IMG/VR virus record: IMGVR_UViG_3300048895_000205
Location: 1 to 54,276 of that record
Direction: 5' to 3' (one strand)
DNA length: 54,276 bases
Source of the DNA: a virus
Lineage: Duplodnaviria; Caudoviricetes
In this document: positions 1 through 54,276 of the stretch, piece by piece
Layout of the letters: each line of letters opens with the position of its first letter
How positions within the stretch are numbered: the stretch's first letter is position 1
Position numbers and translations under genes: made by a program
The notes under the pieces: generated by a model
The model's database searches: none
Seen by the model: only the letters and a program-made list of their open reading frames with translations
What the model was told of the DNA's origin: nothing

Positions 1-42
1 ACCACTACTCCAGGACCTAAGGCCTACCCACGAGACGGTGAC

Positions 43-441
43 GTGGAGACCCTGGAACCCGAGGACGAGATCCAGGTTCGCAACGTCCTCGCCGCGATCG
101 ACACGGTCGTGGCCGAGGCCGGCGAGGACTTCACATACCAGGGCCGGGTCGAGTTCGGCTCGTGCCTGTACGTCCGGAACGGCCGGGCGGACTGCTTGGC
201 CGGCCGCGTACTGGCGAAGCTCGGCATGTCGCTGGAGGACCTGGTGCGCTGGGAAGGGATGCCCTGCGACGCGATGTCCGCCAATCCGCTCGCCCCGAGC
301 AAGCCCCAGGCGCCGGTCGGCCTGTACGCCCTGGCCACCTTGCGAGCTGCACAGGTTCGCCAGGACCGCGGGGAGTCCTGGAGCGCAGCTCGGGACGCGG
401 CCCGTCGGTGGGCCAAGGACTGCTACGGGATCGAGGTCTAA
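43..441 (+). CDS. hypothetical protein
   Basis: 132-aa ORF with GC3-rich codons, first in a chain of abutting + genes. Confidence 0.7.
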   Translation: METLEPEDEIQVRNVLAAIDTVVAEAGEDFTYQGRVEFGSCLYVRNGRADCLAGRVLAKLGMSLEDLVRWEGMPCDAMSANPLAPSKPQAPVGLYALATLRAAQVRQDRGESWSAARDAARRWAKDCYGIEV

Positions 442-443
442 TC

Positions 444-566
444 ATGCCCAAGTCGGAACCGAAGCCGAAGCCCGACCCGAAGCCGGCTAAGCCCTTCACC
501 AACCCGAAGAGTCCGCTGGTGCCGGTCAAGCCCGGCGGCAAGCCACCAGAGAGGCCGACGAAATAG
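444..566 (+). CDS. small Pro/Lys-rich protein (MPKSEPKPKPDPKP...)
   Basis: ATG at 444 after GAGG; stop overlaps the next GTG start. Confidence 0.55.
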   Translation: MPKSEPKPKPDPKPAKPFTNPKSPLVPVKPGGKPPERPTK

Positions 567-1396
567 TGCGCATCCTGTTCACCGGCGACAGCCACGGCGA
601 CCTCATGTACATCCGGTCCTCGCTGGCTGCCGCCCGACGCAATGACTGCGACCGGATCTTTGTGCTCGGTGACTTCGGGTACTGGCCACACATGAAGAGC
701 GGCCAGGACTTCCTGGCTCAGGTCGACAAACACGCCAAAGCCATGCGGATCGAGGTCTATTTCCTCGACGGCAACCATGACAACATGGCACCGATCTTCC
801 GCACCCCGCAGGCGCAGGACGACGAGGGTTTCTACCTGCACGAGTACGACTTCAACGATGAGGGCATCGGCGTCGTCTTCGAGCACATTCGCTACGCGCC
901 CCGCGGCCATCAATGGAACTGGGGCGGCAAGGAATTCATTGCCCTCGGTGGCGCATACAGCGTGGACAAGGGCTGGCGGGTCAAGGAAGAAGCCAAGCGC
1001 GGCAAGTCCGAATGGCTCTGGTTCTCCAACGAGCAGATGACCGACGGCGACATGGAGCAGATCCTGGCCCATACTCAGCCGGACGCGGTCGACATCATCC
1101 TGGCCCACGACAAACCGCTCTGGTCCCAGCCCGATTGGAACCGCAAGGACTACGAGGAGTGCCTGCCGAACCAGCGGCGGCTCCAGCGCGCGGTCAACCA
1201 ACTCAAGCCCGAGCTGTTTTTCCACGGCCACCTGCACTACCGGTACATGGACGTCATCGGTATCAACGTGGACTGGGAGACCGAGGTACACGGCCTGGAC
1301 TGCAACCCACAGGCGGCCGAGTCGCCCAACTACGACAAGCAGAAGTCCTGGCTGGTCTACGACACCGACAAGGGGATCGCCGAATGGCCCGCATGA
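566..1396 (+). CDS. calcineurin-like metallophosphoesterase
   Basis: motifs GDSHG, GDFG, GNHD, AHD, HGHLH. Confidence 0.9.
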   Translation: MRILFTGDSHGDLMYIRSSLAAARRNDCDRIFVLGDFGYWPHMKSGQDFLAQVDKHAKAMRIEVYFLDGNHDNMAPIFRTPQAQDDEGFYLHEYDFNDEGIGVVFEHIRYAPRGHQWNWGGKEFIALGGAYSVDKGWRVKEEAKRGKSEWLWFSNEQMTDGDMEQILAHTQPDAVDIILAHDKPLWSQPDWNRKDYEECLPNQRRLQRAVNQLKPELFFHGHLHYRYMDVIGINVDWETEVHGLDCNPQAAESPNYDKQKSWLVYDTDKGIAEWPA

Positions 1397-1554
1397 AGAA
1401 GGCCCGAGCTGCGCGCCTTGAATGGCGCTGGATACGTTACATCGAGCGCTGTATCAAGCTGAACGCCTACCCCATCAGCCCATCGTGGGAGCGGGACTAC
1501 GGCCAGGAAGTCGCGCTCGAATACAACGGGTCCTATCGGAAGGTGCGGCGCTGA
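1393..1554 (+). CDS. hypothetical protein (MKKARAARLEW...)
   Basis: ATGA overlap upstream, TGATG overlap downstream. Confidence 0.55.
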   Translation: MKKARAARLEWRWIRYIERCIKLNAYPISPSWERDYGQEVALEYNGSYRKVRR

Positions 1555-1829
1555 TGGACTACGAGCACCAGCTAGAGAACGAGATCTTTCGACTGGAAAG
1601 CGAGGTCACTGTCCAGCGCGAGGCAGCCGACAAGGCCGCCGTACTGATCGGCACGTTGAATGAGCGTCTGCTGCACCTCAGAGGAGAAGCACTGGGCCTC
1701 CTGATGCGTTTACAGCGAATCGCCGAGCGTCACGGCGGCGAAGAACACGGGAGCTGTCAATGGTGCGGCCGAGCATGGCCATGCGCAGACAGAAGGGACG
1801 CGGAATGGAATTCCAAGACGATGACATGA
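1554..1829 (+). CDS. hypothetical coiled-coil protein with C-terminal CxxC..WPC motif
   Basis: MDYEHQLENE... starts at a TGATG overlap; CQWCGRAWPC. Confidence 0.65.
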   Translation: MDYEHQLENEIFRLESEVTVQREAADKAAVLIGTLNERLLHLRGEALGLLMRLQRIAERHGGEEHGSCQWCGRAWPCADRRDAEWNSKTMT

Positions 1830-2164
1830 CCTCGCTCAAGGGCATGATTGCGCTGCCAGCTACGCGTGCTCGCGAGACTCAAATGGCCTATGTCGACGGC
1901 TATCTGCTCGCGCTCCAGGACGTTCTGCGGGAGATCAAGAAGCACAAGGACGCGGTCGCCGCACAGCCTCAGATTGCCGAGACCCACTCCTACTTCGTAG
2001 GCGCAGCCAAGATGCATCGCGAGGTCCGCAAGTCGATCGAAGCGATGATCGTGACGACCAAGAAGAAGCTGCACATGCTCCAGGTGCACGAGATCGGTAA
2101 CCGCATCGTGGAGCAGGACGCGGCACTCCTGGAACGCCTCAAGGAGACCGATGGAGCTGACTGA
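1805..2164 (+). CDS. hypothetical protein
   Basis: MEFQDDDM..., good codon bias, overlaps both neighbours. Confidence 0.65.
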   Translation: MEFQDDDMTSLKGMIALPATRARETQMAYVDGYLLALQDVLREIKKHKDAVAAQPQIAETHSYFVGAAKMHREVRKSIEAMIVTTKKKLHMLQVHEIGNRIVEQDAALLERLKETDGAD

Positions 2165-2411
2165 GTTCGAGCACGAGGGGCACGCCGCCTGCCCGTACTG
2201 TGCCAAGGTGCTCGACGTGCACGCCGAACTCATCCAGCAGGGGGATGGACCCAAGCCGGGTGACGTCACGATTTGCTGGGGCTGCGTTGGCATTTGCATG
2301 TTCGACGAGGACCTCGGCCTGCGCCTGCCGACCGACGAGGAGTTCAACGAGATCTACAAGGCCGTTGCACCAGTCCAGGCGCTGATCCACAAGATGAAGG
2401 CCAGTCAGTAG
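2151..2411 (+). CDS. zinc-ribbon protein
   Basis: CPYC...CWGC; AAGGAG Shine-Dalgarno (SD). Confidence 0.75.
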   Translation: MELTEFEHEGHAACPYCAKVLDVHAELIQQGDGPKPGDVTICWGCVGICMFDEDLGLRLPTDEEFNEIYKAVAPVQALIHKMKASQ

Positions 2412-2423
2412 TACCTTGATCGT

Positions 2424-2726
2424 ATGGCTGGCCGCCCGAGCGTTGACCTCGCCCGCAAGCAGTGGGCGACCCGAGCACCCTGCACGGAGTTCGTATCGCC
2501 CGGCGAGGTCGCGCACCCGGGCGACACGCACCGGCTCATGGCATACTGGACCCACGGGGCCGGCGCAGCCAAGATCGGGTGGGGCACGGACGGGAGCTTC
2601 CGGCGCTGCGTTGCGCTCCTCTCGAAGTACTTCCCGAAGAATCCCCAGGGCCTGTGCGCCAACCTGCACCACAAGGCGACCGGGGAATGGCCAACCGAGC
2701 ACGGTAAGGCCGGCATTCCGTCGTGA
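2424..2726 (+). CDS. conserved actinophage domain protein (YW..G.GAAKIGWGT.G.F.RC)
   Basis: motif recalled from actinophage head-associated proteins; leaderless-type start TACCTT-N6-ATG. Confidence 0.7.
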   Translation: MAGRPSVDLARKQWATRAPCTEFVSPGEVAHPGDTHRLMAYWTHGAGAAKIGWGTDGSFRRCVALLSKYFPKNPQGLCANLHHKATGEWPTEHGKAGIPS

Positions 2727-2902
2727 GGCGCGATCCGGTCGTCGAGTGGGAGTGCAGGCTCTGCGGCCAGGTCTTCTTCGTCCCGTACCGGATCGTCCAG
2801 GTCCATGCCGGCGATCAGGTGGTTGCAGACATCAAGCCCGACCTCGCGGATCTGTTCGCCCACAAGTGGATGCACGAGGCTAAGGGTCAAGCATTTCCAT
2901 AG
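2723..2902 (+). CDS. small CxxC...HxxxH zinc-finger protein (59 aa)
   Basis: hand-translated MRRDPVVEWECRLCGQVF...AHKWMHE; GTGA overlap. Confidence 0.6.
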   Translation: MRRDPVVEWECRLCGQVFFVPYRIVQVHAGDQVVADIKPDLADLFAHKWMHEAKGQAFP

Positions 2903-2920
2903 ATCGATCTAACCTCGCGA

Positions 2921-2955
2921 GGTCCCCCCGGAAAATTTTCCCGAGGGGGCCTTTT
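2921..2955 (+). terminator. intrinsic terminator between convergent arms
   Basis: imperfect inverted repeat GGTCCCCCCGGAAAA/TTTTCCCGAGGGGGCC followed by TTTT. Confidence 0.7.
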
Positions 2956-2977
2956 GCGCATCGAAGGCCGCTCAAGC

Positions 2978-3124
2978 TTACTTCAAAACTGGGATCAGCC
3001 AGATGGCCACAGTCAGACAGGCCATGCCGAGCCAACCCAGGGACAGCCGAGGCGTCGACACGTTGATGCCGGCCAGGACGAAGAGCACGAACGCGAAGAT
3101 CAGGAACAGCAGGGCTACGGTCAT
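2978..3124 (-). CDS. small two-TM membrane protein (48 aa)
   Basis: hand-translated MTVALLFLIFAFVLFVLAGINV...AIWLIPVLK; ATGA overlap with primase stop. Confidence 0.7.
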   Translation of the reverse strand: MTVALLFLIFAFVLFVLAGINVSTPRLSLGWLGMACLTVAIWLIPVLK

Positions 3125-5613
3125 GCTCTCAGCATGAACTCATTCACCTGCGTCCGCAGCCCAAGCCCGCGGTAGACCTGCCGGCCGGACTGCTTGAAGC
3201 TCTCGTGCCCGAGCACCTTGAGTCGAGCGCTCACCCGCTGCTTGCTGAACTGGCCGTATCCGTTGGTGTGGGCGTAGGCCCGGTACAGCTCGTAGACCGT
3301 GCCCACCGGGATGATCTCGGCCGGCGCCCGGACCAGGACGCCCTCGTCGACCAGCTCGGCCAGGAAGGTCGCGATCGGGTCGGCCTCGTTGCGGTACCGC
3401 TCGGTCGCGGACAACAGCGACTCCGGCTCCGCAAGGCCGCGCTCCTGGTACGCCTTGAGCCCGGCCAGCAGCCAGTTCAGGATGCCTGAGGACTCCTCGC
3501 GGTACAGCCGATCGGCCATGTCGCGGATCTCGCCCTTGCCGATGAAGGGCGTGTTCATCTCGATGACCTTGGCCCGGCGCCAGAGCGCATCGTCGTCCCC
3601 GCTGATGCGCGGGAGGAAGTTCGTGGCTACGAAGATCACGCACTCGGGTTGCCAGACCTGCTCGCGCTGGTACAGGGTGCGGGAGTTGATCGGGTCGCCA
3701 CCAGTGATCCGCTTGAGCAAGTTCTCGTTCAGGCTGGCGTCGCGCGGCAGCTCGGACGTCGCCACGAAGCGCTTCTTGCGCAGCTCGTGCAGGCTGGTCG
3801 AGCTGTCATTCTGGCTCTGCTTGAACACCGTCTCGTTGGCCGTGTGCCCGTAGTCGCCGAACATCCGGGCCATCAGGTTGGTCAGCGTGGACTTGCCGGT
3901 ACCACTGGGGCCGTGAAGCAGAAAGAACGTCCGCTCGTTGCTGGCACCGGTCAGCGTGTAGCCCAGCGCCCGCTGGACGTACTCACGGGTCGGCACGTCC
4001 GGGAAAGCCTGCGCCATGAACTGCTCGAACTTCGGGCAGGCCGCGGTCGGATCGAACTGGGCACCGAACCGCATGGTCATCATGTGCTCGGGCTTGTTGG
4101 CCTCGATCGTGTGCTCCTGGAGATCGAGCAGACCGTTCGGCAGGTTGAGCACGCCCTGAGCTTGGTCGAGCATCTCTTGGGTCGCGGCCATCGAGCGCAG
4201 GCAGGCGGCCTGGCGAACCATGGATCGGATCTTCCCGTCGCTCTGGGAGGTCATGCCGTAGTCGCGGTGTCGCTTGGCTGCTCGGCGTTCCTGGACGTTC
4301 GTTGCTGCCGCAAACATCGCTTCGCCCTCGGCAACGATGTCCTGGCCAATGCTCTGGGCCAGCTCGACGATCAGTTCGCTGTCCTCGAACCGCCAGCAGT
4401 GCCCGTCGTAGGTCAGCCAGCGGCGCGACGTGTGGTCGAAGACGAATGTGCCCTTCGCCTTCGCCTCCAGTCGTTGCGCGTTGCCCACGTCAGTCTCCGT
4501 GCGATCGAACAGTACGAGGGGTACGTCCCCAGGAGATTCTACCTCCTGGATGACACCCGTACGTACTGGAGCGGGAGCAGGGGCTGGGCTCGTGGACCAA
4601 TCGTCGTAGCTGACCTTGTCGCGGATCGTGCCGTAACCGAGGCGGGCTAGCTCGCGCACGGCCGGGATCAACTGGCCGCCGTGGTTGTAGAAGGCATAGA
4701 CCCAGAGCTTGGTCATCGGCTCCTCGACCGGCAGTCCGGTCGAGCTGGAGAAGACGTACATGCGGTCGCCTGTGGCCGACCGTCCCGTGGTTGCGGAGTG
4801 GCCCTCGCGCGGGTCCTTGCCGGGGCGTGTCCAGTACGTCGTCTGGCCCTGATGGCGGAAGACCTGCCAGCCGTGCGGTTCCAAGATCTCGGCCCAGCTG
4901 CCGCGAGCATTGAAGTCGTCGCCCGGCCGTAGCTCCTCGGACAGCGAGGTCACCGGCGGGTCATAGCGCGGGGCCGGCAAGCGCTCGGGCGCGCGGTCCA
5001 GAGCCGTCTTGATGGCCCGGTGAATGGCGCAGCGCTGTTCCCAGGTGATCGACCGGACCTGTCCCTGCACGCCCGAGACGGTGACCCAGGGCTCGCCCGA
5101 GGCGTGACAGCGGCCATCGGTCGGCGCGACGATCGAGTACCCGCCGGTGCCGCGCGTCTCGGCCAAGGTCTTCAGGTCTTCAGCCTGGGCGACCTTCTCG
5201 TTGCCCGGCACTTCGTGGTCCGAGATTCGGTAGATCATGTGCAAGCCGCCGGTGGGGGTCATCTCGGCGTATCCGGTCAAGCTCAGCTCATCCCAGAGAT
5301 GCTCGATCCCCACCAGCCGACACTGCTGCTGGATGGCGAACAGACTCTCGGCATCGGTCGCGGCCGACTCCAGCTCCAGCATCTCGACGTTGCCCGAGAC
5401 CGCGCCGCAGATCACGGCGACCCCGTAGTCCGAGCCGCCGGCCCACCAGCTATCGACTTGCTGGTCGGTCATCCGGGTGGTCATGAAGTCCGCCCAGCGG
5501 ACCGCGGGACGCTTGGTGCCGTCCGGCTTGATCGGTATGACGGAGAACCCGCCGGCATGCCACGGCGTGGCGATATTCATGAACCCTTGACCGATGGCCG
5601 TCTGGTCTGGCAC
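3121..5613 (-). CDS. bifunctional primase-polymerase fused to P4/D5-type SF3 helicase
   Basis: N-terminal Prim-Pol motifs (VIPIKPDGTKRP, TPTGGLH, TRGTGGY); D5_N TDVGNAQR; Walker A GPSGTGKS; ATNFLP; GTG 5613 after AAGGGG. Confidence 0.93.
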   Translation of the reverse strand: MPDQTAIGQGFMNIATPWHAGGFSVIPIKPDGTKRPAVRWADFMTTRMTDQQVDSWWAGGSDYGVAVICGAVSGNVEMLELESAATDAESLFAIQQQCRLVGIEHLWDELSLTGYAEMTPTGGLHMIYRISDHEVPGNEKVAQAEDLKTLAETRGTGGYSIVAPTDGRCHASGEPWVTVSGVQGQVRSITWEQRCAIHRAIKTALDRAPERLPAPRYDPPVTSLSEELRPGDDFNARGSWAEILEPHGWQVFRHQGQTTYWTRPGKDPREGHSATTGRSATGDRMYVFSSSTGLPVEEPMTKLWVYAFYNHGGQLIPAVRELARLGYGTIRDKVSYDDWSTSPAPAPAPVRTGVIQEVESPGDVPLVLFDRTETDVGNAQRLEAKAKGTFVFDHTSRRWLTYDGHCWRFEDSELIVELAQSIGQDIVAEGEAMFAAATNVQERRAAKRHRDYGMTSQSDGKIRSMVRQAACLRSMAATQEMLDQAQGVLNLPNGLLDLQEHTIEANKPEHMMTMRFGAQFDPTAACPKFEQFMAQAFPDVPTREYVQRALGYTLTGASNERTFFLLHGPSGTGKSTLTNLMARMFGDYGHTANETVFKQSQNDSSTSLHELRKKRFVATSELPRDASLNENLLKRITGGDPINSRTLYQREQVWQPECVIFVATNFLPRISGDDDALWRRAKVIEMNTPFIGKGEIRDMADRLYREESSGILNWLLAGLKAYQERGLAEPESLLSATERYRNEADPIATFLAELVDEGVLVRAPAEIIPVGTVYELYRAYAHTNGYGQFSKQRVSARLKVLGHESFKQSGRQVYRGLGLRTQVNEFMLRA

Positions 5614-5782
5614 TGTCACCCCTTGGTGTGGTGTTGAGAGGGTCAACCCGGTCGGCCTGACTTGGGGTTGGCCCTCTTTTTTCGATCAGGTCTGGCAAGA
5701 CGATAGACCGGCCGGGCCTTGTGACACCAGGGGGCGCACCCGGTAACCTGAGCGAGTCGTTGACTCTCTCTCCGACACGCAG

Positions 5783-5815
5783 GACGGCCCCCGGTAGCGA
5801 TCCCCGGGGGCCGTC
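5783..5815 (-). terminator. GC hairpin after SSB-like gene
   Basis: GACGGCCCCCGG/CCGGGGGCCGTC perfect 12-bp inverted repeat. Confidence 0.6.
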
Positions 5816-5821
5816 GGTGTC

Positions 5822-6457
5822 TCAGAAGCCGAACTGATCCCGCTCGCCTGCGCTGCCCTGCGGGGCCGAGCGCATCGAGTCCAAGGTGCTCGACCCCGGC
5901 CGCGCGCCCACACTGCCCTGTGGCGGCTGGGCCCAGGCTGGCGGCTCGCCCTGCGGGTTGCCGTGGTGGTCGGCCATACGCTGTTCCGGTTGACGCGACG
6001 GCGCTGGAGCCGGCGGCCCGCTCATGAACTCGTCCGCCTGGTTGATCTCGGGCAGCCGGTACATGGCCGCCCACTCCTTCGGCGGGACCTGTCCGCGCTC
6101 GGCCGCACCGTCGCGGACGTACTTCAGGCTGAGCAAGCCACCGATCTCCGGCTTCTTGCCCCCGGCCGCCCGGACAGCGTCCTGGACCGCGCGCTGGGAC
6201 TTCCACTTCACGTTGATCGTGCGCTGGCCGTCGTCGAACTCGTCCTCGCGGAGGTCGGTCTGCAAGGTGATCGTGTACATCCAGCGCGGGTCACCGTTGG
6301 CCCAGACCTTCGGCTCGCCGGTCTTCATGTCCGTCTGCTGGCGCTTCTTGATGGACAGGATCTTCCCGGTGACCGTGTCGCCCGGGTTGTCGAACGGGAA
6401 GCTCTTGGCTCCCCCGCCCATGAAGTCATCGGCGACATCGTCATCGTCAAAACCCAT
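5822..6457 (-). CDS. ssDNA-binding-like protein
   Basis: OB-fold-like N-half (F..PGDTVTGKI), low-complexity P/Q tail ending QFGF, located between nuclease and primase. Confidence 0.65.
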   Translation of the reverse strand: MGFDDDDVADDFMGGGAKSFPFDNPGDTVTGKILSIKKRQQTDMKTGEPKVWANGDPRWMYTITLQTDLREDEFDDGQRTINVKWKSQRAVQDAVRAAGGKKPEIGGLLSLKYVRDGAAERGQVPPKEWAAMYRLPEINQADEFMSGPPAPAPSRQPEQRMADHHGNPQGEPPAWAQPPQGSVGARPGSSTLDSMRSAPQGSAGERDQFGF

Positions 6458-6460
6458 TAC

Positions 6461-6790
6461 TCACACTCCTTGTTCACTGTCCGCTGCTTCGTTCAGCCGG
6501 TCTTCCGCTTTAATCATTTGATGGGCCAGGACTTCGTCGGGACTGAAGCCCATCATCACTATGGCCACGAGAGCCGTAATGACTATGTCGGCCAGTTCCA
6601 TGCTTACTTCATATGGCGTATGAGTAACGCCTTTGCGTGGATTGAGACCTAGAAATCCTATGTACGCCTCGGCGACCTCCCCTGTTTCTTCTTGCACCTT
6701 CAGCATTTGAATAGCATCAGGTACGCCATGTTTTCTGAAGTGCCTCGTTAGTCTTAGAAGTAGATCCTGGTATTCCGTCGACAGGATCAT
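6461..6790 (-). CDS. MazG-like nucleotide pyrophosphohydrolase
   Basis: KVQEETGEVAEA...NPRKG...ELADIVITA. Confidence 0.85.
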   Translation of the reverse strand: MILSTEYQDLLLRLTRHFRKHGVPDAIQMLKVQEETGEVAEAYIGFLGLNPRKGVTHTPYEVSMELADIVITALVAIVMMGFSPDEVLAHQMIKAEDRLNEAADSEQGV

Positions 6791-7611
6791 TCGGCTCCCG
6801 GGCATCCGTCGGCACTGGCTCCGGTCAATGAACCCTCCCTCAGGTAGTACGGGCACCATCCACAATGGTCAGACGCGGCCGGGATCCGCTCGTAGATGTC
6901 GGGATTGTTGGCCACGTCGGCTGCGATCAGTCCACGGCCAATCGAGTACATGCGGGCCAGCGCGCGCTCCGCGATCTCGGGCCGGTAGACATCCGACCAG
7001 ACGTACATGCCGGACAGCCAGCCCGCTCGGGGCAAGAACACCAGAGCGACGTGCTTGACCTTGCGGCCGGCGTCGATATGGCCCTTGCCGTAGAGCTGGG
7101 TCTGGATCCGGTACCCGGCCGGCGGTCCGTGCTGCACGATCTTCTTGAGAACGTCTGGCCCCGATGACTTGTAATCGACCACGGTGCCGCTGGTTTCGTA
7201 GAGATCGGTGTGGCCGAGGACCAACGGATCAATGACCAGCTCCTGCTCGGTCAGATACGTCGTCAGTCCGTGGTGCGCTTGGAACTTGTTGACCGCGTCT
7301 TCCAGCCAGTGATGGATGCCGGTACCGACGATGGCGGGCCACGGGTCGCGACGCTTGTTGATCTCGCGGTTGTTGGCCAGCTTGTAGGCCATCTTGCGGT
7401 CACAGGGCGTGCCCAGCTCGGACGGGCCTATCTTAGCCTGGAGACTGCGCGGCGAGTTCTCGTTCGCCCAGTGGATGATCTCGGTCAGGGTCTGCTTGAG
7501 GTGCCGGTTCACGGCCTCGGCCTCAGGACCGTACGAGTCGCACAGCGGGTGCACCCCGGTGTTGTGCTGGATGCCTGGCTCCAGCGGCTCCAGGCAGACC
7601 ATGCAGTCCAT
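6787..7611 (-). CDS. Cas4-like PD-(D/E)xK exonuclease
   Basis: PSELG..CDRK, GTGIH, GHTDL..VVDYKS, QTQLYG, CGWCPY. Confidence 0.88.
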   Translation of the reverse strand: MDCMVCLEPLEPGIQHNTGVHPLCDSYGPEAEAVNRHLKQTLTEIIHWANENSPRSLQAKIGPSELGTPCDRKMAYKLANNREINKRRDPWPAIVGTGIHHWLEDAVNKFQAHHGLTTYLTEQELVIDPLVLGHTDLYETSGTVVDYKSSGPDVLKKIVQHGPPAGYRIQTQLYGKGHIDAGRKVKHVALVFLPRAGWLSGMYVWSDVYRPEIAERALARMYSIGRGLIAADVANNPDIYERIPAASDHCGWCPYYLREGSLTGASADGCPGAE

Positions 7612-7668
7612 GTGACCCCCTCCTACCCCGGTGATCCGGACGGTACAGGAGGGGTGCGACAGAAACCA

Positions 7669-7842
7669 GCCCCCGCTGTAGCTAGGTCAGCGGGGGCCGG
7701 CTTTGTGGATCTTTCTCGACGCGGCCTGCTTGGTGGGGCTTCCCCGCTCTCGCTTAGCCAGCAACGTGCCGGTACCGCGCGGGACGAAAGATCCACAAAG
7801 CCGGCCCCCGTCCTGCTGCCTCATTGCTCAACGGGGGCCGGC
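7669..7842 (-). promoter_or_regulatory. four-segment alternative hairpin element (attenuator-like)
   Basis: 25-bp perfect inverted repeat 7691-7715/7786-7810, each arm also able to pair with a flanking segment (7669-7678; 7831-7842). Confidence 0.6.
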
Positions 7843-7869
7843 GCCTTGGGTTCCCGACCTCGGCGGGAG

Positions 7870-8670
7870 CTAGCGTACCCACTCCGGCAGCAGGTTCTTG
7901 CGCTTGCCGGAGTTGTAGAGGCCGATGAGGACCTCGACGAGGCACACCTGGATGCGCCCGCGCTTGAGTTCACGCACCGTCCGCGCCTTGCCGAGCAGAC
8001 CGTGCAGGCCCTGCGGGACCTGGGTCATCTTCTCGGTCAGGCTTTCGGTGTCGATGATCTCGTGGCTGCGGGTGTACAGCATCGCGAGGGCCTCCAGCAC
8101 GCGCCCATCGAGCGTCTGCTTGCCCTTACCCCACGTGGTGAGGATGACCTGGAGCGACCAGTCCAGTGCCTGCACACCGTGGACTTCGACGATCTTACGT
8201 GCGGTCGAGATGGCCGCGAAGTCGCCGTTGTTCATCACCAGGCCATGCCGGTCAAGGATGGCCTGGATGGCGATGGCCTGCGGTTGCTTCTCCGTCACGG
8301 CAACGTTGAAGAGAGCCATGGCCCCGACCTTGGTGGTGTTGTTGAGCAGGCGGAAAAGCTTGGCCTCCTGCTGCATCGTCAGGCCCTCGAAGACGGCCGC
8401 GTGGATCGGGTCGTCGTAACCGTTGGCCACGGCGGCCTTCAGTCGGTGCTGTCCGTCCAAGCACACCAGGACACCGTTCTTGCGCCGACTTAGCGAAACG
8501 ACGTTGAGAGCTGCCGGCTCGAAGTTGTCGGTGATGTCGATGAGCTTCTTGGCTTCCTCGGGGCGCTGCACCCGAGGGTCGTAGGTCACCAGGGAGGGCT
8601 TGACCCATTCCAAGGTGGGCAGGGGGAGGCCGAGCGACTTGGCGGCCTCGGTAGCGGTAGTAGCGGTCAT
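7870..8670 (-). CDS. ParB/Srx-like N-terminal domain protein (DUF6551-like)
   Basis: YDPRVQR, LDGQHRL, EAKLFRLLN. Confidence 0.8.
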   Translation of the reverse strand: MTATTATEAAKSLGLPLPTLEWVKPSLVTYDPRVQRPEEAKKLIDITDNFEPAALNVVSLSRRKNGVLVCLDGQHRLKAAVANGYDDPIHAAVFEGLTMQQEAKLFRLLNNTTKVGAMALFNVAVTEKQPQAIAIQAILDRHGLVMNNGDFAAISTARKIVEVHGVQALDWSLQVILTTWGKGKQTLDGRVLEALAMLYTRSHEIIDTESLTEKMTQVPQGLHGLLGKARTVRELKRGRIQVCLVEVLIGLYNSGKRKNLLPEWVR

Positions 8671-9572
8671 CGAGTTCTCTCTCTCGGTTCTGATGTGATA
8701 GGTCCGCTCGCCCGAACCTTGCCCCGCTGCGCAAGGCGCTTACGGAGCACGCTGAGCCGGCGCACGTGCGGGTGAATGAGCTTGAACAGGTTCTTGGCTT
8801 CCTGTTCGGTGAGGGCTGGATTCAACTCGAAGGCCAGCTCGCCAGAGATCACGGCCAGTAGCGAGGCAGCCTTAGCTATCAACGCGATCTGTTGATCGGC
8901 TACCTTGCGATCGGTCGTTGTTCCTGCAACGTTGCGCTCAGCTAGGAACTTGCGGAGCTGGAGGACGGCTCGTGTTGCCGCTTCGCCCATGGCCTCAGCA
9001 CGCTCCGCGTAGGCAACGCTTGACTCGTACAGCTCAGGCACTTCGTTCTTGATGGCGGTTAGCGTGGAGGCGACGCGCAGGATGTCCGACATCTTGCTTT
9101 CGTTGAGTCCATGACCAGTCATCTCGGTGATCTCGATGAGAGTCTGCGAGTAGTGGTTCGTGGATTTCGGGAGCTTCGCTTTCCTGGTCTTGTTGGCACG
9201 CTCCCGCTCGTACGGAAGGGCAAACGGTTTCAGGACTCGGTTGTACCAATCGGCGAGTTGCGTCCACCGGTAGGGCATCGGCATGATGCCGATATTCTCT
9301 TCGACCTTACGTGTGGCCAGCATGTGGTCCCGGATCGTCGGCCAGTCCCTTGTGGACACGGCCGGGATGTGGGTCATGCCGAGCAGTTTGCAAGCCAACA
9401 CCCGCCGGGCGCCGTCGATGATCTGGTAGTCCGGGTCCAGCAGCACTCGTGTCTGCAATCCGAATTGGCGAATGTCGTTGGCAAGAGCCTCCAGTCCTTT
9501 GTGGACATCCTCACCACGAACAAATACCGGGTTCGCGTTGAGAATCAGTTTGATGGGTACTCCGTCTTTCAC
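8667..9572 (-). CDS. ParB-N domain protein
   Basis: LANDIRQFGLQ..VLLD...IIDGARRVLACKLLG; GTG 9572 after AGGAGGGAG. Confidence 0.8.
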   Translation of the reverse strand: MKDGVPIKLILNANPVFVRGEDVHKGLEALANDIRQFGLQTRVLLDPDYQIIDGARRVLACKLLGMTHIPAVSTRDWPTIRDHMLATRKVEENIGIMPMPYRWTQLADWYNRVLKPFALPYERERANKTRKAKLPKSTNHYSQTLIEITEMTGHGLNESKMSDILRVASTLTAIKNEVPELYESSVAYAERAEAMGEAATRAVLQLRKFLAERNVAGTTTDRKVADQQIALIAKAASLLAVISGELAFELNPALTEQEAKNLFKLIHPHVRRLSVLRKRLAQRGKVRASGPITSEPRERTR

Positions 9573-9751
9573 TCTCCCTCCTTGGCGTTGTAGAGCCTGT
9601 GTACTTCCGCCGTGTAGTGGCGATTCCGACCACCGGGTGTCTTGAGGAGCGTGAGCCGGCCGAGCTTGCACCATTGACGGACAGTGCTCGGGTCTACCCT
9701 GAACAATTCCGCCACCTCCCGCGTGGTCATTAGGATCTGTTCCTCGGTCAT
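9569..9751 (-). CDS. BldC-like MerR-type HTH DNA-binding protein
   Basis: LMTTREVAELFRVDPSTVRQWCKLGRL...TPGGRNRH closely matches the BldC pattern LTPAEVA..FRVDPKTV.RW...G.L....T.GG.RR. Confidence 0.8.
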   Translation of the reverse strand: MTEEQILMTTREVAELFRVDPSTVRQWCKLGRLTLLKTPGGRNRHYTAEVHRLYNAKEGE

Positions 9752-9788
9752 AGTCCCCCATCTTGGCGGACGTCCGTTTCTCCCAGCA

Positions 9789-9818
9789 AAAGTAGCACGG
9801 GTACCTACCCCTACGCAA
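9789..9818 (-). promoter_or_regulatory. sigma70-type promoter with operator in spacer
   Basis: TTGCGT-N18-TACTTT; spacer contains GGGGTAGGTACCCG. Confidence 0.65.
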
Positions 9819-9820
9819 GA

Positions 9821-9855
9821 AGCCCCGGTGCCTGTTTGCGTCAGGCACCGGGGCT
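9821..9855 (-). terminator. hairpin after AAA ATPase
   Basis: AGCCCCGGTGCCTG/CAGGCACCGGGGCT perfect 14-bp inverted repeat, then TCTT on minus. Confidence 0.75.
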
Positions 9856-9884
9856 CCTTCTCCCCCCAGAGGGAGGCTCTTGCG

Positions 9885-11444
9885 CTACTGCTTGAGCAGC
9901 GCGTTGTGTGGCTCCACGTCGAACGGGATACCGCGGTACCGAGTCCGGCCCAGGGCGCCGTCGATCTCCTCGCGCACGAGGTCGTCCAGGGTCAGCTTGG
10001 TCGCGCCCTCGTTCGCGCCCAGCATGAGATCGAGCTGCGGTCGCAGCGAGGCTGCCGCGTACACCAGGTCGTCGGTCTCGATGATGCCCGGCCGGCCCTG
10101 ATTGCGACCCATGGTAAACCGCTGAGCCCGCAGGGCGGCCTCCTTGACGAACGCCGGCAGGAAGCCGTCGAACGCCTCGGCCACCTTGATCCAGTCGATC
10201 TTCTTGCCGAGGTACTCCGGCGTCACGTTGAGCGTGACCAGCTTCTTGAAGGCCTCGGTGTCGAGCGCGCCGATCTCGATGACCGCGTCGATACGGCCGG
10301 GACGCATGGCGCCCCGCTGGATCGAGCTGACGTGGTTGGTCGTGAACAGGCAGACGATCTCACGACCCTTGGTCGTGACGCCGTCGAGCGAGTCGAGCAT
10401 GCGGGAGATGTCGGCCTTCGTGCCGCCCTCGGCAGTCACGTCGATGTCCTCGATCACGACCACGGCCGGCGAGTACAACGCCGCGGTCTGCATGACCGAG
10501 GATGGGTCATCCCGGCCGGTGCGGCACATGAGGAACGTCCACCCGTTCTCGACGGCCTTCTTGGCCGTGAGCATGCAGCCCAGCGTCTTGCCCGTGCCGT
10601 ACGGACCTCCGAACAGGACCTTCCGGTTCAGCGGCATGAGCGAGCGCACCGTCTCCGAGTACTCGATCGGTACCCACACGTGGGCGTTGAGCTGGGCGAC
10701 CGTCGCCTCGTTGTAGACGACCGTCGCCTCGTCCAGGCTGAGCACGTCGAGGAACTGAGGGTTCAGCTGCGAGCCGTCGATGGCCTGGCCCCGGTAGATC
10801 GAGTTCTTGGACAGGTGCTCCTCCACGATGTTGAAGATGCCCTGGATGTGCTCGCGCCACCGGCGCGGAGCCTCGACGGTCAGATTGAACACGATCCCCC
10901 AGTCGTCGTCCTCGGTGTAGCCCACGTTGAACGTGGCCTCGTACATCGGGAACGCGACGTTGCCCCACGGCACCTGCTCGACGCGGGAGGGGCCGGTGTT
11001 GATGGAGATGAACTCGGGGTGCTTCGGGCCGAACATCGTGTATTCGGTCTTGCCGAAGCCGGTGGTGCCGGTGATCTGCTTCATCACCGTCATGAAGGCG
11101 TGCGCGCCGTCGTACGGCCGGGCCTTCATCCAGCGGGAGTACTTGAAGGTCTGGCTCTGCTGGTGCAGCCAGTTCTCCAGAAAGTCGATGGCCGAGCGCA
11201 CCTTGCCCTGGTACTGCTTGGGCAGGATGAACTTCTCGCCCTCGAAGATCAGGGAGTCGTCCTGGACGGTCTTGGCGCCGAGGCGCTTCAGCAGCGCCGA
11301 GACGGCGTCACGGAGCTTCTCCTCCTCGGTCGGCTCCTTGGCCTTGCTCTTCTCAGCCTGAACCTGGTCCAGGACGGTGGCGACCAGCGCGTCAGGAATG
11401 ACGCCGTCGGCCAACGCGACGATCTTTCCGTTGTCACTACTCAC
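9885..11444 (-). CDS. AAA+ ATPase
   Basis: GPYGTGKT, VVVIEDID, FTTNH, MRPGRID (second region of homology). Confidence 0.92.
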   Translation of the reverse strand: MSSDNGKIVALADGVIPDALVATVLDQVQAEKSKAKEPTEEEKLRDAVSALLKRLGAKTVQDDSLIFEGEKFILPKQYQGKVRSAIDFLENWLHQQSQTFKYSRWMKARPYDGAHAFMTVMKQITGTTGFGKTEYTMFGPKHPEFISINTGPSRVEQVPWGNVAFPMYEATFNVGYTEDDDWGIVFNLTVEAPRRWREHIQGIFNIVEEHLSKNSIYRGQAIDGSQLNPQFLDVLSLDEATVVYNEATVAQLNAHVWVPIEYSETVRSLMPLNRKVLFGGPYGTGKTLGCMLTAKKAVENGWTFLMCRTGRDDPSSVMQTAALYSPAVVVIEDIDVTAEGGTKADISRMLDSLDGVTTKGREIVCLFTTNHVSSIQRGAMRPGRIDAVIEIGALDTEAFKKLVTLNVTPEYLGKKIDWIKVAEAFDGFLPAFVKEAALRAQRFTMGRNQGRPGIIETDDLVYAAASLRPQLDLMLGANEGATKLTLDDLVREEIDGALGRTRYRGIPFDVEPHNALLKQ

Positions 11445-11469
11445 TGTCAGCTGCTCTCTCTCTGGGGGG

Positions 11470-11853
11470 TTAGTCCCACCAACCTTTGGCGGGACCGTGG
11501 TGATGCTGTCTCATAGGTGGTTCCGTCTCAATCTCGCCCGCGGCCCGGTATTCCTTCGCCGCACTCTTGAGCGAGTCTCGCTGTGCTCGCCGATCAGGTC
11601 CCCACCAGCAAAGCCTGCGGTCTTCACGAGAGGGGGAGTATCGGAAGCAGTAGCGGTTCTCGTGGTGGACAACCCACGAGCATCTTGTATCGGACCTCCT
11701 GCTCCCATATGCGGCAACGGACCGCACGGGGAAATCAGGAAGGTCACACGGGTATTTGGTTCGGAGAAGACCGTATCGACAGTAGTGACCGTGGAACGGC
11801 TCGTACCATTCCGCGGTTACCCAGCACGGCTTGTCTTTGTCGGTGCGCGACAT
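11470..11853 (-). CDS. hypothetical basic protein
   Basis: MSRTDKDKP..., AAGGGAG SD. Confidence 0.7.
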   Translation of the reverse strand: MSRTDKDKPCWVTAEWYEPFHGHYCRYGLLRTKYPCDLPDFPVRSVAAYGSRRSDTRCSWVVHHENRYCFRYSPSREDRRLCWWGPDRRAQRDSLKSAAKEYRAAGEIETEPPMRQHHHGPAKGWWD

Positions 11854-11884
11854 GATGACTCCCTTGGGGAGCCGGACTTTCCGG

Positions 11885-11902
11885 CTACAAGTTCCTCATC
11901 AC
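11885..11902 (-). other. possible minigene (MMRNL)
   Basis: AGAAAGGAG SD then GTG ATG AGG AAC TTG TAG. Confidence 0.35.
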
Positions 11903-12080
11903 GCACTCCTTTCTCTCGTAACAACCGGGGGGGACTCGGATCACAGTACGGCCGACCCGTAAACCGTGTCGGTTGAAACTCCCCGAGCCCCCATCGCTTC
12001 CCGGCGGTTGCCTTTTTCGCTGTTCTGGACAGGGCGTAGCCCTGCGACCCGGGGTGTAAACGGCAACGGAACGCACCCGT

Positions 12081-12145
12081 GTCCCCGCTCGGAATCGAAC
12101 CGATATGACTGTCCGCATGGTGGCGGGCCTCCCTCTCCAGGGGAG
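12081..12145 (-). ncRNA. degenerate tRNA-like element
   Basis: intact T arm TCGG-TTCGATT-CCGA, TCCCC/GGGGA acceptor-like pairing, CCGC/GCGG stem with 6-nt loop, no canonical D arm. Confidence 0.5.
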
Positions 12146-12730
12146 TTACGAGGACTTTGCTGCTGCTTGTTCTGCTTGCAGTTCCTTCATCATGGCTTCG
12201 ATCTCCACGGCCGTAGCCGGAAGCTCTGGCTCCACTTCGATGGCCGCCGCGTACCGATCGGGCAGCGCCCAGCCGAGCCCATCCAGGCGGCGCAGTTGCG
12301 CGCGGACCTGGCCGGCCCCCGGTCCCTGCACCGTGGTGAGAGCCATCGTGGCGTTCATGATCTCACCGAAGCCGCGGTCGGTGACCAGCATGTCGAGCAG
12401 GTTGTACAGCACAACGACCAGCCCCGCGCCGGTGATGGTCCACCGAGCGCTGGTGGGCATCATGAGGTTCTCTTCTCCAATGTGGACATGAGGCTCAGGA
12501 CAGTGCGCCGTGCAGTTCTTGCGCATGAAGTCCTTGAGCGGTCGGGCGGCCATGACCTCGGGTGACGTGCCCGTCAGTTCGCCCAGGCGGCGAACGACAG
12601 CGATCTCCTTTGTCTGCACGGCGAGCACCGCCTGCTTGGTTGCCCGGGTCTGGTTGTTCTTCAGGGCGATCCGACCCTTGAGGTCAATGATCGCGGCCAT
12701 CCAGCCCAGGTCCTTCGCTGCGATGCTCAC
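12146..12730 (-). CDS. LAGLIDADG-like protein (degenerate motif)
   Basis: N-terminal DLGWMAAIIDLKGRI; ARWTITG; GGAAAGGA SD. Confidence 0.65.
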   Translation of the reverse strand: MSIAAKDLGWMAAIIDLKGRIALKNNQTRATKQAVLAVQTKEIAVVRRLGELTGTSPEVMAARPLKDFMRKNCTAHCPEPHVHIGEENLMMPTSARWTITGAGLVVVLYNLLDMLVTDRGFGEIMNATMALTTVQGPGAGQVRAQLRRLDGLGWALPDRYAAAIEVEPELPATAVEIEAMMKELQAEQAAAKSS

Positions 12731-12769
12731 TGTCCACTGTCCTTTCCGTACTGCGCGATCGGGGGCGAG

Positions 12770-12964
12770 CTACGAGGCGTCGTACACCACGTCGATGGTC
12801 TCCGAGTGGTTTACGTGGACCACTCGCTTCCGCGCTCCACCAAGTCGGTCGCGGACAATGATCAGAGAAGATCCGTTGTCGAACTGTTGGGTCTGGATGT
12901 ACTCCCCAATTACTTCGAACGTGATCACGGTCCCGTTGACCACATGGGTGATGGTTGCCTTCAC
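12770..12964 (-). CDS. hypothetical protein
   Basis: VKATITHVVNG...; GTG begins 1 nt after the tRNA-Lys discriminator. Confidence 0.6.
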   Translation of the reverse strand: MKATITHVVNGTVITFEVIGEYIQTQQFDNGSSLIIVRDRLGGARKRVVHVNHSETIDVVYDAS

Positions 12965-12965
12965 G

Positions 12966-13037
12966 TGATCCAAGAAGGAGTCGAACCTTCAACCGACCGC
13001 TTAAGAGGCGGACGCTCTGCCATTGAGCTACTGGATC
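12966..13037 (-). tRNA. tRNA-Lys(CTT), CCA not encoded
   Basis: GATCCAG/TTGGATC acceptor, GCTC/GAGC D stem, CT-CTT-AA loop, GAAGG-TTCGACT-CCTTC T arm. Confidence 0.9.
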
Positions 13038-13128
13038 TTTTGACCACCATGAGCAGGCGATGGACGACCCCTTTCGGCATCGAATTGACAGTGTGCGCAC
13101 ACAGCAACCCGATGTTGTTCCGGCTTCG

Positions 13129-13201
13129 TTGCGGAGACCGGACTTGAACCGGCGACCTCTGGGTTATGAGCCCAGCGTGCTACCAACTGCACCACTCCGC
13201 G
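13129..13201 (-). tRNA. initiator tRNA-fMet(CAT), CCA not encoded
   Basis: C1:A72 mismatch, anticodon stem CTGGG/CCCAG with three G-C pairs, loop CT-CAT-AA. Confidence 0.92.
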
Positions 13202-13205
13202 ATGT

Positions 13206-13790
13206 CGGGCGACCCTGCTCCCTGAAGCAAGAGCAGGGGCGCCCTAGGGCCGGGTTCGGTTTCCCGAACGCCAGTTCCACCACTCCCCGCTCGGCCTTGA
13301 GCTAGGAGTTTGAGGGGGGCTCCGAATCCATCGTCGGTCCGGTTGAGGTCCTAGGATCGGAGCCCCCATGCGCCAGTTCTTTCGGGCTAAGCGGAGAACT
13401 GGCAATCCGCCACGGTCGCCTCACACTCTCGCTGGAAGGGCGAAGAGCGAGCGGGGCGCGCCCTCGTGGGCGCTCTCGGGAACTAATCGGGGGATCGACG
13501 CCGAGAGCAGCGCCACGTTAAGCAGGAGTCCAAGAAGGTGTGGTCATTGGACCCTTCTTGCAGTGCCCAGAAAGGTACCGCCCCGCCAATGAAGGCGGGA
13601 AACTCCTACGTGGATCCCCAGACGGAGAACGCCGAGAACGCCGCCTGGGGGCTTTGTTCTGCCCCGGTATCCCATCGCGTTGGTCTAGAGCGACGGGGGG
13701 ACCTGAGACTGGACGCTGGAACAGGAGGAACAGCGCAGCCTCACCGGGGCAGAAGATTCAGTTGTCAAGGGTGACCGTCTTGCCTTGCTG
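13206..13790 (-). ncRNA. large structured non-coding RNA candidate (~590 nt)
   Basis: no credible ORF; at least 8 nested or adjacent stems; lies between a TTGACA promoter and tRNA-fMet. Confidence 0.7.
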
Positions 13791-13796
13791 AAGCCA

Positions 13797-13827
13797 ACTC
13801 TACTACACCCCTACGTAGGGGTGTCAA
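13797..13827 (-). promoter_or_regulatory. promoter with palindromic operator
   Basis: TTGACA-N19-TAGAGT; perfect palindrome ACACCCCTACGTAGGGGTGT. Confidence 0.65.
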
Positions 13828-13881
13828 CCCTCAACTTCGTGGTTTCTGTACGTACCCGAATGTCCCAGTTACGCTGATCTT

Positions 13882-15309
13882 GTGGATATGTCGTTGAAGG
13901 CCCGCATCAGCCGCTTGCCGGCGGCGGAACGGGCTGCCTGGCTGTCCACGCTACAGCCCTGGATGGTCGAGGAGATCGCGCGCGGCGAGTGGTGGTGGAC
14001 TGCTCGACCAGAACAGATTCCACCGGTAGGAGACTGGTTCATCTGCTTGGCCCTGGCCGGGCGCGGATGGGGGAAGAGCCAGGCGGGCTCCGAATGGACC
14101 GTGGAGCAGGTCCTGAAGCACCCCTACGATTCCCGCGGTACGCCGACGGAGTGGCTGGTTATCGCCGAGACGCTGAGCGACGCCCGGACGATCTGCATGG
14201 AGGGGCCGGCGGGCATCCTGAACGTCCTGGACCGTCGGAAGATCAAGCATCGGTACAAGATGTCTCCGCGGCCGATGGTCCTGTTCCCGTCGGGCACGAA
14301 GATCTACACCGAGGGCGCGGACGACGCGGACGTTGGCCGCGGGTACAACGCGGCCGGTGCCTGGTGCGATGAGATTGCGAAGTGGAAGTGGCCCAAGCGG
14401 TCCTGGTACGAGGGCATCATGCCCTCACTCCGGGCGGACCTTGTCGGCGGTCGGCCGCAGGCTTTCGTAACGACGACGCCGAAGCCGATTGATCTGCTCC
14501 AGGAGTGGCTGAAGCGCGATGACGGCACGATTCACGTCATCCGTGGTGCCACTTTCGACAATGCGGCTAACCTCAGTAGCCACGTGGTCAAAGAACTCCG
14601 CGTACGTTACGAAGGCACAATCGTCGGGCGCCAAGAGCTTTACGGGGAAATGATCGAGGGCTTCGAGGGCGCCCTGTTCAACCGGCTCGACCTGGCCAAC
14701 TACCGCGTCGTCGAGCTGCCCGATATGGTCAAGTCCATCGTCGTCGGGGTCGACCCGAGCCTCACCGGGGAAGATGACGAAATGGGAGTGGTCGTCGTGG
14801 CCCGTACCACGGATAACGATATGTTCGTACTGGCAGACCGCTCCATCATGTCCGTTGGGCGCGAGGCAGCGCTTCACGCTTGGCGCACCGTAGCCGAATT
14901 CGGCGCTGACATGCTCATCTACGAAGCGAACCTGGGTAAACGCTGGATGCACCAAGTCTTTCACGACGCGTACTTCGAGCTTGTTGGGCAAGGTGTCTTC
15001 CCAGCGCATACGAAGCCCCCCATGAAACCGATCGACGCAAAAACAGGAAAACGTACCCGAGCTGAACCAGTCGCCATGCGGAGCGAGCAAGGGCGATTGC
15101 ACATGGTCGGCTTCCACGAAAAGCTCGAAGATCAGCTTGTCACCTTCGTCGGTTGGGGGTCCAACGAGTCGCCCGACCGCCTGGACGCGATGGTCCACGC
15201 CTGCCGGTGGTTGATGGACGGCGAGAAGAAGCAGGCCCGGCTGTCCAGTCCACATGATCAGCTCTCCACTACTCTTCAGTCGCTCTGGAACGAGACGTCG
15301 TACTGGTGA
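13882..15309 (+). CDS. terL: terminase large subunit
   Basis: AGRGWGKS Walker A, AWCDEIA Walker B, VTTTP, VGVDP and SPDRLDA nuclease motifs. Confidence 0.95.
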   Translation: MDMSLKARISRLPAAERAAWLSTLQPWMVEEIARGEWWWTARPEQIPPVGDWFICLALAGRGWGKSQAGSEWTVEQVLKHPYDSRGTPTEWLVIAETLSDARTICMEGPAGILNVLDRRKIKHRYKMSPRPMVLFPSGTKIYTEGADDADVGRGYNAAGAWCDEIAKWKWPKRSWYEGIMPSLRADLVGGRPQAFVTTTPKPIDLLQEWLKRDDGTIHVIRGATFDNAANLSSHVVKELRVRYEGTIVGRQELYGEMIEGFEGALFNRLDLANYRVVELPDMVKSIVVGVDPSLTGEDDEMGVVVVARTTDNDMFVLADRSIMSVGREAALHAWRTVAEFGADMLIYEANLGKRWMHQVFHDAYFELVGQGVFPAHTKPPMKPIDAKTGKRTRAEPVAMRSEQGRLHMVGFHEKLEDQLVTFVGWGSNESPDRLDAMVHACRWLMDGEKKQARLSSPHDQLSTTLQSLWNETSYW

Positions 15310-15475
15310 TCAACCGCGCAATCATTCGGTACCTCCGGCGCATGTGTGCGATGGCCACTGGCACACCAGCGGGACTCTCGGCTCAGGCCAACCCAGTGTG
15401 GGCGATTGTCGTCGGCGCCGCAGTTGCAGGACTTGATCGGTTCGGCGCAGAACCGACACTTCGCAGTAATGGTGA

Positions 15476-15688
15476 TCAGCCGCCGGCCGGTTGGAATCCG
15501 AACTCGGCCAGTCGGCGCATGAAACTGCGCACGACCATAAGATGCTCGACCGTGCTGAGTCGGGGACACTGGACCTCGTGCGTGAGGCCGCATATGAATG
15601 CATCCTCGCGGTCTTCGTGGTCAACGCATTCGAACGTGCATCCCGTGTGATCGCATTTGACTTTGAATGCTTCCGTGACCTCGAACAT
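15476..15688 (-). CDS. hypothetical Cys/His protein
   Basis: MFEVTEAFKVKCDHTGC...; GGAGGGG SD. Confidence 0.65.
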   Translation of the reverse strand: MFEVTEAFKVKCDHTGCTFECVDHEDREDAFICGLTHEVQCPRLSTVEHLMVVRSFMRRLAEFGFQPAGG

Positions 15689-15701
15689 CGCCCCTCCAAT
15701 T

Positions 15702-15739
15702 AAAGAGGGGCCGAGTCGCATATCCGGCGACCCGGCCCC
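15702..15739 (-). terminator. intrinsic terminator closing the RNA module
   Basis: GGGGCCGGGTCGC/GCGACTCGGCCCC (G-U pair on minus only) followed by TCTTT. Confidence 0.75.
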
Positions 15740-15761
15740 AACGACTGGGTTTTTGAGACCC

Positions 15762-15834
15762 ATTCCTTTGCAGGAATTGAACCTGCAACTCTCGGTTTAC
15801 AAGACCGATGCTCTGCCTATTGAGCTAAAAGGAT
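15762..15834 (-). tRNA. tRNA-Thr(TGT) with atypical acceptor stem
   Basis: GCTC/GAGC D stem, TCGGT-CT-TGT-AA-ACCGA, GCAGG-TTCAATT-CCTGC; A1:A72 mismatch; no CCA. Confidence 0.8.
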
Positions 15835-15841
15835 TGTCGGC

Positions 15842-16003
15842 GTTGCCATCCTTGTCAACCAGCAAACATTTAAAGCCACGTCTGAGATCTACAGAGCCGT
15901 CGCTCTACCACTGAGCTACAGGGCCATGTTGGAGGCCCCATCGGGGATCGAACCCGAGACTACGGCTATCTGATCGCGACTACTCGATCTGGCTGACCGC
16001 AAC
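15842..16003 (-). ncRNA. circularly permuted tRNA-like RNA (YrlA/Y-RNA-like topology)
   Basis: order is T arm, acceptor 3' strand + TCCA, ACAT linker, acceptor 5' strand, D arm; anticodon-stem AGCCGT/ACGGCT opens into a long closing stem. Confidence 0.85.
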
Positions 16004-16126
16004 AATATTGAGTTTGGGGCAATAGATTTCAGATTGAAAGCGAGCGCCACTCTTTAGGGCGGTGTGCGCTTTACCTCATGAGATTCAGCTTGTGCCCATC
16101 CGGCATATAGCCGGAGCTTGTGACGG

Positions 16127-16870
16127 CTACGCGGTGAAGACGTAACCGAGGATCTTCTCGCCGATCTCCTGGTCGGGCGCAACCGTGGAGTTGGCGTTCT
16201 CGCGGGCGATCTTGACCGCCTCCTGGAGCTTCAGTACCCGGGCGCGCAGTACGTTCACTTCGGACTGCGGCAGTGCACCGGAGAGCTTGATGGTAGTCCA
16301 GTCGCCGACGATCGTGTCCTCGCCGTACGTCTCCACCTGGGCCGGGTGCTTGTCCGTGGCCGGGGCCTTGACGTGGTTGCGCAGGACCTTCTTGGAGCGC
16401 GTGCTCTGCGAGGTTGTGATGTAGGCGTCGTGCTCCGTGCTCCAGGTCCATTCCTCCGATGGGTCGAGCACGGGGAGCTTGGACACGAAAGTGTGCAGGT
16501 CGACGAGCTTCTTCTCCAGCGTCAGCAGGAACGTGACCGGTACATCCTTGGCCAGCACGATTCCGTCGACTGCGATGTCGGACTTGGCCAGCTGGTTCCC
16601 GTTGTCCTTGGTCAGTTCGACGTCGAACAGGCGGACGAAGGCATTGGACAGGTCGGCGATCAGGTCCCTGGCGCGGAGCTGGAGGCGGGTGCCCTCGGGC
16701 GGAAGCTTCTCGCCCTCGTCGTCACGCGGCTTGTAGGTCCGAGCGATGCCGGACAGCTTGGGCGTGGCCTGAGCCAGGTGGTACGTCGTCGTGACCGTTC
16801 TCTCGGCATCGGCCTTGGCCCCCTTGGCGACCGCGATGACCTGGTTGAGCCTGAGTGGCGTCTTCGCCAT
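16127..16870 (-). CDS. conserved hypothetical protein (LNQVIAV.KG family; recalled as DUF7873-like, unverified)
   Basis: LNQVIAVAKG, LSGIARTYKP.DDEGEKLPPE, VPVTFLLTLEKKL, ATDKHPAQV, VKIARENAN. Confidence 0.85.
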   Translation of the reverse strand: MAKTPLRLNQVIAVAKGAKADAERTVTTTYHLAQATPKLSGIARTYKPRDDEGEKLPPEGTRLQLRARDLIADLSNAFVRLFDVELTKDNGNQLAKSDIAVDGIVLAKDVPVTFLLTLEKKLVDLHTFVSKLPVLDPSEEWTWSTEHDAYITTSQSTRSKKVLRNHVKAPATDKHPAQVETYGEDTIVGDWTTIKLSGALPQSEVNVLRARVLKLQEAVKIARENANSTVAPDQEIGEKILGYVFTA

Positions 16871-16903
16871 GATCTTCTCTCTCTCTGGGCTTACACTGCA
16901 AGC

Positions 16904-17212
16904 GTGGAACACATGCACGAATGCGAGCATTGCGGCTGCTCAGGCGCACTCTCCGTGCAGGTCCTCACCGTTCTGTTGGAGATCAAGTTAAGACTGGAGC
17001 AGCACATGACTCAGGAATCCGATGCCCTGGATGCCCTATCCGCCAAGGTTGATCTGCTGATCGCTGACGTGCGCGCTGCGCTCGCTGCGATCCAGCAGGA
17101 TCCCGGCACGCTTGGCCCTGACGGCCAGGCTGCGCTCGATGCACTGACCGCGAAGGTCGATGCGTTCGGCGCCGAGGTTGGCGACGCCGACCAGGATGGC
17201 CAGGTCGCCTAG
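16904..17212 (+). CDS. hypothetical helical protein
   Basis: TACACT-N6-GTG leaderless-type start; alternative ATG 17006 after GGAG. Confidence 0.6.
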   Translation: MEHMHECEHCGCSGALSVQVLTVLLEIKLRLEQHMTQESDALDALSAKVDLLIADVRAALAAIQQDPGTLGPDGQAALDALTAKVDAFGAEVGDADQDGQVA

Positions 17213-17222
17213 TCCCCCCAGT

Positions 17223-17274
17223 GAGTGCGGGCTCTCGTTCTTCCCCCCTCGAAAGAGGCCGAGAGCCCGCACTC
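17223..17274. terminator. strong hairpin, possibly bidirectional terminator
   Basis: GAGTGCGGGCTCTCG/CGAGAGCCCGCACTC perfect 15-bp inverted repeat. Confidence 0.65.
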
Positions 17275-17344
17275 TTCTCGCAGGAACAGCTTGCCGGCCA
17301 GCCTGCGAGAGTGGTTGGGAGCCCTAGGTGCGTGTGACTCCTTG

Positions 17345-17374
17345 AACCTACAGGGGTACGTACCCCGGTGTCAA
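17345..17374 (-). promoter_or_regulatory. promoter with palindromic operator in spacer
   Basis: TTGACA-N18-TAGGTT; spacer contains GGGGTACGTACCCC. Confidence 0.8.
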
Positions 17375-17375
17375 G

Positions 17376-17531
17376 CTACTCGCCCTCCCACTCCCGACGA
17401 GTCCTCTCGATCCGCTCCCGGGCCGCCCGGTCGGCTTCCTTCTTCTGACGGGCACGCTCCTCGGCCAGGATCCGCTCGCGTCGTTCCCGCTCTTCCCTCT
17501 CGCCGCGCTCGCGGTCATTCTCTTTGGTCAC
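17376..17531 (-). CDS. small E/R-rich helical protein (51 aa)
   Basis: MTKENDRERGEREERERRER...; TATATT-N6-GTG. Confidence 0.65.
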   Translation of the reverse strand: MTKENDRERGEREERERRERILAEERARQKKEADRAARERIERTRREWEGE

Positions 17532-17537
17532 TTCATC

Positions 17538-17567
17538 AATATACCGGGGTACGTACGGGTGACGTAA
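17538..17567 (-). promoter_or_regulatory. promoter with operator in spacer
   Basis: TTACGT-N18-TATATT; spacer contains CCCGTACGTACCCC. Confidence 0.6.
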
Positions 17568-17630
17568 GCCCTTGACCGGCGCCAGTTCAAGGTGTATTGG
17601 AATGCCGGTAGTTCCCTCTATGATGCGATC

Positions 17631-17933
17631 ATGCTGGCGATATGGGCGTATGTCCTGATCACTCTGGCCGCGGCCCGGGTGACCCGGCTGGTTACCAAGG
17701 ATCGAATCGCGCTGGGACTGCGCAAGGGAATCGTGGCCAAGTACGGCGAAGGCTATTGGCTGGCCTACTTGGTTTTCTGCCCGTTCTGCGTCGGCTTCTG
17801 GCTGTCTTTGCCGGCCACTGTCGCCTGGATGCTGCTGACCCTGCCGCTGCATCTGTGGTGGCTGGCCGTTCCTGCTTGGCCGGCAATGAGCTATCTGATT
17901 GCACCGGTGCTGCTCAAGCTAGAAGGTGACTAA
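17631..17933 (+). CDS. DUF1360-like membrane protein
   Basis: LAAARVTRLVTKDRI...CPFCVGFW; directly before portal; TATGAT-N6-ATG. Confidence 0.8.
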   Translation: MLAIWAYVLITLAAARVTRLVTKDRIALGLRKGIVAKYGEGYWLAYLVFCPFCVGFWLSLPATVAWMLLTLPLHLWWLAVPAWPAMSYLIAPVLLKLEGD

Positions 17934-19885
17934 TGGCCTTCGGCCGGAGCAAGGACGTCGCGGTCATTGAGGACGCGCCTGTCGTTCGCGCGTCCCGCGG
18001 TACGCCTCGCTCCTTGGTCGCATCCGCGGTCCAGATGCGCATGGACGACGCCTCATACAACACGTACCGCTTTCGCGATGAGACTTGGCAGCGTGAGCTG
18101 TGGCGCCTGTATGACATCATTCCCGAGTTCGGCTACGCCGCTCGTTGGGTCGGCTCATGCTGCTCGCAGGTCCGGATCTTTGTAGCCGAGGTCGACAAGC
18201 TCGGACGGGTCCAGGGCGAGACAACCAACGAGAAGATCAACGCGCTCTCGGACAGCCTGCTCGGCGGTCCCAGCTCGAAAGCCGAAGCGCTACGGTCCAT
18301 CGGCATCAACCTGACCGTGGCCGGCGAGGCCTACATCCTCGGTCGTACCGACAACGTCCTGGACAAGGACGAGTGGTTCATTCTCTCCAGCTCCGAGTTC
18401 CGCCGGGTCCGCAACTGCGGAAACAACGGCGGTACGTGTCTTGGGTGGGGCGACAAGTACGCACCGCAGATCGTGGACCTAGCCAAGCAGGTCGTCACTC
18501 GGGTCTGGACCCCGCATCCGCAGCGCATTTGGCTGGCCGACTCACCTTCGCGCTCGTGTCAGCCGGTTCTGCGCGAGCTGGAACAGCTCACCAAGTACGT
18601 GTTCAGCCAGATCGATAGCCGCCTGGTCGGCGCTGGCCTACTGGTCATCCCCAACAACCTGGACTTCCCGCAGGACCCGGCGCAGGAAGAGAACGTCTCC
18701 TCGTCGGACACGCTGCTGATGAAGCTGGCCACGGCTGGCGCGGCCTCGCTCCGCGGTGAGGGCACGGCGATGGCGGTCCTGCCGCACATCATCGAGGCCA
18801 ACCCTGAGGACGTCGAGCGCGGCTTCCGGCTCATCGAGTTCGCCAGCGAACTGTCCAAGCAGGCCATGGAGCTGCGCGACGAGGCGATCCGCCGGCTGGC
18901 CACTGGCATGGACATGCCGGCCGAGGCGCTGACGGGCATGGGCGATACGAACCACTGGAACGGTTGGTTCATCGACGGCTACGGCATCAAGGTCCACATT
19001 GAACCGTTGATGAACCGGATCTGTCAGGCGCTCACCAAGGCCTACCTGATCCCGGCACTCAAGCTCATGGGCGTCAAGGACCCAGCCCGGTACCAGTTCT
19101 CCTTCGATACCGCCCCGCTCGCAGTGCGCCCGCAGCGACTTCAGGATGCCCTGAACCTGTACGAGAAGCGCATCATCGGGGCTGCCGCGGTGCGCGATGC
19201 CGGCAACTTCAAGGAGTCCGACGCGATGACCGGCGACGAGCTGGCCGCGAGCGAGACCCTGGAGATCGTCCTGCGTGATCCAAACCTGTATCAGAAGCTG
19301 GGTGTCCGCGAACTCATCGGCATCAGCAAGGAGATGCTGCCGCAGGACGAGTTCATCATGGCCACACCCGGCCTGGGTGGAGGCGGCCCGGGAGCACCGC
19401 CACCACCTGCGCCGCCGACCGGAATCCAGTCAGAGCTACCGCCACCCATTCCGGACACCCAAGGCGAGATACCCCCGCCGCAAGGCACGCCACCGGGCGG
19501 GGGCGGCGCGGTGACCGCCTCCCTGGCTTCCCGGGAGGAACTGGGTCTGATCGTGCTGTCCGAGGCCGCGGTCCGGCGCGGGCTTGAGCTGGCCGGGAAG
19601 CGCCTGCTGGATCGGCATAACCGTGACAGATGGCCAGACGTGCCACACTTCGATCTCCATACACGCATCCGCGTCACAGACACTGCACACGCGACCCGTC
19701 TGCTCAACGGCGCCTGGGACCAGCTCAATGGACTCGTGGATGTCTTGGATGCGGACGTAGACCCAGATCGGCTCCGTCAGTCGCTTCACCGTTACTGCTG
19801 TGCCCTTCTTACGACGGCCAGTCCCCACGTCCCGCAGAACCTTTTCGCCATGCTGCGCGCAGAAGGCCTTATTCATGGGAGCTAG
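17933..19885 (+). CDS. portal protein
   Basis: WQ.E.WRLYD..PE, R.W.PHP, AIRRLA.GMDMP.E.L.G....NHW; position in head module. Confidence 0.88.
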   Translation: MAFGRSKDVAVIEDAPVVRASRGTPRSLVASAVQMRMDDASYNTYRFRDETWQRELWRLYDIIPEFGYAARWVGSCCSQVRIFVAEVDKLGRVQGETTNEKINALSDSLLGGPSSKAEALRSIGINLTVAGEAYILGRTDNVLDKDEWFILSSSEFRRVRNCGNNGGTCLGWGDKYAPQIVDLAKQVVTRVWTPHPQRIWLADSPSRSCQPVLRELEQLTKYVFSQIDSRLVGAGLLVIPNNLDFPQDPAQEENVSSSDTLLMKLATAGAASLRGEGTAMAVLPHIIEANPEDVERGFRLIEFASELSKQAMELRDEAIRRLATGMDMPAEALTGMGDTNHWNGWFIDGYGIKVHIEPLMNRICQALTKAYLIPALKLMGVKDPARYQFSFDTAPLAVRPQRLQDALNLYEKRIIGAAAVRDAGNFKESDAMTGDELAASETLEIVLRDPNLYQKLGVRELIGISKEMLPQDEFIMATPGLGGGGPGAPPPPAPPTGIQSELPPPIPDTQGEIPPPQGTPPGGGGAVTASLASREELGLIVLSEAAVRRGLELAGKRLLDRHNRDRWPDVPHFDLHTRIRVTDTAHATRLLNGAWDQLNGLVDVLDADVDPDRLRQSLHRYCCALLTTASPHVPQNLFAMLRAEGLIHGS

Positions 19886-20612
19886 CTCCGGGGCTGAGGA
19901 CTCCGTCTACCAGGCTGCGAAGCGCGGACTTCGGGCCTTCCTGGGTCGCGCCCGCGATCTGGTACTGGCGCCGTTCGGGAAGTTCGGGGCCACGCCGAAT
20001 CCAGAAGCTGTCTACGCAGCCGTACCCGTTTGGCAGGCGGAAGTAGACCGCATCATGAATGCACTCACCCCAGCCTTGCAGGAGGGCTGGGCCGCTGCAC
20101 ATCTCAGCGGGAGCTACAGCCCGTCCGATCCGTACGTCCAGGCCAACCTCGCCCTGACTCACAATCTTCTTGTTCGCGTGCCAGATGAGATTCACGCAGT
20201 AGTTATCCGGGAGATTCTGGCCGGCACTAATGCGGGCGAGGACAATGCGACGATTGCCCGACGGGTAAACGGAGTGCTTGATTACTCGGGCGTTGAGAAT
20301 TGGGATAATAGGGCCCGGGTGATTGCAAACACCGAAACTAACCGTCACTACAATTCCTCCCTCTTGGCGCATGCCCTGCTGGTGGAGCGGCAGGACGGTG
20401 GCGGGACGTACACGAAGCAATGGGACACGCGCATGGACGGCAGGGAGCGCGACGCCCACAAGCGGGCGAACAACCAGGTACGTACCCTGTCACAACCTTA
20501 CAGCGTCGACGGCCAACCGCTGATGTTCCCCGGCGACCCGACCGGCGCTCCCGAGAACGTGATCAACTGCCGCTGCTCTCAGGTCATCCGTAAGTCTGGA
20601 GTCCCACTATGA
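19875..20612 (+). CDS. MuF-like (SPP1 gp7-type) minor head protein
   Basis: RA..IA.TE, KQW....D.RER.AH, LMFPGDP....ENVINCRC. Confidence 0.9.
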   Translation: MGASSGAEDSVYQAAKRGLRAFLGRARDLVLAPFGKFGATPNPEAVYAAVPVWQAEVDRIMNALTPALQEGWAAAHLSGSYSPSDPYVQANLALTHNLLVRVPDEIHAVVIREILAGTNAGEDNATIARRVNGVLDYSGVENWDNRARVIANTETNRHYNSSLLAHALLVERQDGGGTYTKQWDTRMDGRERDAHKRANNQVRTLSQPYSVDGQPLMFPGDPTGAPENVINCRCSQVIRKSGVPL

Positions 20613-22573
20613 CGATCCGCTACACCGGCCTGATCGCTCCGGAGGAGACGCCGACCGGCGACGGCCGCCTGTTTGCCGCCGGCAAGGGCACCACGCGCCC
20701 GCTTCCGGTACCCGTGATGGCCAAGTTCCAGTCCGGCGGCCACGTGGACGCTACGGTCGTGGGCAAGCTGGTCCGCACGTTCGCCGGCCCCGGCGGCATG
20801 TGGGGCTCGATCGACTTCCTGGACCCGGCCATGGTCCCTGAGGTCAACAAGGCCATGTACATGTTGGACAACAAGGTCATGGGTCCGAGCGTGGACCTCG
20901 ACCGCGACTACACCATCGAGCAGGCGCCGCACCCGACCAAGGTCGGGTCGAAGGTCGCTCGGTTCTCCTCGTACAACATCGTCGGCGTGACGCTGGTACC
21001 GATGCCGGCGTTCAGCCAGGTCCACCTCAGCGTCGACAACAAGGAAGAGCAGCAGGCTCTTCTCGCCTCAGCCGGCGTCTGGATGAGCTTCGACATCAAC
21101 GCGCGGGCCTGGGACCAGTGGCCGATCGCTGACCGGCAGTACACCTGGAATGCTGACGACGCGGTCAAGCGGATCGCCGCCTGGTCTGGTATCGGGACCA
21201 AGACGCCGAGCCTGGACCACTACGCCTCGACGTTCCTGTGGCGTGACGGCTCGCAGGCCGGCGACACGCTCGCCCAGGACAGCTTCCGGCTGCCCTTGGC
21301 CGACATCATCGACGGCCAGCCACACCTGGTCTACCACGCGGTGTACGCCGCCGCGGCGCTGCTGGCCGGCGGCCACGGTGGCCTGCCGAACATCCCGCAG
21401 CCCGAGCAGGAGCGGATGAAGGGCGTCATCAACGCCATCTACGACAAGATGGCTAAGGCGTTCCAGGACTCCTCCATGCACTCGCCGTTCGCCGGACCGC
21501 AGCACGCCTCGCTCGACACCGACTGCGGGTGCGAGGACTTCGCGGCCAAGGTTCAGCCGTACGGGGACGTCGAGTACGCCGACCCCGGCTTCCGGGACAA
21601 CAAGAAGCGTTACCCGGTGGACACGCCCGAGCATGTCCGCGCAGCGTGGTCGTACATCAACCAGGGCGACAACGCAGCTGAGTACACGCCCGAGCAGTTG
21701 GCGCACATCAAGGCGGCGATCAAGAAGGCGGCCAAGAAGCATGATGTCGACATCGCTGGAGAGTCCGACGAGCGCGAGTCTTCTCGTGAAGCCGAGAACG
21801 AGCGCCAGGCGGCGCTCATCGCAGGAGTGGCACCCATTGCTCCCCCGCGTGAGTGGTTCGATAACCCTCGACTCAAGGGACCTACCCGATTCACTATTGA
21901 CCCTAGTGGACGCGTGTTTGGCCATGTGGCCGAATGGAAGAAGTGCCACCTCGGCATCGGAGACCGCTGTGTCATCGCGCCCAAGTCCCGCACGAACTAC
22001 CGCTACTTCCGGCTCGGACCGGTGCTGTGCGCTGACGGCACACTGGTCGACTGCGGCAAGATCACTCTGGGCGCAGGTCACGCCAACGAGCAGTGGGGCG
22101 TCATTCCTTCCCGCGAGCACTACGACAATTCAGCCCTCTGCGCTGCTGTGGTCAACGTGGGCGAAGATCAGTATGGGATCTGGGTGGCGGGAGCACTCAC
22201 TGCGGGAATGACCGAGGAGAAGATCGCGGAGCTGCGTCGGTCCCCGCTATCCGGCGACTGGCGCCGGGTCGACGGCAACCTGGAGATGATTGCGGCTCTG
22301 GCTGTAAACAACCCTGGTTTCGTCGTACGCGAAAAGGACGGCGCGACCTTCTCCATGATGGGTGTCGGCGTGGTTGAGGACGAGCCAGCGGACACGGCGG
22401 AGTTCGACGCTCGCCTGGCCGCCATTCAGGACCGCCGCGACGCGCTCAGGGCCAAGCAGAAGGCTGATCGACTCAAGACCATCCAAGATAAGAAGACGGC
22501 GCTGGACGCGAGCAAGGAAGACCAGATGCTCGCAGTGCAAATGAATGCTCAGTTCCACGTCCTTCAGGAGTAG
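20609..22573 (+). CDS. capsid maturation protease with inserted domains
   Basis: E..PTGDGR.F, TLVPMPAF, GRVFGHVA.W..CH, GIWVAG, LSGDWR..LAVN.PGF; internal YADPG...KRYPVDT..HVRAAWSYI. Confidence 0.8.
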   Translation: MTIRYTGLIAPEETPTGDGRLFAAGKGTTRPLPVPVMAKFQSGGHVDATVVGKLVRTFAGPGGMWGSIDFLDPAMVPEVNKAMYMLDNKVMGPSVDLDRDYTIEQAPHPTKVGSKVARFSSYNIVGVTLVPMPAFSQVHLSVDNKEEQQALLASAGVWMSFDINARAWDQWPIADRQYTWNADDAVKRIAAWSGIGTKTPSLDHYASTFLWRDGSQAGDTLAQDSFRLPLADIIDGQPHLVYHAVYAAAALLAGGHGGLPNIPQPEQERMKGVINAIYDKMAKAFQDSSMHSPFAGPQHASLDTDCGCEDFAAKVQPYGDVEYADPGFRDNKKRYPVDTPEHVRAAWSYINQGDNAAEYTPEQLAHIKAAIKKAAKKHDVDIAGESDERESSREAENERQAALIAGVAPIAPPREWFDNPRLKGPTRFTIDPSGRVFGHVAEWKKCHLGIGDRCVIAPKSRTNYRYFRLGPVLCADGTLVDCGKITLGAGHANEQWGVIPSREHYDNSALCAAVVNVGEDQYGIWVAGALTAGMTEEKIAELRRSPLSGDWRRVDGNLEMIAALAVNNPGFVVREKDGATFSMMGVGVVEDEPADTAEFDARLAAIQDRRDALRAKQKADRLKTIQDKKTALDASKEDQMLAVQMNAQFHVLQE

Positions 22574-22575
22574 TA

Positions 22576-25500
22576 GTGCTGGCGCTGCTGGAAATGAACC
22601 AGTCGACCGAGGAATTCGCGGTCGACTTGGCGGCGTGGGAACCGCAACTTCACCCTCGTGACTCGCATGGTCGGTTCCGCGATAAGTGGGGACTGCCGCC
22701 GGCCATCAAGAAGGCCGTCGAGGCGATCCTCAAGAACTTCTCGCCGGCCACCTTCCGCTCTGATGCTCACGCCCAGGGCTACACCGAATCACTGCACGCC
22801 AAGCAGCACCACGATCCGCTCCAGCAGGCCAGTCTCGACTACTTCATGACCACCCGCGGTGCGGACGACATCCAGTCCACGCTTCGGGCGGGCAAGGACG
22901 ACACACCGCACATTCGCGGACTCGACCAGGCGATGAAGCCGCTACCGAACGACGTTCTACTGACCCGGGTCGTCGGCCCTGAGGCGTTCGGCCTGCCGCC
23001 CGAGCGCATCGGCGAGGTCGAGGAGTGGACCGGCCGCCTGGTCACGGACAAGGGATTCCAGCCGACGAACCTTGGCAACCCGCTCAGTCCGGGGGATGCC
23101 TCGGCCGGGCACATCACCCTGTCCTTGGTCACTCCACGCGGGACCAAAGCAGCCATCCCCGGCGGCTCGCGCTCGGTCATTTTGGATCGCGAGCAGCCCT
23201 ATCGGATCATGCGCGTCACGCCGGACGGCAAGGGTGGTCTGTTCGTCTACGGCGTGGTCGAGCCCAAGCAGAGCGCGGTCAAGCGCACGCCGGCCCACAA
23301 CCTCGGTAAGGAGCTGCCCGGTCACGAGCACGCGCCGGCCATCGACGCGACGCCGGCTGAGCATGCGAAGCGCGGACTCAACCCCGACGGCACGCCGATG
23401 GTCAATCCAAATGCGACCGCGCCACCGGCCGTGGACACCAGTCGACCCGATCTGGCGCAACCGAACGGGCCGCAGCCGACTACGCTCGCGCCGAACGCGA
23501 GCGCGCCTACTCAGCCCGCAGTCAGCGACCAGCAGCGCCACCTGGACAAGGCCAAGCAGGCGCACGACCGCATCGCGGCTGACCGCGCGGCTGGGCGCGA
23601 ACCGTCCAAGGAGGACATTCGTCGGGCTGCCCATCATTCCAGCGCCGCCGAGGCCGCGGCCAAGGCGGAGGAACCGGCGAAGGCTAAGGAAGTTCAGGAT
23701 CTCCGCGACCAGGTTGAAGAGCTACGCAAGCAGGTTAAGGCCGCGGCGGCTCCAGCGAAGGCGGTACCAACCAAGAAGGCTGCGAAGTCAGTACCGAAGA
23801 AGGTCCCATCCAAGGCCGTCCAGGAGGCCGGCAAGGGAACCAAGTCTCCCGTTCAGCGCGACCACGGGCAGCCTGATGAATTCCTTCAGGGGCCCAAAAA
23901 GGCGGGCGCCCGCGAGGCTGGTCAGGTTTCTGGCATCGTTTCGAAGTCGAAGACCGGCCTGACCGAGCACGAGCAGTCCACCAACGGTCCCGACAGTGCA
24001 GGCCTCGGTGGCCGGGCTGGCCGGGCGCCGGCAGCCAAGAAGGCGGTCGCCAAGGCCGCGAGGGCAGCTCCGGCCAAGAAGGCCGCGCCCGCGAAGAAGG
24101 CTGCTCCGGCAGAGGTCGCGCCCGACCAGTATGAGAAGACCACGGTCGCGAATCTGAAGGCGGAAGCCGGCAAGCGCGGTATCAAGATCCTGTCGCGCGA
24201 TCGCAAGGCCGACATCGTGGCCAAGCTGCGCGAGGACGACAAGAGCAAGGGCGAAACCAAGGGCAAGACGTTCATAGGCAACGTGCCCTCGACGCACGGC
24301 AACGCCAACCCCGTTGAGGAACCGCGCAAGGCGACAACGCCAGCTCTGGATGTACGAGCCGAGGGTCGCAAGGCTGCGCGGGCGGCGCGTCAGCGAGTGG
24401 CCAAGGCTCAGATCGCGGCCGAGGCTCAGGCCACGGTCAACGAGCTGAACGCTAAGGGCGCCTCGCACGACGTCATCGCGAAGCATCTGCGTGCGATCGC
24501 ATCCGGTCCGAGCTTGGACGAGATCAGCGATCCTGATGCGCGAGCGCTCATGCGGGGCCGACTGGAGGAAGCAGCCGATGCCTTCAAGGAAGGCCACAAC
24601 GTTGACGCGGTCGTGAAGCTTCGACTGTTGTCGAAGGAGCACGGGGTCAAGGTCGAGGGCAAGGCGAAGGACATCGTCGACTTCAACCCCGACAAGCACG
24701 ACCACGTCGGTGCCGGCTTGGAGCCCGGCGACAAGGCGCAGATCATCAAGCCCGGGGCGATTGATGCCGAAGGTCGAGTCCTACACAAGGCCGTCGTTCG
24801 CAAGGCGCCGGCCGAGGACGTCGCCAAGGCCGCCGAGGCAGAGCGCACACCGATCGTGCCGTTGACCGCGGTCGCGGCGAAGGCCGGCATCGAGCCGCAG
24901 ACGATGTCGGGCCAGCAGGCGATGAGCGAGGCCGGGCGCATGGTTCGGCAGGGCAAGGACGGTAAGGAAATCGCTGCCCGTCTCCGCGAGCACGCGGACA
25001 GTCTGGAGCAGGTCGAGAATCCTGAGATCGGCGATCGCTTGCACCATTCGCCGGAAGACGTCACCGATATCCAGAAGGCCGATGTGCGCGAACTGCGCCG
25101 ACTGGCCGGCCTGGTCGAGAAGCAGTACAAGGCCCGCGATGTGACGCCGGCCAAGAAGGCGACTACGCCGCCTGGGCGCGAGCCCCGGGCAGCCAAGGCA
25201 CTCCCCGAGAAGGTCCAATCAAGGGCGGCCAAGGCTGCCGCAGAAGAGGCATCACCGACCGAGGCCAGTCCGAGCTTCGATGCCAAGAAGGCGAAGACCT
25301 ACAGTCCCGTTGTTCAGGTGAAGCACGCGGACATCATGGACGCCCCGGCGGACAAGAAGACCACGATCGTTCCAGAATGGGGCGGCGAGCAGCACTTCAT
25401 CGGCCCGTGGGTGGCCGTGAAGAACGACGAAGGAAAGGTTGCCTACGGCTCCGCCCTGAAAGAGTGGATGGACATGCACGAGCGTGTCCCTGGAACCAAG

Positions 25501-27378
25501 GACGGATGGCAGAAAACCGCCACGGTAGATGCCTACCAGCACACGGGCGCCCCGACGAAGGTGCCAACGGTGCTCGCTGACGGCACGGTCGAGACCGAGA
25601 ACACAGTTAACCCCGGGGACTGGGTAGTAAAGCAGAAGAACGGCGAAGTGCAGATCATCCGGGACGACAAGTTCCGCAAGCTGTATGACGCAGGGCCATC
25701 TACGCCGGCCAAGGCGGCATCTAAGGCTGCCAAGGCCGCCGCGCCGGCCAAGAAGGTTGCAACCAAGGCTGCGAAGTCGGCTGCTCCCGGCGACTCCGGA
25801 GAGCTACCGACTCCCGAGGAGGCCGTGCGTCAAGCTCAGTCAGCGCTATCAGCGAAGGCTTACAAGGACCTAGTAGCAATGGCAGAAGTCGCGTTCCACA
25901 ACGCTGGCTTCACTCGGCCGCCTGATGACACTCCGAAGAACAAGGCCATCAACAAGGCCATGGACCGGTTGACCGCGCTTGGTTATATCCGGGACATCGA
26001 AAACACCGACCCTCAGCACCCCGGCCGGCGCATGTTCGAGATGACCGACCTTGGTCGGCTAGCCGCTGGGCAGAAGTTGCGTGGCCGAGAAGCACCGTCG
26101 ACCGCAGCCAAGAAGGCAGCAACGCCGGCCGAACGACTGGCTGCGCTACCCAAGCGAGTGCCGTCCAAGGCACTCAACGCACCCGAGCCACAGGGTGACG
26201 TGCCGCGGATCGCTGACATCCAGCTGCCGCCGATGAAGATGCTCCGTACTCATGTCCGGGAGCCCAATCCGGTCCGCGACTTCATCGTCGATCTGAAGCA
26301 GGGCATCCGGCCCACAGAGCAATCTCGTGATGGCCAGCTCAAGAGCATGAAGGTCGGCCAGCTCAAAGAGCTGTTGACTCGCCTCGGCGTCGAGGACACG
26401 ACTGGGCGCAAGGACGACCTGGTCGAGCGCGTTCACGCACGATTGGCGCGGATGGAGGGGCTCGACCGGTCCGAGCGAAGCCCAGTCGTCCGTGAGTTGA
26501 TGAAGTCGACCATGAAGGATCTAAAGGAGCAGATGGCTCGCAAGGGTCTGAAGGTCCCGCCGCGAGCCAAGAAGGAGGACCTGGTCGCCATCCTCGCGGG
26601 CAAGCCGGCTGGCAAGCACCACGCCAAGGAGACGCCGGGCATCGCCGCGGTCCGCGAAACGGTCGAAGGCGGCACCAAGGACCGCAAGTACTACGGCGAC
26701 GGGATGAGCGCACAGGTTGCCCTGGTCGAAGGGTCCAACGGCAAGCTGCTGGTCCGCAAACGCCACCTCACGGACTACATACAGAACGCCAAAGACCAGT
26801 CGGACGCGGAGAATCTAGCTTCCCGGGTCGGCCAGGCGCTGGGCGTTCCGGCTCCGCACGTATTCCAGCCCGACACCGACACCGTCTACATGGAGCACGT
26901 GGCTGGGAAGTCTGCCTTCAAAGAGGGCGACGAGGAAATGCAGCGCATCGCTGGCACCGAGGCCGGCAAGCGCATCGCGATCTTCGACGCGATCATCGGT
27001 AACAGTGACCGTCACAACGCGAACTGGCTAATTCCGGATGGCAATCCCGACCATCCAGTGCCGATCGACCACGGACTCGGCTGGATGCGTCAGGCCGGGC
27101 CGGATGAGCATGGAGAGTACCCACCTAGCCCCTTCCACTCGACCGATGTCTTCGCCCCTCGGTGGGTCCAGAAGCCCGAAGGCAACAACGGCCAGAACGC
27201 GGAAAACCCGGGTGGCCACTGGAAGGACAAGATCGAGGTCAGTCGTTCCGAGCTTGACCGTATGCGCGCCCGCCTGGTTCGCTTGCGTCCGGAGTTCCTC
27301 CAGAACGGCCGCCTGGACTGGTACGAGGGCATGCTCGGGCGCATGGATGCGATCATTAAGCGAGCGACACTGCCATAA
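22576..27378 (+). CDS. 1600-aa multidomain minor head protein (degenerate ART, SAP/HeH-like, GrpE-like, PGDYG-like, HipA/PI3-4K-like kinase)
   Basis: HPRDSHGRF N-terminal motif; PAKKAA repeats; FDAIIGNSDRHNANW...IDHG. Confidence 0.8.
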   Translation: MLALLEMNQSTEEFAVDLAAWEPQLHPRDSHGRFRDKWGLPPAIKKAVEAILKNFSPATFRSDAHAQGYTESLHAKQHHDPLQQASLDYFMTTRGADDIQSTLRAGKDDTPHIRGLDQAMKPLPNDVLLTRVVGPEAFGLPPERIGEVEEWTGRLVTDKGFQPTNLGNPLSPGDASAGHITLSLVTPRGTKAAIPGGSRSVILDREQPYRIMRVTPDGKGGLFVYGVVEPKQSAVKRTPAHNLGKELPGHEHAPAIDATPAEHAKRGLNPDGTPMVNPNATAPPAVDTSRPDLAQPNGPQPTTLAPNASAPTQPAVSDQQRHLDKAKQAHDRIAADRAAGREPSKEDIRRAAHHSSAAEAAAKAEEPAKAKEVQDLRDQVEELRKQVKAAAAPAKAVPTKKAAKSVPKKVPSKAVQEAGKGTKSPVQRDHGQPDEFLQGPKKAGAREAGQVSGIVSKSKTGLTEHEQSTNGPDSAGLGGRAGRAPAAKKAVAKAARAAPAKKAAPAKKAAPAEVAPDQYEKTTVANLKAEAGKRGIKILSRDRKADIVAKLREDDKSKGETKGKTFIGNVPSTHGNANPVEEPRKATTPALDVRAEGRKAARAARQRVAKAQIAAEAQATVNELNAKGASHDVIAKHLRAIASGPSLDEISDPDARALMRGRLEEAADAFKEGHNVDAVVKLRLLSKEHGVKVEGKAKDIVDFNPDKHDHVGAGLEPGDKAQIIKPGAIDAEGRVLHKAVVRKAPAEDVAKAAEAERTPIVPLTAVAAKAGIEPQTMSGQQAMSEAGRMVRQGKDGKEIAARLREHADSLEQVENPEIGDRLHHSPEDVTDIQKADVRELRRLAGLVEKQYKARDVTPAKKATTPPGREPRAAKALPEKVQSRAAKAAAEEASPTEASPSFDAKKAKTYSPVVQVKHADIMDAPADKKTTIVPEWGGEQHFIGPWVAVKNDEGKVAYGSALKEWMDMHERVPGTKDGWQKTATVDAYQHTGAPTKVPTVLADGTVETENTVNPGDWVVKQKNGEVQIIRDDKFRKLYDAGPSTPAKAASKAAKAAAPAKKVATKAAKSAAPGDSGELPTPEEAVRQAQSALSAKAYKDLVAMAEVAFHNAGFTRPPDDTPKNKAINKAMDRLTALGYIRDIENTDPQHPGRRMFEMTDLGRLAAGQKLRGREAPSTAAKKAATPAERLAALPKRVPSKALNAPEPQGDVPRIADIQLPPMKMLRTHVREPNPVRDFIVDLKQGIRPTEQSRDGQLKSMKVGQLKELLTRLGVEDTTGRKDDLVERVHARLARMEGLDRSERSPVVRELMKSTMKDLKEQMARKGLKVPPRAKKEDLVAILAGKPAGKHHAKETPGIAAVRETVEGGTKDRKYYGDGMSAQVALVEGSNGKLLVRKRHLTDYIQNAKDQSDAENLASRVGQALGVPAPHVFQPDTDTVYMEHVAGKSAFKEGDEEMQRIAGTEAGKRIAIFDAIIGNSDRHNANWLIPDGNPDHPVPIDHGLGWMRQAGPDEHGEYPPSPFHSTDVFAPRWVQKPEGNNGQNAENPGGHWKDKIEVSRSELDRMRARLVRLRPEFLQNGRLDWYEGMLGRMDAIIKRATLP

Positions 27379-27386
27379 GGAGAGAG

Positions 27387-27605
27387 ATGGCCCGCGTACT
27401 GGAGCTGCATGACGAGACGACTGACTCGTCCACGCCTACCGGCCAGACGGCCACGTTGAACGATGACGGAACTGTCACGTTCAACGGTGATCAGATCAAA
27501 GCGATCATGGTGCAAGGTCTAGCGCGCTACAAGCCCGACAAGGTCTTCGACAACATGGCTGGTTGGTCCAATGGATACAGCGCCAGCCTTAAGGAAAGGA
27601 AGTAG
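27387..27605 (+). CDS. hypothetical protein following kinase domain
   Basis: TAAGGAG SD; C-terminal GWSNGY. Confidence 0.75.
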   Translation: MARVLELHDETTDSSTPTGQTATLNDDGTVTFNGDQIKAIMVQGLARYKPDKVFDNMAGWSNGYSASLKERK

Positions 27606-27607
27606 TC

Positions 27608-27763
27608 ATGGGTTGCAACTGTGGCGGCTCCGCCGCGTCCCAGCAGCAGGCTTACGAGGTCATCGTGAATGGCAAGACGGTAGACAAGGAGTTCAGCTCC
27701 AAGCCGGAAGCCGACATCTACGCGACGATGCACAATGGGCGTGTCATTGCCAAGAAGAAGTAG
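27608..27763 (+). CDS. small MGCNCG protein preceding capsid gene
   Basis: hand-translated MGCNCGGSAASQQQAYEVIVNG...IAKKK; GGAAAGGA SD. Confidence 0.75.
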   Translation: MGCNCGGSAASQQQAYEVIVNGKTVDKEFSSKPEADIYATMHNGRVIAKKK

Positions 27764-27846
27764 TCGATCTACACTGCCCCTATCTGCCAGGGCTGTGCTG
27801 AGGGCCTGCCTGGAAGCCATCAAACGGCATTCCGAAAGGCCCTCCC

Positions 27847-29547
27847 ATGGAATTTTCCATTCCGGCGGCCGACAGCCTGACTCGGTTCACGGTTGCGGCC
27901 CTTCGCGACTTGGCCCTTGAGGCTTCCGCCGCGTACGACAAGCTGCACGGCGAGCTGAGCGCGGACCCGGCCACGGCCAGCGACGAGCAGCTCGATTACC
28001 TGGAAGACCTCAACACGTTCATGCTGGCCGTGGACGAGGAGATGGACCGGCGCAACGGCAACTTGGCGCGGTTCTCGACGCTGCCGTCGTCCGCCCCGGC
28101 CGTAGGCACGGCGCCCGAGCCCGAGCCGGTGGTCGAGCCTGAGCCGGCGGCGGCCCCCGCGGCCACGATCACCACGGCGCCGAGCACGTTCGCGACCGGC
28201 ACGGTCACCACGATCGACGTCACCACGGTCCCGAGCGCGGCCGACATCGCTGCGGCCAGCACGGTCGTGGTCGGCGAGATCATGGACAACGGTCCCCAGA
28301 CGCCGCACGCTCAGTTCACGCTGATCGCGGCCCCCGACACCGGCTTTGCGGCCGGCGCAGAGCTGACCGACTGGACCGAGGTCGCGAAGGCGTTCATCAA
28401 CCGGACCGCGTCGTATCGGGGCAGCAAGTCCGCGCAGCAGCACACGGTGGCCATGGTCCGCCGGGACTTCACCGACGAGTTCTCCATGCTGGAGCACGAC
28501 TCGGACGAAGCCCTGAAGACCAAGCTGGACCACGTCCGTGACGAGAAGCGCCTCGAAGGCGGTTCACTGCTAGCCGGCGTCGGTTGGTGTGCTCCGTCCG
28601 AGACGATCTACACCACCTGCAACCAGGTCACCATCTCGGGCATCCTGTCGGTACCGGAGATCGGGGCGCGGCGCGGCGGCATCCGACACAACCAGGGCAT
28701 CGAGTTCGACTCGATCTTCGGCGCCGGCACCGGCTTCAACATCCTCACTGAGGCCCAGGTCATCTCCGACACGGTGAAGACCTGCGTGGCCATCCCGTGT
28801 CCGTCCTTCGTGGACGACCGGCTGAAGGTAGCGGTCCTGTGCCTCACCGGTGACATCCTCCAGAACCGTGGTTACCCCGAGTTCGTATCCGAGTTCGTCC
28901 AGGGCGCGATCGCGGTTAACGCGCACAACGTCAACCGGCAGGTCATCGCCGACATCGTGACCGGCTCCACGGCCGTGCACCTGACCGGTGAGCCGTTCCT
29001 GTCCGACGGTTCGGTGGTCTCCAACCTGATGAGCGCGGTCGACCTGGCCGTCGTCGACATCAAGTACCGGCTGCGCTTGGACCCGGGTGCGACGGTCGAG
29101 ATCGTCCTGCCCATCTGGATCAAGGCCCAGCTGCGGGCTGACTGGATCCGGCGCAATGGCCCGATGGACCCGGACCTGGCCGACTCGGCCATCGCGGCCA
29201 TGTTCACGGCTCGCGGTGCTGCGGTCAGCTACGTCTACGACTGGCAGGACGCCTTCTCGGGCGTCGCCGGCAACCCCGGTGACGACACCCCGATCACGGC
29301 CCTGCCGACCACGGTCAGCTTCTTGGCCTTCCCGGCGGGCACCTGGGTCCTCGCCCGCCAGGATGTCATCCGGCTCGACTCGATCTACGACAGCACGAAC
29401 ATCACCACGAACAAGGTGACCCAGCTCTTCATGGAGGACGGTTTCCGGGCGATGCGCTTCTGCCCGCTGAGCCGGATCTACGACCTGGCCATCTGCCCGA
29501 GCGGTGCGACGGGCGCTCAGCGCTCGGTGGACTGCGTTACCCCGTAA
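27847..29547 (+). CDS. major capsid protein with N-terminal scaffold-like segment
   Basis: SLLAGVGWCAPSETIY, RGGI, CP.F...RL, ILQNRGYPE, YDSTN...N. Confidence 0.9.
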   Translation: MEFSIPAADSLTRFTVAALRDLALEASAAYDKLHGELSADPATASDEQLDYLEDLNTFMLAVDEEMDRRNGNLARFSTLPSSAPAVGTAPEPEPVVEPEPAAAPAATITTAPSTFATGTVTTIDVTTVPSAADIAAASTVVVGEIMDNGPQTPHAQFTLIAAPDTGFAAGAELTDWTEVAKAFINRTASYRGSKSAQQHTVAMVRRDFTDEFSMLEHDSDEALKTKLDHVRDEKRLEGGSLLAGVGWCAPSETIYTTCNQVTISGILSVPEIGARRGGIRHNQGIEFDSIFGAGTGFNILTEAQVISDTVKTCVAIPCPSFVDDRLKVAVLCLTGDILQNRGYPEFVSEFVQGAIAVNAHNVNRQVIADIVTGSTAVHLTGEPFLSDGSVVSNLMSAVDLAVVDIKYRLRLDPGATVEIVLPIWIKAQLRADWIRRNGPMDPDLADSAIAAMFTARGAAVSYVYDWQDAFSGVAGNPGDDTPITALPTTVSFLAFPAGTWVLARQDVIRLDSIYDSTNITTNKVTQLFMEDGFRAMRFCPLSRIYDLAICPSGATGAQRSVDCVTP

Positions 29548-29554
29548 GCGCGTA

Positions 29555-29585
29555 AGGGGAGTCAGGTTCACGCCTGGCTCCCCTT
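29555..29585 (+). terminator. hairpin after capsid gene
   Basis: AAGGGGAGTCAGG/CCTGGCTCCCCTT inverted repeat. Confidence 0.55.
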
Positions 29586-29600
29586 CATCAGGAGGAACTC

Positions 29601-29879
29601 ATGGCTGCTACTGCAAAGGCCCTCCCCGCCACGGGCACGCTGTTGCTGCACACCGGACCGATTCAGGTCACCGGGTTCAGCTACAACAACGGCTCGGGCG
29701 GCGCGGGCGTCATCACGATCTACGACTCGCTGACCGCGACCGGCAAGGTGATCTACCAGGAATCGGTAGCCACCGTCACCGGCGTCGCGCGCCAGCTCAA
29801 CCCCCCGGTCACCGCCACGATCGGGGTCACGGTCAACCTGTCGGCTGCCAGCGGCACCGGCTCCGTCTGGATGGACTGA
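29601..29879 (+). CDS. small beta-rich virion protein (paralog A)
   Basis: HTGP..G....N..IYD.LTATG pattern shared with next gene; AGGAGG SD. Confidence 0.75.
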   Translation: MAATAKALPATGTLLLHTGPIQVTGFSYNNGSGGAGVITIYDSLTATGKVIYQESVATVTGVARQLNPPVTATIGVTVNLSAASGTGSVWMD

Positions 29880-29880
29880 T

Positions 29881-30168
29881 ATGAGCGTTAACGCGAAGTC
29901 CTACAGCACGTCGGGGACCACGGCGGCCGTCCACACTGGACCGGTCCAGTTCTGCGGCTACACGATGGCCAACACGACCGCCAACGCGGCCACGATCATC
30001 GTGTACAACGCCTTGACCGCGACCAGCACGGTCCTGCTCTCGGACACGGTACCGGCGAACAGCTCGCGCATTTTCCAGCTGGCCGCTCCGCTATACGCGT
30101 CGGTTGGTATCACCGTGCAGATCACCGGAACGACGCCAAACGTCGTCGGTTCCGTTCTACTGGACTAA
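29881..30168 (+). CDS. small beta-rich virion protein (paralog B)
   Basis: HTGPV..G...N...VYNALTAT...VGITV..GSV.D. Confidence 0.75.
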   Translation: MSVNAKSYSTSGTTAAVHTGPVQFCGYTMANTTANAATIIVYNALTATSTVLLSDTVPANSSRIFQLAAPLYASVGITVQITGTTPNVVGSVLLD

Positions 30169-30180
30169 GAGGAGTAGGCC

Positions 30181-31032
30181 ATGGCGAGCTTGACGGGAAG
30201 GGTCTACGTACCCTGGCCCAACGCTCTCGTGTCTCGCCCTGGCCTCTTCCAGGTCGCCACGGGTCCGTTGGACCTGCCGGTACACGGTCGCATCGGCGGC
30301 CTCCAGTACGAGACGGGCACCTGTGCGTTCCCGCTCTGCTACGAGGTCGAGTGCCAGGCCACGCATAACACGAAGACGCTGACCAACCAGCGCTCGACCA
30401 TCACGGGCGATCCGTTCATCGTGTACTCGGACGTGCTGTGCTCGCCCGTGGGCATGACCGACGAACGCACGCGGCAGTTCCTGTACGAGCAATTGGCAGC
30501 CGGCGAACAGGGTGTGGTCGAGAACGTCTTCTCGCTCCAGTCCTGCGCGCAGGCCCCTGGTCTAGCGAACAACGCAGCCGTGGTCGACCTGACACCGACT
30601 CCGGGTACTCCGGTCGACCCGGTGAAGGCCGTCTCGCTCCTGGAGAACTGGCTCTACGCGCGATACGGGCTGCCGGGTGTCCTGCACGTCCCCGCAGCAC
30701 TGTCGGCGTACTTCGACTTCCTGTGGATCGGCAACGACCGCGATAGCCGGGGAGTCTGGCAGACCCGTCTGGGCACGAAGATCTCCTACGGCAACTACGC
30801 GGGCGCGACCCCGGCCGGCGCGAACCCTGCCGCAGGCGAGTCCTGGCTGTACATCACCGGGCAGGTCGCGATCTGGCGCACGGCCGACTCGGATCTGTTC
30901 GTGACCACCATCGCGGACACGCTGAACCGGACCACGAACCAGTTCACGGCCGTCATGGAGCGCGAGTACGTCGTGTCCTTCGACTGCTTCATCGCTGCCG
31001 TGGAAACCAAGATCACCGGCGTCGTGGCATAG
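30181..31032 (+). CDS. minor capsid/second capsomer protein
   Basis: GDPFIVY...C..VG, GVLHVP, WLYITGQV.IWR, N.....EREYVV.FDC; position. Confidence 0.7.
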   Translation: MASLTGRVYVPWPNALVSRPGLFQVATGPLDLPVHGRIGGLQYETGTCAFPLCYEVECQATHNTKTLTNQRSTITGDPFIVYSDVLCSPVGMTDERTRQFLYEQLAAGEQGVVENVFSLQSCAQAPGLANNAAVVDLTPTPGTPVDPVKAVSLLENWLYARYGLPGVLHVPAALSAYFDFLWIGNDRDSRGVWQTRLGTKISYGNYAGATPAGANPAAGESWLYITGQVAIWRTADSDLFVTTIADTLNRTTNQFTAVMEREYVVSFDCFIAAVETKITGVVA

Positions 31033-31040
31033 GAGACCTG

Positions 31041-31370
31041 ATGGATATCGCAAAGCTCTACATCGACACCGCGAATGGCCTGATCGACAGCACGGCTCTG
31101 AGCGCCGCCGCCGGAGTCCTGGTCGCCCTGGTGGAGAACCAGGATGACCTGACCTTCACCGTGGACGAGCATGGTCACTATTTCGAGATGCCGGCGGACA
31201 CGCTGGATAAGTTCCGTGCAGCGGTCGATGGCCCTCAGGACGCGAAGCCTCGGCGCGGACGGCCGCGCAAAGTAGTCGTGTCGCCGGAAGCCGAGCAGGC
31301 GGCAGTCAATCTAGATGTCGTTGATGAGGAAATCATTGACGAAGAAGCAGTCCCGGATCTTGAGGAGTAG
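31041..31370 (+). CDS. hypothetical protein with AT-hook-like RRGRPRK
   Basis: AGGAG SD; acidic tail. Confidence 0.7.
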   Translation: MDIAKLYIDTANGLIDSTALSAAAGVLVALVENQDDLTFTVDEHGHYFEMPADTLDKFRAAVDGPQDAKPRRGRPRKVVVSPEAEQAAVNLDVVDEEIIDEEAVPDLEE

Positions 31371-31372
31371 GC

Positions 31373-32311
31373 GTGGCCACCGTTAGCCGTTGCTTCGTCC
31401 CCTTCAAGGTCAAGAAGGCCCGTGCGACCTTGGTGGATCCCTGCGGCACCCCCGTGGTTTCGGGGTGCTCGTCGATCGCTACCGACGGCATCATCACGGT
31501 CGAGCAGACCGGTACCTATGAAGACCGTGAGGAATTCTTCGTCAAGAATGGCAACGGCACTTTCTGCGTCCAGGAAACAAACCCGCCGATCCTGAAGTGG
31601 ATTCAGCTCACCCTAACGTTCTGCAACGTTGACCCCGAGCTGGTGAACTTCCTGACCGGCCAGGCGCTGGTACTGGACGACGCAGATACCCCGGTAGCCA
31701 TCGGTAACGACTGGGGTACCAATGACGCGGCCACGGTGAACTTCGGTTTCGAAACGTGGACCGGCGTCGCGAATCAGGCGAACTGCACGGTACCGCTGTA
31801 TGGCTACGCCGTTTGGCCGTGGATGGTCGAGGGCACGATGAGCGATGTCACGTACAACAATGGCACCGCGAACTTTGTGGTCGTTGCCCGTACAAAGGTT
31901 GGCAACAACTGGGGCCAGGGCCCGTACGCCGTGCAGCAGTCGGCCGCGACCGCGACGCTGGGTAACCCGATTCCGCTGACTCCGGCGATCGCGACGGACA
32001 AGCACCGTCGCATGATCACCACCCTTGAGCCTCCGCCGCCCTCGGGTTGTGGCTGCATCGCGATCCCGAACCCGGCGCTGACGTTCTCCGACACGGGCGT
32101 GCTGACTGGCACGGTCACGATCCCGACCACGCCGTTCACTGACTCGGTGCTGCCGGGCACGATTGACTGGGGCGATTCGACAACGACGTCCGTAACCGCC
32201 GGACCGACGGCTAGCCATGTCTACGCCATGGCCGGCACGTACACGGCAACCTACCGCTCGAAGGCGTTCTCCACGGCGGCGTGGACGTCGGCACCAACCC
32301 CAATCGCGTGA
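31373..32311 (+). CDS. major tail protein with C-terminal PKD/Ig-like domain
   Basis: T.VD.CG.P, FC.VDP.L, WG.GPY.V; IDWGD...SHVYAMAGTY. Confidence 0.85.
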   Translation: MATVSRCFVPFKVKKARATLVDPCGTPVVSGCSSIATDGIITVEQTGTYEDREEFFVKNGNGTFCVQETNPPILKWIQLTLTFCNVDPELVNFLTGQALVLDDADTPVAIGNDWGTNDAATVNFGFETWTGVANQANCTVPLYGYAVWPWMVEGTMSDVTYNNGTANFVVVARTKVGNNWGQGPYAVQQSAATATLGNPIPLTPAIATDKHRRMITTLEPPPPSGCGCIAIPNPALTFSDTGVLTGTVTIPTTPFTDSVLPGTIDWGDSTTTSVTAGPTASHVYAMAGTYTATYRSKAFSTAAWTSAPTPIA

Positions 32312-32313
32312 TT

Positions 32314-32351
32314 GTTGTTTGCGCAAGCATATTCTTGCTTGCGCAAACAAC
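32314..32351 (+). terminator. hairpin after major tail gene
   Basis: GTTGTTTGCGCAAGCA/TGCTTGCGCAAACAAC perfect 16-bp inverted repeat. Confidence 0.75.
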
Positions 32352-32369
32352 TAATTAGGGAGGACACAC

Positions 32370-33176
32370 ATGGCTGTCCCCGCGAGCGGGCCGTGCAACT
32401 GGACCATCAACACCGGATGCTGCACCGAGTTCTGGGCGACACTGACGGATGCACTGAAGACGCAGGCTACGAACTACGCGACGCTCGTGCTGTGGTCAGC
32501 GACCGGGCGCCAATTCGGTGCGTGCGACATGGTGGTCCGCCCGTGCGGTCGCTGGTGCGAGAACCAAGCTGGTTGGTGGTGGGACAACGGCACCTGGATG
32601 CCGTACATCTACAACGGACTCTGGTACAACTGCGCGTGCGGCACAGGTCCGGGCTGCCAACGGTGCGAACCGCGCTGTCAGGTCTATCTCCCCGGACCGG
32701 TCTCCGCGGTGAGCGAGGTCAGAGTTGATGGCGTAGTAGTTGACGCATCAACTTATCGCGTGGACGACCAGGTGTGGTTGGTCCGTACTGGCGTAGACGT
32801 CAACGGCCAACACAACTGCTGGCCTTACCGCCAGGACTACAGCGAGCCCACCAGCGACGCGCACACGTTCCAGGTCACCTACGCCAAGGGCATCGCGCCG
32901 CCGGCCGCCCTGTTGGCCGCGGCGGGCACTCTGGCGTGCGAGTACGCCAAGGCCTGCATGGGTCAGGAATGTCGACTACCGGGGCGCATTACTTCGGTCG
33001 CTCGGCAGGGCGTGAGCGTGAATCTGGTCGACGTAGATACGCTGATCAAGTCTGGCTTGACCGGCATTGTTGAAGTCGACAATGTCATCCGCGCACTTAA
33101 CCCTGGGCTACTTCGCAGTCGAACTCGGATGTACTCCCCCGACTTGCCCGTGACCCGCATGCAGACGTGGCCTTAA
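32370..33176 (+). CDS. head-to-tail adaptor
   Basis: LW.ATGRQFG.C...VRPC, LPGPV, CRLP.R.TS..RQGV, TG..EVD. Confidence 0.85.
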   Translation: MAVPASGPCNWTINTGCCTEFWATLTDALKTQATNYATLVLWSATGRQFGACDMVVRPCGRWCENQAGWWWDNGTWMPYIYNGLWYNCACGTGPGCQRCEPRCQVYLPGPVSAVSEVRVDGVVVDASTYRVDDQVWLVRTGVDVNGQHNCWPYRQDYSEPTSDAHTFQVTYAKGIAPPAALLAAAGTLACEYAKACMGQECRLPGRITSVARQGVSVNLVDVDTLIKSGLTGIVEVDNVIRALNPGLLRSRTRMYSPDLPVTRMQTWP

Positions 33177-33185
33177 GGAGGCGCG

Positions 33186-33596
33186 ATGGCACTTCGACTA
33201 GCAACCAGCGCACGCAACGCGGCAGCCGATGCCGTCGTCGATCTCCTGGACGCGGGCGCCGGCCCGGCCACGATTGAGGTTCGCACTGGTTCCCAGCCCG
33301 CCACTCCGGCCACCGGGGCCACTGGCACGCTCCTGGTGACCTTCACGCTGAACGATCCAGCCTTCGGATCAGCTTCCGTGGGCGTCGCCACGTTGTCGGT
33401 ATCCCCGGCGATCAGCGCGGTCGCTGTGGCCAACGGAACGGCGGGATGGTTTCGCGCGTTCGATTCGAACGGCGCGGTAGTCCTTGATGGTGCCTGCGGT
33501 ACGTCCGGAGCAGAATTGAACCTCACGACGACCACCATTTCGATCGGACTGACGGTCACCATCACGTCCGGGAGCTACACGCAGCCGCAGGGCTGA
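33186..33596 (+). CDS. virion structural protein
   Basis: RNAAADA, GSQPA, GTAGWFR..D....VLDG..G.SG. Confidence 0.75.
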   Translation: MALRLATSARNAAADAVVDLLDAGAGPATIEVRTGSQPATPATGATGTLLVTFTLNDPAFGSASVGVATLSVSPAISAVAVANGTAGWFRAFDSNGAVVLDGACGTSGAELNLTTTTISIGLTVTITSGSYTQPQG

Positions 33597-33599
33597 CCC

Positions 33600-34883
33600 G
33601 TGGCCGAATCCATCTTCAGCACCACTCCGGCGCTGAACGACATCTTCGGTGGAAGTCCCATCACCGTTGGCACGGTCTTCACGCCCGCGGTCAACGGGAC
33701 CATTACCAACCTGCGCCAGTACATCCCCGCGACCAGCGCCGCGGGCGCCATTGGCGTGCTCTACTCCTGGACCTCGAACGCGGCCGGGACTGAGCTAGGT
33801 CGCGTGGCGTACACCGGCATCGTTAACGACGCCTGGAACGTCTCGCCCGCGCTCGCATCTCCAATTCCCGTGGTCGCGGGCTCTTACTACGTCGCGGCCA
33901 CGTTCTTTCCGAACACGCACTACGTGGCCACGGGCGCCGGGCTGACCGCCAGCATCGTGAGCGGAAACCTGACCGCCCCAGGTGATACGCCTGGCCGGCA
34001 GAACGGCAAGTTCCATGATGGCGGGGACCAGTACCCCGACAGCACATTCAATTCGAACTGCTACTTCGCTGACGTGCTCTTCGTCGCGGACTCCCCGAGC
34101 GATGCCGGCACGCTAGACCTGACCGGTCCGCCGGCCACGATGAGCTTGAACGCAGGCGTCTCCGAAGTTGGCTCTCTGCTTCTGGTCGGCCCGCCGGCCA
34201 CGATGAGCATTGACGCCAGCGAGGCTGAGACAAGCACACTGATCCTGGCCGGGCCGCCGGCCACCATGGACATCGAAGCGTCCTTGCCCGAGCAAGGAAT
34301 CCTGGACCTGGTCGGCCCAGCAGCCACGCTCAGCATCGAAGCGGTCGACGGGCATGCCACCGACGACCTGCTGTTCCCGCAGGCTCAGACCCTCCTGGAC
34401 TGCCTGTGCGCCGCGGTGCAGGAGAACTCGTCGATCGTGTTCCCGGCGCCGGAGATCTGCTGCCTGCGCGCGGGCGACGCGGTACTGCTCGACATCACCA
34501 ACGAAGGCGTTGATGAGTGCTGCCGCGGGCTGGCGTACGTGCGGATCGACAGCTTCTACCCGACCGGTGCCCAGAACGCTCCGTTCCCGAGCCCCAGCTC
34601 AGACTTCGGGCTGGACAAGTGCTCGCCCTACGCCTGGGGCCTGAGCATGGAAATCGGGATCTACCGGTGCATCGGCGAGGCTGACTGCGACCGGTGGACC
34701 TACGTGGCCGAACGCCAGATGTTGGACGCCAAGTCCATGCGGGAGGCCCTGTGCTGCTTCATGGCTCCCCTGGATCCACAGACAGTGTCGGTCACGCCGT
34801 GGCAGTCCAAGGGTCCTGACGGTGGTTGCATCGGTGGGACCATGGGCATCACCGTGATGGTGACTAACTGCGGAGAGTGCTGA
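33600..34883 (+). CDS. DUF4082-like domain + repeats + tail-terminator-like domain fusion
   Basis: N-terminal VG..F...V.G.IT..R...YFADVLF; C-terminal C.GLAYVRI...YP, W...GP.GGC.GG. Confidence 0.7.
   Translation: MAESIFSTTPALNDIFGGSPITVGTVFTPAVNGTITNLRQYIPATSAAGAIGVLYSWTSNAAGTELGRVAYTGIVNDAWNVSPALASPIPVVAGSYYVAATFFPNTHYVATGAGLTASIVSGNLTAPGDTPGRQNGKFHDGGDQYPDSTFNSNCYFADVLFVADSPSDAGTLDLTGPPATMSLNAGVSEVGSLLLVGPPATMSIDASEAETSTLILAGPPATMDIEASLPEQGILDLVGPAATLSIEAVDGHATDDLLFPQAQTLLDCLCAAVQENSSIVFPAPEICCLRAGDAVLLDITNEGVDECCRGLAYVRIDSFYPTGAQNAPFPSPSSDFGLDKCSPYAWGLSMEIGIYRCIGEADCDRWTYVAERQMLDAKSMREALCCFMAPLDPQTVSVTPWQSKGPDGGCIGGTMGITVMVTNCGEC
34107..34352 (+). repeat. four ~63-nt in-frame tandem repeats (L.L.GPPATMSI.A)
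   Basis: GPPATMSL, GPPATMSI, GPPATMDI, GPAATLSI at 21-aa spacing. Confidence 0.8.
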
Positions 34884-35173
34884 TGATCCACGTCAAGGTG
34901 ATCCTGAACTTCGGCCCGTTCGAGCGCGGACAGGAGCTGGCGGTTGACGCGGCGTTCGTGGAACGCTTCGGCCGATACCTCGCGGTCGAGTTTTACGAGG
35001 ATGATGAGCCGGTAGAGGACGTCATCGCGGCATTCGAGAAGGGGCTTGCTGATGGCGAAGGTGATCATCGACAAGCCGAAAGCGAAGGAGCTGGCAAAGT
35101 TCCACGCACTCGAAAGAACAAAGCTGCTGACCCGTCAGGTCCAGATCGGGGCCTGGAAGAGGCTGCTGGATAA
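34883..35173 (+). CDS. hypothetical protein
   Basis: TGATG overlap; 3' end overlaps the next gene by ~120 nt. Confidence 0.55.
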   Translation: MIHVKVILNFGPFERGQELAVDAAFVERFGRYLAVEFYEDDEPVEDVIAAFEKGLADGEGDHRQAESEGAGKVPRTRKNKAADPSGPDRGLEEAAG

Positions 35174-35507
35174 CGACAACTTCAAAACCGGCGCGCTCTA
35201 CCTGTCCATCAAGATCGACATTAAGGAGACCCGCCGCGGTCTCATTGTCGGCCGGGTCGGATCAGCCAAGCGGTACGCGATGGTCATTCACCAGGGCGCC
35301 AAGCCCCACCTGATCGCGCCTCGGCGCAAGCGCGGACTTAAGTTCTACTGGCCGGCCGGCGTGGGCAATCCGCCACTGAAAGTCGGGAAGGTCGTTTGCT
35401 ACAAGGGCGTCGTGCACCATCCAGGCTTCAAGTCGAACCGGTACCTACTCATCCCCTTGGTCACCGAGGCGCCTCGCTTCGGCTTCTTCCCGACTCCGTT
35501 GGTCTAG
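35052..35507 (+). CDS. neck/tail-completion protein (HK97 gp10-like)
   Basis: TGAL..SI, YA..IHQG.KPH.I, V.HPG...N.YL. Confidence 0.8.
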   Translation: MAKVIIDKPKAKELAKFHALERTKLLTRQVQIGAWKRLLDNDNFKTGALYLSIKIDIKETRRGLIVGRVGSAKRYAMVIHQGAKPHLIAPRRKRGLKFYWPAGVGNPPLKVGKVVCYKGVVHHPGFKSNRYLLIPLVTEAPRFGFFPTPLV

Positions 35508-35517
35508 CATCAAGGTC

Positions 35518-35859
35518 ATGACGGTACCTACCCCTGACGCCGACAAGTATTACCTGGTCAGACTCAACGACAAGATCTCGGTCCATTCGAAGCGGCCGAC
35601 CGAGGAGCAAATTGTCGTGCTGTCCAAGACGGCCAGTGCCGTCGAGCGCGACCCCGAGGGCCGGGCTATCAGCGGCATGGGCCTGATCTTCCGGATCTTC
35701 GAGCGCATGCTATCGATAGAAAGCATCGAGCTTGTTGACGAGGCACTCATTGACGGAACGCTGAAGGTCGCTGACCTCCAGAACCTGATCCTGGCCGGCC
35801 AGAGCGAGGAGACCAATGACAAGCCCGTCCCCGCAAAGCGCGTTCGACGCGCCCGCTGA
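35518..35859 (+). CDS. tail assembly chaperone (putative)
   Basis: two genes before tape measure; TAGCAT-N7-ATG. Confidence 0.65.
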   Translation: MTVPTPDADKYYLVRLNDKISVHSKRPTEEQIVVLSKTASAVERDPEGRAISGMGLIFRIFERMLSIESIELVDEALIDGTLKVADLQNLILAGQSEETNDKPVPAKRVRRAR

Positions 35860-36400
35860 GCGCTACGACCTGCCGCCAGTCATCTGCGACCCGATAGCCT
35901 CGCTGAGTCCCGTCACGATCGAGGTCCTCTACCTCGGCCAGCGATGGCGCATTCCCGCCATGACCGCGGACGGTTGGCTGAGTCTGCTCTGGCGAGACCA
36001 GTTCATGTACGAGGACATCTTCCCGGGCCTCGCTGGCGCTGGCGAAGCCCTGGATGACGCCATGCTCGACGGTCAGGTGGACTTCCGGGATGCCGCCCTA
36101 GTGGCCATGGAGGTTCTAGAAGCAGCTTCTGGCTACCGCTGGTGGTTCACGCTCAAGCTGGCAACGCTGGCGAAGGCATCATGGCTTCGCATCGGCGGCA
36201 TGATCATGCTGGACCTGAACGCCATCAGTCTTGGCCGGTTCCTCACCGCGGTCCTTGGCGTGCTCCAGGAGCACATGGAGCCCAAGAAGCTCGTCGATCT
36301 AGTGAACGAACTCAATGAAGCACCCCCCGGCTTTGAGGAACCTTTGGACGAAGCGACAGAGGGTGCCGCGTTCTTGGCCGCCATGAACCAGTCGCTATGA
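35816..36400 (+). CDS. pre-tape-measure chaperone (putative)
   Basis: GAGGAG SD; ASGYRWW motif; immediately before tape measure. Confidence 0.65.
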   Translation: MTSPSPQSAFDAPAERYDLPPVICDPIASLSPVTIEVLYLGQRWRIPAMTADGWLSLLWRDQFMYEDIFPGLAGAGEALDDAMLDGQVDFRDAALVAMEVLEAASGYRWWFTLKLATLAKASWLRIGGMIMLDLNAISLGRFLTAVLGVLQEHMEPKKLVDLVNELNEAPPGFEEPLDEATEGAAFLAAMNQSL

Positions 36401-36430
36401 TCCCGATGATCTCGCCCCTATCATGACGTC

Positions 36431-38140
36431 ATGGCTATTGGCAACGTGCTGGGCCGCGCGTACATCGAAGTGCACGCGGACTCTCGGCCGTTTGCCAACG
36501 AGCTGGGCGTGGAGATCGAAGCCATCGCCAAGGCGGCCGAGCCCAAGTCGAAGAGCGCCGGGGACAAGGTCGCTGGCGATGTGGTCGAGGGAGCCAAGAA
36601 GAAGCTCGAAAAAGAAGGTAAGAAGATCTTCTCGGACTTCCTCGGCCTGTTCAGCGGGAACCAGAGTGGTGGACGCAAGGGATCCTTCGATCGACTCGGA
36701 AGTGAAGCTGGAAAGGCGTTCACCAACGGCTTACAATCGGCCCTGAAGGGAGCGGGCGGGATCATCCCGTCTATCGGCTCCTCGATCGGCAACGTCGGCA
36801 GCAACGGGCCGTTCGCTTGGATCGTCGGACTCGGCGTGGTGACACTGATACCCGCCATCATCGCGCTGGTGTCCCAGCTGGCCGCCCTGGTCAACGTGGT
36901 TTACCTGCTGCCGGGTGCCTTCTCGGCCGCGGTCGCAGGCATCGTTCCGCTGATCGTTGCCTTCCATGGTTTCGGCACTGCGATCTCCGCGATCATGTCC
37001 GGCGATCCCAAGCAGATCGCCGAGGCGCTCAAGAATCTGACTCCCGCGGCCCGCTCGGTGGCCAAAGAGTTCCAGCAAATGCTGCCGCTCTTCCACGAGC
37101 TTCGCGTCACCGCGCAGGAGTACTTCTTCAAGCCCCTCATTGGCGCGCTGACGGTCGTCAGAAAGGCATTGGGGCCTACCCTCGTCGCCGGTTTTCGCCA
37201 GCTCGCCCTGGACGGGGGCTTCTTCACGAACCAGTTGCTGCGGCTGTTTGCCAGCCCGCAGGGGCGCCGGTTCATCGCAGTCATGTTCGACCTGGCCGAT
37301 AGCTTCGAGCGGGAGCTGGCGCCGGCTGTACTCACCATCGTGAACGGCCTGATGAGCCTGTCGACAGCTTCGGCGCCGTTCTTGAAGGATCTGTTCGCCC
37401 GAATCGGTAGTTCTCTGACGACCTTCGGCAGTTGGCTGGACACCATCTCCAAGAACGGTCAGCTGGACAAGTTTCTCGACAACTTCAACAGAGCCCTGGA
37501 GAAGTTGAAGGTTTTCGCTTCGGCCGGCTGGAACCTCATCCAGTCCCTGCTGGGATCGACCGACCGGCAGAACGCAGCCGACACCTTCTTCGACAACCTC
37601 ATCGACGTGATCACCACGCTGGCAGACTTCTTCGCCAGCGACGAGGGTCATATGGCCATGCAGCAATTGATCACCGACGCCGGGATCTTCCTGTACGTAC
37701 TGCGGGACATCTTGACCTCGGTACTGCTGGTCTTCACGGCCATCCAGTGGGCGGTTGACAAGCTCAAGGAGCTGAAGGCACTGCTCGGCCAGGACGTGAC
37801 CCAGGGCGCCATCCACGTGTTCAGTTCGACCCCGGCCAAGACGGGGACGCGGGACCGCGGCTACGCCGCCGGCACGCCGGCCACCGACGGGCCGGCCTGG
37901 CGCTGGACAGGTGAGGCGGGGCCGGAGGCCATCATCCCGCTGACCGACCCCGCTCGCGCCAAGCAGCTCATGGACCAGTCGGGCCTGAGCCAAATGCAGG
38001 ATGGTGGCGATACCAACGTGGCGGTGTACATCGGCAACGAGCAGCTCGACGCGCGGGTGGTCAAGGTCCAGAGCAAGGGCTTCAAGGCGTTCGGCCGCGG
38101 CATGAAGTACGGTCCGCGCCTGGCTGCGGTCGGTGGCTGA
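36431..38140 (+). CDS. tape measure protein (short, 569 aa)
   Basis: LGRAYIEV.AD...F, LTPAAR, amphipathic helices, GEAGPEAIIPL, V.VYIG.E.L. Confidence 0.88.
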   Translation: MAIGNVLGRAYIEVHADSRPFANELGVEIEAIAKAAEPKSKSAGDKVAGDVVEGAKKKLEKEGKKIFSDFLGLFSGNQSGGRKGSFDRLGSEAGKAFTNGLQSALKGAGGIIPSIGSSIGNVGSNGPFAWIVGLGVVTLIPAIIALVSQLAALVNVVYLLPGAFSAAVAGIVPLIVAFHGFGTAISAIMSGDPKQIAEALKNLTPAARSVAKEFQQMLPLFHELRVTAQEYFFKPLIGALTVVRKALGPTLVAGFRQLALDGGFFTNQLLRLFASPQGRRFIAVMFDLADSFERELAPAVLTIVNGLMSLSTASAPFLKDLFARIGSSLTTFGSWLDTISKNGQLDKFLDNFNRALEKLKVFASAGWNLIQSLLGSTDRQNAADTFFDNLIDVITTLADFFASDEGHMAMQQLITDAGIFLYVLRDILTSVLLVFTAIQWAVDKLKELKALLGQDVTQGAIHVFSSTPAKTGTRDRGYAAGTPATDGPAWRWTGEAGPEAIIPLTDPARAKQLMDQSGLSQMQDGGDTNVAVYIGNEQLDARVVKVQSKGFKAFGRGMKYGPRLAAVGG

Positions 38141-39120
38141 TGCCCTCCATCTTCACGGCCGCCCAGCCCGCATACGGGCGAGTGCTCATCCAGGTCAACT
38201 TCACCGACACTGGTGCCACCTTCGCCCGCGTCCAGCGGCTGCTCAGCGACGGCACGCTGACCGTCGTGCGACCCAACACGTTCTCGGACAGCTCGGGGGA
38301 CTACATCGAGCTGTCCGGCGGCCAGGCGATCTTCTACGACACCGAAGCCCCCCTGGATGTGCCGCTGATCTACATAACTGACGGGCTCATTGGTACGGTC
38401 GCGGCCGGCACGGCGACGGACACTCCGCCGGGTGAGGTCCTAGCTAGCGGCGAGGACCTGTGGCTGAAGGCTCCGCTGCGACCGTGGGCCGATCAGCGCG
38501 TGGTCCTGGAAATCCCCCAGGAGCCCGACTGCTTGCCCGAGAGCGCGATCTTCTTCGTCTCCATGGATATCGAGGTCCGGGGGAACCGGACCACGGTGGC
38601 CGTGATCAACAACCGCAAGAACCCGATCGCGATGACGCGCACGCGTGGCGGCATCGCGTCCACACTGAACCTGGTGACGCGCCGCTTTGCCGACCGGGAC
38701 GCCGTGATCACGCTCAACGCCGACGGTGACGTGCTCTTCTTCGAAGGTCCGGCCGCCTACGCGATCCCAGATCAGTACATGAGCGTGGGCGACTACTCGG
38801 TCTCCCGACTGTCGACAGATCATCGGCGTCAGTGGCGACTGAACGCACTGCCCTATGTCGAGGTAGACCGCCCGGCGGGCCTAGCCGAGGGCATCCTTGG
38901 TGACCGCTGGGCCGATCTGTGCCAGAAGTACCTCACGTTCGCGGCAGCCACGGCCGCAGGCCTGACCTGGACCTCGGTTCTGCTCGGACTGGCGACCAAC
39001 TCACCGCCGCCGGCCGCGAGCATCTGGATCTACGCAACCATTCCGGTCCAGTACGCCACATACACCGCCCTGAACGCTGCGTTCCCTACCTACAACGCAC
39101 TGTGGCAGGGGCCGTTCTAA
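38140..39120 (+). CDS. minor tail protein (distal-tail-like)
   Basis: follows tape measure; D.EAPLDV...Y, WLK.P..P, LPYVEVDRP. Confidence 0.8.
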   Translation: MPSIFTAAQPAYGRVLIQVNFTDTGATFARVQRLLSDGTLTVVRPNTFSDSSGDYIELSGGQAIFYDTEAPLDVPLIYITDGLIGTVAAGTATDTPPGEVLASGEDLWLKAPLRPWADQRVVLEIPQEPDCLPESAIFFVSMDIEVRGNRTTVAVINNRKNPIAMTRTRGGIASTLNLVTRRFADRDAVITLNADGDVLFFEGPAAYAIPDQYMSVGDYSVSRLSTDHRRQWRLNALPYVEVDRPAGLAEGILGDRWADLCQKYLTFAAATAAGLTWTSVLLGLATNSPPPAASIWIYATIPVQYATYTALNAAFPTYNALWQGPF

Positions 39121-40229
39121 TGCTCCCTGGTGGCACTGACGCCCTGTACCGCGCCCTCCTGGCCGGTCCCCATCACCCAACCACACGGGTCGAGGTCTGG
39201 GCTCAGGACGTCCGCATCGATAGTTACGGCGATGCCGGCCTGCCCCTGTTCGAGGGAAGCGTAAGCGCCACGCTCAACTCACAGGTCACTCGCCAACTGG
39301 AACTGAGCACTGACCAGAGCCTGTTCCCTGCCGAGATCGACGACCTGCTCGCGCCCTACGGCAACGAGCTGCGAGTGTTCCAAGGGATCAAGCCGGGCGC
39401 AGGCGTGCCGTACGAGTGGCAGACGTTCCGAGGTCGGATCAACGATGCCACGCTTGATGACAACGGAACGGTGAGCATCACCGCAGTCGACCGAGCTGGC
39501 GATATCAACGACGCCGGCTTCATCTTCCCCGAGAACTCGGAAACGTCGAACAAGCTGAGTGCGGAGTTCCGCCGGATCGTCTTGGACGGCGTCCCGGACG
39601 CTACGTTCGGGACCTTCGACGCCATCAGCGGCGTCACTCCGGCCATGAGTTGGGAATGGAACCGGGCGACCGCTTGCGACGACCTGGCCGCCGCTGGATC
39701 GGCGTTCTGGTACGTCCTAGCCAACGGTGACTACGTCATGCGCTTCATCCCCTGGACGGTTGACCAGACGCCGCTGATGACGCTGTCCGACGGTCCTGGC
39801 GGAGCGCTGCTGAGTGCCATTCCGACGCGCTCGCGGGAGAACGTCTTCAACGGCATCACCGCGGTCGGCGAGCGCGCGGACGGCACTGCCCCGGTGTACG
39901 CCACGCAGTTCGACAACGATCCCGCGTCGCCGACGTTCGTGGGTGGCAAATTCGGGCTGAAGTCCAAACTGCTCCAGGCGCCGGCCGCCCAGACCCAGAA
40001 CCAGGCTCTGTCCATGGCCCGAGCGGCGCTGCATCAAGCCCGCTCGCTCACGATTTCCTGGACCATCGGCATGGCTGCTGACGCGTCCCTGGAGCTAGGG
40101 GATACCTTCATCATCAGTGCGAGGAACCTACCCCCCAGCACGCAGGTCGTGAGCGCTTTCACGCTGCCACTTACTGCGGGCTCCATGAGCATCACTCTTC
40201 GCGCGTTGCAACCTGGATTGGTGGTTTAG
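39120..40229 (+). CDS. minor tail/hub protein (DUF5047-like)
   Basis: GSV......VTR, LAPYG.EL, SRE.VFN, D.DP.SPT..GG.FG, LELGD. Confidence 0.8.
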   Translation: MLPGGTDALYRALLAGPHHPTTRVEVWAQDVRIDSYGDAGLPLFEGSVSATLNSQVTRQLELSTDQSLFPAEIDDLLAPYGNELRVFQGIKPGAGVPYEWQTFRGRINDATLDDNGTVSITAVDRAGDINDAGFIFPENSETSNKLSAEFRRIVLDGVPDATFGTFDAISGVTPAMSWEWNRATACDDLAAAGSAFWYVLANGDYVMRFIPWTVDQTPLMTLSDGPGGALLSAIPTRSRENVFNGITAVGERADGTAPVYATQFDNDPASPTFVGGKFGLKSKLLQAPAAQTQNQALSMARAALHQARSLTISWTIGMAADASLELGDTFIISARNLPPSTQVVSAFTLPLTAGSMSITLRALQPGLVV

Positions 40230-40736
40230 ATGGCAGGCACCACGACCAACTTCGCGTGGCCGTTTCCCACCAACGGCGACGTGCCCAACGTGGCCTCGGA
40301 CATCCAGTCGCTGGCCGCCGCAGTCGACGCGACCCTGGGCAGCGCATTCACGGCCTACACGCCAGTCTGGTCGTCGACCGGGGTTGCTCCGGCAGTAGGA
40401 AACGGGACGATCACTGGGCGCTTTAAGCGATTCGCCAAGTGGGGCATGAACTCGATCACATTGACTCTCGGGACTACGTCCACCGTCGGGACCAACTTCT
40501 ATCGGTTCTCGCTGCCAGCCGGTTGGACCTTGCAGAACACGACATCGGTCTACGGAATCGGCAGCCTGTTCGATTCCTCGACGAACACGACCTATGTCGG
40601 CACTATCTCGGCCTCCAGCACCACTTTGGTCACTATTCGCACTCACGCATCAGCGGCAGAGGTAGGTGCGACGAACCCAGTCACTCCAGCCACCTCGGAC
40701 GTGTTCAACCTGCTCCTGGTGACGGAGCTAGCATGA
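40230..40736 (+). CDS. minor tail protein
   Basis: T.NFAWPFP..D...DIQ.LA.AVD; YTP.W......GNGT..GR. Confidence 0.75.
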   Translation: MAGTTTNFAWPFPTNGDVPNVASDIQSLAAAVDATLGSAFTAYTPVWSSTGVAPAVGNGTITGRFKRFAKWGMNSITLTLGTTSTVGTNFYRFSLPAGWTLQNTTSVYGIGSLFDSSTNTTYVGTISASSTTLVTIRTHASAAEVGATNPVTPATSDVFNLLLVTELA

Positions 40737-40957
40737 GCGTTCTCACTGACGTCGCGGGCTCGCTGCCGCCCGACACCGGCCTGCGCATTGGCGTGGCTGT
40801 CCTCGCCCCTGACGGGGTCAGCACGGCAGTCACGGTGTCGGGCCAGCTGGTTGACTGTGGCTTCCTGGACACCACGGTAACGATCGGGAACCCGGTCGCC
40901 CTGCTTCGTTGCGGCCCGACCTGGCTGTGCCTGGGTCAGATTCAGACGCAGCCATGA
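40733..40957 (+). CDS. small tail protein
   Basis: ATGA overlaps on both sides; G..V.LLR....WL.LG. Confidence 0.7.
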   Translation: MSVLTDVAGSLPPDTGLRIGVAVLAPDGVSTAVTVSGQLVDCGFLDTTVTIGNPVALLRCGPTWLCLGQIQTQP

Positions 40958-41562
40958 CCGCAACCACGGCCACTTGGGCCATCCCCTACGCGACCGGCAC
41001 GGACCGGTTGTGCGACGGCGCCGACATCACCGCCCAGATGGCCTTGCGCGTGGATGCCATCCTGGAGAACTTCGCCGAGGACATCTTGTTCTTGTCCAAC
41101 ATCCCCTGTGCTGCGGTGCGCGCTTCTACCACCATCGCGATGGTCACTATTGGCGGCTCCACGTCTCCGCACGGCGTGCCTTGGAATACGGTCGACTACG
41201 ACACCGACAACATGGTCAATCTGCCCGCAGACGCGACTGTCATTACCTACCAGCGACCGGGTTATTTCATCTACGGTGGCGCGATCAACTTCTTCGAGCA
41301 GCCCTTGACGGCCGGCCAGAAGTACAACGCCATCGTCTTCTCGACTTCACCGGCTACCGCGGCCAATGGTCAGCAGGAGCGGGACAACGGCGACGCCATG
41401 CTGAAAACCATGGCTGCCCTCAATCGGTTCCCGGGTCTGGTGGCCAATGGCGGCGAAGGTGAGATCGACATGGAGCTGTCTCGGTCGCCCACGAGCAACG
41501 GAAGTCCGGCGATCGTGGCCTTCCCTTCGTACATGTACGCGCGCTGGTACGGGGAGCTGTAG
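40954..41562 (+). CDS. minor tail protein
   Basis: T..WAIPY...D N-terminal motif; WNTVDYDT. Confidence 0.75.
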   Translation: MTATTATWAIPYATGTDRLCDGADITAQMALRVDAILENFAEDILFLSNIPCAAVRASTTIAMVTIGGSTSPHGVPWNTVDYDTDNMVNLPADATVITYQRPGYFIYGGAINFFEQPLTAGQKYNAIVFSTSPATAANGQQERDNGDAMLKTMAALNRFPGLVANGGEGEIDMELSRSPTSNGSPAIVAFPSYMYARWYGEL

Positions 41563-42218
41563 TGGAACTGACCCCGAATCTTCGACTGCCGTATCCGGAT
41601 GACAATGACCCGGGCGACGGCGCCCTGGACCTCCAGGTCTTCGCCGAAGCGGTCGATGCCGCCGCGACTCAGCAGATTGCCGCTCTGCGCTCGACAATCA
41701 ACAAGCCTTGTCGAGTTGCTCAGCTCACTGTGGCTACGGCCGGGATCGCCGCGAACCAGAACACTGACATCTTCAACGCCGGTGGAACGTGGACCAATAT
41801 CTACGACAGCACGGGTGTGGTTACCACGAATCCGTTCGACCAGCGAGGCTTGGGCACCGCACCCGGGATCTATCACCTGGGTGTTGGCCTGGTGTACCAG
41901 GTCACGGGCGCCACGACGGCGAACAGCGTCCGACAGATCCAGCTCACCGCCGCAATCCCGAGTGATCGCACGGTCTTCCCGTCCACCGTCTCGAACCTCA
42001 CTGCGTACTCCAGCAACTACGATCCGAGCGCGGGCGCCATGGCGGCCACGGTTGAGCTGGAGGTCTACACACCCTTTCCCTCGGTGAGTAGTACCAGTAC
42101 GTCAGCCGGCACGGTATTCAGCGCCCTTTTCCTGCACCAGAACGTGGCATCCACGGTGCAGATCATCACCGGGTCCTATGCATACATCTATCGCGCGGCT
42201 GATGTGGAGGCGATCTAA
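41562..42218 (+). CDS. minor tail protein
   Basis: TPNLRLPYP...D.....DLQ.FA.AVD. Confidence 0.75.
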   Translation: MELTPNLRLPYPDDNDPGDGALDLQVFAEAVDAAATQQIAALRSTINKPCRVAQLTVATAGIAANQNTDIFNAGGTWTNIYDSTGVVTTNPFDQRGLGTAPGIYHLGVGLVYQVTGATTANSVRQIQLTAAIPSDRTVFPSTVSNLTAYSSNYDPSAGAMAATVELEVYTPFPSVSSTSTSAGTVFSALFLHQNVASTVQIITGSYAYIYRAADVEAI

Positions 42219-42808
42219 TGCCTGGAGTGACTCCGCTCGGACTGCGCTATCCCTACCAGGGCGAGACGGTCGATGCCACGTCCTGGCAGAACCTGGCCAA
42301 TGACATCGACGGCCTCATGACGACCGTGCAGGGCTTGCGTGATAAGGCCTTCCGGCCGCCGACTGCGTCCATCGGCAACAGCGGCGGCAACGTTCTACCG
42401 GTTACCACGGCCAGCGGCGCGACTACCAACATGCTCTACAACGTCACCAACTGGGACACCGGCGGCCTGGTGAACCTTGGCGTGAACAACGACCGCATCA
42501 CCGTGGGGCCCGGACTGTGGTGGGTCCGCTCGACCGTATCCCTCCTGGACTCGTGGACCACGCTGACCTTCATGCGCGTGGTCATCAGCGATACGACGGC
42601 GACGAACTGGGCGGCCGCTCAGGTTGACACGGTGACGACGCCGGCCGTCGCGGGCGCAGTCACGGTGAACGCGGTCGTCGTGAACCGAGCCGCCACGCTG
42701 GGTATCACCAGCTTGGTTGCCTGGTTCGGTACTGGCGGCCCAGCCCGGTGGGCCCAGGGCACTGCGAACCTCCAGGTCTATCGCATCCGGGAGATCGGAG
42801 ACGTGTAA
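42218..42808 (+). CDS. minor tail protein
   Basis: TPLGLRYP....V....QNLA.DID. Confidence 0.75.
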   Translation: MPGVTPLGLRYPYQGETVDATSWQNLANDIDGLMTTVQGLRDKAFRPPTASIGNSGGNVLPVTTASGATTNMLYNVTNWDTGGLVNLGVNNDRITVGPGLWWVRSTVSLLDSWTTLTFMRVVISDTTATNWAAAQVDTVTTPAVAGAVTVNAVVVNRAATLGITSLVAWFGTGGPARWAQGTANLQVYRIREIGDV

Positions 42809-43659
42809 TGACGATCAAGTTCCCTGACCTGTCGCATCACAACACCCCGATCTCGGTGGCGGGCGCGGTCGCCCTGATCGTCAAAGCCACCGAGGGTGCA
42901 ACGTTCAAAGATCCGGCATATAGCACCTTCAAGGCTCAGGCCGGCGGCATCCCGTTCATGGGCTATCACTGGGTCAACACCGACGCGATCAGCACGCAGG
43001 CGGCTAACGCGATCTCGGTCATGCGCTCCACGCCCTGCATGTGGGACGCTGAGGCGGCCGGCGTGACCGTACCGCGGTTAGTGCAGCTCACGCAGGCCTA
43101 CCGGGCGCTGGGTGGCGTGGTGCACATGGTGTACCTGCCGCACTGGTACTGGCAAGGACACATGGGCTCACCGAGCTTGCAGCCGCTGGTCGACCTGAAT
43201 CTGCATCTGGTCTCCAGCAACTACACGGCATACTCCGATTCCGGTCCAGGCTGGGCACCGTACGGCGGCATGACCCCGGTGCAATGGCAGTACACGGACG
43301 CGGCGATGTTCAACGGAAAACCTGTCGACTTCAACGCCTACAAGGGGACAGTCGAGGATTATCGAGCACTCATCTCAGGAGGAACTGTGGCACTCACTCA
43401 AGCAGACATTAACGCGGTCGTGAAGGCTGTCTTCGCCGAGATCATCAATTCTCCGGCGCTAGGATACAGCCAGCCATTCAGTGAATATGTCAAGTTCATC
43501 AAGGCCAACTCGAACGACATCGCGGCTCTGAACACCAAGCTTGATCGCGTTCTTGCCCTCCTGGTTGCTGACGGTGGAGTCGGCCTCACGCCGGCTCAAA
43601 TCCAGGAGATGGTCGACACCACAATCAGTGCGTCGAAGATCGTTCCTCCAGCGGTCTGA
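42808..43659 (+). CDS. endolysin, GH25 muramidase
   Basis: DLSHHN, VKATEG, GYH, DAE, WQYT, VDFN. Confidence 0.88.
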   Translation: MTIKFPDLSHHNTPISVAGAVALIVKATEGATFKDPAYSTFKAQAGGIPFMGYHWVNTDAISTQAANAISVMRSTPCMWDAEAAGVTVPRLVQLTQAYRALGGVVHMVYLPHWYWQGHMGSPSLQPLVDLNLHLVSSNYTAYSDSGPGWAPYGGMTPVQWQYTDAAMFNGKPVDFNAYKGTVEDYRALISGGTVALTQADINAVVKAVFAEIINSPALGYSQPFSEYVKFIKANSNDIAALNTKLDRVLALLVADGGVGLTPAQIQEMVDTTISASKIVPPAV

Positions 43660-43676
43660 CGTATAACCTGAGGATC

Positions 43677-44018
43677 ATGAACTTGAAAAATCCCCACGTG
43701 ATCTGGGCTTCTGTGGCGATTGTCTTCATGCTCATCGCCGGGTCCGTCACCCTGACCGCGCTCGGCAAAGACACGGCGGTCATCCTGTCCCTGGCCGCCG
43801 TGGTCGCGGCCCCGGTCCTTGGGGCATTCGGCGTGGCGATCTATCAGAAGGTCGACCAGGTCAAGGACCTCGCCAACGGGACCACGGCCGAACTTCAGCG
43901 ACAGCTGAACGAAGCCCACCAGAAGGCGATCGAGCTGGCCCAGCAGATCCCCACGCCGATCGTCCCTGACGGCACCACGACCACGACCACGACCACACAT
44001 ACGGAGCCGAGCATCTGA
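43677..44018 (+). CDS. holin-like two-TM protein
   Basis: two hydrophobic helices, follows lysin. Confidence 0.7.
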   Translation: MNLKNPHVIWASVAIVFMLIAGSVTLTALGKDTAVILSLAAVVAAPVLGAFGVAIYQKVDQVKDLANGTTAELQRQLNEAHQKAIELAQQIPTPIVPDGTTTTTTTTHTEPSI

Positions 44019-44389
44019 TGCCAGGCTCGATCCGCGAGTACACCTACACGGTCAAGCCAGAAGCGGACGACCTGGCCCGGGTGGCCGGACAAGCTCGGCG
44101 CGTGCTCGGATGGGCGTGTGACGGCGACAAGCGGATCACCTGCTACGGGGTGAAGGGTGACGCCCTGGGTGTGCTCCAGCTCAGCTTCACCGTGCGGGCG
44201 CGCGACCAGTGGTACTCCCGGGAGCTGGCTCAGGACATACTGAACATGGTCACCTGGGGCCTGGCCAACAAGGCCGAGGTCCAGCTCCAGTCCGAGCGGC
44301 TGCCGCCGCACGAGATGCGCGGTTATCTGTATGGGAGAACGAAGAGATGGCGCGATCGATCATCCAGTTCGTCCGCCTCACCCGCGTAG
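44018..44389 (+). CDS. hypothetical protein
   Basis: TGATG overlap; good codon bias. Confidence 0.7.
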   Translation: MPGSIREYTYTVKPEADDLARVAGQARRVLGWACDGDKRITCYGVKGDALGVLQLSFTVRARDQWYSRELAQDILNMVTWGLANKAEVQLQSERLPPHEMRGYLYGRTKRWRDRSSSSSASPA

Positions 44390-44682
44390 CGTTCTCCGTC
44401 AATCCGACCGCGACCACGCTGGACAACGTCAACGGGAACTTCTCAGCCAACGACGGCGGCACGTTCCTGGAGCTGAACAACACGGCCGGCGCCACGCGCA
44501 CCGTCTCGGTGGAGGTCCCCGGAGACGTCGATGCCGACCTGCCAGTCAGCTCGCGGACGTTCACGCTGCTGGCTGGACAGGTCGGCAAGACCGGAGTGTT
44601 CCCCCGCGAGGTCTACGGCTCGCAGCTCCTGGTCGACGTCAGCGGTACCGGCGTCACCGCGGTCGCGTACTCGATCCGCTAA
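44347..44682 (+). CDS. putative virion decoration protein
   Basis: MARS...D..NG....NDG..FL..N..TV.V..P..VD...G.FP...YG. Confidence 0.65.
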   Translation: MARSIIQFVRLTRVAFSVNPTATTLDNVNGNFSANDGGTFLELNNTAGATRTVSVEVPGDVDADLPVSSRTFTLLAGQVGKTGVFPREVYGSQLLVDVSGTGVTAVAYSIR

Positions 44683-45002
44683 CCGCGCTTGTGGTGCGTG
44701 GGTCGGGCGGCGGGCTGGAAGTTGTCCGGCACGGTCTCCAGGCGGTTTTCGATCTGGGCCACGCCCGGCCAGACCTCGGTGACCGCGCCTTCCTCCCAGA
44801 CCATGTCCCAGTTGACGAAGGCCGCGACGATGCGGCGTTCGTCGACGAATGTTAGGACGGGGTCAGCTCCGGTCGACGCGTACTCGGAAACGTTGAAACT
44901 GTCGGCCGTGACCTCGAAGTGCTGGCTACTCCGCTGGTTCTCCGGCCCTATCCACTGGCTCTTCGTCACTCGGAACTTCTTCCGTGACTGCTCGTCCGCC
45001 AT
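44679..45002 (-). CDS. hypothetical protein
   Basis: GAGGAG SD; converges with the late arm. Confidence 0.65.
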   Translation of the reverse strand: MADEQSRKKFRVTKSQWIGPENQRSSQHFEVTADSFNVSEYASTGADPVLTFVDERRIVAAFVNWDMVWEEGAVTEVWPGVAQIENRLETVPDNFQPAARPTHHKRG

Positions 45003-45564
45003 TGCTCTGCTCCTCGTATGCGACTAGTGCTTCGTAGGCTCGACGGCACCAGTCGGCGTCGTCGATCGCCCGATGGGCGTTGGTGGGATCGCGGGGCAAC
45101 ACGTTGGGTCGGCCCAACCGCTCGTGCTCCTGGACGATGTCCAAGGTGAACATGGGCATGCCGGCGGGCAGGTCGGTCATGCTGCCGAACAGCTGGCACA
45201 GCACCACGTGGTCATAGGCTCCGTAAGCGGCCCACAGTTCGGCTTTGCCGTCCTCGCCGACACAGAACTCCTTGACCATCTGCGCGATGGTGTCGGCGGC
45301 GACCACGTTCTGGATGTCCTCGTGCTCGGTGTCCCACTCCACGATGGCGTTGAGCTGACCGTGCGAGCTGCCCGAGAGCCGGATCGGAAGGTACGGCACC
45401 ACGTTCATCTGGAGCCACGGGTGACGGACCAGGTTGGACAGGCTCATGTCAGCGTTAATCAGGTAGAGCTGCGCTCCGTCCTCGCGCACCATGCCGATCG
45501 AGATAAGACTGATCGGTAGTTCAGGTCCCCGCTCCAAGAATTCAGTGTCGTACCAAACCTTCAT
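44926..45564 (-). CDS. DEDDh 3'-5' exoribonuclease (RNase AS/DUF5051-like)
   Basis: YDTEF, LISIG.V.EDG, AYDHV.LCQL.G.M..LP, HRAIDDA. Confidence 0.88.
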   Translation of the reverse strand: MKVWYDTEFLERGPELPISLISIGMVREDGAQLYLINADMSLSNLVRHPWLQMNVVPYLPIRLSGSSHGQLNAIVEWDTEHEDIQNVVAADTIAQMVKEFCVGEDGKAELWAAYGAYDHVVLCQLFGSMTDLPAGMPMFTLDIVQEHERLGRPNVLPRDPTNAHRAIDDADWCRRAYEALVAYEEQSNGGRAVTEEVPSDEEPVDRAGEPAE

Positions 45565-46190
45565 TCGGGTAGCTGCCTTTCGGTCACGTAGCTAGGGGCG
45601 ATCTCCTGACACAAGAGGGCCAAGCGCCGGAGCAAGTCCGGAATCCGGGCCGCCACAATCATGTCTTCGGTCATCTCGTAGTTCTCCGGTAGTTCTCCCC
45701 GGCGTCGGACGACAGTCAGCATGCGTCCATCCAGGGTGTAGCAGATCACGAAACGGATCTCCACGCGCTCTGGGTGGACGTGGACTTGTTTCGTAAGGGA
45801 AGCTTCGAGAGCGTTCTCCGCGGTCGCGGGGATCAACCAGCCCTCGTTCATGATCAGGATGCCGAAGAAGCTCTCGGGCAGCACGTTGCGAAATAGCTCC
45901 GTCCCTGCCTGATCGCGCTCCTTCAGCAGCTCGACCAGGTAGGGCAGGTGCCGGCTCATGTCGTCGAGGACAATCTCCGGCACCGGGAACGTCCGCAGGC
46001 CCAGCGCCTCGGGGAAGCTGAAGACCGTCATGATCTCCGCCCGCTGGTCCCAGCCGGCAACCTCGGCCGCCGCCTCCATGCCCTGCATGGCCATCAGGAC
46101 CGCGTCCGCATCTTCTCCGACGCCAGACATCACGGTGGTGTTCTCGGGCATAGCGCCCGCGATCGTTTTGAGAAACTTGTCGCTGTGCAC
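45561..46190 (-). CDS. hypothetical protein
   Basis: GTG after GAGGAG; GWDQ, E.W, HPERVEIR. Confidence 0.7.
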   Translation of the reverse strand: MHSDKFLKTIAGAMPENTTVMSGVGEDADAVLMAMQGMEAAAEVAGWDQRAEIMTVFSFPEALGLRTFPVPEIVLDDMSRHLPYLVELLKERDQAGTELFRNVLPESFFGILIMNEGWLIPATAENALEASLTKQVHVHPERVEIRFVICYTLDGRMLTVVRRRGELPENYEMTEDMIVAARIPDLLRRLALLCQEIAPSYVTERQLPE

Positions 46191-46211
46191 GTTCTTTCTC
46201 CTCGTGGGGTG

Positions 46212-46250
46212 CCGGGGAGCGCGCTCACCCCACACAAACGCGCTCCCCGG
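46212..46250 (-). terminator. hairpin
   Basis: CCGGGGAGCGCG/CGCGCTCCCCGG inverted repeat just after a stop. Confidence 0.55.
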
Positions 46251-46255
46251 GGCTT

Positions 46256-46618
46256 CTACTGATCCAGCGTGTACGGCTGCGGCGGCTGGTTGAGGATGGC
46301 GTCCGCGATGGCCACGCACTTGCTGTGCAGCATCGTGCCGCCGAAGCTACCGAGCTGTCGAGACAGGGCGTCCCGGATCTGGGTTGCCGTGTTGGCGTGG
46401 ACGGACTGGAGGCCGGCGAACAGCTCCGGCAGGACTGTCATGGCGGTCGTCCGAGCCGCGATCAGGGCGGCCTCCTGGGCGGCCCGCTCGATGGTGGCCA
46501 GCATGCTCGATAGCTGGACCTCACTGAAGCCGGCCTGGCCGGCTCGCAGACCCAGGAGCGAGTACTCCTCTCGGGACACGATCCGCGAGCCGATCGCGCC
46601 GGGTTCGATGGCGTTCAC
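46256..46618 (-). CDS. hypothetical protein
   Basis: GTGA overlap; codon bias. Confidence 0.65.
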   Translation of the reverse strand: MNAIEPGAIGSRIVSREEYSLLGLRAGQAGFSEVQLSSMLATIERAAQEAALIAARTTAMTVLPELFAGLQSVHANTATQIRDALSRQLGSFGGTMLHSKCVAIADAILNQPPQPYTLDQ

Positions 46619-46770
46619 TGTGTGTCGCCAGGGATCGGGATGAGCTTAGCCAGGACGGCCTCGCCAAGGTCGACGGTGCGCTGGGCGATCTTCAGTCGGT
46701 TCAGCGTCTCTGCGACCGCGTACACGACCACGCCTGTGACGGCGGCCTTGGCGATGAGCTTGATGATCAT
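46615..46770 (-). CDS. small hydrophobic protein (51 aa)
   Basis: MIIKLIAKAAVTGVVVYAV...; GAGGAG SD. Confidence 0.65.
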   Translation of the reverse strand: MIIKLIAKAAVTGVVVYAVAETLNRLKIAQRTVDLGEAVLAKLIPIPGDTQ

Positions 46771-46796
46771 TGGTCTCTCTCCTCTGGGGGGACTTA

Positions 46797-46961
46797 CTAC
46801 TTGTTCCTGTCGCGCTTGTAGCGCTCGGCGTTCTCCCGGGCGATCCGCTGGTTCTCCCGGTCCCGGGCGGCCCGTTCCGATTCCGCCCGGTCCCGTTCGC
46901 GACGGCGCAGAGCCTCCTGGGCCTGTTCGACGGCCCTGCGCTTGGTCTCCTCGTCGGTCAC
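46797..46961 (-). CDS. small E/R-rich helical protein (54 aa)
   Basis: hand-translated MTDEETKRRAVEQAQEALRRRERDR...; GTGA overlap. Confidence 0.65.
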   Translation of the reverse strand: MTDEETKRRAVEQAQEALRRRERDRAESERAARDRENQRIARENAERYKRDRNK

Positions 46962-47149
46962 TTGTTCTTCCCGCCGCGATCGGTACGGCGGCGAGCTTCC
47001 TCGGCCTCCTGCTGGATGCGCTTCTGGGCCTCGGCGCGAGCGCGGTCGGCCCGCTCCTGTTCGGCCTTGGCCGCCGCGATTTCGGCGTTCTCCCGAGCCG
47101 CGGCCTCAGCCGCCCGGCGCGAGCGTTCCCGCTCTTCCTTGTCGCTCAT
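46958..47149 (-). CDS. small E/R/A-rich helical protein
   Basis: MSDKEERERSRR...; ATGA overlap. Confidence 0.7.
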   Translation of the reverse strand: MSDKEERERSRRAAEAAARENAEIAAAKAEQERADRARAEAQKRIQQEAEEARRRTDRGGKNK

Positions 47150-47367
47150 TTCTTGCCCTTCTTCGCTTGCTGCTGGCGCTCGTACTCCGCCGCCTTGGCA
47201 GCAGCCTTGGCGGCCCGCTCGCGCTCCTGACGCTCCCGAGCTTCACGGTTGGCCTGCGCTCGCGCCTCCTGACCTGCCTTCTGGGCCGCGATCCGTTCGG
47301 CTCGCTGGCGCTCCCTAGCCTCGGCGGCCTCGCGCTTCTGGCGGTCTTCTTGGGACTCTCTGACCAC
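47146..47367 (-). CDS. small E/R/A-rich helical protein
   Basis: GTG after AGGAGG. Confidence 0.7.
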   Translation of the reverse strand: MVRESQEDRQKREAAEARERQRAERIAAQKAGQEARAQANREARERQERERAAKAAAKAAEYERQQQAKKGKK

Positions 47368-47375
47368 GTTTCCTC

Positions 47376-48293
47376 CTACGAAGTGATGATCGTTCCGTCT
47401 GAGCCCATGATCATGTGACAGTTCGGGTTCTGACCGCACGCCTGTGCGATCTGGAGCTGGATCTGAGCCTTCTGCAAGGCGACCCAGGCCGGGTTGTTGT
47501 ACAGGTCACGCTGCTTGGCCGCCGCGTCGACCTGGCCCTGCGCCGCAGCGACCTGCGCCGCCGCCTGCTCGATAGCCTTCTGCTTGGCGTTACGAGCGTC
47601 CTGGATGCCCGGGTCCGAGTAGTCCACGTCCTTGATCGACACGGCGACCTGGGGGCAGTCGGGCTTGGCTCGGTTGAAGGTTGGACCGCAGAAGAAGTTG
47701 CCGCCGGACAGGCGAGTCAGTTCCTCGGAGAAGACTTTCTCGAACAGCGGCTCGGCCTGGTCCCAGACCGTGCCGGCAACCAGCTCGTCCGCGGTGTACC
47801 CGCGCAGCGTGTTCTTGGCCTTCTCCAGCGCCGGCTCGACCGTGTTCATCAGCATGTTGGTCCAGCCGTCCGTGGTGTCGGCCTGGTACCGCTTGCCGAT
47901 ACTCTGCCACCACTGCACGAGCGGAGAGCTGGTGTCCTTGTCGTCGTTGCCGCAGAACGTGTTCAGCTTGAACGAGGTCTGGGTCCAGACCAGGACCTGC
48001 GTACCGGATGTCTGGCCGGCATCGGGCTTGGCGGTCAGCGTAAGCGGGACGTTGGTATCCCCGCCCTTCGGCGTCGCGTTCCAGGTCCGCAGATTGTTAG
48101 GAACCCAGTAAACCTTGTCGTTGACCGCGATGTCATCGCTCTTGCCCGGTGGTACACAGTGATCGAAATGATCACCGTCGCTGTTGCCCTGGGCGTACCA
48201 GAGGCCGACCGTGTCCGATGCTGCGCGCTCAGCGCACGCGGTACCGGTGAGCAGCACGGCGACCGCCGCCGCTGCTGCGAGGAACTTCTTCAC
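47376..48293 (-). CDS. SPFH/band-7-like lipoprotein
   Basis: signal peptide ending TGTAC; GFFCGP-like motif; C-terminal A/Q coiled coil. Confidence 0.75.
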   Translation of the reverse strand: MKKFLAAAAAVAVLLTGTACAERAASDTVGLWYAQGNSDGDHFDHCVPPGKSDDIAVNDKVYWVPNNLRTWNATPKGGDTNVPLTLTAKPDAGQTSGTQVLVWTQTSFKLNTFCGNDDKDTSSPLVQWWQSIGKRYQADTTDGWTNMLMNTVEPALEKAKNTLRGYTADELVAGTVWDQAEPLFEKVFSEELTRLSGGNFFCGPTFNRAKPDCPQVAVSIKDVDYSDPGIQDARNAKQKAIEQAAAQVAAAQGQVDAAAKQRDLYNNPAWVALQKAQIQLQIAQACGQNPNCHMIMGSDGTIITS

Positions 48294-48580
48294 TGGGAAC
48301 CCTTCCGGAACTTGGTGTTGTAGCTGGCGACGAGCCTGATTGCTCGCTCGCGATGGATCGTGTTGAGGGTGCTGAACTCGTCCAGATTGATCGGATTGAC
48401 CATGTCGTTCAGCAGGTTCACGGCTTGGCGCAACATGACTGCCCCGGCGAGCCCGGCACGGTCCTCCTTGCGAGCAGTAGCTTCAGCCGATTTGACGCCG
48501 GCCAGAAACGAGAAGAACAGACCGGAGCCCAGGCACATCAGGCCGAAGATCGTCAGGAGAACAACCCGCCACATGGTCAA
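48290..48580 (-). CDS. membrane protein
   Basis: N-terminal TM helix; GAGGA SD. Confidence 0.65.
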   Translation of the reverse strand: MTMWRVVLLTIFGLMCLGSGLFFSFLAGVKSAEATARKEDRAGLAGAVMLRQAVNLLNDMVNPINLDEFSTLNTIHRERAIRLVASYNTKFRKGSQ

Positions 48581-48591
48581 TCCTCAATCTC

Positions 48592-48638
48592 AGGGGTACG
48601 TACCCCTATAGTTTGGAGGCAGGGGTCTGCCTTGTCAA
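48592..48638 (-). promoter_or_regulatory. promoter with downstream palindromic operator
   Basis: TTGACA-N17-CAAACT followed by AGGGGTACGTACCCCT. Confidence 0.65.
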
Positions 48639-48770
48639 CAGGTTGTGGTACTCGGCGTGGATCCTTGTGAATCCCAGAGCAGCACTCCAGCTCAGTCCAC
48701 TTAGGACAGTGCTACAGTGCGGGCAGAATGAGTACCAGCGACCGCCATACTTGAAAATTTTGTACTTCAC
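48606..48770 (-). CDS. small hypothetical protein (54 aa, CPHC)
   Basis: hand-translated MKYKIFKYGGRWYSFCPHC...; GTGA overlap. Confidence 0.55.
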   Translation of the reverse strand: MKYKIFKYGGRWYSFCPHCSTVLSGLSWSAALGFTRIHAEYHNLLTRQTPASKL

Positions 48771-49330
48771 AACGGATCTCCAAAGCCCGCGACCCGGAGC
48801 AAGTACACCATCTGTTCGAGGTACATCGTCCGGTAGTACAGCTCCGGATGATCGCCCAGTCCGACCGGTACCGTCGTCCGGGCGAAGAAGGGCTCGGAGC
48901 GAGTGGCCATGAGAGTCAGGAGAATGCTCGGACGGTGGCTCACCGGCTCCGGCAGGTTGATGTAGTGCCCGTTGAGCGGAACCTTAGCCGCGTACTGCTC
49001 GATCAGCCTGTCGTGCTCGGCCGCGCGCATGACGGCCAGCCAGCGACCGACCCGAGTGGTTCCCATACGTGGCGGCTTGATGATCAGGATTCCGTGCTCC
49101 GCCTTGGCGTTCGCCGTCTCCTGGTGCAGCTCGCGCAGCCACATGCCGAAGTGCATCGCACCGCTGGTGTACTTGACCTCCCAGCAGATCCCCGGCGTGC
49201 CGGCGATGTCGCCCTTGTCCATCGAGCCGCCGAGCGTGCGGCGCTCGCAGTAGGGCCAGCCGTGCGCGGCGAGGTACTCGGCCACGGCCGACTCGGCCAT
49301 GGTGCCGCGGGCCTTGGACTTGTTGACCAC
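48767..49330 (-). CDS. Holliday junction resolvase (PD-(D/E)xK)
   Basis: SK.RGT.AE, ERR, DKGDI, WEVK. Confidence 0.85.
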   Translation of the reverse strand: MVNKSKARGTMAESAVAEYLAAHGWPYCERRTLGGSMDKGDIAGTPGICWEVKYTSGAMHFGMWLRELHQETANAKAEHGILIIKPPRMGTTRVGRWLAVMRAAEHDRLIEQYAAKVPLNGHYINLPEPVSHRPSILLTLMATRSEPFFARTTVPVGLGDHPELYYRTMYLEQMVYLLRVAGFGDPL

Positions 49331-49729
49331 TCAGGCCCGCCGCAGTTGCCGCGACTGGTACTCCCGGTACACATCGGGCCGGGCGGACTTGAGCGTGGTC
49401 GTGTCCAGCTCCATCTTCCTGACTTCGTGCAGGTAGGCCTCGTACAAGTCCGGGTGGTCCTTCCTGAAGTCCTCGCCGCGGAACCCGTTGATGTAGTGGT
49501 AGGTGTACACGGGTTTGCCGTTGAGCGTGATCTCCTCGTTCTCGCCGGCCACGACGCGGACGGCGGCCTTCAGCTCGTCGACCCGGTTCTTCCAGTACTT
49601 CAGGGCCGCCTCGGCCTTCTCCAGCTCGTCGGGAATCCACGGCACTTCGTCCAGCACGCCGGCACCTTCGGGGATCGCGACCGCGTGTTGAGAAAAAGCA
49701 TCGGGTCCGCTAAAGGGTTCCAATTCCAT
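49331..49729 (-). CDS. hypothetical protein
   Basis: GGGAGAG SD; duplicated ..(H/R)PD.Y..Y motif. Confidence 0.7.
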   Translation of the reverse strand: MELEPFSGPDAFSQHAVAIPEGAGVLDEVPWIPDELEKAEAALKYWKNRVDELKAAVRVVAGENEEITLNGKPVYTYHYINGFRGEDFRKDHPDLYEAYLHEVRKMELDTTTLKSARPDVYREYQSRQLRRA

Positions 49730-49793
49730 AAGGCTCTCCCGGGAAAAATTTTGGCGGGGTACTTGCCAGGCCTTCATCGATACATGGAAGTGC

Positions 49794-50231
49794 TTAGTGG
49801 TCGTACACAACCTCCAGCGGGCCATAGGTGTCGTTCAGACCTTGCCAGGTTGTAGCGGCCAGGTTGGCGGTCACCCAGACGCTTCCCCAGTGCTGCCAAG
49901 CCCTTCCGTTGTCGTCGATCACTACCGACCTGACTCCTGGCTCGGGTGGTAGCACTACCCTCACGGCGCCGAGTGGTACGTACACTTCGCTCGCGATACC
50001 GGGGATTTTGAAGGCTATGAACGGAAGCCCCATAAGAGTGCGCTCTTCTCCCGGGTATTGCACGTCCGGCAGATTAGCTAGCCGACCGAGGGTGTATTTC
50101 TTCTCCACCGGGCGTTCCTCTCGATTGACATTGCAGCGTGCGCATTCAGAGTGATAGCGATGGCAATAAATATTGGTGGTGATGAAATGCTTTTTGTTCC
50201 GACAATAAGGATGCCTATGAACGGCCTTCAA
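49794..50231 (-). CDS. hypothetical protein (start uncertain, 50231 or 50108)
   Basis: PEP...SVV.D..G.AWQ...TW..L...YGPL. Confidence 0.6.
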   Translation of the reverse strand: MKAVHRHPYCRNKKHFITTNIYCHRYHSECARCNVNREERPVEKKYTLGRLANLPDVQYPGEERTLMGLPFIAFKIPGIASEVYVPLGAVRVVLPPEPGVRSVVIDDNGRAWQHWGSVWVTANLAATTWQGLNDTYGPLEVVYDH

Positions 50232-50473
50232 AACAACTCCTCCTGCCCTTCCAACACTTCCGGCGGCTTGACGCGGGCGACCTGCGCGCAGTTGGGACAC
50301 AGGTGGGTCGACAACCAGTCGCCGCCTTGCGTAGGACCGTCGTACTGCTTCCATCCGCGCGCCCGACCGCGCGTGATGACCGCAGCCTTGTCGCCGGCCG
50401 CGTCGAGCTTCTCCGGGCACAGGTCGCAGCCCAGAACGTCGCCCTTAAGCCACACGAACTTGCGTCCCATCAT
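50228..50473 (-). CDS. zinc-binding hypothetical protein
   Basis: CDLC...AR..GW...HLCPNC. Confidence 0.65.
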   Translation of the reverse strand: MMGRKFVWLKGDVLGCDLCPEKLDAAGDKAAVITRGRARGWKQYDGPTQGGDWLSTHLCPNCAQVARVKPPEVLEGQEELF

Positions 50474-50633
50474 GTCGAGGCTTGTAGTGCCGCGATCGCT
50501 TTACTCGGGCCGGATAGAACCAGGCGCGGATCATCAGGTCCCCGCAGTGATCCACGGCGCTGAGCAGGCTGGAGCCCAGTGACTGCACGAACTCGTAGAA
50601 TGTGGGACCGGGTTCGTGGTCGTCGTCATCCAC
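50445..50633 (-). CDS. hypothetical protein
   Basis: fills the gap, overlapping both neighbours. Confidence 0.4.
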   Translation of the reverse strand: MDDDDHEPGPTFYEFVQSLGSSLLSAVDHCGDLMIRAWFYPARVKRSRHYKPRHDGTQVRVA

Positions 50634-50970
50634 GGCGAGGTAGCCCTTCTGTTGGGTAACCGCCACCGAGCGACGTGAGCTTCGAAGAAACAGGCATGCC
50701 AATCTCCTCCTGCACGAGCACGGCGCAGACATAGCAGCACAGGAGGGCTCGGGGCTCGTACTGTCGGTAGGTCGCAAGCTGGCGCGGACCTACCCAGATG
50801 TCCCCACCGAACTGGCAGTCTGGATTCGCGCATTGATCGAGCGTGTACAGCTCGGTGATGACAATGGCATCCAGCTCCGGTCCTTGCGGAAGATTGGAAC
50901 GGTCTACCGGGCAACACGCGAGCAGAATCATGTCCATAGTGGACAGATCGAGATTCTCTTCTTCGGTCAT
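50626..50970 (-). CDS. Cys-rich hypothetical protein
   Basis: ATGA overlap; C....C...WVGP...CYVC. Confidence 0.65.
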   Translation of the reverse strand: MTEEENLDLSTMDMILLACCPVDRSNLPQGPELDAIVITELYTLDQCANPDCQFGGDIWVGPRQLATYRQYEPRALLCCYVCAVLVQEEIGMPVSSKLTSLGGGYPTEGLPRRG

Positions 50971-51413
50971 GCCGCCGCCGCCTTGTTGCGCAGATCCTTG
51001 GCCGCGTGCTTGAGGACATCGACCACGTCCCCGAGCGAGGTCTCCTCGTCGTCGTTCCACGCGCTCACGCGGATTACATGAGTCTTATGACCGCGAACGG
51101 AGTCGGCGCGGTTCTTGATGACCTCGGCCGCCGCCTTCCGAGCCAAGGCAAACTGGCGCAGTTCGTCAGCCTCCAAAGAGCCCAATTTAGGCGCCCCGAC
51201 AACCATGGCAGGCTTGAGACCAACCGTGTCGTACCAGATGCCAGCTTCAATGGCCAGGCCACCGATGAGACACGCCTGGGGGGTAAGCTCCGACGCGAGC
51301 GGAAGCCAGCCGAAACCTCCCTTGATCCATTCGACGCGCTCGCTCTCGAACGCGTCGGCGGTACGCTCCAACAGCTCGGCCGCCGGCAGGATGTCGGTCT
51401 TCTTGAAACCCAT
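50967..51413 (-). CDS. hypothetical protein (DUF6197-like, paralog 1)
   Basis: W..G...CLIG...WND....V...L..AAKDLRNK; AAGGAG SD. Confidence 0.75.
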   Translation of the reverse strand: MGFKKTDILPAAELLERTADAFESERVEWIKGGFGWLPLASELTPQACLIGGLAIEAGIWYDTVGLKPAMVVGAPKLGSLEADELRQFALARKAAAEVIKNRADSVRGHKTHVIRVSAWNDDEETSLGDVVDVLKHAAKDLRNKAAAA

Positions 51414-51431
51414 GACTCTCTCCTTTGTGGA

Positions 51432-51758
51432 CTATTCCTTGTTGCGCAGGTCCTTGGCGACGGTCTTCAGCAGGTCGACGACTTCGTCGAGCGTGCGACC
51501 CGGCATGTCGTTCCAGTCGTCGACGCCCGGTCCGTGACCGTTTTCCCGGATGTAGCCGTGCAAGTATTTGAGGGCGAACTCGTACTCCAGGCCATAGCTT
51601 TTCTGGGCGTCCAGCAAGCGGTGTCGCATGGAACCGATCAAGCAATAGCTGTTTGGATGCGCAAGTCGAGTCCGCCGGAAGGCGTGCTGGGTCCAGCCGA
51701 TTTCGCCTGACTCGTAGAGGTCGGCTACCTCTTCGAGGATGTCAGCCGGCGATCTCAT
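51432..51758 (-). CDS. hypothetical protein (DUF6197-like, paralog 2)
   Basis: GWTQ...YCLIG...WND.PGRT..EV..LL...AKDLRNK. Confidence 0.75.
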   Translation of the reverse strand: MRSPADILEEVADLYESGEIGWTQHAFRRTRLAHPNSYCLIGSMRHRLLDAQKSYGLEYEFALKYLHGYIRENGHGPGVDDWNDMPGRTLDEVVDLLKTVAKDLRNKE

Positions 51759-52051
51759 GGTTGTGCCTCTCTCTCGCGGAGCACGGCCTCGACCCAGTCG
51801 AGGATGGCTCGGTACATGTCCTCCGGCGTACCGGAGTTCTTCCCCGTGAAGACTTGGAGGATGGTGGACGCGTGCTGGGCGTCCAGGCGATGCCATAGGT
51901 CGGTCAGGACCGCGACCTCCAGGGCCTTGCGCTTGGCCGGCGTGTTCAGCAGGTCGTGGCGCTCCAGGACTTCGAGCACGTCCTGACCGCTACGCTGGGC
52001 CACACTCACGCACTGGTCAAGTCGCTCACGGGTCTTAGCGTCGATGGCCAT
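51755..52051 (-). CDS. hypothetical protein
   Basis: MAIDAKTRERL...; GGAAGG SD. Confidence 0.7.
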   Translation of the reverse strand: MAIDAKTRERLDQCVSVAQRSGQDVLEVLERHDLLNTPAKRKALEVAVLTDLWHRLDAQHASTILQVFTGKNSGTPEDMYRAILDWVEAVLREREAQP

Positions 52052-52355
52052 GCTGACCTTCCAGTCCGTGCAGGTAGACCTGACAGGCCCAGGCGGGGCC
52101 GGCAATGAAGACGCGGTAGCGACGGCACGTAAGCCGCGTCCACAGGTTCCTTTCGCCGCGCTTGTATGGATCCTTGGCTACCGTGATCAGCAAGCCACTT
52201 TGAGCGTCTTCGTGCCTGGAAGCGATCTCCCCGACCGTCTTGACGACCATGCTGGTGTGCTTGCGATGACCTTCGACGTGCTGCTCGAAAGCCACCCGGT
52301 CCGTGCTCTTGAACTGCGACAGCGCGGCGATCGCGCCGTGAACGCCAAGGATCAT
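52035..52355 (-). CDS. hypothetical protein
   Basis: AGGAGGAAGG SD; first gene after promoter 52425-52454. Confidence 0.7.
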   Translation of the reverse strand: MILGVHGAIAALSQFKSTDRVAFEQHVEGHRKHTSMVVKTVGEIASRHEDAQSGLLITVAKDPYKRGERNLWTRLTCRRYRVFIAGPAWACQVYLHGLEGQHGHRR

Positions 52356-52424
52356 GCCCTTCCTCCTCCTGAGAGACAGCGGCGCGGACCACGACTGTGT
52401 CAGTGATCCGCGCCGTCTGGTTCA

Positions 52425-52454
52425 AGTATCGGGGTACGTAGGGGTGCAGGTCAA
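52425..52454 (-). promoter_or_regulatory. promoter with operator in spacer
   Basis: TTGACC-N18-GATACT; spacer contains CCCCTACGTACCCC. Confidence 0.7.
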
Positions 52455-52459
52455 GGGCT

Positions 52460-52741
52460 CTATCTGAGCCGGTGTCCGCCGACCATCCGGGTGTACAGGC
52501 GCACGGAGCGGGGGCCGGTGAACTGGTCCATCCAGTACTGATCGAAGTCGCTGGGACGGAGCATGCGGCCGAGCCGGGCCTCGACGCAACCGATGCAGAG
52601 CATGCCTTCGTGGCTGTCATGGTTGGCCTGAAGCCACGTCTGGTCGATCAGCATGTAGTACTCGTGGATCTCGCTGGTGTTGACACCACAGGTCATGCAG
52701 AACGAGCCGTTGGGCTTGTCGAGGTAGTAGTCAGTGCTCAA
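52460..52741 (-). CDS. zinc-binding phage protein
   Basis: CMTC...EYYM...W...MLCIGCVE.RLGR.L...DF. Confidence 0.75.
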   Translation of the reverse strand: MSTDYYLDKPNGSFCMTCGVNTSEIHEYYMLIDQTWLQANHDSHEGMLCIGCVEARLGRMLRPSDFDQYWMDQFTGPRSVRLYTRMVGGHRLR

Positions 52742-52920
52742 GGAACCCTTCCGATCTTGCGATCCAGGTCCTCGGCGCTGATGAGCCAGTCACGACCGAC
52801 TTTCGTGGCCGGGAGTAACCCTGTATGGATCCAGGCCCTGATGGTCTGGCCTGTGACCCCGGCCCTCTTTGCCGCCTCGGGAACCGCTAACAGCCAAGAG
52901 ACGGCTTCATCGCTGTTCAA
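52738..52920 (-). CDS. excisionase-like HTH protein
   Basis: LL.V.EAA...GV...TIR.WI..G.LPA.KVGR.W.I. Confidence 0.85.
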   Translation of the reverse strand: MNSDEAVSWLLAVPEAAKRAGVTGQTIRAWIHTGLLPATKVGRDWLISAEDLDRKIGRVP

Positions 52921-53231
52921 TCGGCCTCCGAGCGGTACTCAGCAAGCAGTCGGGTCAGCGTCTGTCGCGTCTGACCCGACTGCTTGACCAGCTCTTTCAC
53001 CGAGCCCAGCTCGACCTTGGCCGCGTGGGCACTGTCCCGGCGTACCAATGCCACTCCGGGGAGGAGTTGGTCGCGGAGAACGGTGATCATGGCGCTGGCA
53101 ATGGTCAGCGCTTCGATGGGATCGCGGTCGGCCAGGGCCGCGGTCAGACAGGCGCGGATCTGTGCTTGTTCGGGGGTGTCGGTCCACCCGGCCGGTGCAG
53201 CCAGGGCCTCCTTCACTTGGGCTGGAGTCAT
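52917..53231 (-). CDS. hypothetical protein, possible C-terminal HTH
   Basis: AGAAAGG SD; SVKELVKQSGQTRQTLTRLL. Confidence 0.7.
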   Translation of the reverse strand: MTPAQVKEALAAPAGWTDTPEQAQIRACLTAALADRDPIEALTIASAMITVLRDQLLPGVALVRRDSAHAAKVELGSVKELVKQSGQTRQTLTRLLAEYRSEAD

Positions 53232-53261
53232 AGACTCAGCAACCTTTCTGTTGTGCGAAGA

Positions 53262-53585
53262 TCAAGTGAGGGGATGGTACCCCGGCATCTGTTCCCCCGT
53301 CGCGATGCCGCTCGCAATCAGCTGCGCGGCGTCACAGATGAGTAGGTGCAGGATCATCAACGCGGTGTCGTAGTCGATGGCGTTGATGTGCTCGATGACC
53401 TGGGGACTGCTGCACGGTACGTGGCACTCTTCGCCGCGGGCACGTGCCCTTTCGATGTGCTCGATCTGAAGACGAGTGACGTGCCGGACCATGGCACGGA
53501 TGCTGGCCACGTTCTGGTCGATCGCGGCCCACTGGTGCGCCTTGACGTCGCCTTTGTGCATGAACTCCTCGAACGGACCCATCAC
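53262..53585 (-). CDS. hypothetical protein
   Basis: GTGA overlap. Confidence 0.6.
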   Translation of the reverse strand: MMGPFEEFMHKGDVKAHQWAAIDQNVASIRAMVRHVTRLQIEHIERARARGEECHVPCSSPQVIEHINAIDYDTALMILHLLICDAAQLIASGIATGEQMPGYHPLT

Positions 53586-53704
53586 GCGGCCTTCTTCTCG
53601 CCCTTGGTCGCGGGCTCCGTGTGCTGGCAATCGCACCAGGTCTTGTCCTTGCCGAGCGCGATGCAGTCCGAGTGCCTGCGCGTTCTACAGGGTAGGCAGA
53701 TCAT
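53582..53704 (-). CDS. small Cys/His protein (40 aa)
   Basis: hand-translated MICLPCRTRRHSDC...WCDCQH. Confidence 0.6.
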   Translation of the reverse strand: MICLPCRTRRHSDCIALGKDKTWCDCQHTEPATKGEKKAA

Positions 53705-54029
53705 CAAAGGCCACCTCGCTGTTGGTTGTCATGCCGAGGACAAGGCCGTTCTTCATGGCCTCACGCAGATTGTCCACGTCGCCCCCGACGGTTTCGATCA
53801 TGGCCGCGACCAGGCGCTGGGACAGCTCGTAGATCAGGCAGCACAGCTGCAATTCATCCAGCGGCTTGAGTACTTCCATCATCTTTGTCAGGAAGTCATC
53901 GGCCATCCGATGGTCGCCGTACTTGAGGGCGATGTGACCGTTGACCATGTGGCGCAGGAAGGCGTTCGCCTGGTCTCCTGCTGCCGCAAAAAGCTGGTCG
54001 GCCTCGGCGGCCGTCTTCTCCTCACTCAT
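53685..54029 (-). CDS. hypothetical protein
   Basis: MSEEKTAAE...; GGAAGG upstream. Confidence 0.65.
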   Translation of the reverse strand: MSEEKTAAEADQLFAAAGDQANAFLRHMVNGHIALKYGDHRMADDFLTKMMEVLKPLDELQLCCLIYELSQRLVAAMIETVGGDVDNLREAMKNGLVLGMTTNSEVAFDDLPTL

Positions 54030-54231
54030 ACAGGTTGACCTTCCTCTCCTCCTGCGCCCGGTAGCGCGCCCACGCCCGATTGTCGGCTGCCCGCCAGCCG
54101 ACCGCGAGGACTGCGCAGAGGGGCGATCCCAGCGCCAGGCCGACGGCGATCGCGACTCCTTCAGCCAGTCCCCAGATGCCAAGGCCCATCCACAGGGCTG
54201 CCAGCAGCCATAGAAGGACTGGTCCGGCCAC
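54022..54231 (-). CDS. membrane protein
   Basis: two hydrophobic segments; GAAGG upstream. Confidence 0.6.
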   Translation of the reverse strand: MAGPVLLWLLAALWMGLGIWGLAEGVAIAVGLALGSPLCAVLAVGWRAADNRAWARYRAQEERKVNLYE

Positions 54232-54276
54232 CGCCTTCGGGAGCGGTTCGTCGAGTACCTCAGGACGGTCTCTGTC

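Follow-up and report, generated by a model that had tools for sequence, protein, structure and literature searches.

What does a phage encode in nearly 600 nt of DNA that head a tRNA operon and hold no recognizable gene? The question is raised by positions 13206–13790 of the window, by which we mean the whole stretch of DNA analyzed here, an IMG/VR virus genome of 54,276 nt that looks ~98% complete. The candidate lies upstream of, contiguous with and on the same (minus) strand as two tRNA genes called by both ARAGORN and Rfam, tRNA-Met (CAT; 13128–13201, 67.8 bits) and the second gene of the operon, tRNA-Lys (CTT; 12965–13037). The tRNA-Met, whose 5′ end sets the presumed RNase P site, has a mismatch, C1/A72, and an anticodon stem with three G-C pairs at its base, which we take to be marks of a bacterial initiator tRNA. 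Left of ~13,000, the minus strand carries genes for a primase-polymerase, a ParB-like protein and an AAA ATPase together with small ORFs, and the plus-strand genes include the large terminase (13882–15309), directly beside the candidate, and the portal (17933–19885). DNA of this phage is present in 14 soil or root metagenome runs, none listed as an RNA run, which bears in neither direction on expression. Among isolated phages, a search with the portal matched 877 records, all of them actinobacteriophages (top match, Actinoplanes phage phiAsp2 at 33.5%), so the host is probably a soil actinobacterium. To our knowledge, few bacterial RNAs are as poorly understood as the large phage RNAs that lie by tRNA genes, such as GOLLD and ROOL, all known examples of which came to light through their conservation.

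The earlier note, made from the sequence without database searches, had found no credible ORF in this region, and the coding statistics agree. The longest ORFs within the candidate span 53–83 aa and show no codon periodicity, their G+C being flat over codon positions 1, 2 and 3 (0.54–0.72) without GC3 excess; GC3 is 0.75–0.94 in six of the seven neighboring ORFs that were checked and 0.66 in the seventh (11470–11853). The sliding codon-phase range is 0.07–0.20 over 13121–13780, a collapsed signal, and tblastx of the candidate against 240 related loci returned scattered weak matches only. A protein-coding gene is ruled out by ORFs of no more than 83 aa, flat position-specific G+C and weak tblastx matches, and 13202–13790 is non-coding. 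Another stretch of the leftward operon, 11444–12146, also has a weak coding signal (G+C 0.58/0.55/0.66 at codon positions 1/2/3 of ORF 11470–11853), and ~150 nt within it, at 11757–11912, are conserved in loci L002, L005, L007 and L009.

Upstream of the candidate, just left of the terminase start, a block of ~100 nt (13741–13838) aligns in 12 of 12 relatives. On the minus strand it holds a −35-like TTGACA hexamer (13822–13827), invariant or nearly so in all 12, followed by a 16-nt perfect palindrome, ACCCCTACGTAGGGGT (13807–13822), with a conserved core, CCCCnACGTnGGGG, and by a −10-like hexamer, TAGAGT (13797–13802; family consensus TAnnGT), which was recognized in the relatives' alignment and would place the transcription start at ~13790. 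About 40 nt further on, at approximately +25 to +30 of the predicted transcript, is a second box, CTTGACAAC (13761–13769), conserved in most of the 12 relatives. The spacer between TTGACA and TAnnGT is 18–21 nt among relatives and 19 nt here. An operator-bearing TTGACA promoter had been proposed at this position; the hexamer and the palindrome are real and conserved in all 12 relatives, but a simple sigma-70 consensus scan called no promoter at the block, a miss explained by the 19-nt spacer, which lies outside the scanned range of 16–18 nt. Conservation and hexamer identity lead us to call the block promoter-like and to read it as directing leftward transcription, with the palindrome as a possible operator and the CTTGACAAC box as a possible antitermination site.

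The CTTGACAAC box forms the 3′ arm of a small 5′ hairpin, in which CAAG(G) pairs with (C)CUUG in individual folds of the window and of relatives L002, L163 and L172; RNAalifold on the promoter-proximal block did not find a consensus structure. According to excerpts of their published description, the leaders of Bacillus subtilis rrn operons also have a small 5′ hairpin followed by a conserved short box, a likeness that we regard as a lead and not as a test. The candidate would further resemble a pre-tRNA or rrn leader in being promoter-proximal, untranslated, joined to stable RNA genes and cut at a tRNA 5′ end. By eye, the CTTGACAAC box is loosely like boxA of the Escherichia coli and B. subtilis rrn leaders (~6/12).

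The earlier description of a structured, strand-asymmetric region on the minus strand is borne out by folding. The minus strand of the candidate has a minimum free energy (MFE) of −296 kcal/mol, with a z-score of −6.17 against 100 dinucleotide shuffles, none of which folded as well, compared with −3.79 for the plus strand, and the leader body alone scored −5.2 on the minus strand versus −2.2 on the plus strand. As a natural control, we regressed MFE on G+C in 358 overlapping 600-nt segments of the genome, both strands included, and the candidate's minus strand had the third lowest GC-adjusted MFE of the 358. The only lower values are those of the two strands of 7501–8100 (residual z −4.0 and −3.2), the strongest fold of the genome after G+C adjustment, in a segment that sits among overlapping long ORFs of either orientation.

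Single-sequence folds, in which only nested pairing was modeled, contain several multiloops and divide the minus-strand RNA into high-probability domains. Nine stems had been proposed; seven have ensemble pair probabilities of at least 0.78, and the other two are minor alternatives at 0.16. Domain 1 (13658–13753) is closed by helix 13744–53/13658–67 (0.98–0.99), part of a perfect 12-bp complement, 13657–13668/13743–13754, that had been pointed out earlier (mean pair probability 0.94); it encloses helices 13737–42/13705–10 and 13731–35/13714–18 and a hairpin, 13690–97/13671–78. Domain 2 (13469–13642) has a multibranch core (0.93–1.0) with hairpins at 13582–99, 13560–81 and 13532–59. The expected closing helix of this core is present with a probability of 0.98, located at 13522–13530/13601–13609 and not exactly at 13513–29/13602–13 as first drawn, and the proposed stems 13582–13599 (1.0) and 13531–38/13553–60 (0.84) were both recovered. 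Around the core, a long-range pairing, 13613–42/13469–96 (0.83), competes with two local hairpins, 13616–25/13641–50 and 13472–79/13501–08, which are the two proposed stems that fared poorly, being true complements of only 0.16 probability.

Downstream of domain 2, the hairpin 13396–403/13372–79 (13372–13403; 0.79, and 0.78 for the stem as proposed, 13372–80/13395–403) has an alternative partner. It involves the repeat CGCCAGTTC, present at 13269–77 and 13371–79, which had been suggested to offer alternative pairing and does so in the folds: the partner is the distal copy in the MFE structure and the proximal copy in the centroid. A long hairpin domain follows (13315–13367; helix 13358–67/13315–24 and inner helices, 0.97–0.99; proposed stem 13315–25/13357–67, 0.95), and then two hairpins, 13299–309/13282–92 and 13264–73/13251–59 (13251–13309; 0.92–0.94). 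The last element is a 3′-terminal hairpin of 15 bp (13207–13244), likewise among the stems proposed, which has a probability of 0.95 and ends 5 nt before the tRNA.

The RNA matches no known family. The earlier note could assign it to neither GOLLD nor ROOL, and covariance-model searches came to the same result. An Rfam 15 cmscan of the whole window at the gathering score reported three tRNAs only, and scans at E ≤ 10 of 12900–14000 (1101 nt) and 13202–13800 (599 nt) reported only noise, such as Chloroflexus-1 (13.3 bits), pRNA (14 bits), mir-345 (13.2 bits) and PhotoRC-I (10.7 bits). The ROOL model (RF03087; gathering score, 99.1 bits) found nothing at E ≤ 10 in the whole record, a weak result by itself since 14 control genomes were likewise silent, and ROOL had no row in the all-Rfam scans at either the gathering score or E ≤ 10 (1101 nt and 599 nt). 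GOLLD had no row in the Rfam 15 scans, its inclusion among the 4227 models being presumed from a published statement that the GOLLD profile comes from Rfam, and the group-II-D1D4-1 model (RF01998) gave no match. A literature search on long structured leaders of actinophage tRNA operons yielded nothing relevant among the matches listed.

Likeness of setting nevertheless gives some weight to the idea that the region encodes a free-standing, stable, large non-coding RNA with a function in trans that RNase P would release, either in a ROOL- or GOLLD-like context or as a decoy or scaffold in phage–host conflict. As described in the literature, ROOL RNAs average 581 nt, contain six multistem junctions along with three pseudoknots, come from several phyla, and are found in phage and prophage genomes, frequently close to tRNA genes, with function unknown. 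The candidate, at ~589 nt, shares the size, the phage origin and the position beside tRNAs, and its predicted folds show many helices and junctions, but it fails the ROOL model, has no relatives in any source searched and probably belongs to an actinobacterial host. GOLLD is described as a phage and prophage RNA near tRNA islands whose 3′ region is universally conserved; many members are longer than 800 nt, one studied member adjoins a Met-tRNA, and tRNAs can lie within its linker. The candidate is again alike in lying near phage tRNAs and adjoining tRNA-Met, but it can span no more than ~590 nt from promoter block to tRNA and has no GOLLD model match. The several high-probability multi-helix domains also fit an RNA that acts on its own, and a role as decoy or scaffold would explain rapid replacement between lineages. 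Set against this reading, which we consider unlikely although the strongest of the alternatives, are the lack of any Rfam match and findings on relatives that are given below.

Another possibility is that the region is evolutionary debris, left by decayed tRNA genes or a lost gene at a mosaic junction, and that its fold energy follows incidentally from a G+C-rich makeup and former tRNA stems, without selection for any function. Short tRNA-like words do occur in the leader, at 13271–89 (79% similar to the 5′ part of tRNA-Met) and 13490–506 (similar to a T arm), and are the kind of trace that decay might leave. The direct tests went the other way. The tRNA model (RF00005) at E ≤ 10 on the 599 nt matched nothing inside the candidate, ARAGORN relaxed to 80% called no minus-strand tRNA there (and one doubtful plus-strand tRNA), and in blastn against 25 distinct tRNAs of these phages 42 of 60 shuffles did as well as the candidate. 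With all three negative, an array of tRNA remnants or pseudogenes is unsupported, and the scattered, weak tblastx matches to the 240 loci speak against a lost gene.

With the terminase as query, IMG/VR and JGI metagenomes yielded relatives that share at most 79% identity in it; the same scan of a genome collection reached at most 38% identity, in Alphaproteobacteria and others. No homologue of the candidate was found by any of the searches. Distant-mode blastn against 50,697 INPHARED phage records returned tRNA matches only, and neither blastn nor nhmmer gave anything below E 0.1 on 80, later 240, loci around related terminases. Comparison with the whole records of eight relatives (L168 and L174 not included) yielded only matches of 14–25 nt with E of at least 0.05, three exact candidate words of 19–24 nt had no match each in IMG/VR, and a single-sequence covariance model of domain 2 searched against 25 sources (the window and the 24 closest loci) found only itself. 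Since no homologue turned up in anything searched, the fold has no cross-species covariation support, and this also tells against an independent RNA.

What the relatives carry instead is informative. In those whose terminase is 74–79% identical, the promoter block and the tRNA-Met are retained (L002/L173, L163 and L172), but the leader between them is unrelated. The four phages in which tRNA-Met comes first have block-to-tRNA bodies of ~320–540 nt that are mutually unrelated, with transcribed-strand fold z-scores of −5.2 in the window, −5.0 in L002, −2.5 in L163 and −6.2 in L172, and in each of them a stable helix ends the leader 2–6 nt before tRNA-Met. The strand bias is not general, because in L002 and L172 the opposite strand of the leader gives about as good a fold. 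In L003/L162 (77% terminase identity) only ~85 nt separate the block from a tRNA-Thr, which shows that a long leader is dispensable, and in a group with tRNA-Arg a long gap precedes a protein gene. The slot between block and tRNA is plastic, and the long leader is not universal.

These comparisons bear on each of the readings. Earlier speculation that the RNA might be a new class does not hold up: no sequence or covariance-model homologue exists among the sources searched, close relatives have unrelated or nearly absent sequence in its place, and a sequence that is an orphan and turns over completely from one close lineage to the next gives no support to the word class. For an RNA that acts on its own, the presence of unrelated, equally structured RNAs in the same slot of three relatives is a favorable sign, and the close lineage without a long leader is an unfavorable one. 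Decay would fit a leader that is not conserved between lineages and a plastic zone, from block to AAA ATPase, in which tRNA content differs in every relative and some tRNAs are degenerate or odd (L002, L163 and L172). It fits poorly with the leader's place upstream of the first tRNA in all four phages that begin with tRNA-Met, a position where relatives lack tRNAs, and overall we think it improbable, somewhat more so than a free-standing RNA.

Alternatively, the slot in these actinophage-like soil viruses might be a cassette for interchangeable, unrelated, large structured RNAs of ~320–590 nt, each with a protective helix abutting the tRNA, released by RNase P as a stable RNA and acting in trans, which would make the RNA in the window the first member of a hypervariable kind of non-coding RNA. 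A trans role as decoy or scaffold would then account for complete turnover of the sequence alongside a lasting position, structuredness and terminal helix; we hold this to be doubtful, and less probable than decay.

The odd tRNAs of the relatives include two long matches to the tRNA model, at 315–431 in L172 (117 nt, 43.7 bits) and 681–785 in L163 (105 nt, 40.2 bits), and a degenerate match at 3343–3420 in L002 (23.8 bits), left uncalled by ARAGORN. They may be tRNAs with inserts or pseudogenes.

Variation within the population provides evidence of a different kind. We aligned contigs of four soil runs on 12700–14300 and found a diverged strain in run X8, represented by one contig of depth 3.3 that covers 13175–13729. 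It differs from the window by 15 substitutions (14 itemised by position), and ten of these, with all three insertions, fall in the tRNA-proximal hairpin 13207–13244. On the minus strand, the hairpin of the computationally rebuilt variant is kept and lengthened, its energy going from −30.1 to −33.3 kcal/mol, compared with −26.5 to −17.7 kcal/mol on the plus strand, near the mean of −15.6 for random changes. Of 3000 trials with equally many random changes, one attained −33.3, as did 2% of trials with random letters placed at the same positions. All the hairpin changes preserve or lengthen the minus-strand pairing through G·U-compatible exchanges; several turn G-C into G·U or U-A into G·U, pairs that only RNA of the minus strand can form.

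Beyond the 3′ hairpin, the change 13668 T>C replaces A-U with G·U in the pair with 13743, again solely on the minus strand. In the local hairpin, 13622 A>G makes C-G out of a minus-strand U·G pair, and it would break the long-range pair of the MFE structure; the changes at 13680 and 13296 are unpaired. The hairpin changes support RNA-level constraint on that tRNA-proximal helix, and the variant supplies all the evidence for selection on structure, solid for that one helix and thin for the remaining fold. The body (13245–13729) has 4 differences in 485 nt, compared with 12 in 318 nt of 12700–13017 (Fisher p 0.0075), a low divergence that could instead come from mosaic recombination. In run X5, the terminase start (13915–14047) differs at 10 of 133 nt and the block and leader (13681–13881) are identical to the window, a contrast suggestive of recombination with a boundary close to where the terminase gene begins.

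The X8 variant also bears on a reading in which the inverted repeats act as DNA, either in packaging (a pac/cos site) or as an origin of replication. Such an element would suit a place directly upstream of the large terminase gene with no recognizable small-terminase gene adjacent, and the plus strand of the candidate, too, beats its shuffles (z −3.8). The variant, however, keeps its pairing through G·U pairs that exist in the minus-strand RNA only, and the corresponding plus-strand or DNA hairpin is wrecked. The better fold of the minus strand, the lack of direct-repeat arrays like those of terminase- or initiator-binding sites, and a body that is unconserved among relatives sharing the terminase at up to 79% also count against it, and we consider a DNA element very improbable. 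Compensatory, strand-specific evolution of the 3′ hairpin is likewise not predicted if the region is decaying. For a free-standing RNA the same data are favorable on two points, in that a terminal hairpin under compensatory constraint would stabilize the released product and the variant's body shows less divergence than the coding sequence beside it.

Taking these lines together, we tentatively favor, at a little under even confidence, the interpretation that the stretch is a long, untranslated, base-paired 5′ leader of the leftward unit, removed by RNase P, lineage-specific, fast-evolving and protective in cis. This interpretation follows from the non-coding status, the minus-strand-biased fold, contiguity with the tRNAs, conserved flanks around an unrelated body, the structured leaders of relatives, each with a tRNA-abutting helix, the pairing-preserving changes in X8 and the low divergence of the body in that strain. 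The unit would run from the block (13797–13827) through the leader (13790–13202), tRNA-fMet, tRNA-Lys and small ORFs to the AAA ATPase and replication genes, with transcription starting at about 13790. By analogy with general tRNA biology, RNase P would cut at 13201/13202 and free the leader, and the earlier proposal that this enzyme defines the 3′ end is consistent with the position directly upstream of an initiator-type tRNA. The helix 5 nt before the tRNA may prevent mispairing between leader and tRNA and offer a clean RNase P substrate, and after cleavage it could cap the 3′ end of the leader against 3′ exonucleases. Dense pairing would presumably shield a long, ribosome-free transcript from endonucleases and Rho. 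The leader is, on our best reading, an accessory segment and not a conserved ribozyme-like RNA.

Counted against a protective leader are the blank sigma-70 scan, the 18–21-nt spacer, the absence of strand bias in the L002 and L172 leaders, the short form in L003/L162, the reliance on a single X8 contig, the chance that mosaicism explains the low divergence of the body, and the length itself. Ordinary bacterial pre-tRNA leaders measure tens of nucleotides, compared with ~590 here, and protection alone leaves that length unaccounted for. We regard the feature as a real but unvalidated candidate: a non-coding, strongly structured RNA-level feature, an orphan and outside known families.

The locus has the same setting and size as GOLLD and ROOL, yet its conservation ends at the strain level. 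Should such leaders have a function, searches that rely on conservation overlook an entire layer of rapidly evolving phage RNAs; should they serve only as protective spacers, fold energy and tRNA adjacency should be treated with caution as evidence for new RNA classes. Either way, the strand-specific compensatory evolution of a helix adjoining a tRNA is a concrete, testable feature of phage pre-tRNA processing.

A sub-threshold match to another RNA family also adjoins a tRNA gene of this genome. On the minus strand at 15867–15988, the YrlA/Y RNA-like model (RF02553) scores 35.2 bits (E 7.7e-6), below its gathering score of 69, and the fold z-score is only −1.6. Published YrlA RNAs adjoin Ro60 genes, including in phages, and a TROVE/Ro60 gene is absent from this phage. 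Within the match, a tRNA-like module occurs in permuted order (T arm, stem, D arm), and the neighboring gene is tRNA-Thr at 15761–15835.

Follow-up and report, generated by a model that had tools for sequence, protein, structure and literature searches.

A real, conserved small RNA with a circularly permuted tRNA-like fold, in which a long stem replaces the anticodon loop, was identified on the minus strand of a 54,276-nucleotide stretch of viral DNA (Duplodnaviria; Caudoviricetes; IMG/VR record IMGVR_UViG_3300048895_000205, positions 1–54,276), hereafter the window. The whole element (15846–16005) matched positions 1–159 of the covariance model R1 with 134.1 bits. It is built like YrlA, a bacterial Y RNA resembling tRNA, and belongs to a large, apparently undescribed family of circularly permuted, anticodon-less tRNA mimics. 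Members of this family are carried by actinobacteriophage-like viruses and, in a stand-alone pair with the protein gene, by Streptomyces-like chromosomes. Based on sequence comparison, the element can be regarded as a real variant of the Y-RNA-like tRNA mimics, linked to DUF7873 and seemingly not described previously; no earlier description could be found in Rfam 15 or in the literature searched, subscription journals and supplements lying outside that search.

On the minus strand, the T arm comes first and is followed by a 7-bp acceptor stem with UCCA-ACAU as its loop; next come the D arm and a 6-bp 'anticodon' stem, which continues into a long helix in place of a loop. The minimum free energy (MFE) fold paired the 5' strand of the basal helix, GGTCAGCCAG (15989–15998), with its 3' strand, CTGGTTGAC (15854–15862), a pairing supported by covariation as well. 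Two internal-loop motifs were recognized, ATCGAGT on the 5' side (15982–15988; consensus ATCGACC, at least 80% conserved among 71 distinct elements) and TTAAATG on the 3' side (15867–15873; consensus TTAAACG, at least 80% conserved). The 'anticodon' stem consisted of AGCCGT (15962–15967, tRNA positions ~39–44) and ACGGCT (15895–15900, positions ~27–32; MFE fold and covariation), with no loop after it. The T arm TCGGG-TTCGATC-CCCGA (15941–15957), the helix of which was 99.4% paired, was placed using the RF02553 alignment, which together with the sequence also placed U8-A9 and the D arm GCTC-AGTGGTA-GAGC (15902–15918). The acceptor strands TGGGGCC (15934–15940, positions 66–72) and GGCCCTG (15919–15925, positions 1–7), evident from sequence and covariation, formed seven pairs, of which five were Watson-Crick and two G-U. 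Between these strands, the sequence encoded U73-C74-C75-A76 (15930–15933) followed by the linker ACAU (15926–15929). An earlier note, made from the letters of the window, had laid out this arrangement base by base, and its layout proved exact from AGCCGT (15967–15962) through ACGGCT (15900–15895); the closing helix and the GATCGAG run (15989–15983) that it described were likewise present, and its reading of the fold as tRNA-like and circularly permuted, encoding UCCA and lacking an anticodon loop, was borne out by sequence and covariation. The absence of a Ro60 gene and the coupling to an upstream DUF7873 gene had not formed part of that first reading.

At threshold, ARAGORN and Rfam called no tRNA at the element, the tRNA family RF00005 giving only a partial match of 18.9 bits. 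Neither a tRNA anticodon arm with a 7-nt loop nor a contiguous cloverleaf was found there, and the stem continued into the helix. ARAGORN predicted three ordinary tRNAs in the window, all without an encoded CCA, so that the element is the only CCA-bearing tRNA-like one in the window, as had been claimed.

Folding energy alone gave a weak signal (z = −1.77), with 8 of 200 shuffles folding equally well. In an alignment of 11 sequences, 90.9% of the cells paired compared to 69.0 ± 1.6% after shuffling, none of 500 shuffles reached 90.9%, and compensatory changes could be observed in 27 of the 35 pairs. In an alignment of 72 distinct sequences, the corresponding values were 93.1% and 58.9 ± 0.7%; both alignments had been fitted to a covariance model, which biases them towards structure, and the margin was nevertheless large. 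Double changes occurred in 33/35 pairs in the larger alignment, and slid controls were at most 45% paired with either alignment. In the larger alignment, every pair covaried in the basal helix (helix 1; 95.4% paired, 6/6), the acceptor helix (99.4%, 7/7), and the 'anticodon'-type stem (helix 4; 81.6%, 6/6). The Levitt pair 15:48 also covaried, being G15:C48 or A15:U48 in 71/71 elements, while U8 was present in 71/71 and A14 in 68/71. This comparative evidence is decisive for the fold. Tandem tRNAs do yield sub-threshold matches to both YrlA and R1, a caveat that is also raised by Chen et al. (2014, PMC4201824), and the element could in principle be a product of chance or decay, the T arm of a dead tRNA lying beside the D arm of another. 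That origin is scarcely credible: the acceptor strands form covarying pairs with one another, anticodon arms are absent, and the element together with its flanking helices is conserved in more than 90 loci. The covariation in both alignments and the 15:48 pair refute it.

The family was defined using R1, which was built from 11 sequences scoring 119.5–159.7 bits and was run over DUF7873 neighbourhoods, 134 pattern-derived phage loci, and one whole genome. Full-length scores of members ranged from 44.7 to 159.7 bits. The highest-scoring non-member among the 134 phage sources scanned reached 51.3 bits over the full length and was rejected as a tandem of tRNA-Trp and tRNA-Asp; the weakest members were therefore assigned by position and strand behind DUF7873 in addition to score. 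No exact match to a 25-nt stretch was found in the viral collection, and a loose pattern (T arm, NCCA, spacer, and TAGC) returned mostly tandem tRNAs among the matches listed. These included at least 528 sites with a T arm and NCCA, at least 60 of which had six or more of seven complementary positions, most being G-U-rich chance pairs.

The full-length R1 match in the window lies on the same strand as a DUF7873 gene directly 5' of it and 122 nt past its stop codon. The gene (16127–16870, minus strand; Pfam PF25283, 306 bits) encodes 247 amino acids from Met21, and the ORF extends to 16930. Starting from the RNA pattern, DUF7873 was found directly upstream in 11/11 testable loci. Starting from DUF7873, 70 of the 80 phage loci had the RNA downstream of the gene and on its strand (E ≤ 1e-7), a further 6 of the 80 having weak R1 matches. 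Of the 401 Actinomycetes genomes in the sample, 22 carried DUF7873, and the RNA followed it in 21 of these 22 loci (20 full and one partial). The loop motifs AUCGACC, CUGA, and UUAAACG were conserved across the family. In one Streptomyces-like genome, the DUF7873-RNA pair was located among chaplin, dehydrogenase, and aminotransferase genes and was not in a prophage. No close cultured phage could be found for the window, the large terminase (TerL) sharing at most 38% identity with its matches and DNA matches being only tRNA-like; the host could thus only be inferred and is probably a member of the Actinomycetota.

The DUF7873 family comprised 2220 clusters at 50% identity and 322 relatives in the viral collection, and a search of the ESM Atlas returned only DUF7873 clusters. 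The median pI of 143 sequences was 6.3, which is near-neutral. A recognizable RNA-binding fold was not found, the best Foldseek E-value against the PDB being 0.025; a PDB sequence profile search gave nothing below E = 0.048, and PHROGs, PADLOC, and NCBIfam gave no match. Among predicted viral structures, Foldseek gave a single match (E 1.6e-4), to an unnamed protein that superposed poorly (TM 0.22, rmsd 38 Å); it was discarded as functionally uninformative, as was the best VIA-align result (Z 7.9), which fell on helical hairpins within the noise of the tool.

RF02553 (YrlA) was the only non-tRNA Rfam family that matched the element, in agreement with the kinship to Y RNAs previously suggested from the GATCGAG run. 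When the YrlA model was searched, as the earlier note had proposed, a match was obtained at 15867–15988, although its 35.2 bits fell below the cut-off of 69. Relatives scored 35.9–44.7 bits, all below the cut-off; the published YrlA of mycobacteriophage ET08 scored 37.4 bits and Ro60-adjacent YrlAs 33.0–56.2 bits, and since known YrlAs also remain below 69, the cut-off is a weak test. Sub-threshold RF02553 matches occurred in 9 of 14 control genomes as well. Like YrlA, the element has a permuted T arm, a closed acceptor-like stem, a D arm, a stem of the two RNA ends in place of the anticodon arm, a covarying 15:48 pair, and, close to its 5' end, a motif resembling the NCGA type. It differs from YrlA in its 7-bp acceptor stem, its true 6-bp anticodon-type stem, its own loops (AUCGACC, CUGA, and UUAAACG), and the presence of DUF7873 upstream instead of an adjacent TROVE gene. 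The YrlA motif near the 5' end is given as GNCGAAN0-1G in PMC4201824; with AUCGAGUAG in the window and AUCGACC as consensus of the family, the CGA core is retained, unlike the first G and the second A.

The ET08 YrlA (GQ303260, 128197–128274) is likewise phage-borne, has the same T and D arms with CTTAAACGCC directly 3' of the D arm, and shares the string CUUAAACGCC. Unlike the element, however, it has an acceptor stem extended by an extra hairpin, no CCA, and no anticodon-type stem, and a TROVE gene of the same phage lies ~260 nt downstream of it. The Mycobacterium smegmatis YrlA, compared by its description in PMC4201824, has a 7-bp acceptor stem like that of the element; it is located just upstream of rsr, whereas no rsr gene is present at the element, and it encodes only C74, with CA being added, whereas the element encodes the full UCCA.

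YrlA is described in that paper as an RNA bound by Ro60/Rsr, a TROVE protein, and a location within ~4 kb of the Ro60/Rsr gene on the same strand serves there as a criterion. The element might be an ordinary YrlA supplied by the phage to capture host Ro60 (Rsr), for example redirecting Rsr/PNPase, with DUF7873 being incidental. The sole non-tRNA Rfam match, the low score of the ET08 YrlA itself, the NCGA-type 5' motif, and the UUAAACG string common to that YrlA would be in line with such a role. Catenuloplanes japonicus, the only bacterium whose genome the strict pattern picked out, has a TROVE gene as well (its strain NRRL B-16061 shares the UCCA-ACAU loop of the element), and TROVE was enriched among DUF7873-positive genomes (12/22 compared to 24/379 negative ones in the 401-genome sample); this enrichment leaves room for a Ro60 link and is confounded by phylogeny and genome size. 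Against this, Ro60 was found within 4 kb on the same strand at none of the loci examined. The TROVE gene was found in 0/12 member phage records (G000–G011), comprising the record of the window (98% complete) and 11 related ones, with four of the 12 being 98–100% complete, and it was not found in the other 10 of the 22 DUF7873-positive bacterial genomes. Where present in bacteria, it was located on a different contig or 68–101 kb away from the DUF7873-linked RNA. DUF7873-positive genomes with TROVE already carry separate, different YrlAs adjacent to Ro60, of which R1 matched only the tRNA core (28.6–43.2 bits). Together with the unconserved first G of the 5' motif and the RF02553 matches in control genomes, these observations make the capture of host Ro60 distinctly unlikely.

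The acceptor end carries the features on which a possible processing event depends. Among the 71 family members, 39 encoded NCCA and 36 TCCA, compared to ~2.6% expected from the base composition of the loop. U73 was present in 56/71 elements and C74 in 67/71, and around the predicted cleavage position U(−1) was present in 59/71 and G(+1) in 66/71. Bacterial RNase P prefers U(−1) and a 3' RCCA. These conserved residues and the encoded CCA point to nicking by RNase P, with a predicted cut between U15926 (−1) and G15925 (+1). In PMC4201824, the M. smegmatis YrlA is cut by RNase P at tRNA +1, both in vivo and in vitro; two halves bound by Rsr result, and the 3' end receives CA to complete the CCA. 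This is exactly the two-piece form that had been proposed for the element in the earlier note. By analogy with that precedent, a two-piece RNA arising from a cut at U15926/G15925 is plausible. Pair 3-70 is C-G in some members and G-C in others, so that the accompanying suggestion of a tRNA-Cys-like set (G1-C72, G2-C71, C3-G70, and U73) did not hold as an identity set conserved in the family.

As many as 32/71 members lacked CCA, 24/71 had long loops with an extra hairpin, and in many bacterial copies the acceptor stem was closed tightly by GCUCGA-type loops without CCA; these members indicate that the family can function closed and that a free CCA is not essential to its core function. It is conceivable that the DUF7873-linked RNA acts uncut, the UCCA loop capping the stem, mimicking a tRNA 3' end, or being an ancestral relic, and PMC4201824 likewise describes the Salmonella YrlA and the Deinococcus radiodurans Yrn1 as not cut. 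Such a wholly uncut RNA was judged unlikely, considering that U(−1), G(+1), C74, and the strict 7-bp stem are kept even where the remaining loop varies, that NCCA recurs at a fixed position far above expectation, and, as a weak point, that RNA contigs end just before the loop in 4/4 runs.

In each of these four metatranscriptome runs, one whole contig of 157–161 nt could be aligned to the locus with 1–3 differences from the window, covering the upstream leader (16006–16102). The contigs spanned from 16102/16100 to 15942/15944 with no loose end, and another 12–17 nt would have taken them to the predicted 3' end and cut site, which is a weak hint at cleavage, given that contigs cannot show true RNA ends and RNA libraries can hold DNA. 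No RNA contig covered 15836–15941 or the part of the DUF7873 ORF at 16127–16200, a lack of cover that proves nothing. The DNA-labelled runs X1–X3 contained all sampled words. RNA-contig matches in the tRNA-Thr region were set aside as not derived from this locus, having loose ends on both sides and belonging to other organisms. The tRNA-Thr(UGU) itself (15761–15835, minus strand; ARAGORN, Rfam 64.4 bits) has no encoded CCA and begins 6 nt past the outermost helix defined in the earlier note. An intrinsic-terminator-like hairpin (15707–15739, minus strand), consisting of 13 pairs followed by TCTTTAATT, closes the unit.

MALAT1 and mascRNA provide an example of a tRNA-like 3' structure that is cut by RNase P and so sets the 3' end of an RNA. 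The element could similarly be a processing or stabilizing element in the 3'-UTR of the DUF7873 mRNA, with RNase P setting the 3' end and no role in trans. Its position, always 150–700 nt beyond the DUF7873 gene and in the same orientation, would agree with this, as would a sub-threshold mascRNA match in the spacer of one relative. In further agreement, no sigma-70-like promoter was detected in 15500–16400, including the interval between DUF7873 and the RNA, in a scan confined to the sigma-70 consensus, to which actinobacterial promoters need not conform. A signal for RNase P, however, would not require a long basal helix whose non-tRNA motifs are strongly conserved, and a role restricted to the mRNA is very unlikely.

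In permuted tmRNA and tRNA genes, the 3' half is followed by the CCA, a spacer, and the 5' half, and RNase P together with 3' trimming releases the ends. The element shares this gene order, its 3' acceptor half with CCA lying upstream of the 5' half, and an anticodon-loop-like CUGUAGA run follows the stem (15894–15888). A permuted decoding RNA, either a two-piece tmRNA or a red-alga-type permuted tRNA with joined ends, is nonetheless highly improbable. ARAGORN, which detects permuted tmRNA, reported none. Unlike two-piece tmRNA, the element has no apparent tag reading frame, no pseudoknots, and no G3:U70, pair 3-70 being C-G, its D arm is complete, and an anticodon loop cannot form. The basal helices with conserved loops covary, which indicates a retained structure and not discarded flanks. 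Genes for the RtcB ligase (PF01139) and for a CCA-adding enzyme (PF01743) were not found in the phage.

The best explanation of the locus as a whole is probably a DUF7873-coupled YrlA-like family in which the CCA-bearing head is nicked by RNase P and the basal loops bind protein. A single transcript unit would extend from ~16102 through tRNA-Thr to the terminator at 15707–15739. RNase P would cut 5' of tRNA-Thr and within the acceptor loop between U15926 and G15925, and exonucleases would then trim ACAU back to the encoded CCA. Held together by base pairing, the two pieces would form a nicked, tRNA-like head whose 3'-CCA is free, and the conserved basal loops may bind a protein, most likely DUF7873. 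Counting against this explanation are the members without CCA or with tightly closed stems, the near-neutral pI of DUF7873 and its lack of a recognizable RNA-binding fold, the enrichment of TROVE, and the string shared with the ET08 YrlA. Such a particle could serve as a tether for a tRNA-binding enzyme, as a decoy for one, or as an acceptor. A more specific version, considered quite unlikely, would be a Ro60-independent DUF7873-RNA RNP of Streptomyces-like bacteria and phages, the CCA exposed by RNase P being charged or acting as a decoy in the phages. In that case, a charging synthetase would read only the acceptor end (U73, G1-C72, and G2-C71); alternatively, the CCA end would be a decoy for tRNA 3'-end-modifying enzymes or toxins.

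The role of the tRNA-like domain in bacterial Y RNAs is a question raised in the discussion of PMC4201824. The present family offers a second, large class with YrlA architecture and a different partner gene. Its acceptor stems vary naturally, some being closed and others openable, and ordinary Ro60-linked YrlAs coexist with it in the same genomes. The class can thus serve as a comparative and genetic handle for separating features tied to the protein partner from those tied to tRNA mimicry, and for assessing the contribution of a free CCA. DUF7873, a domain of unknown function, gains a likely RNA context. Were the CCA end indeed charged or used as a decoy, the phage would thereby gain a hold over host translation or over defences that target tRNA.

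The permuted, anticodon-less tRNA-like RNA was located at 15846–16005 on the minus strand, and every segment described in the earlier note was present there. These comprised AGCCGT (15967–15962) followed by AGTC, the T arm TCGGG-TTCGATC-CCCGA (15957–15941), TGGGGCC (15940–15934), U73 (15933), CCA (15932–15930), the linker ACAT (15929–15926), GGCCCTG (15925–15919) followed by TA, the D arm GCTC-AGTGGTA-GAGC (15916–15902) followed by G, and ACGGCT (15900–15895). The 6-nt sequences AGCCGT and ACGGCT base-pair, and the stem runs on as a long irregular helix, the terminal strands of which are GGTCAGCCAG (15998–15989) and CTGGTTGAC (15862–15854). Straight after the 'anticodon' stem, CUGUAGA (15888–15894, minus strand) resembles an anticodon loop in form (YU-NNN-RN), and the corresponding consensus of the family is CU-N-AAA-N-CUGA. 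The folding energy (z = −1.77, with 8 of 200 shuffles folding equally well) was unconvincing as the sole signal for the element.

Comparative sequence evidence was decisive in placing the element beyond chance. The protein encoded upstream had four relatives in the viral collection, and the same permuted element was found downstream in all four loci. A specific pattern recovered 14 stretches, consisting of four contigs already found, seven new members, and three ordinary tRNA-Cys(GCA) genes, each with another tRNA behind it. The covariance model of the family, R1, was built from 11 sequences and scored them at 119.5–159.7 bits, against at most 51.3 bits in the rest of the 134 sources scanned; the best outsider was a tandem tRNA pair. 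In the first R1-based alignment, 90.9% of cells could pair compared to 69.0 ± 1.6% after shuffling (reached by 0 of 500 shuffles), and compensatory changes were observed in 27 of 35 pairs, with slid controls at or below 43.9%. The larger alignment of 72 distinct sequences gave 93.1% against 58.9 ± 0.7% for shuffled cells and a covariation score of 0.860 against 0.216, and its acceptor helix was 99.4% paired with all seven pairs covarying. Both alignments were fitted to the model and are thus biased towards the structure, though the margins are large. Among the 71 main elements, the tertiary 15:48 pair was A:U in 47 and G:C in 24 without exception, U8 was invariant, and A14 was present in 68; this pattern is strong evidence that the family RNA would adopt a tRNA-like L shape. 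The family has conserved single-stranded motifs of its own, with AUCGACC in the 5′ strand and both CUGA and UUAAACG in the 3′ strand.

In many relatives, the interval between the upstream gene and the main RNA holds an additional, smaller permuted tRNA-like module composed of a T arm, a 7-bp stem, and a D arm TAGCCCAAYGGTAGAGGC. It was seen at L001:3844–3945, L209:2345–2402, and L149:7290–7360 (L numbers denote sequence loci), and R1 model positions 49–106 match at about 2300–2400 in many of L154–L233. This module frequently has its own NCCA loop (UCCACAU, ACCACCU, ACCACGU). The window is without it and has other hairpins at 16102–16006. C/A-rich single-stranded repeats (CACAAGCT, CAAACTCAAT, and CAATCTCAAGCT) lie between the RNA modules (window 16010–16125, minus strand; L001:3810–3960; L002:3770–3920) and may be processing or binding sites.

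The gene directly upstream of the element (16127–16870 from Met21, minus strand) encodes a DUF7873 protein (Pfam, 306 bits), a family of 2220 clusters at 50% identity (E ≤ 0.001) distributed in Uroviricota and Actinomycetota according to the Atlas. Scanning the viral collection with a profile revealed 322 relatives, and the best 80 of these 322 loci were analyzed. A full-length R1 match on the same strand, approximately 120–770 nt past DUF7873, was observed in 70 of the 80 phage loci (E ≤ 1e-7; 44.7–159.7 bits), the weakest of which overlap the score of the best outsider and therefore also rest on position and strand. Six further loci had weaker or truncated matches, and none was found in four (L193, L194, L196, and L229, the last ending about 250 nt past the gene). 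In the reverse direction, DUF7873 was directly upstream in all 11 pattern-derived members with enough flank (L134 was left out as too short), including one with just 33% protein identity and 42% G+C. DUF7873 was also present in 22 of 401 sampled Actinomycetes genomes, and the RNA lay downstream in 20 of these loci at full length and in one partially. In one Streptomyces-like genome, the pair is surrounded by SPFH, SNF2 helicase, chaplin, dehydrogenase, and aminotransferase genes; such ordinary chromosomal neighbors indicate a self-contained protein-plus-RNA unit rather than prophage cargo.

The window comprises an entire IMG/VR virus record of 54,276 bases, 98% complete (CheckV) and with a G+C content of about 63%. 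No close cultured relative was found, the large terminase showing at most 38% identity to scattered matches in Gordonia, Microbacterium, Brevundimonas, and other phages. ARAGORN predicted three ordinary tRNAs on the minus strand, tRNA-Lys-CUU (12965–13037), tRNA-Met-CAU (13128–13201), and tRNA-Thr-UGU (15761–15835), and no tmRNA in the window. The tRNA-Thr begins a few bases past the element and is followed by a strong terminator-like hairpin (15739–15707, minus strand). The DUF7873-RNA-tRNA unit is on the strand opposite to the flanking large terminase and portal genes (13882–15309 and 17933–19885, plus strand); the gene order in relatives is portal, terminase, tRNAs, DUF7873, RNA. As the earlier note had stated, the tRNA mimic alone encodes its own CCA, which all three tRNAs are without, and neither a CCA-adding-enzyme gene nor an RtcB gene was found in the phage.

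At gathering thresholds, Rfam called only the three tRNAs in the window and not the element. The resemblance to YrlA, the tRNA-like bacterial Y RNA, held in part: under relaxed thresholds RF02553 matched 15867–15988, but with 35.2 bits the match stayed below the cut-off of 69. Alone, this score means little, because 9 of 14 control genomes also gave sub-threshold matches. Chen et al. 2014 (PMC4201824) reported YrlA from 254 bacterial species and 22 phages and defined it by the motif GNCGAAN0-1G close to the 5′ end, by the succession of T arm, acceptor-like stem-loop, and D arm, and by location on the same strand as Ro60/Rsr within about 4 kb. The element shares the YrlA architecture but differs in location and partner gene. 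TROVE, the Ro60/Rsr protein gene, was found neither in the window nor in 11 related phage records; four of these 12 records, counting the window, are 98–100% complete. In mycobacteriophage ET08, the positive control, TROVE was found with the published YrlA about 260 nt upstream; this YrlA (GQ303260 128197–128274) scored just 37.4 bits on RF02553. The Rfam model at its threshold misses actinobacterial and phage YrlAs. The ET08 YrlA shares CUUAAACGCC after the D arm with the new class, a hint that the two may have a common ancestor or bind the same ligand.

TROVE was found in 12 of the 22 DUF7873-positive genomes and not found in the other 10, compared to 24 of 379 DUF7873-negative genomes of the same sample, so the two co-occur beyond expectation, although differences in clade and genome size confound this count. 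In the three genomes with both on one contig (G127:C12, G242:C9, and G398:C1), the DUF7873-RNA pair lies 68–101 kb from TROVE and its own YrlA, which could be a conserved chromosomal neighborhood or coincidence. In four DUF7873-positive genomes, every TROVE gene is preceded at a distance of about 1 kb by a canonical YrlA with a 5-bp stem and tetraloop closure (RF02553, 33.0–56.2 bits). R1 matched only the tRNA core of TROVE-adjacent YrlAs in these genomes and Catenuloplanes (28.6–43.2 bits), and its sole match in the whole Catenuloplanes japonicus genome was the DUF7873-linked copy; thus, two distinguishable RNA classes coexist.

The acceptor loop was evaluated in 71 distinct elements. Bacterial RNase P favors substrates with a stem of exactly 7 bp, U(−1), G(+1), and NCCA at the 3′ end. 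U directly follows the acceptor 3′ strand in 56 elements and C comes next in 67; NCCA was present in 39 (UCCA in 36) compared to about 2.6% expected from loop composition. U immediately precedes the acceptor 5′ strand in 59, and that strand begins with G in 66. Loops of at most 13 nt numbered 47, of which 36 had CCA, and the 24 long loops had an extra hairpin; the 21 bacterial main copies had UCCA loops in 9 and GCUCGA-type or other closing loops in 12. According to PMC4201824, the M. smegmatis YrlA, the only 7-bp-stem YrlA tested, was cut at exactly the corresponding position in vivo, and in vitro by M1 RNA, and its 5′ half gained CA. Together, these RNase P-favored features and the M. smegmatis cut make the proposed two-piece form reasonable by analogy, with a precedent already published; new here is the fully encoded UCCA, conserved in a phage subfamily. 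The CCA-bearing subfamily is probably nicked by RNase P. The suggested likeness to tRNA-Cys applied to the window's element, in which G1-C72, G2-C71, C3-G70, and U73 are like those of tRNA-Cys (the three tRNA-Cys genes were also the sole true tRNAs that the acceptor-end pattern recovered), but not to the family, in which pair 3-70 flips (37 against 24 in the two orientations). Because 3-70 flips freely and 15:48 is an ordinary pair, the family shows no evident conserved set of synthetase identity elements.

Parts of a 501-nt window stretch were present in eight rhizosphere metatranscriptome runs. The four runs examined in detail each contained one whole contig of 157–161 nt, with 1–3 differences and no loose ends, spanning 16102/16100 to 15942/15944 on the minus strand. 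At face value, the contigs would place the RNA start about 100 nt ahead of the conserved element and the end of a stable species on the 3′ side of the T arm, short of A76 by 12 nt and of the predicted cut by 17 nt. This hint is weak, since true ends are not visible in contigs, DNA may be present in RNA libraries, and all four studies could belong to one campaign. All four contigs differ from the window at 15998, with A for G in the RNA strand (plus-strand C>T), and one run has two more differences (15997 and 16070), which looks like a near-identical strain variant.

The DUF7873 structure was predicted with high confidence (pLDDT 95.5) as long helices and a long beta-ribbon. No convincing match was obtained in PDB sequence-profile, Foldseek, or VIA structure comparisons, the family was absent from the defence and NCBI family libraries, and no mention was found in the literature. 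The protein is not basic (median pI 6.3). Near-obligate gene linkage, with rsr-yrlA as the analogy, suggests that DUF7873 may bind the RNA. No prior description of the RNA was found in Rfam 15 or in the main text of the openly accessible papers searched. The observation itself was confirmed and its earlier interpretation supported in part, and the element is best classified among the Y-RNA-like tRNA mimics, as a new variant linked to DUF7873.
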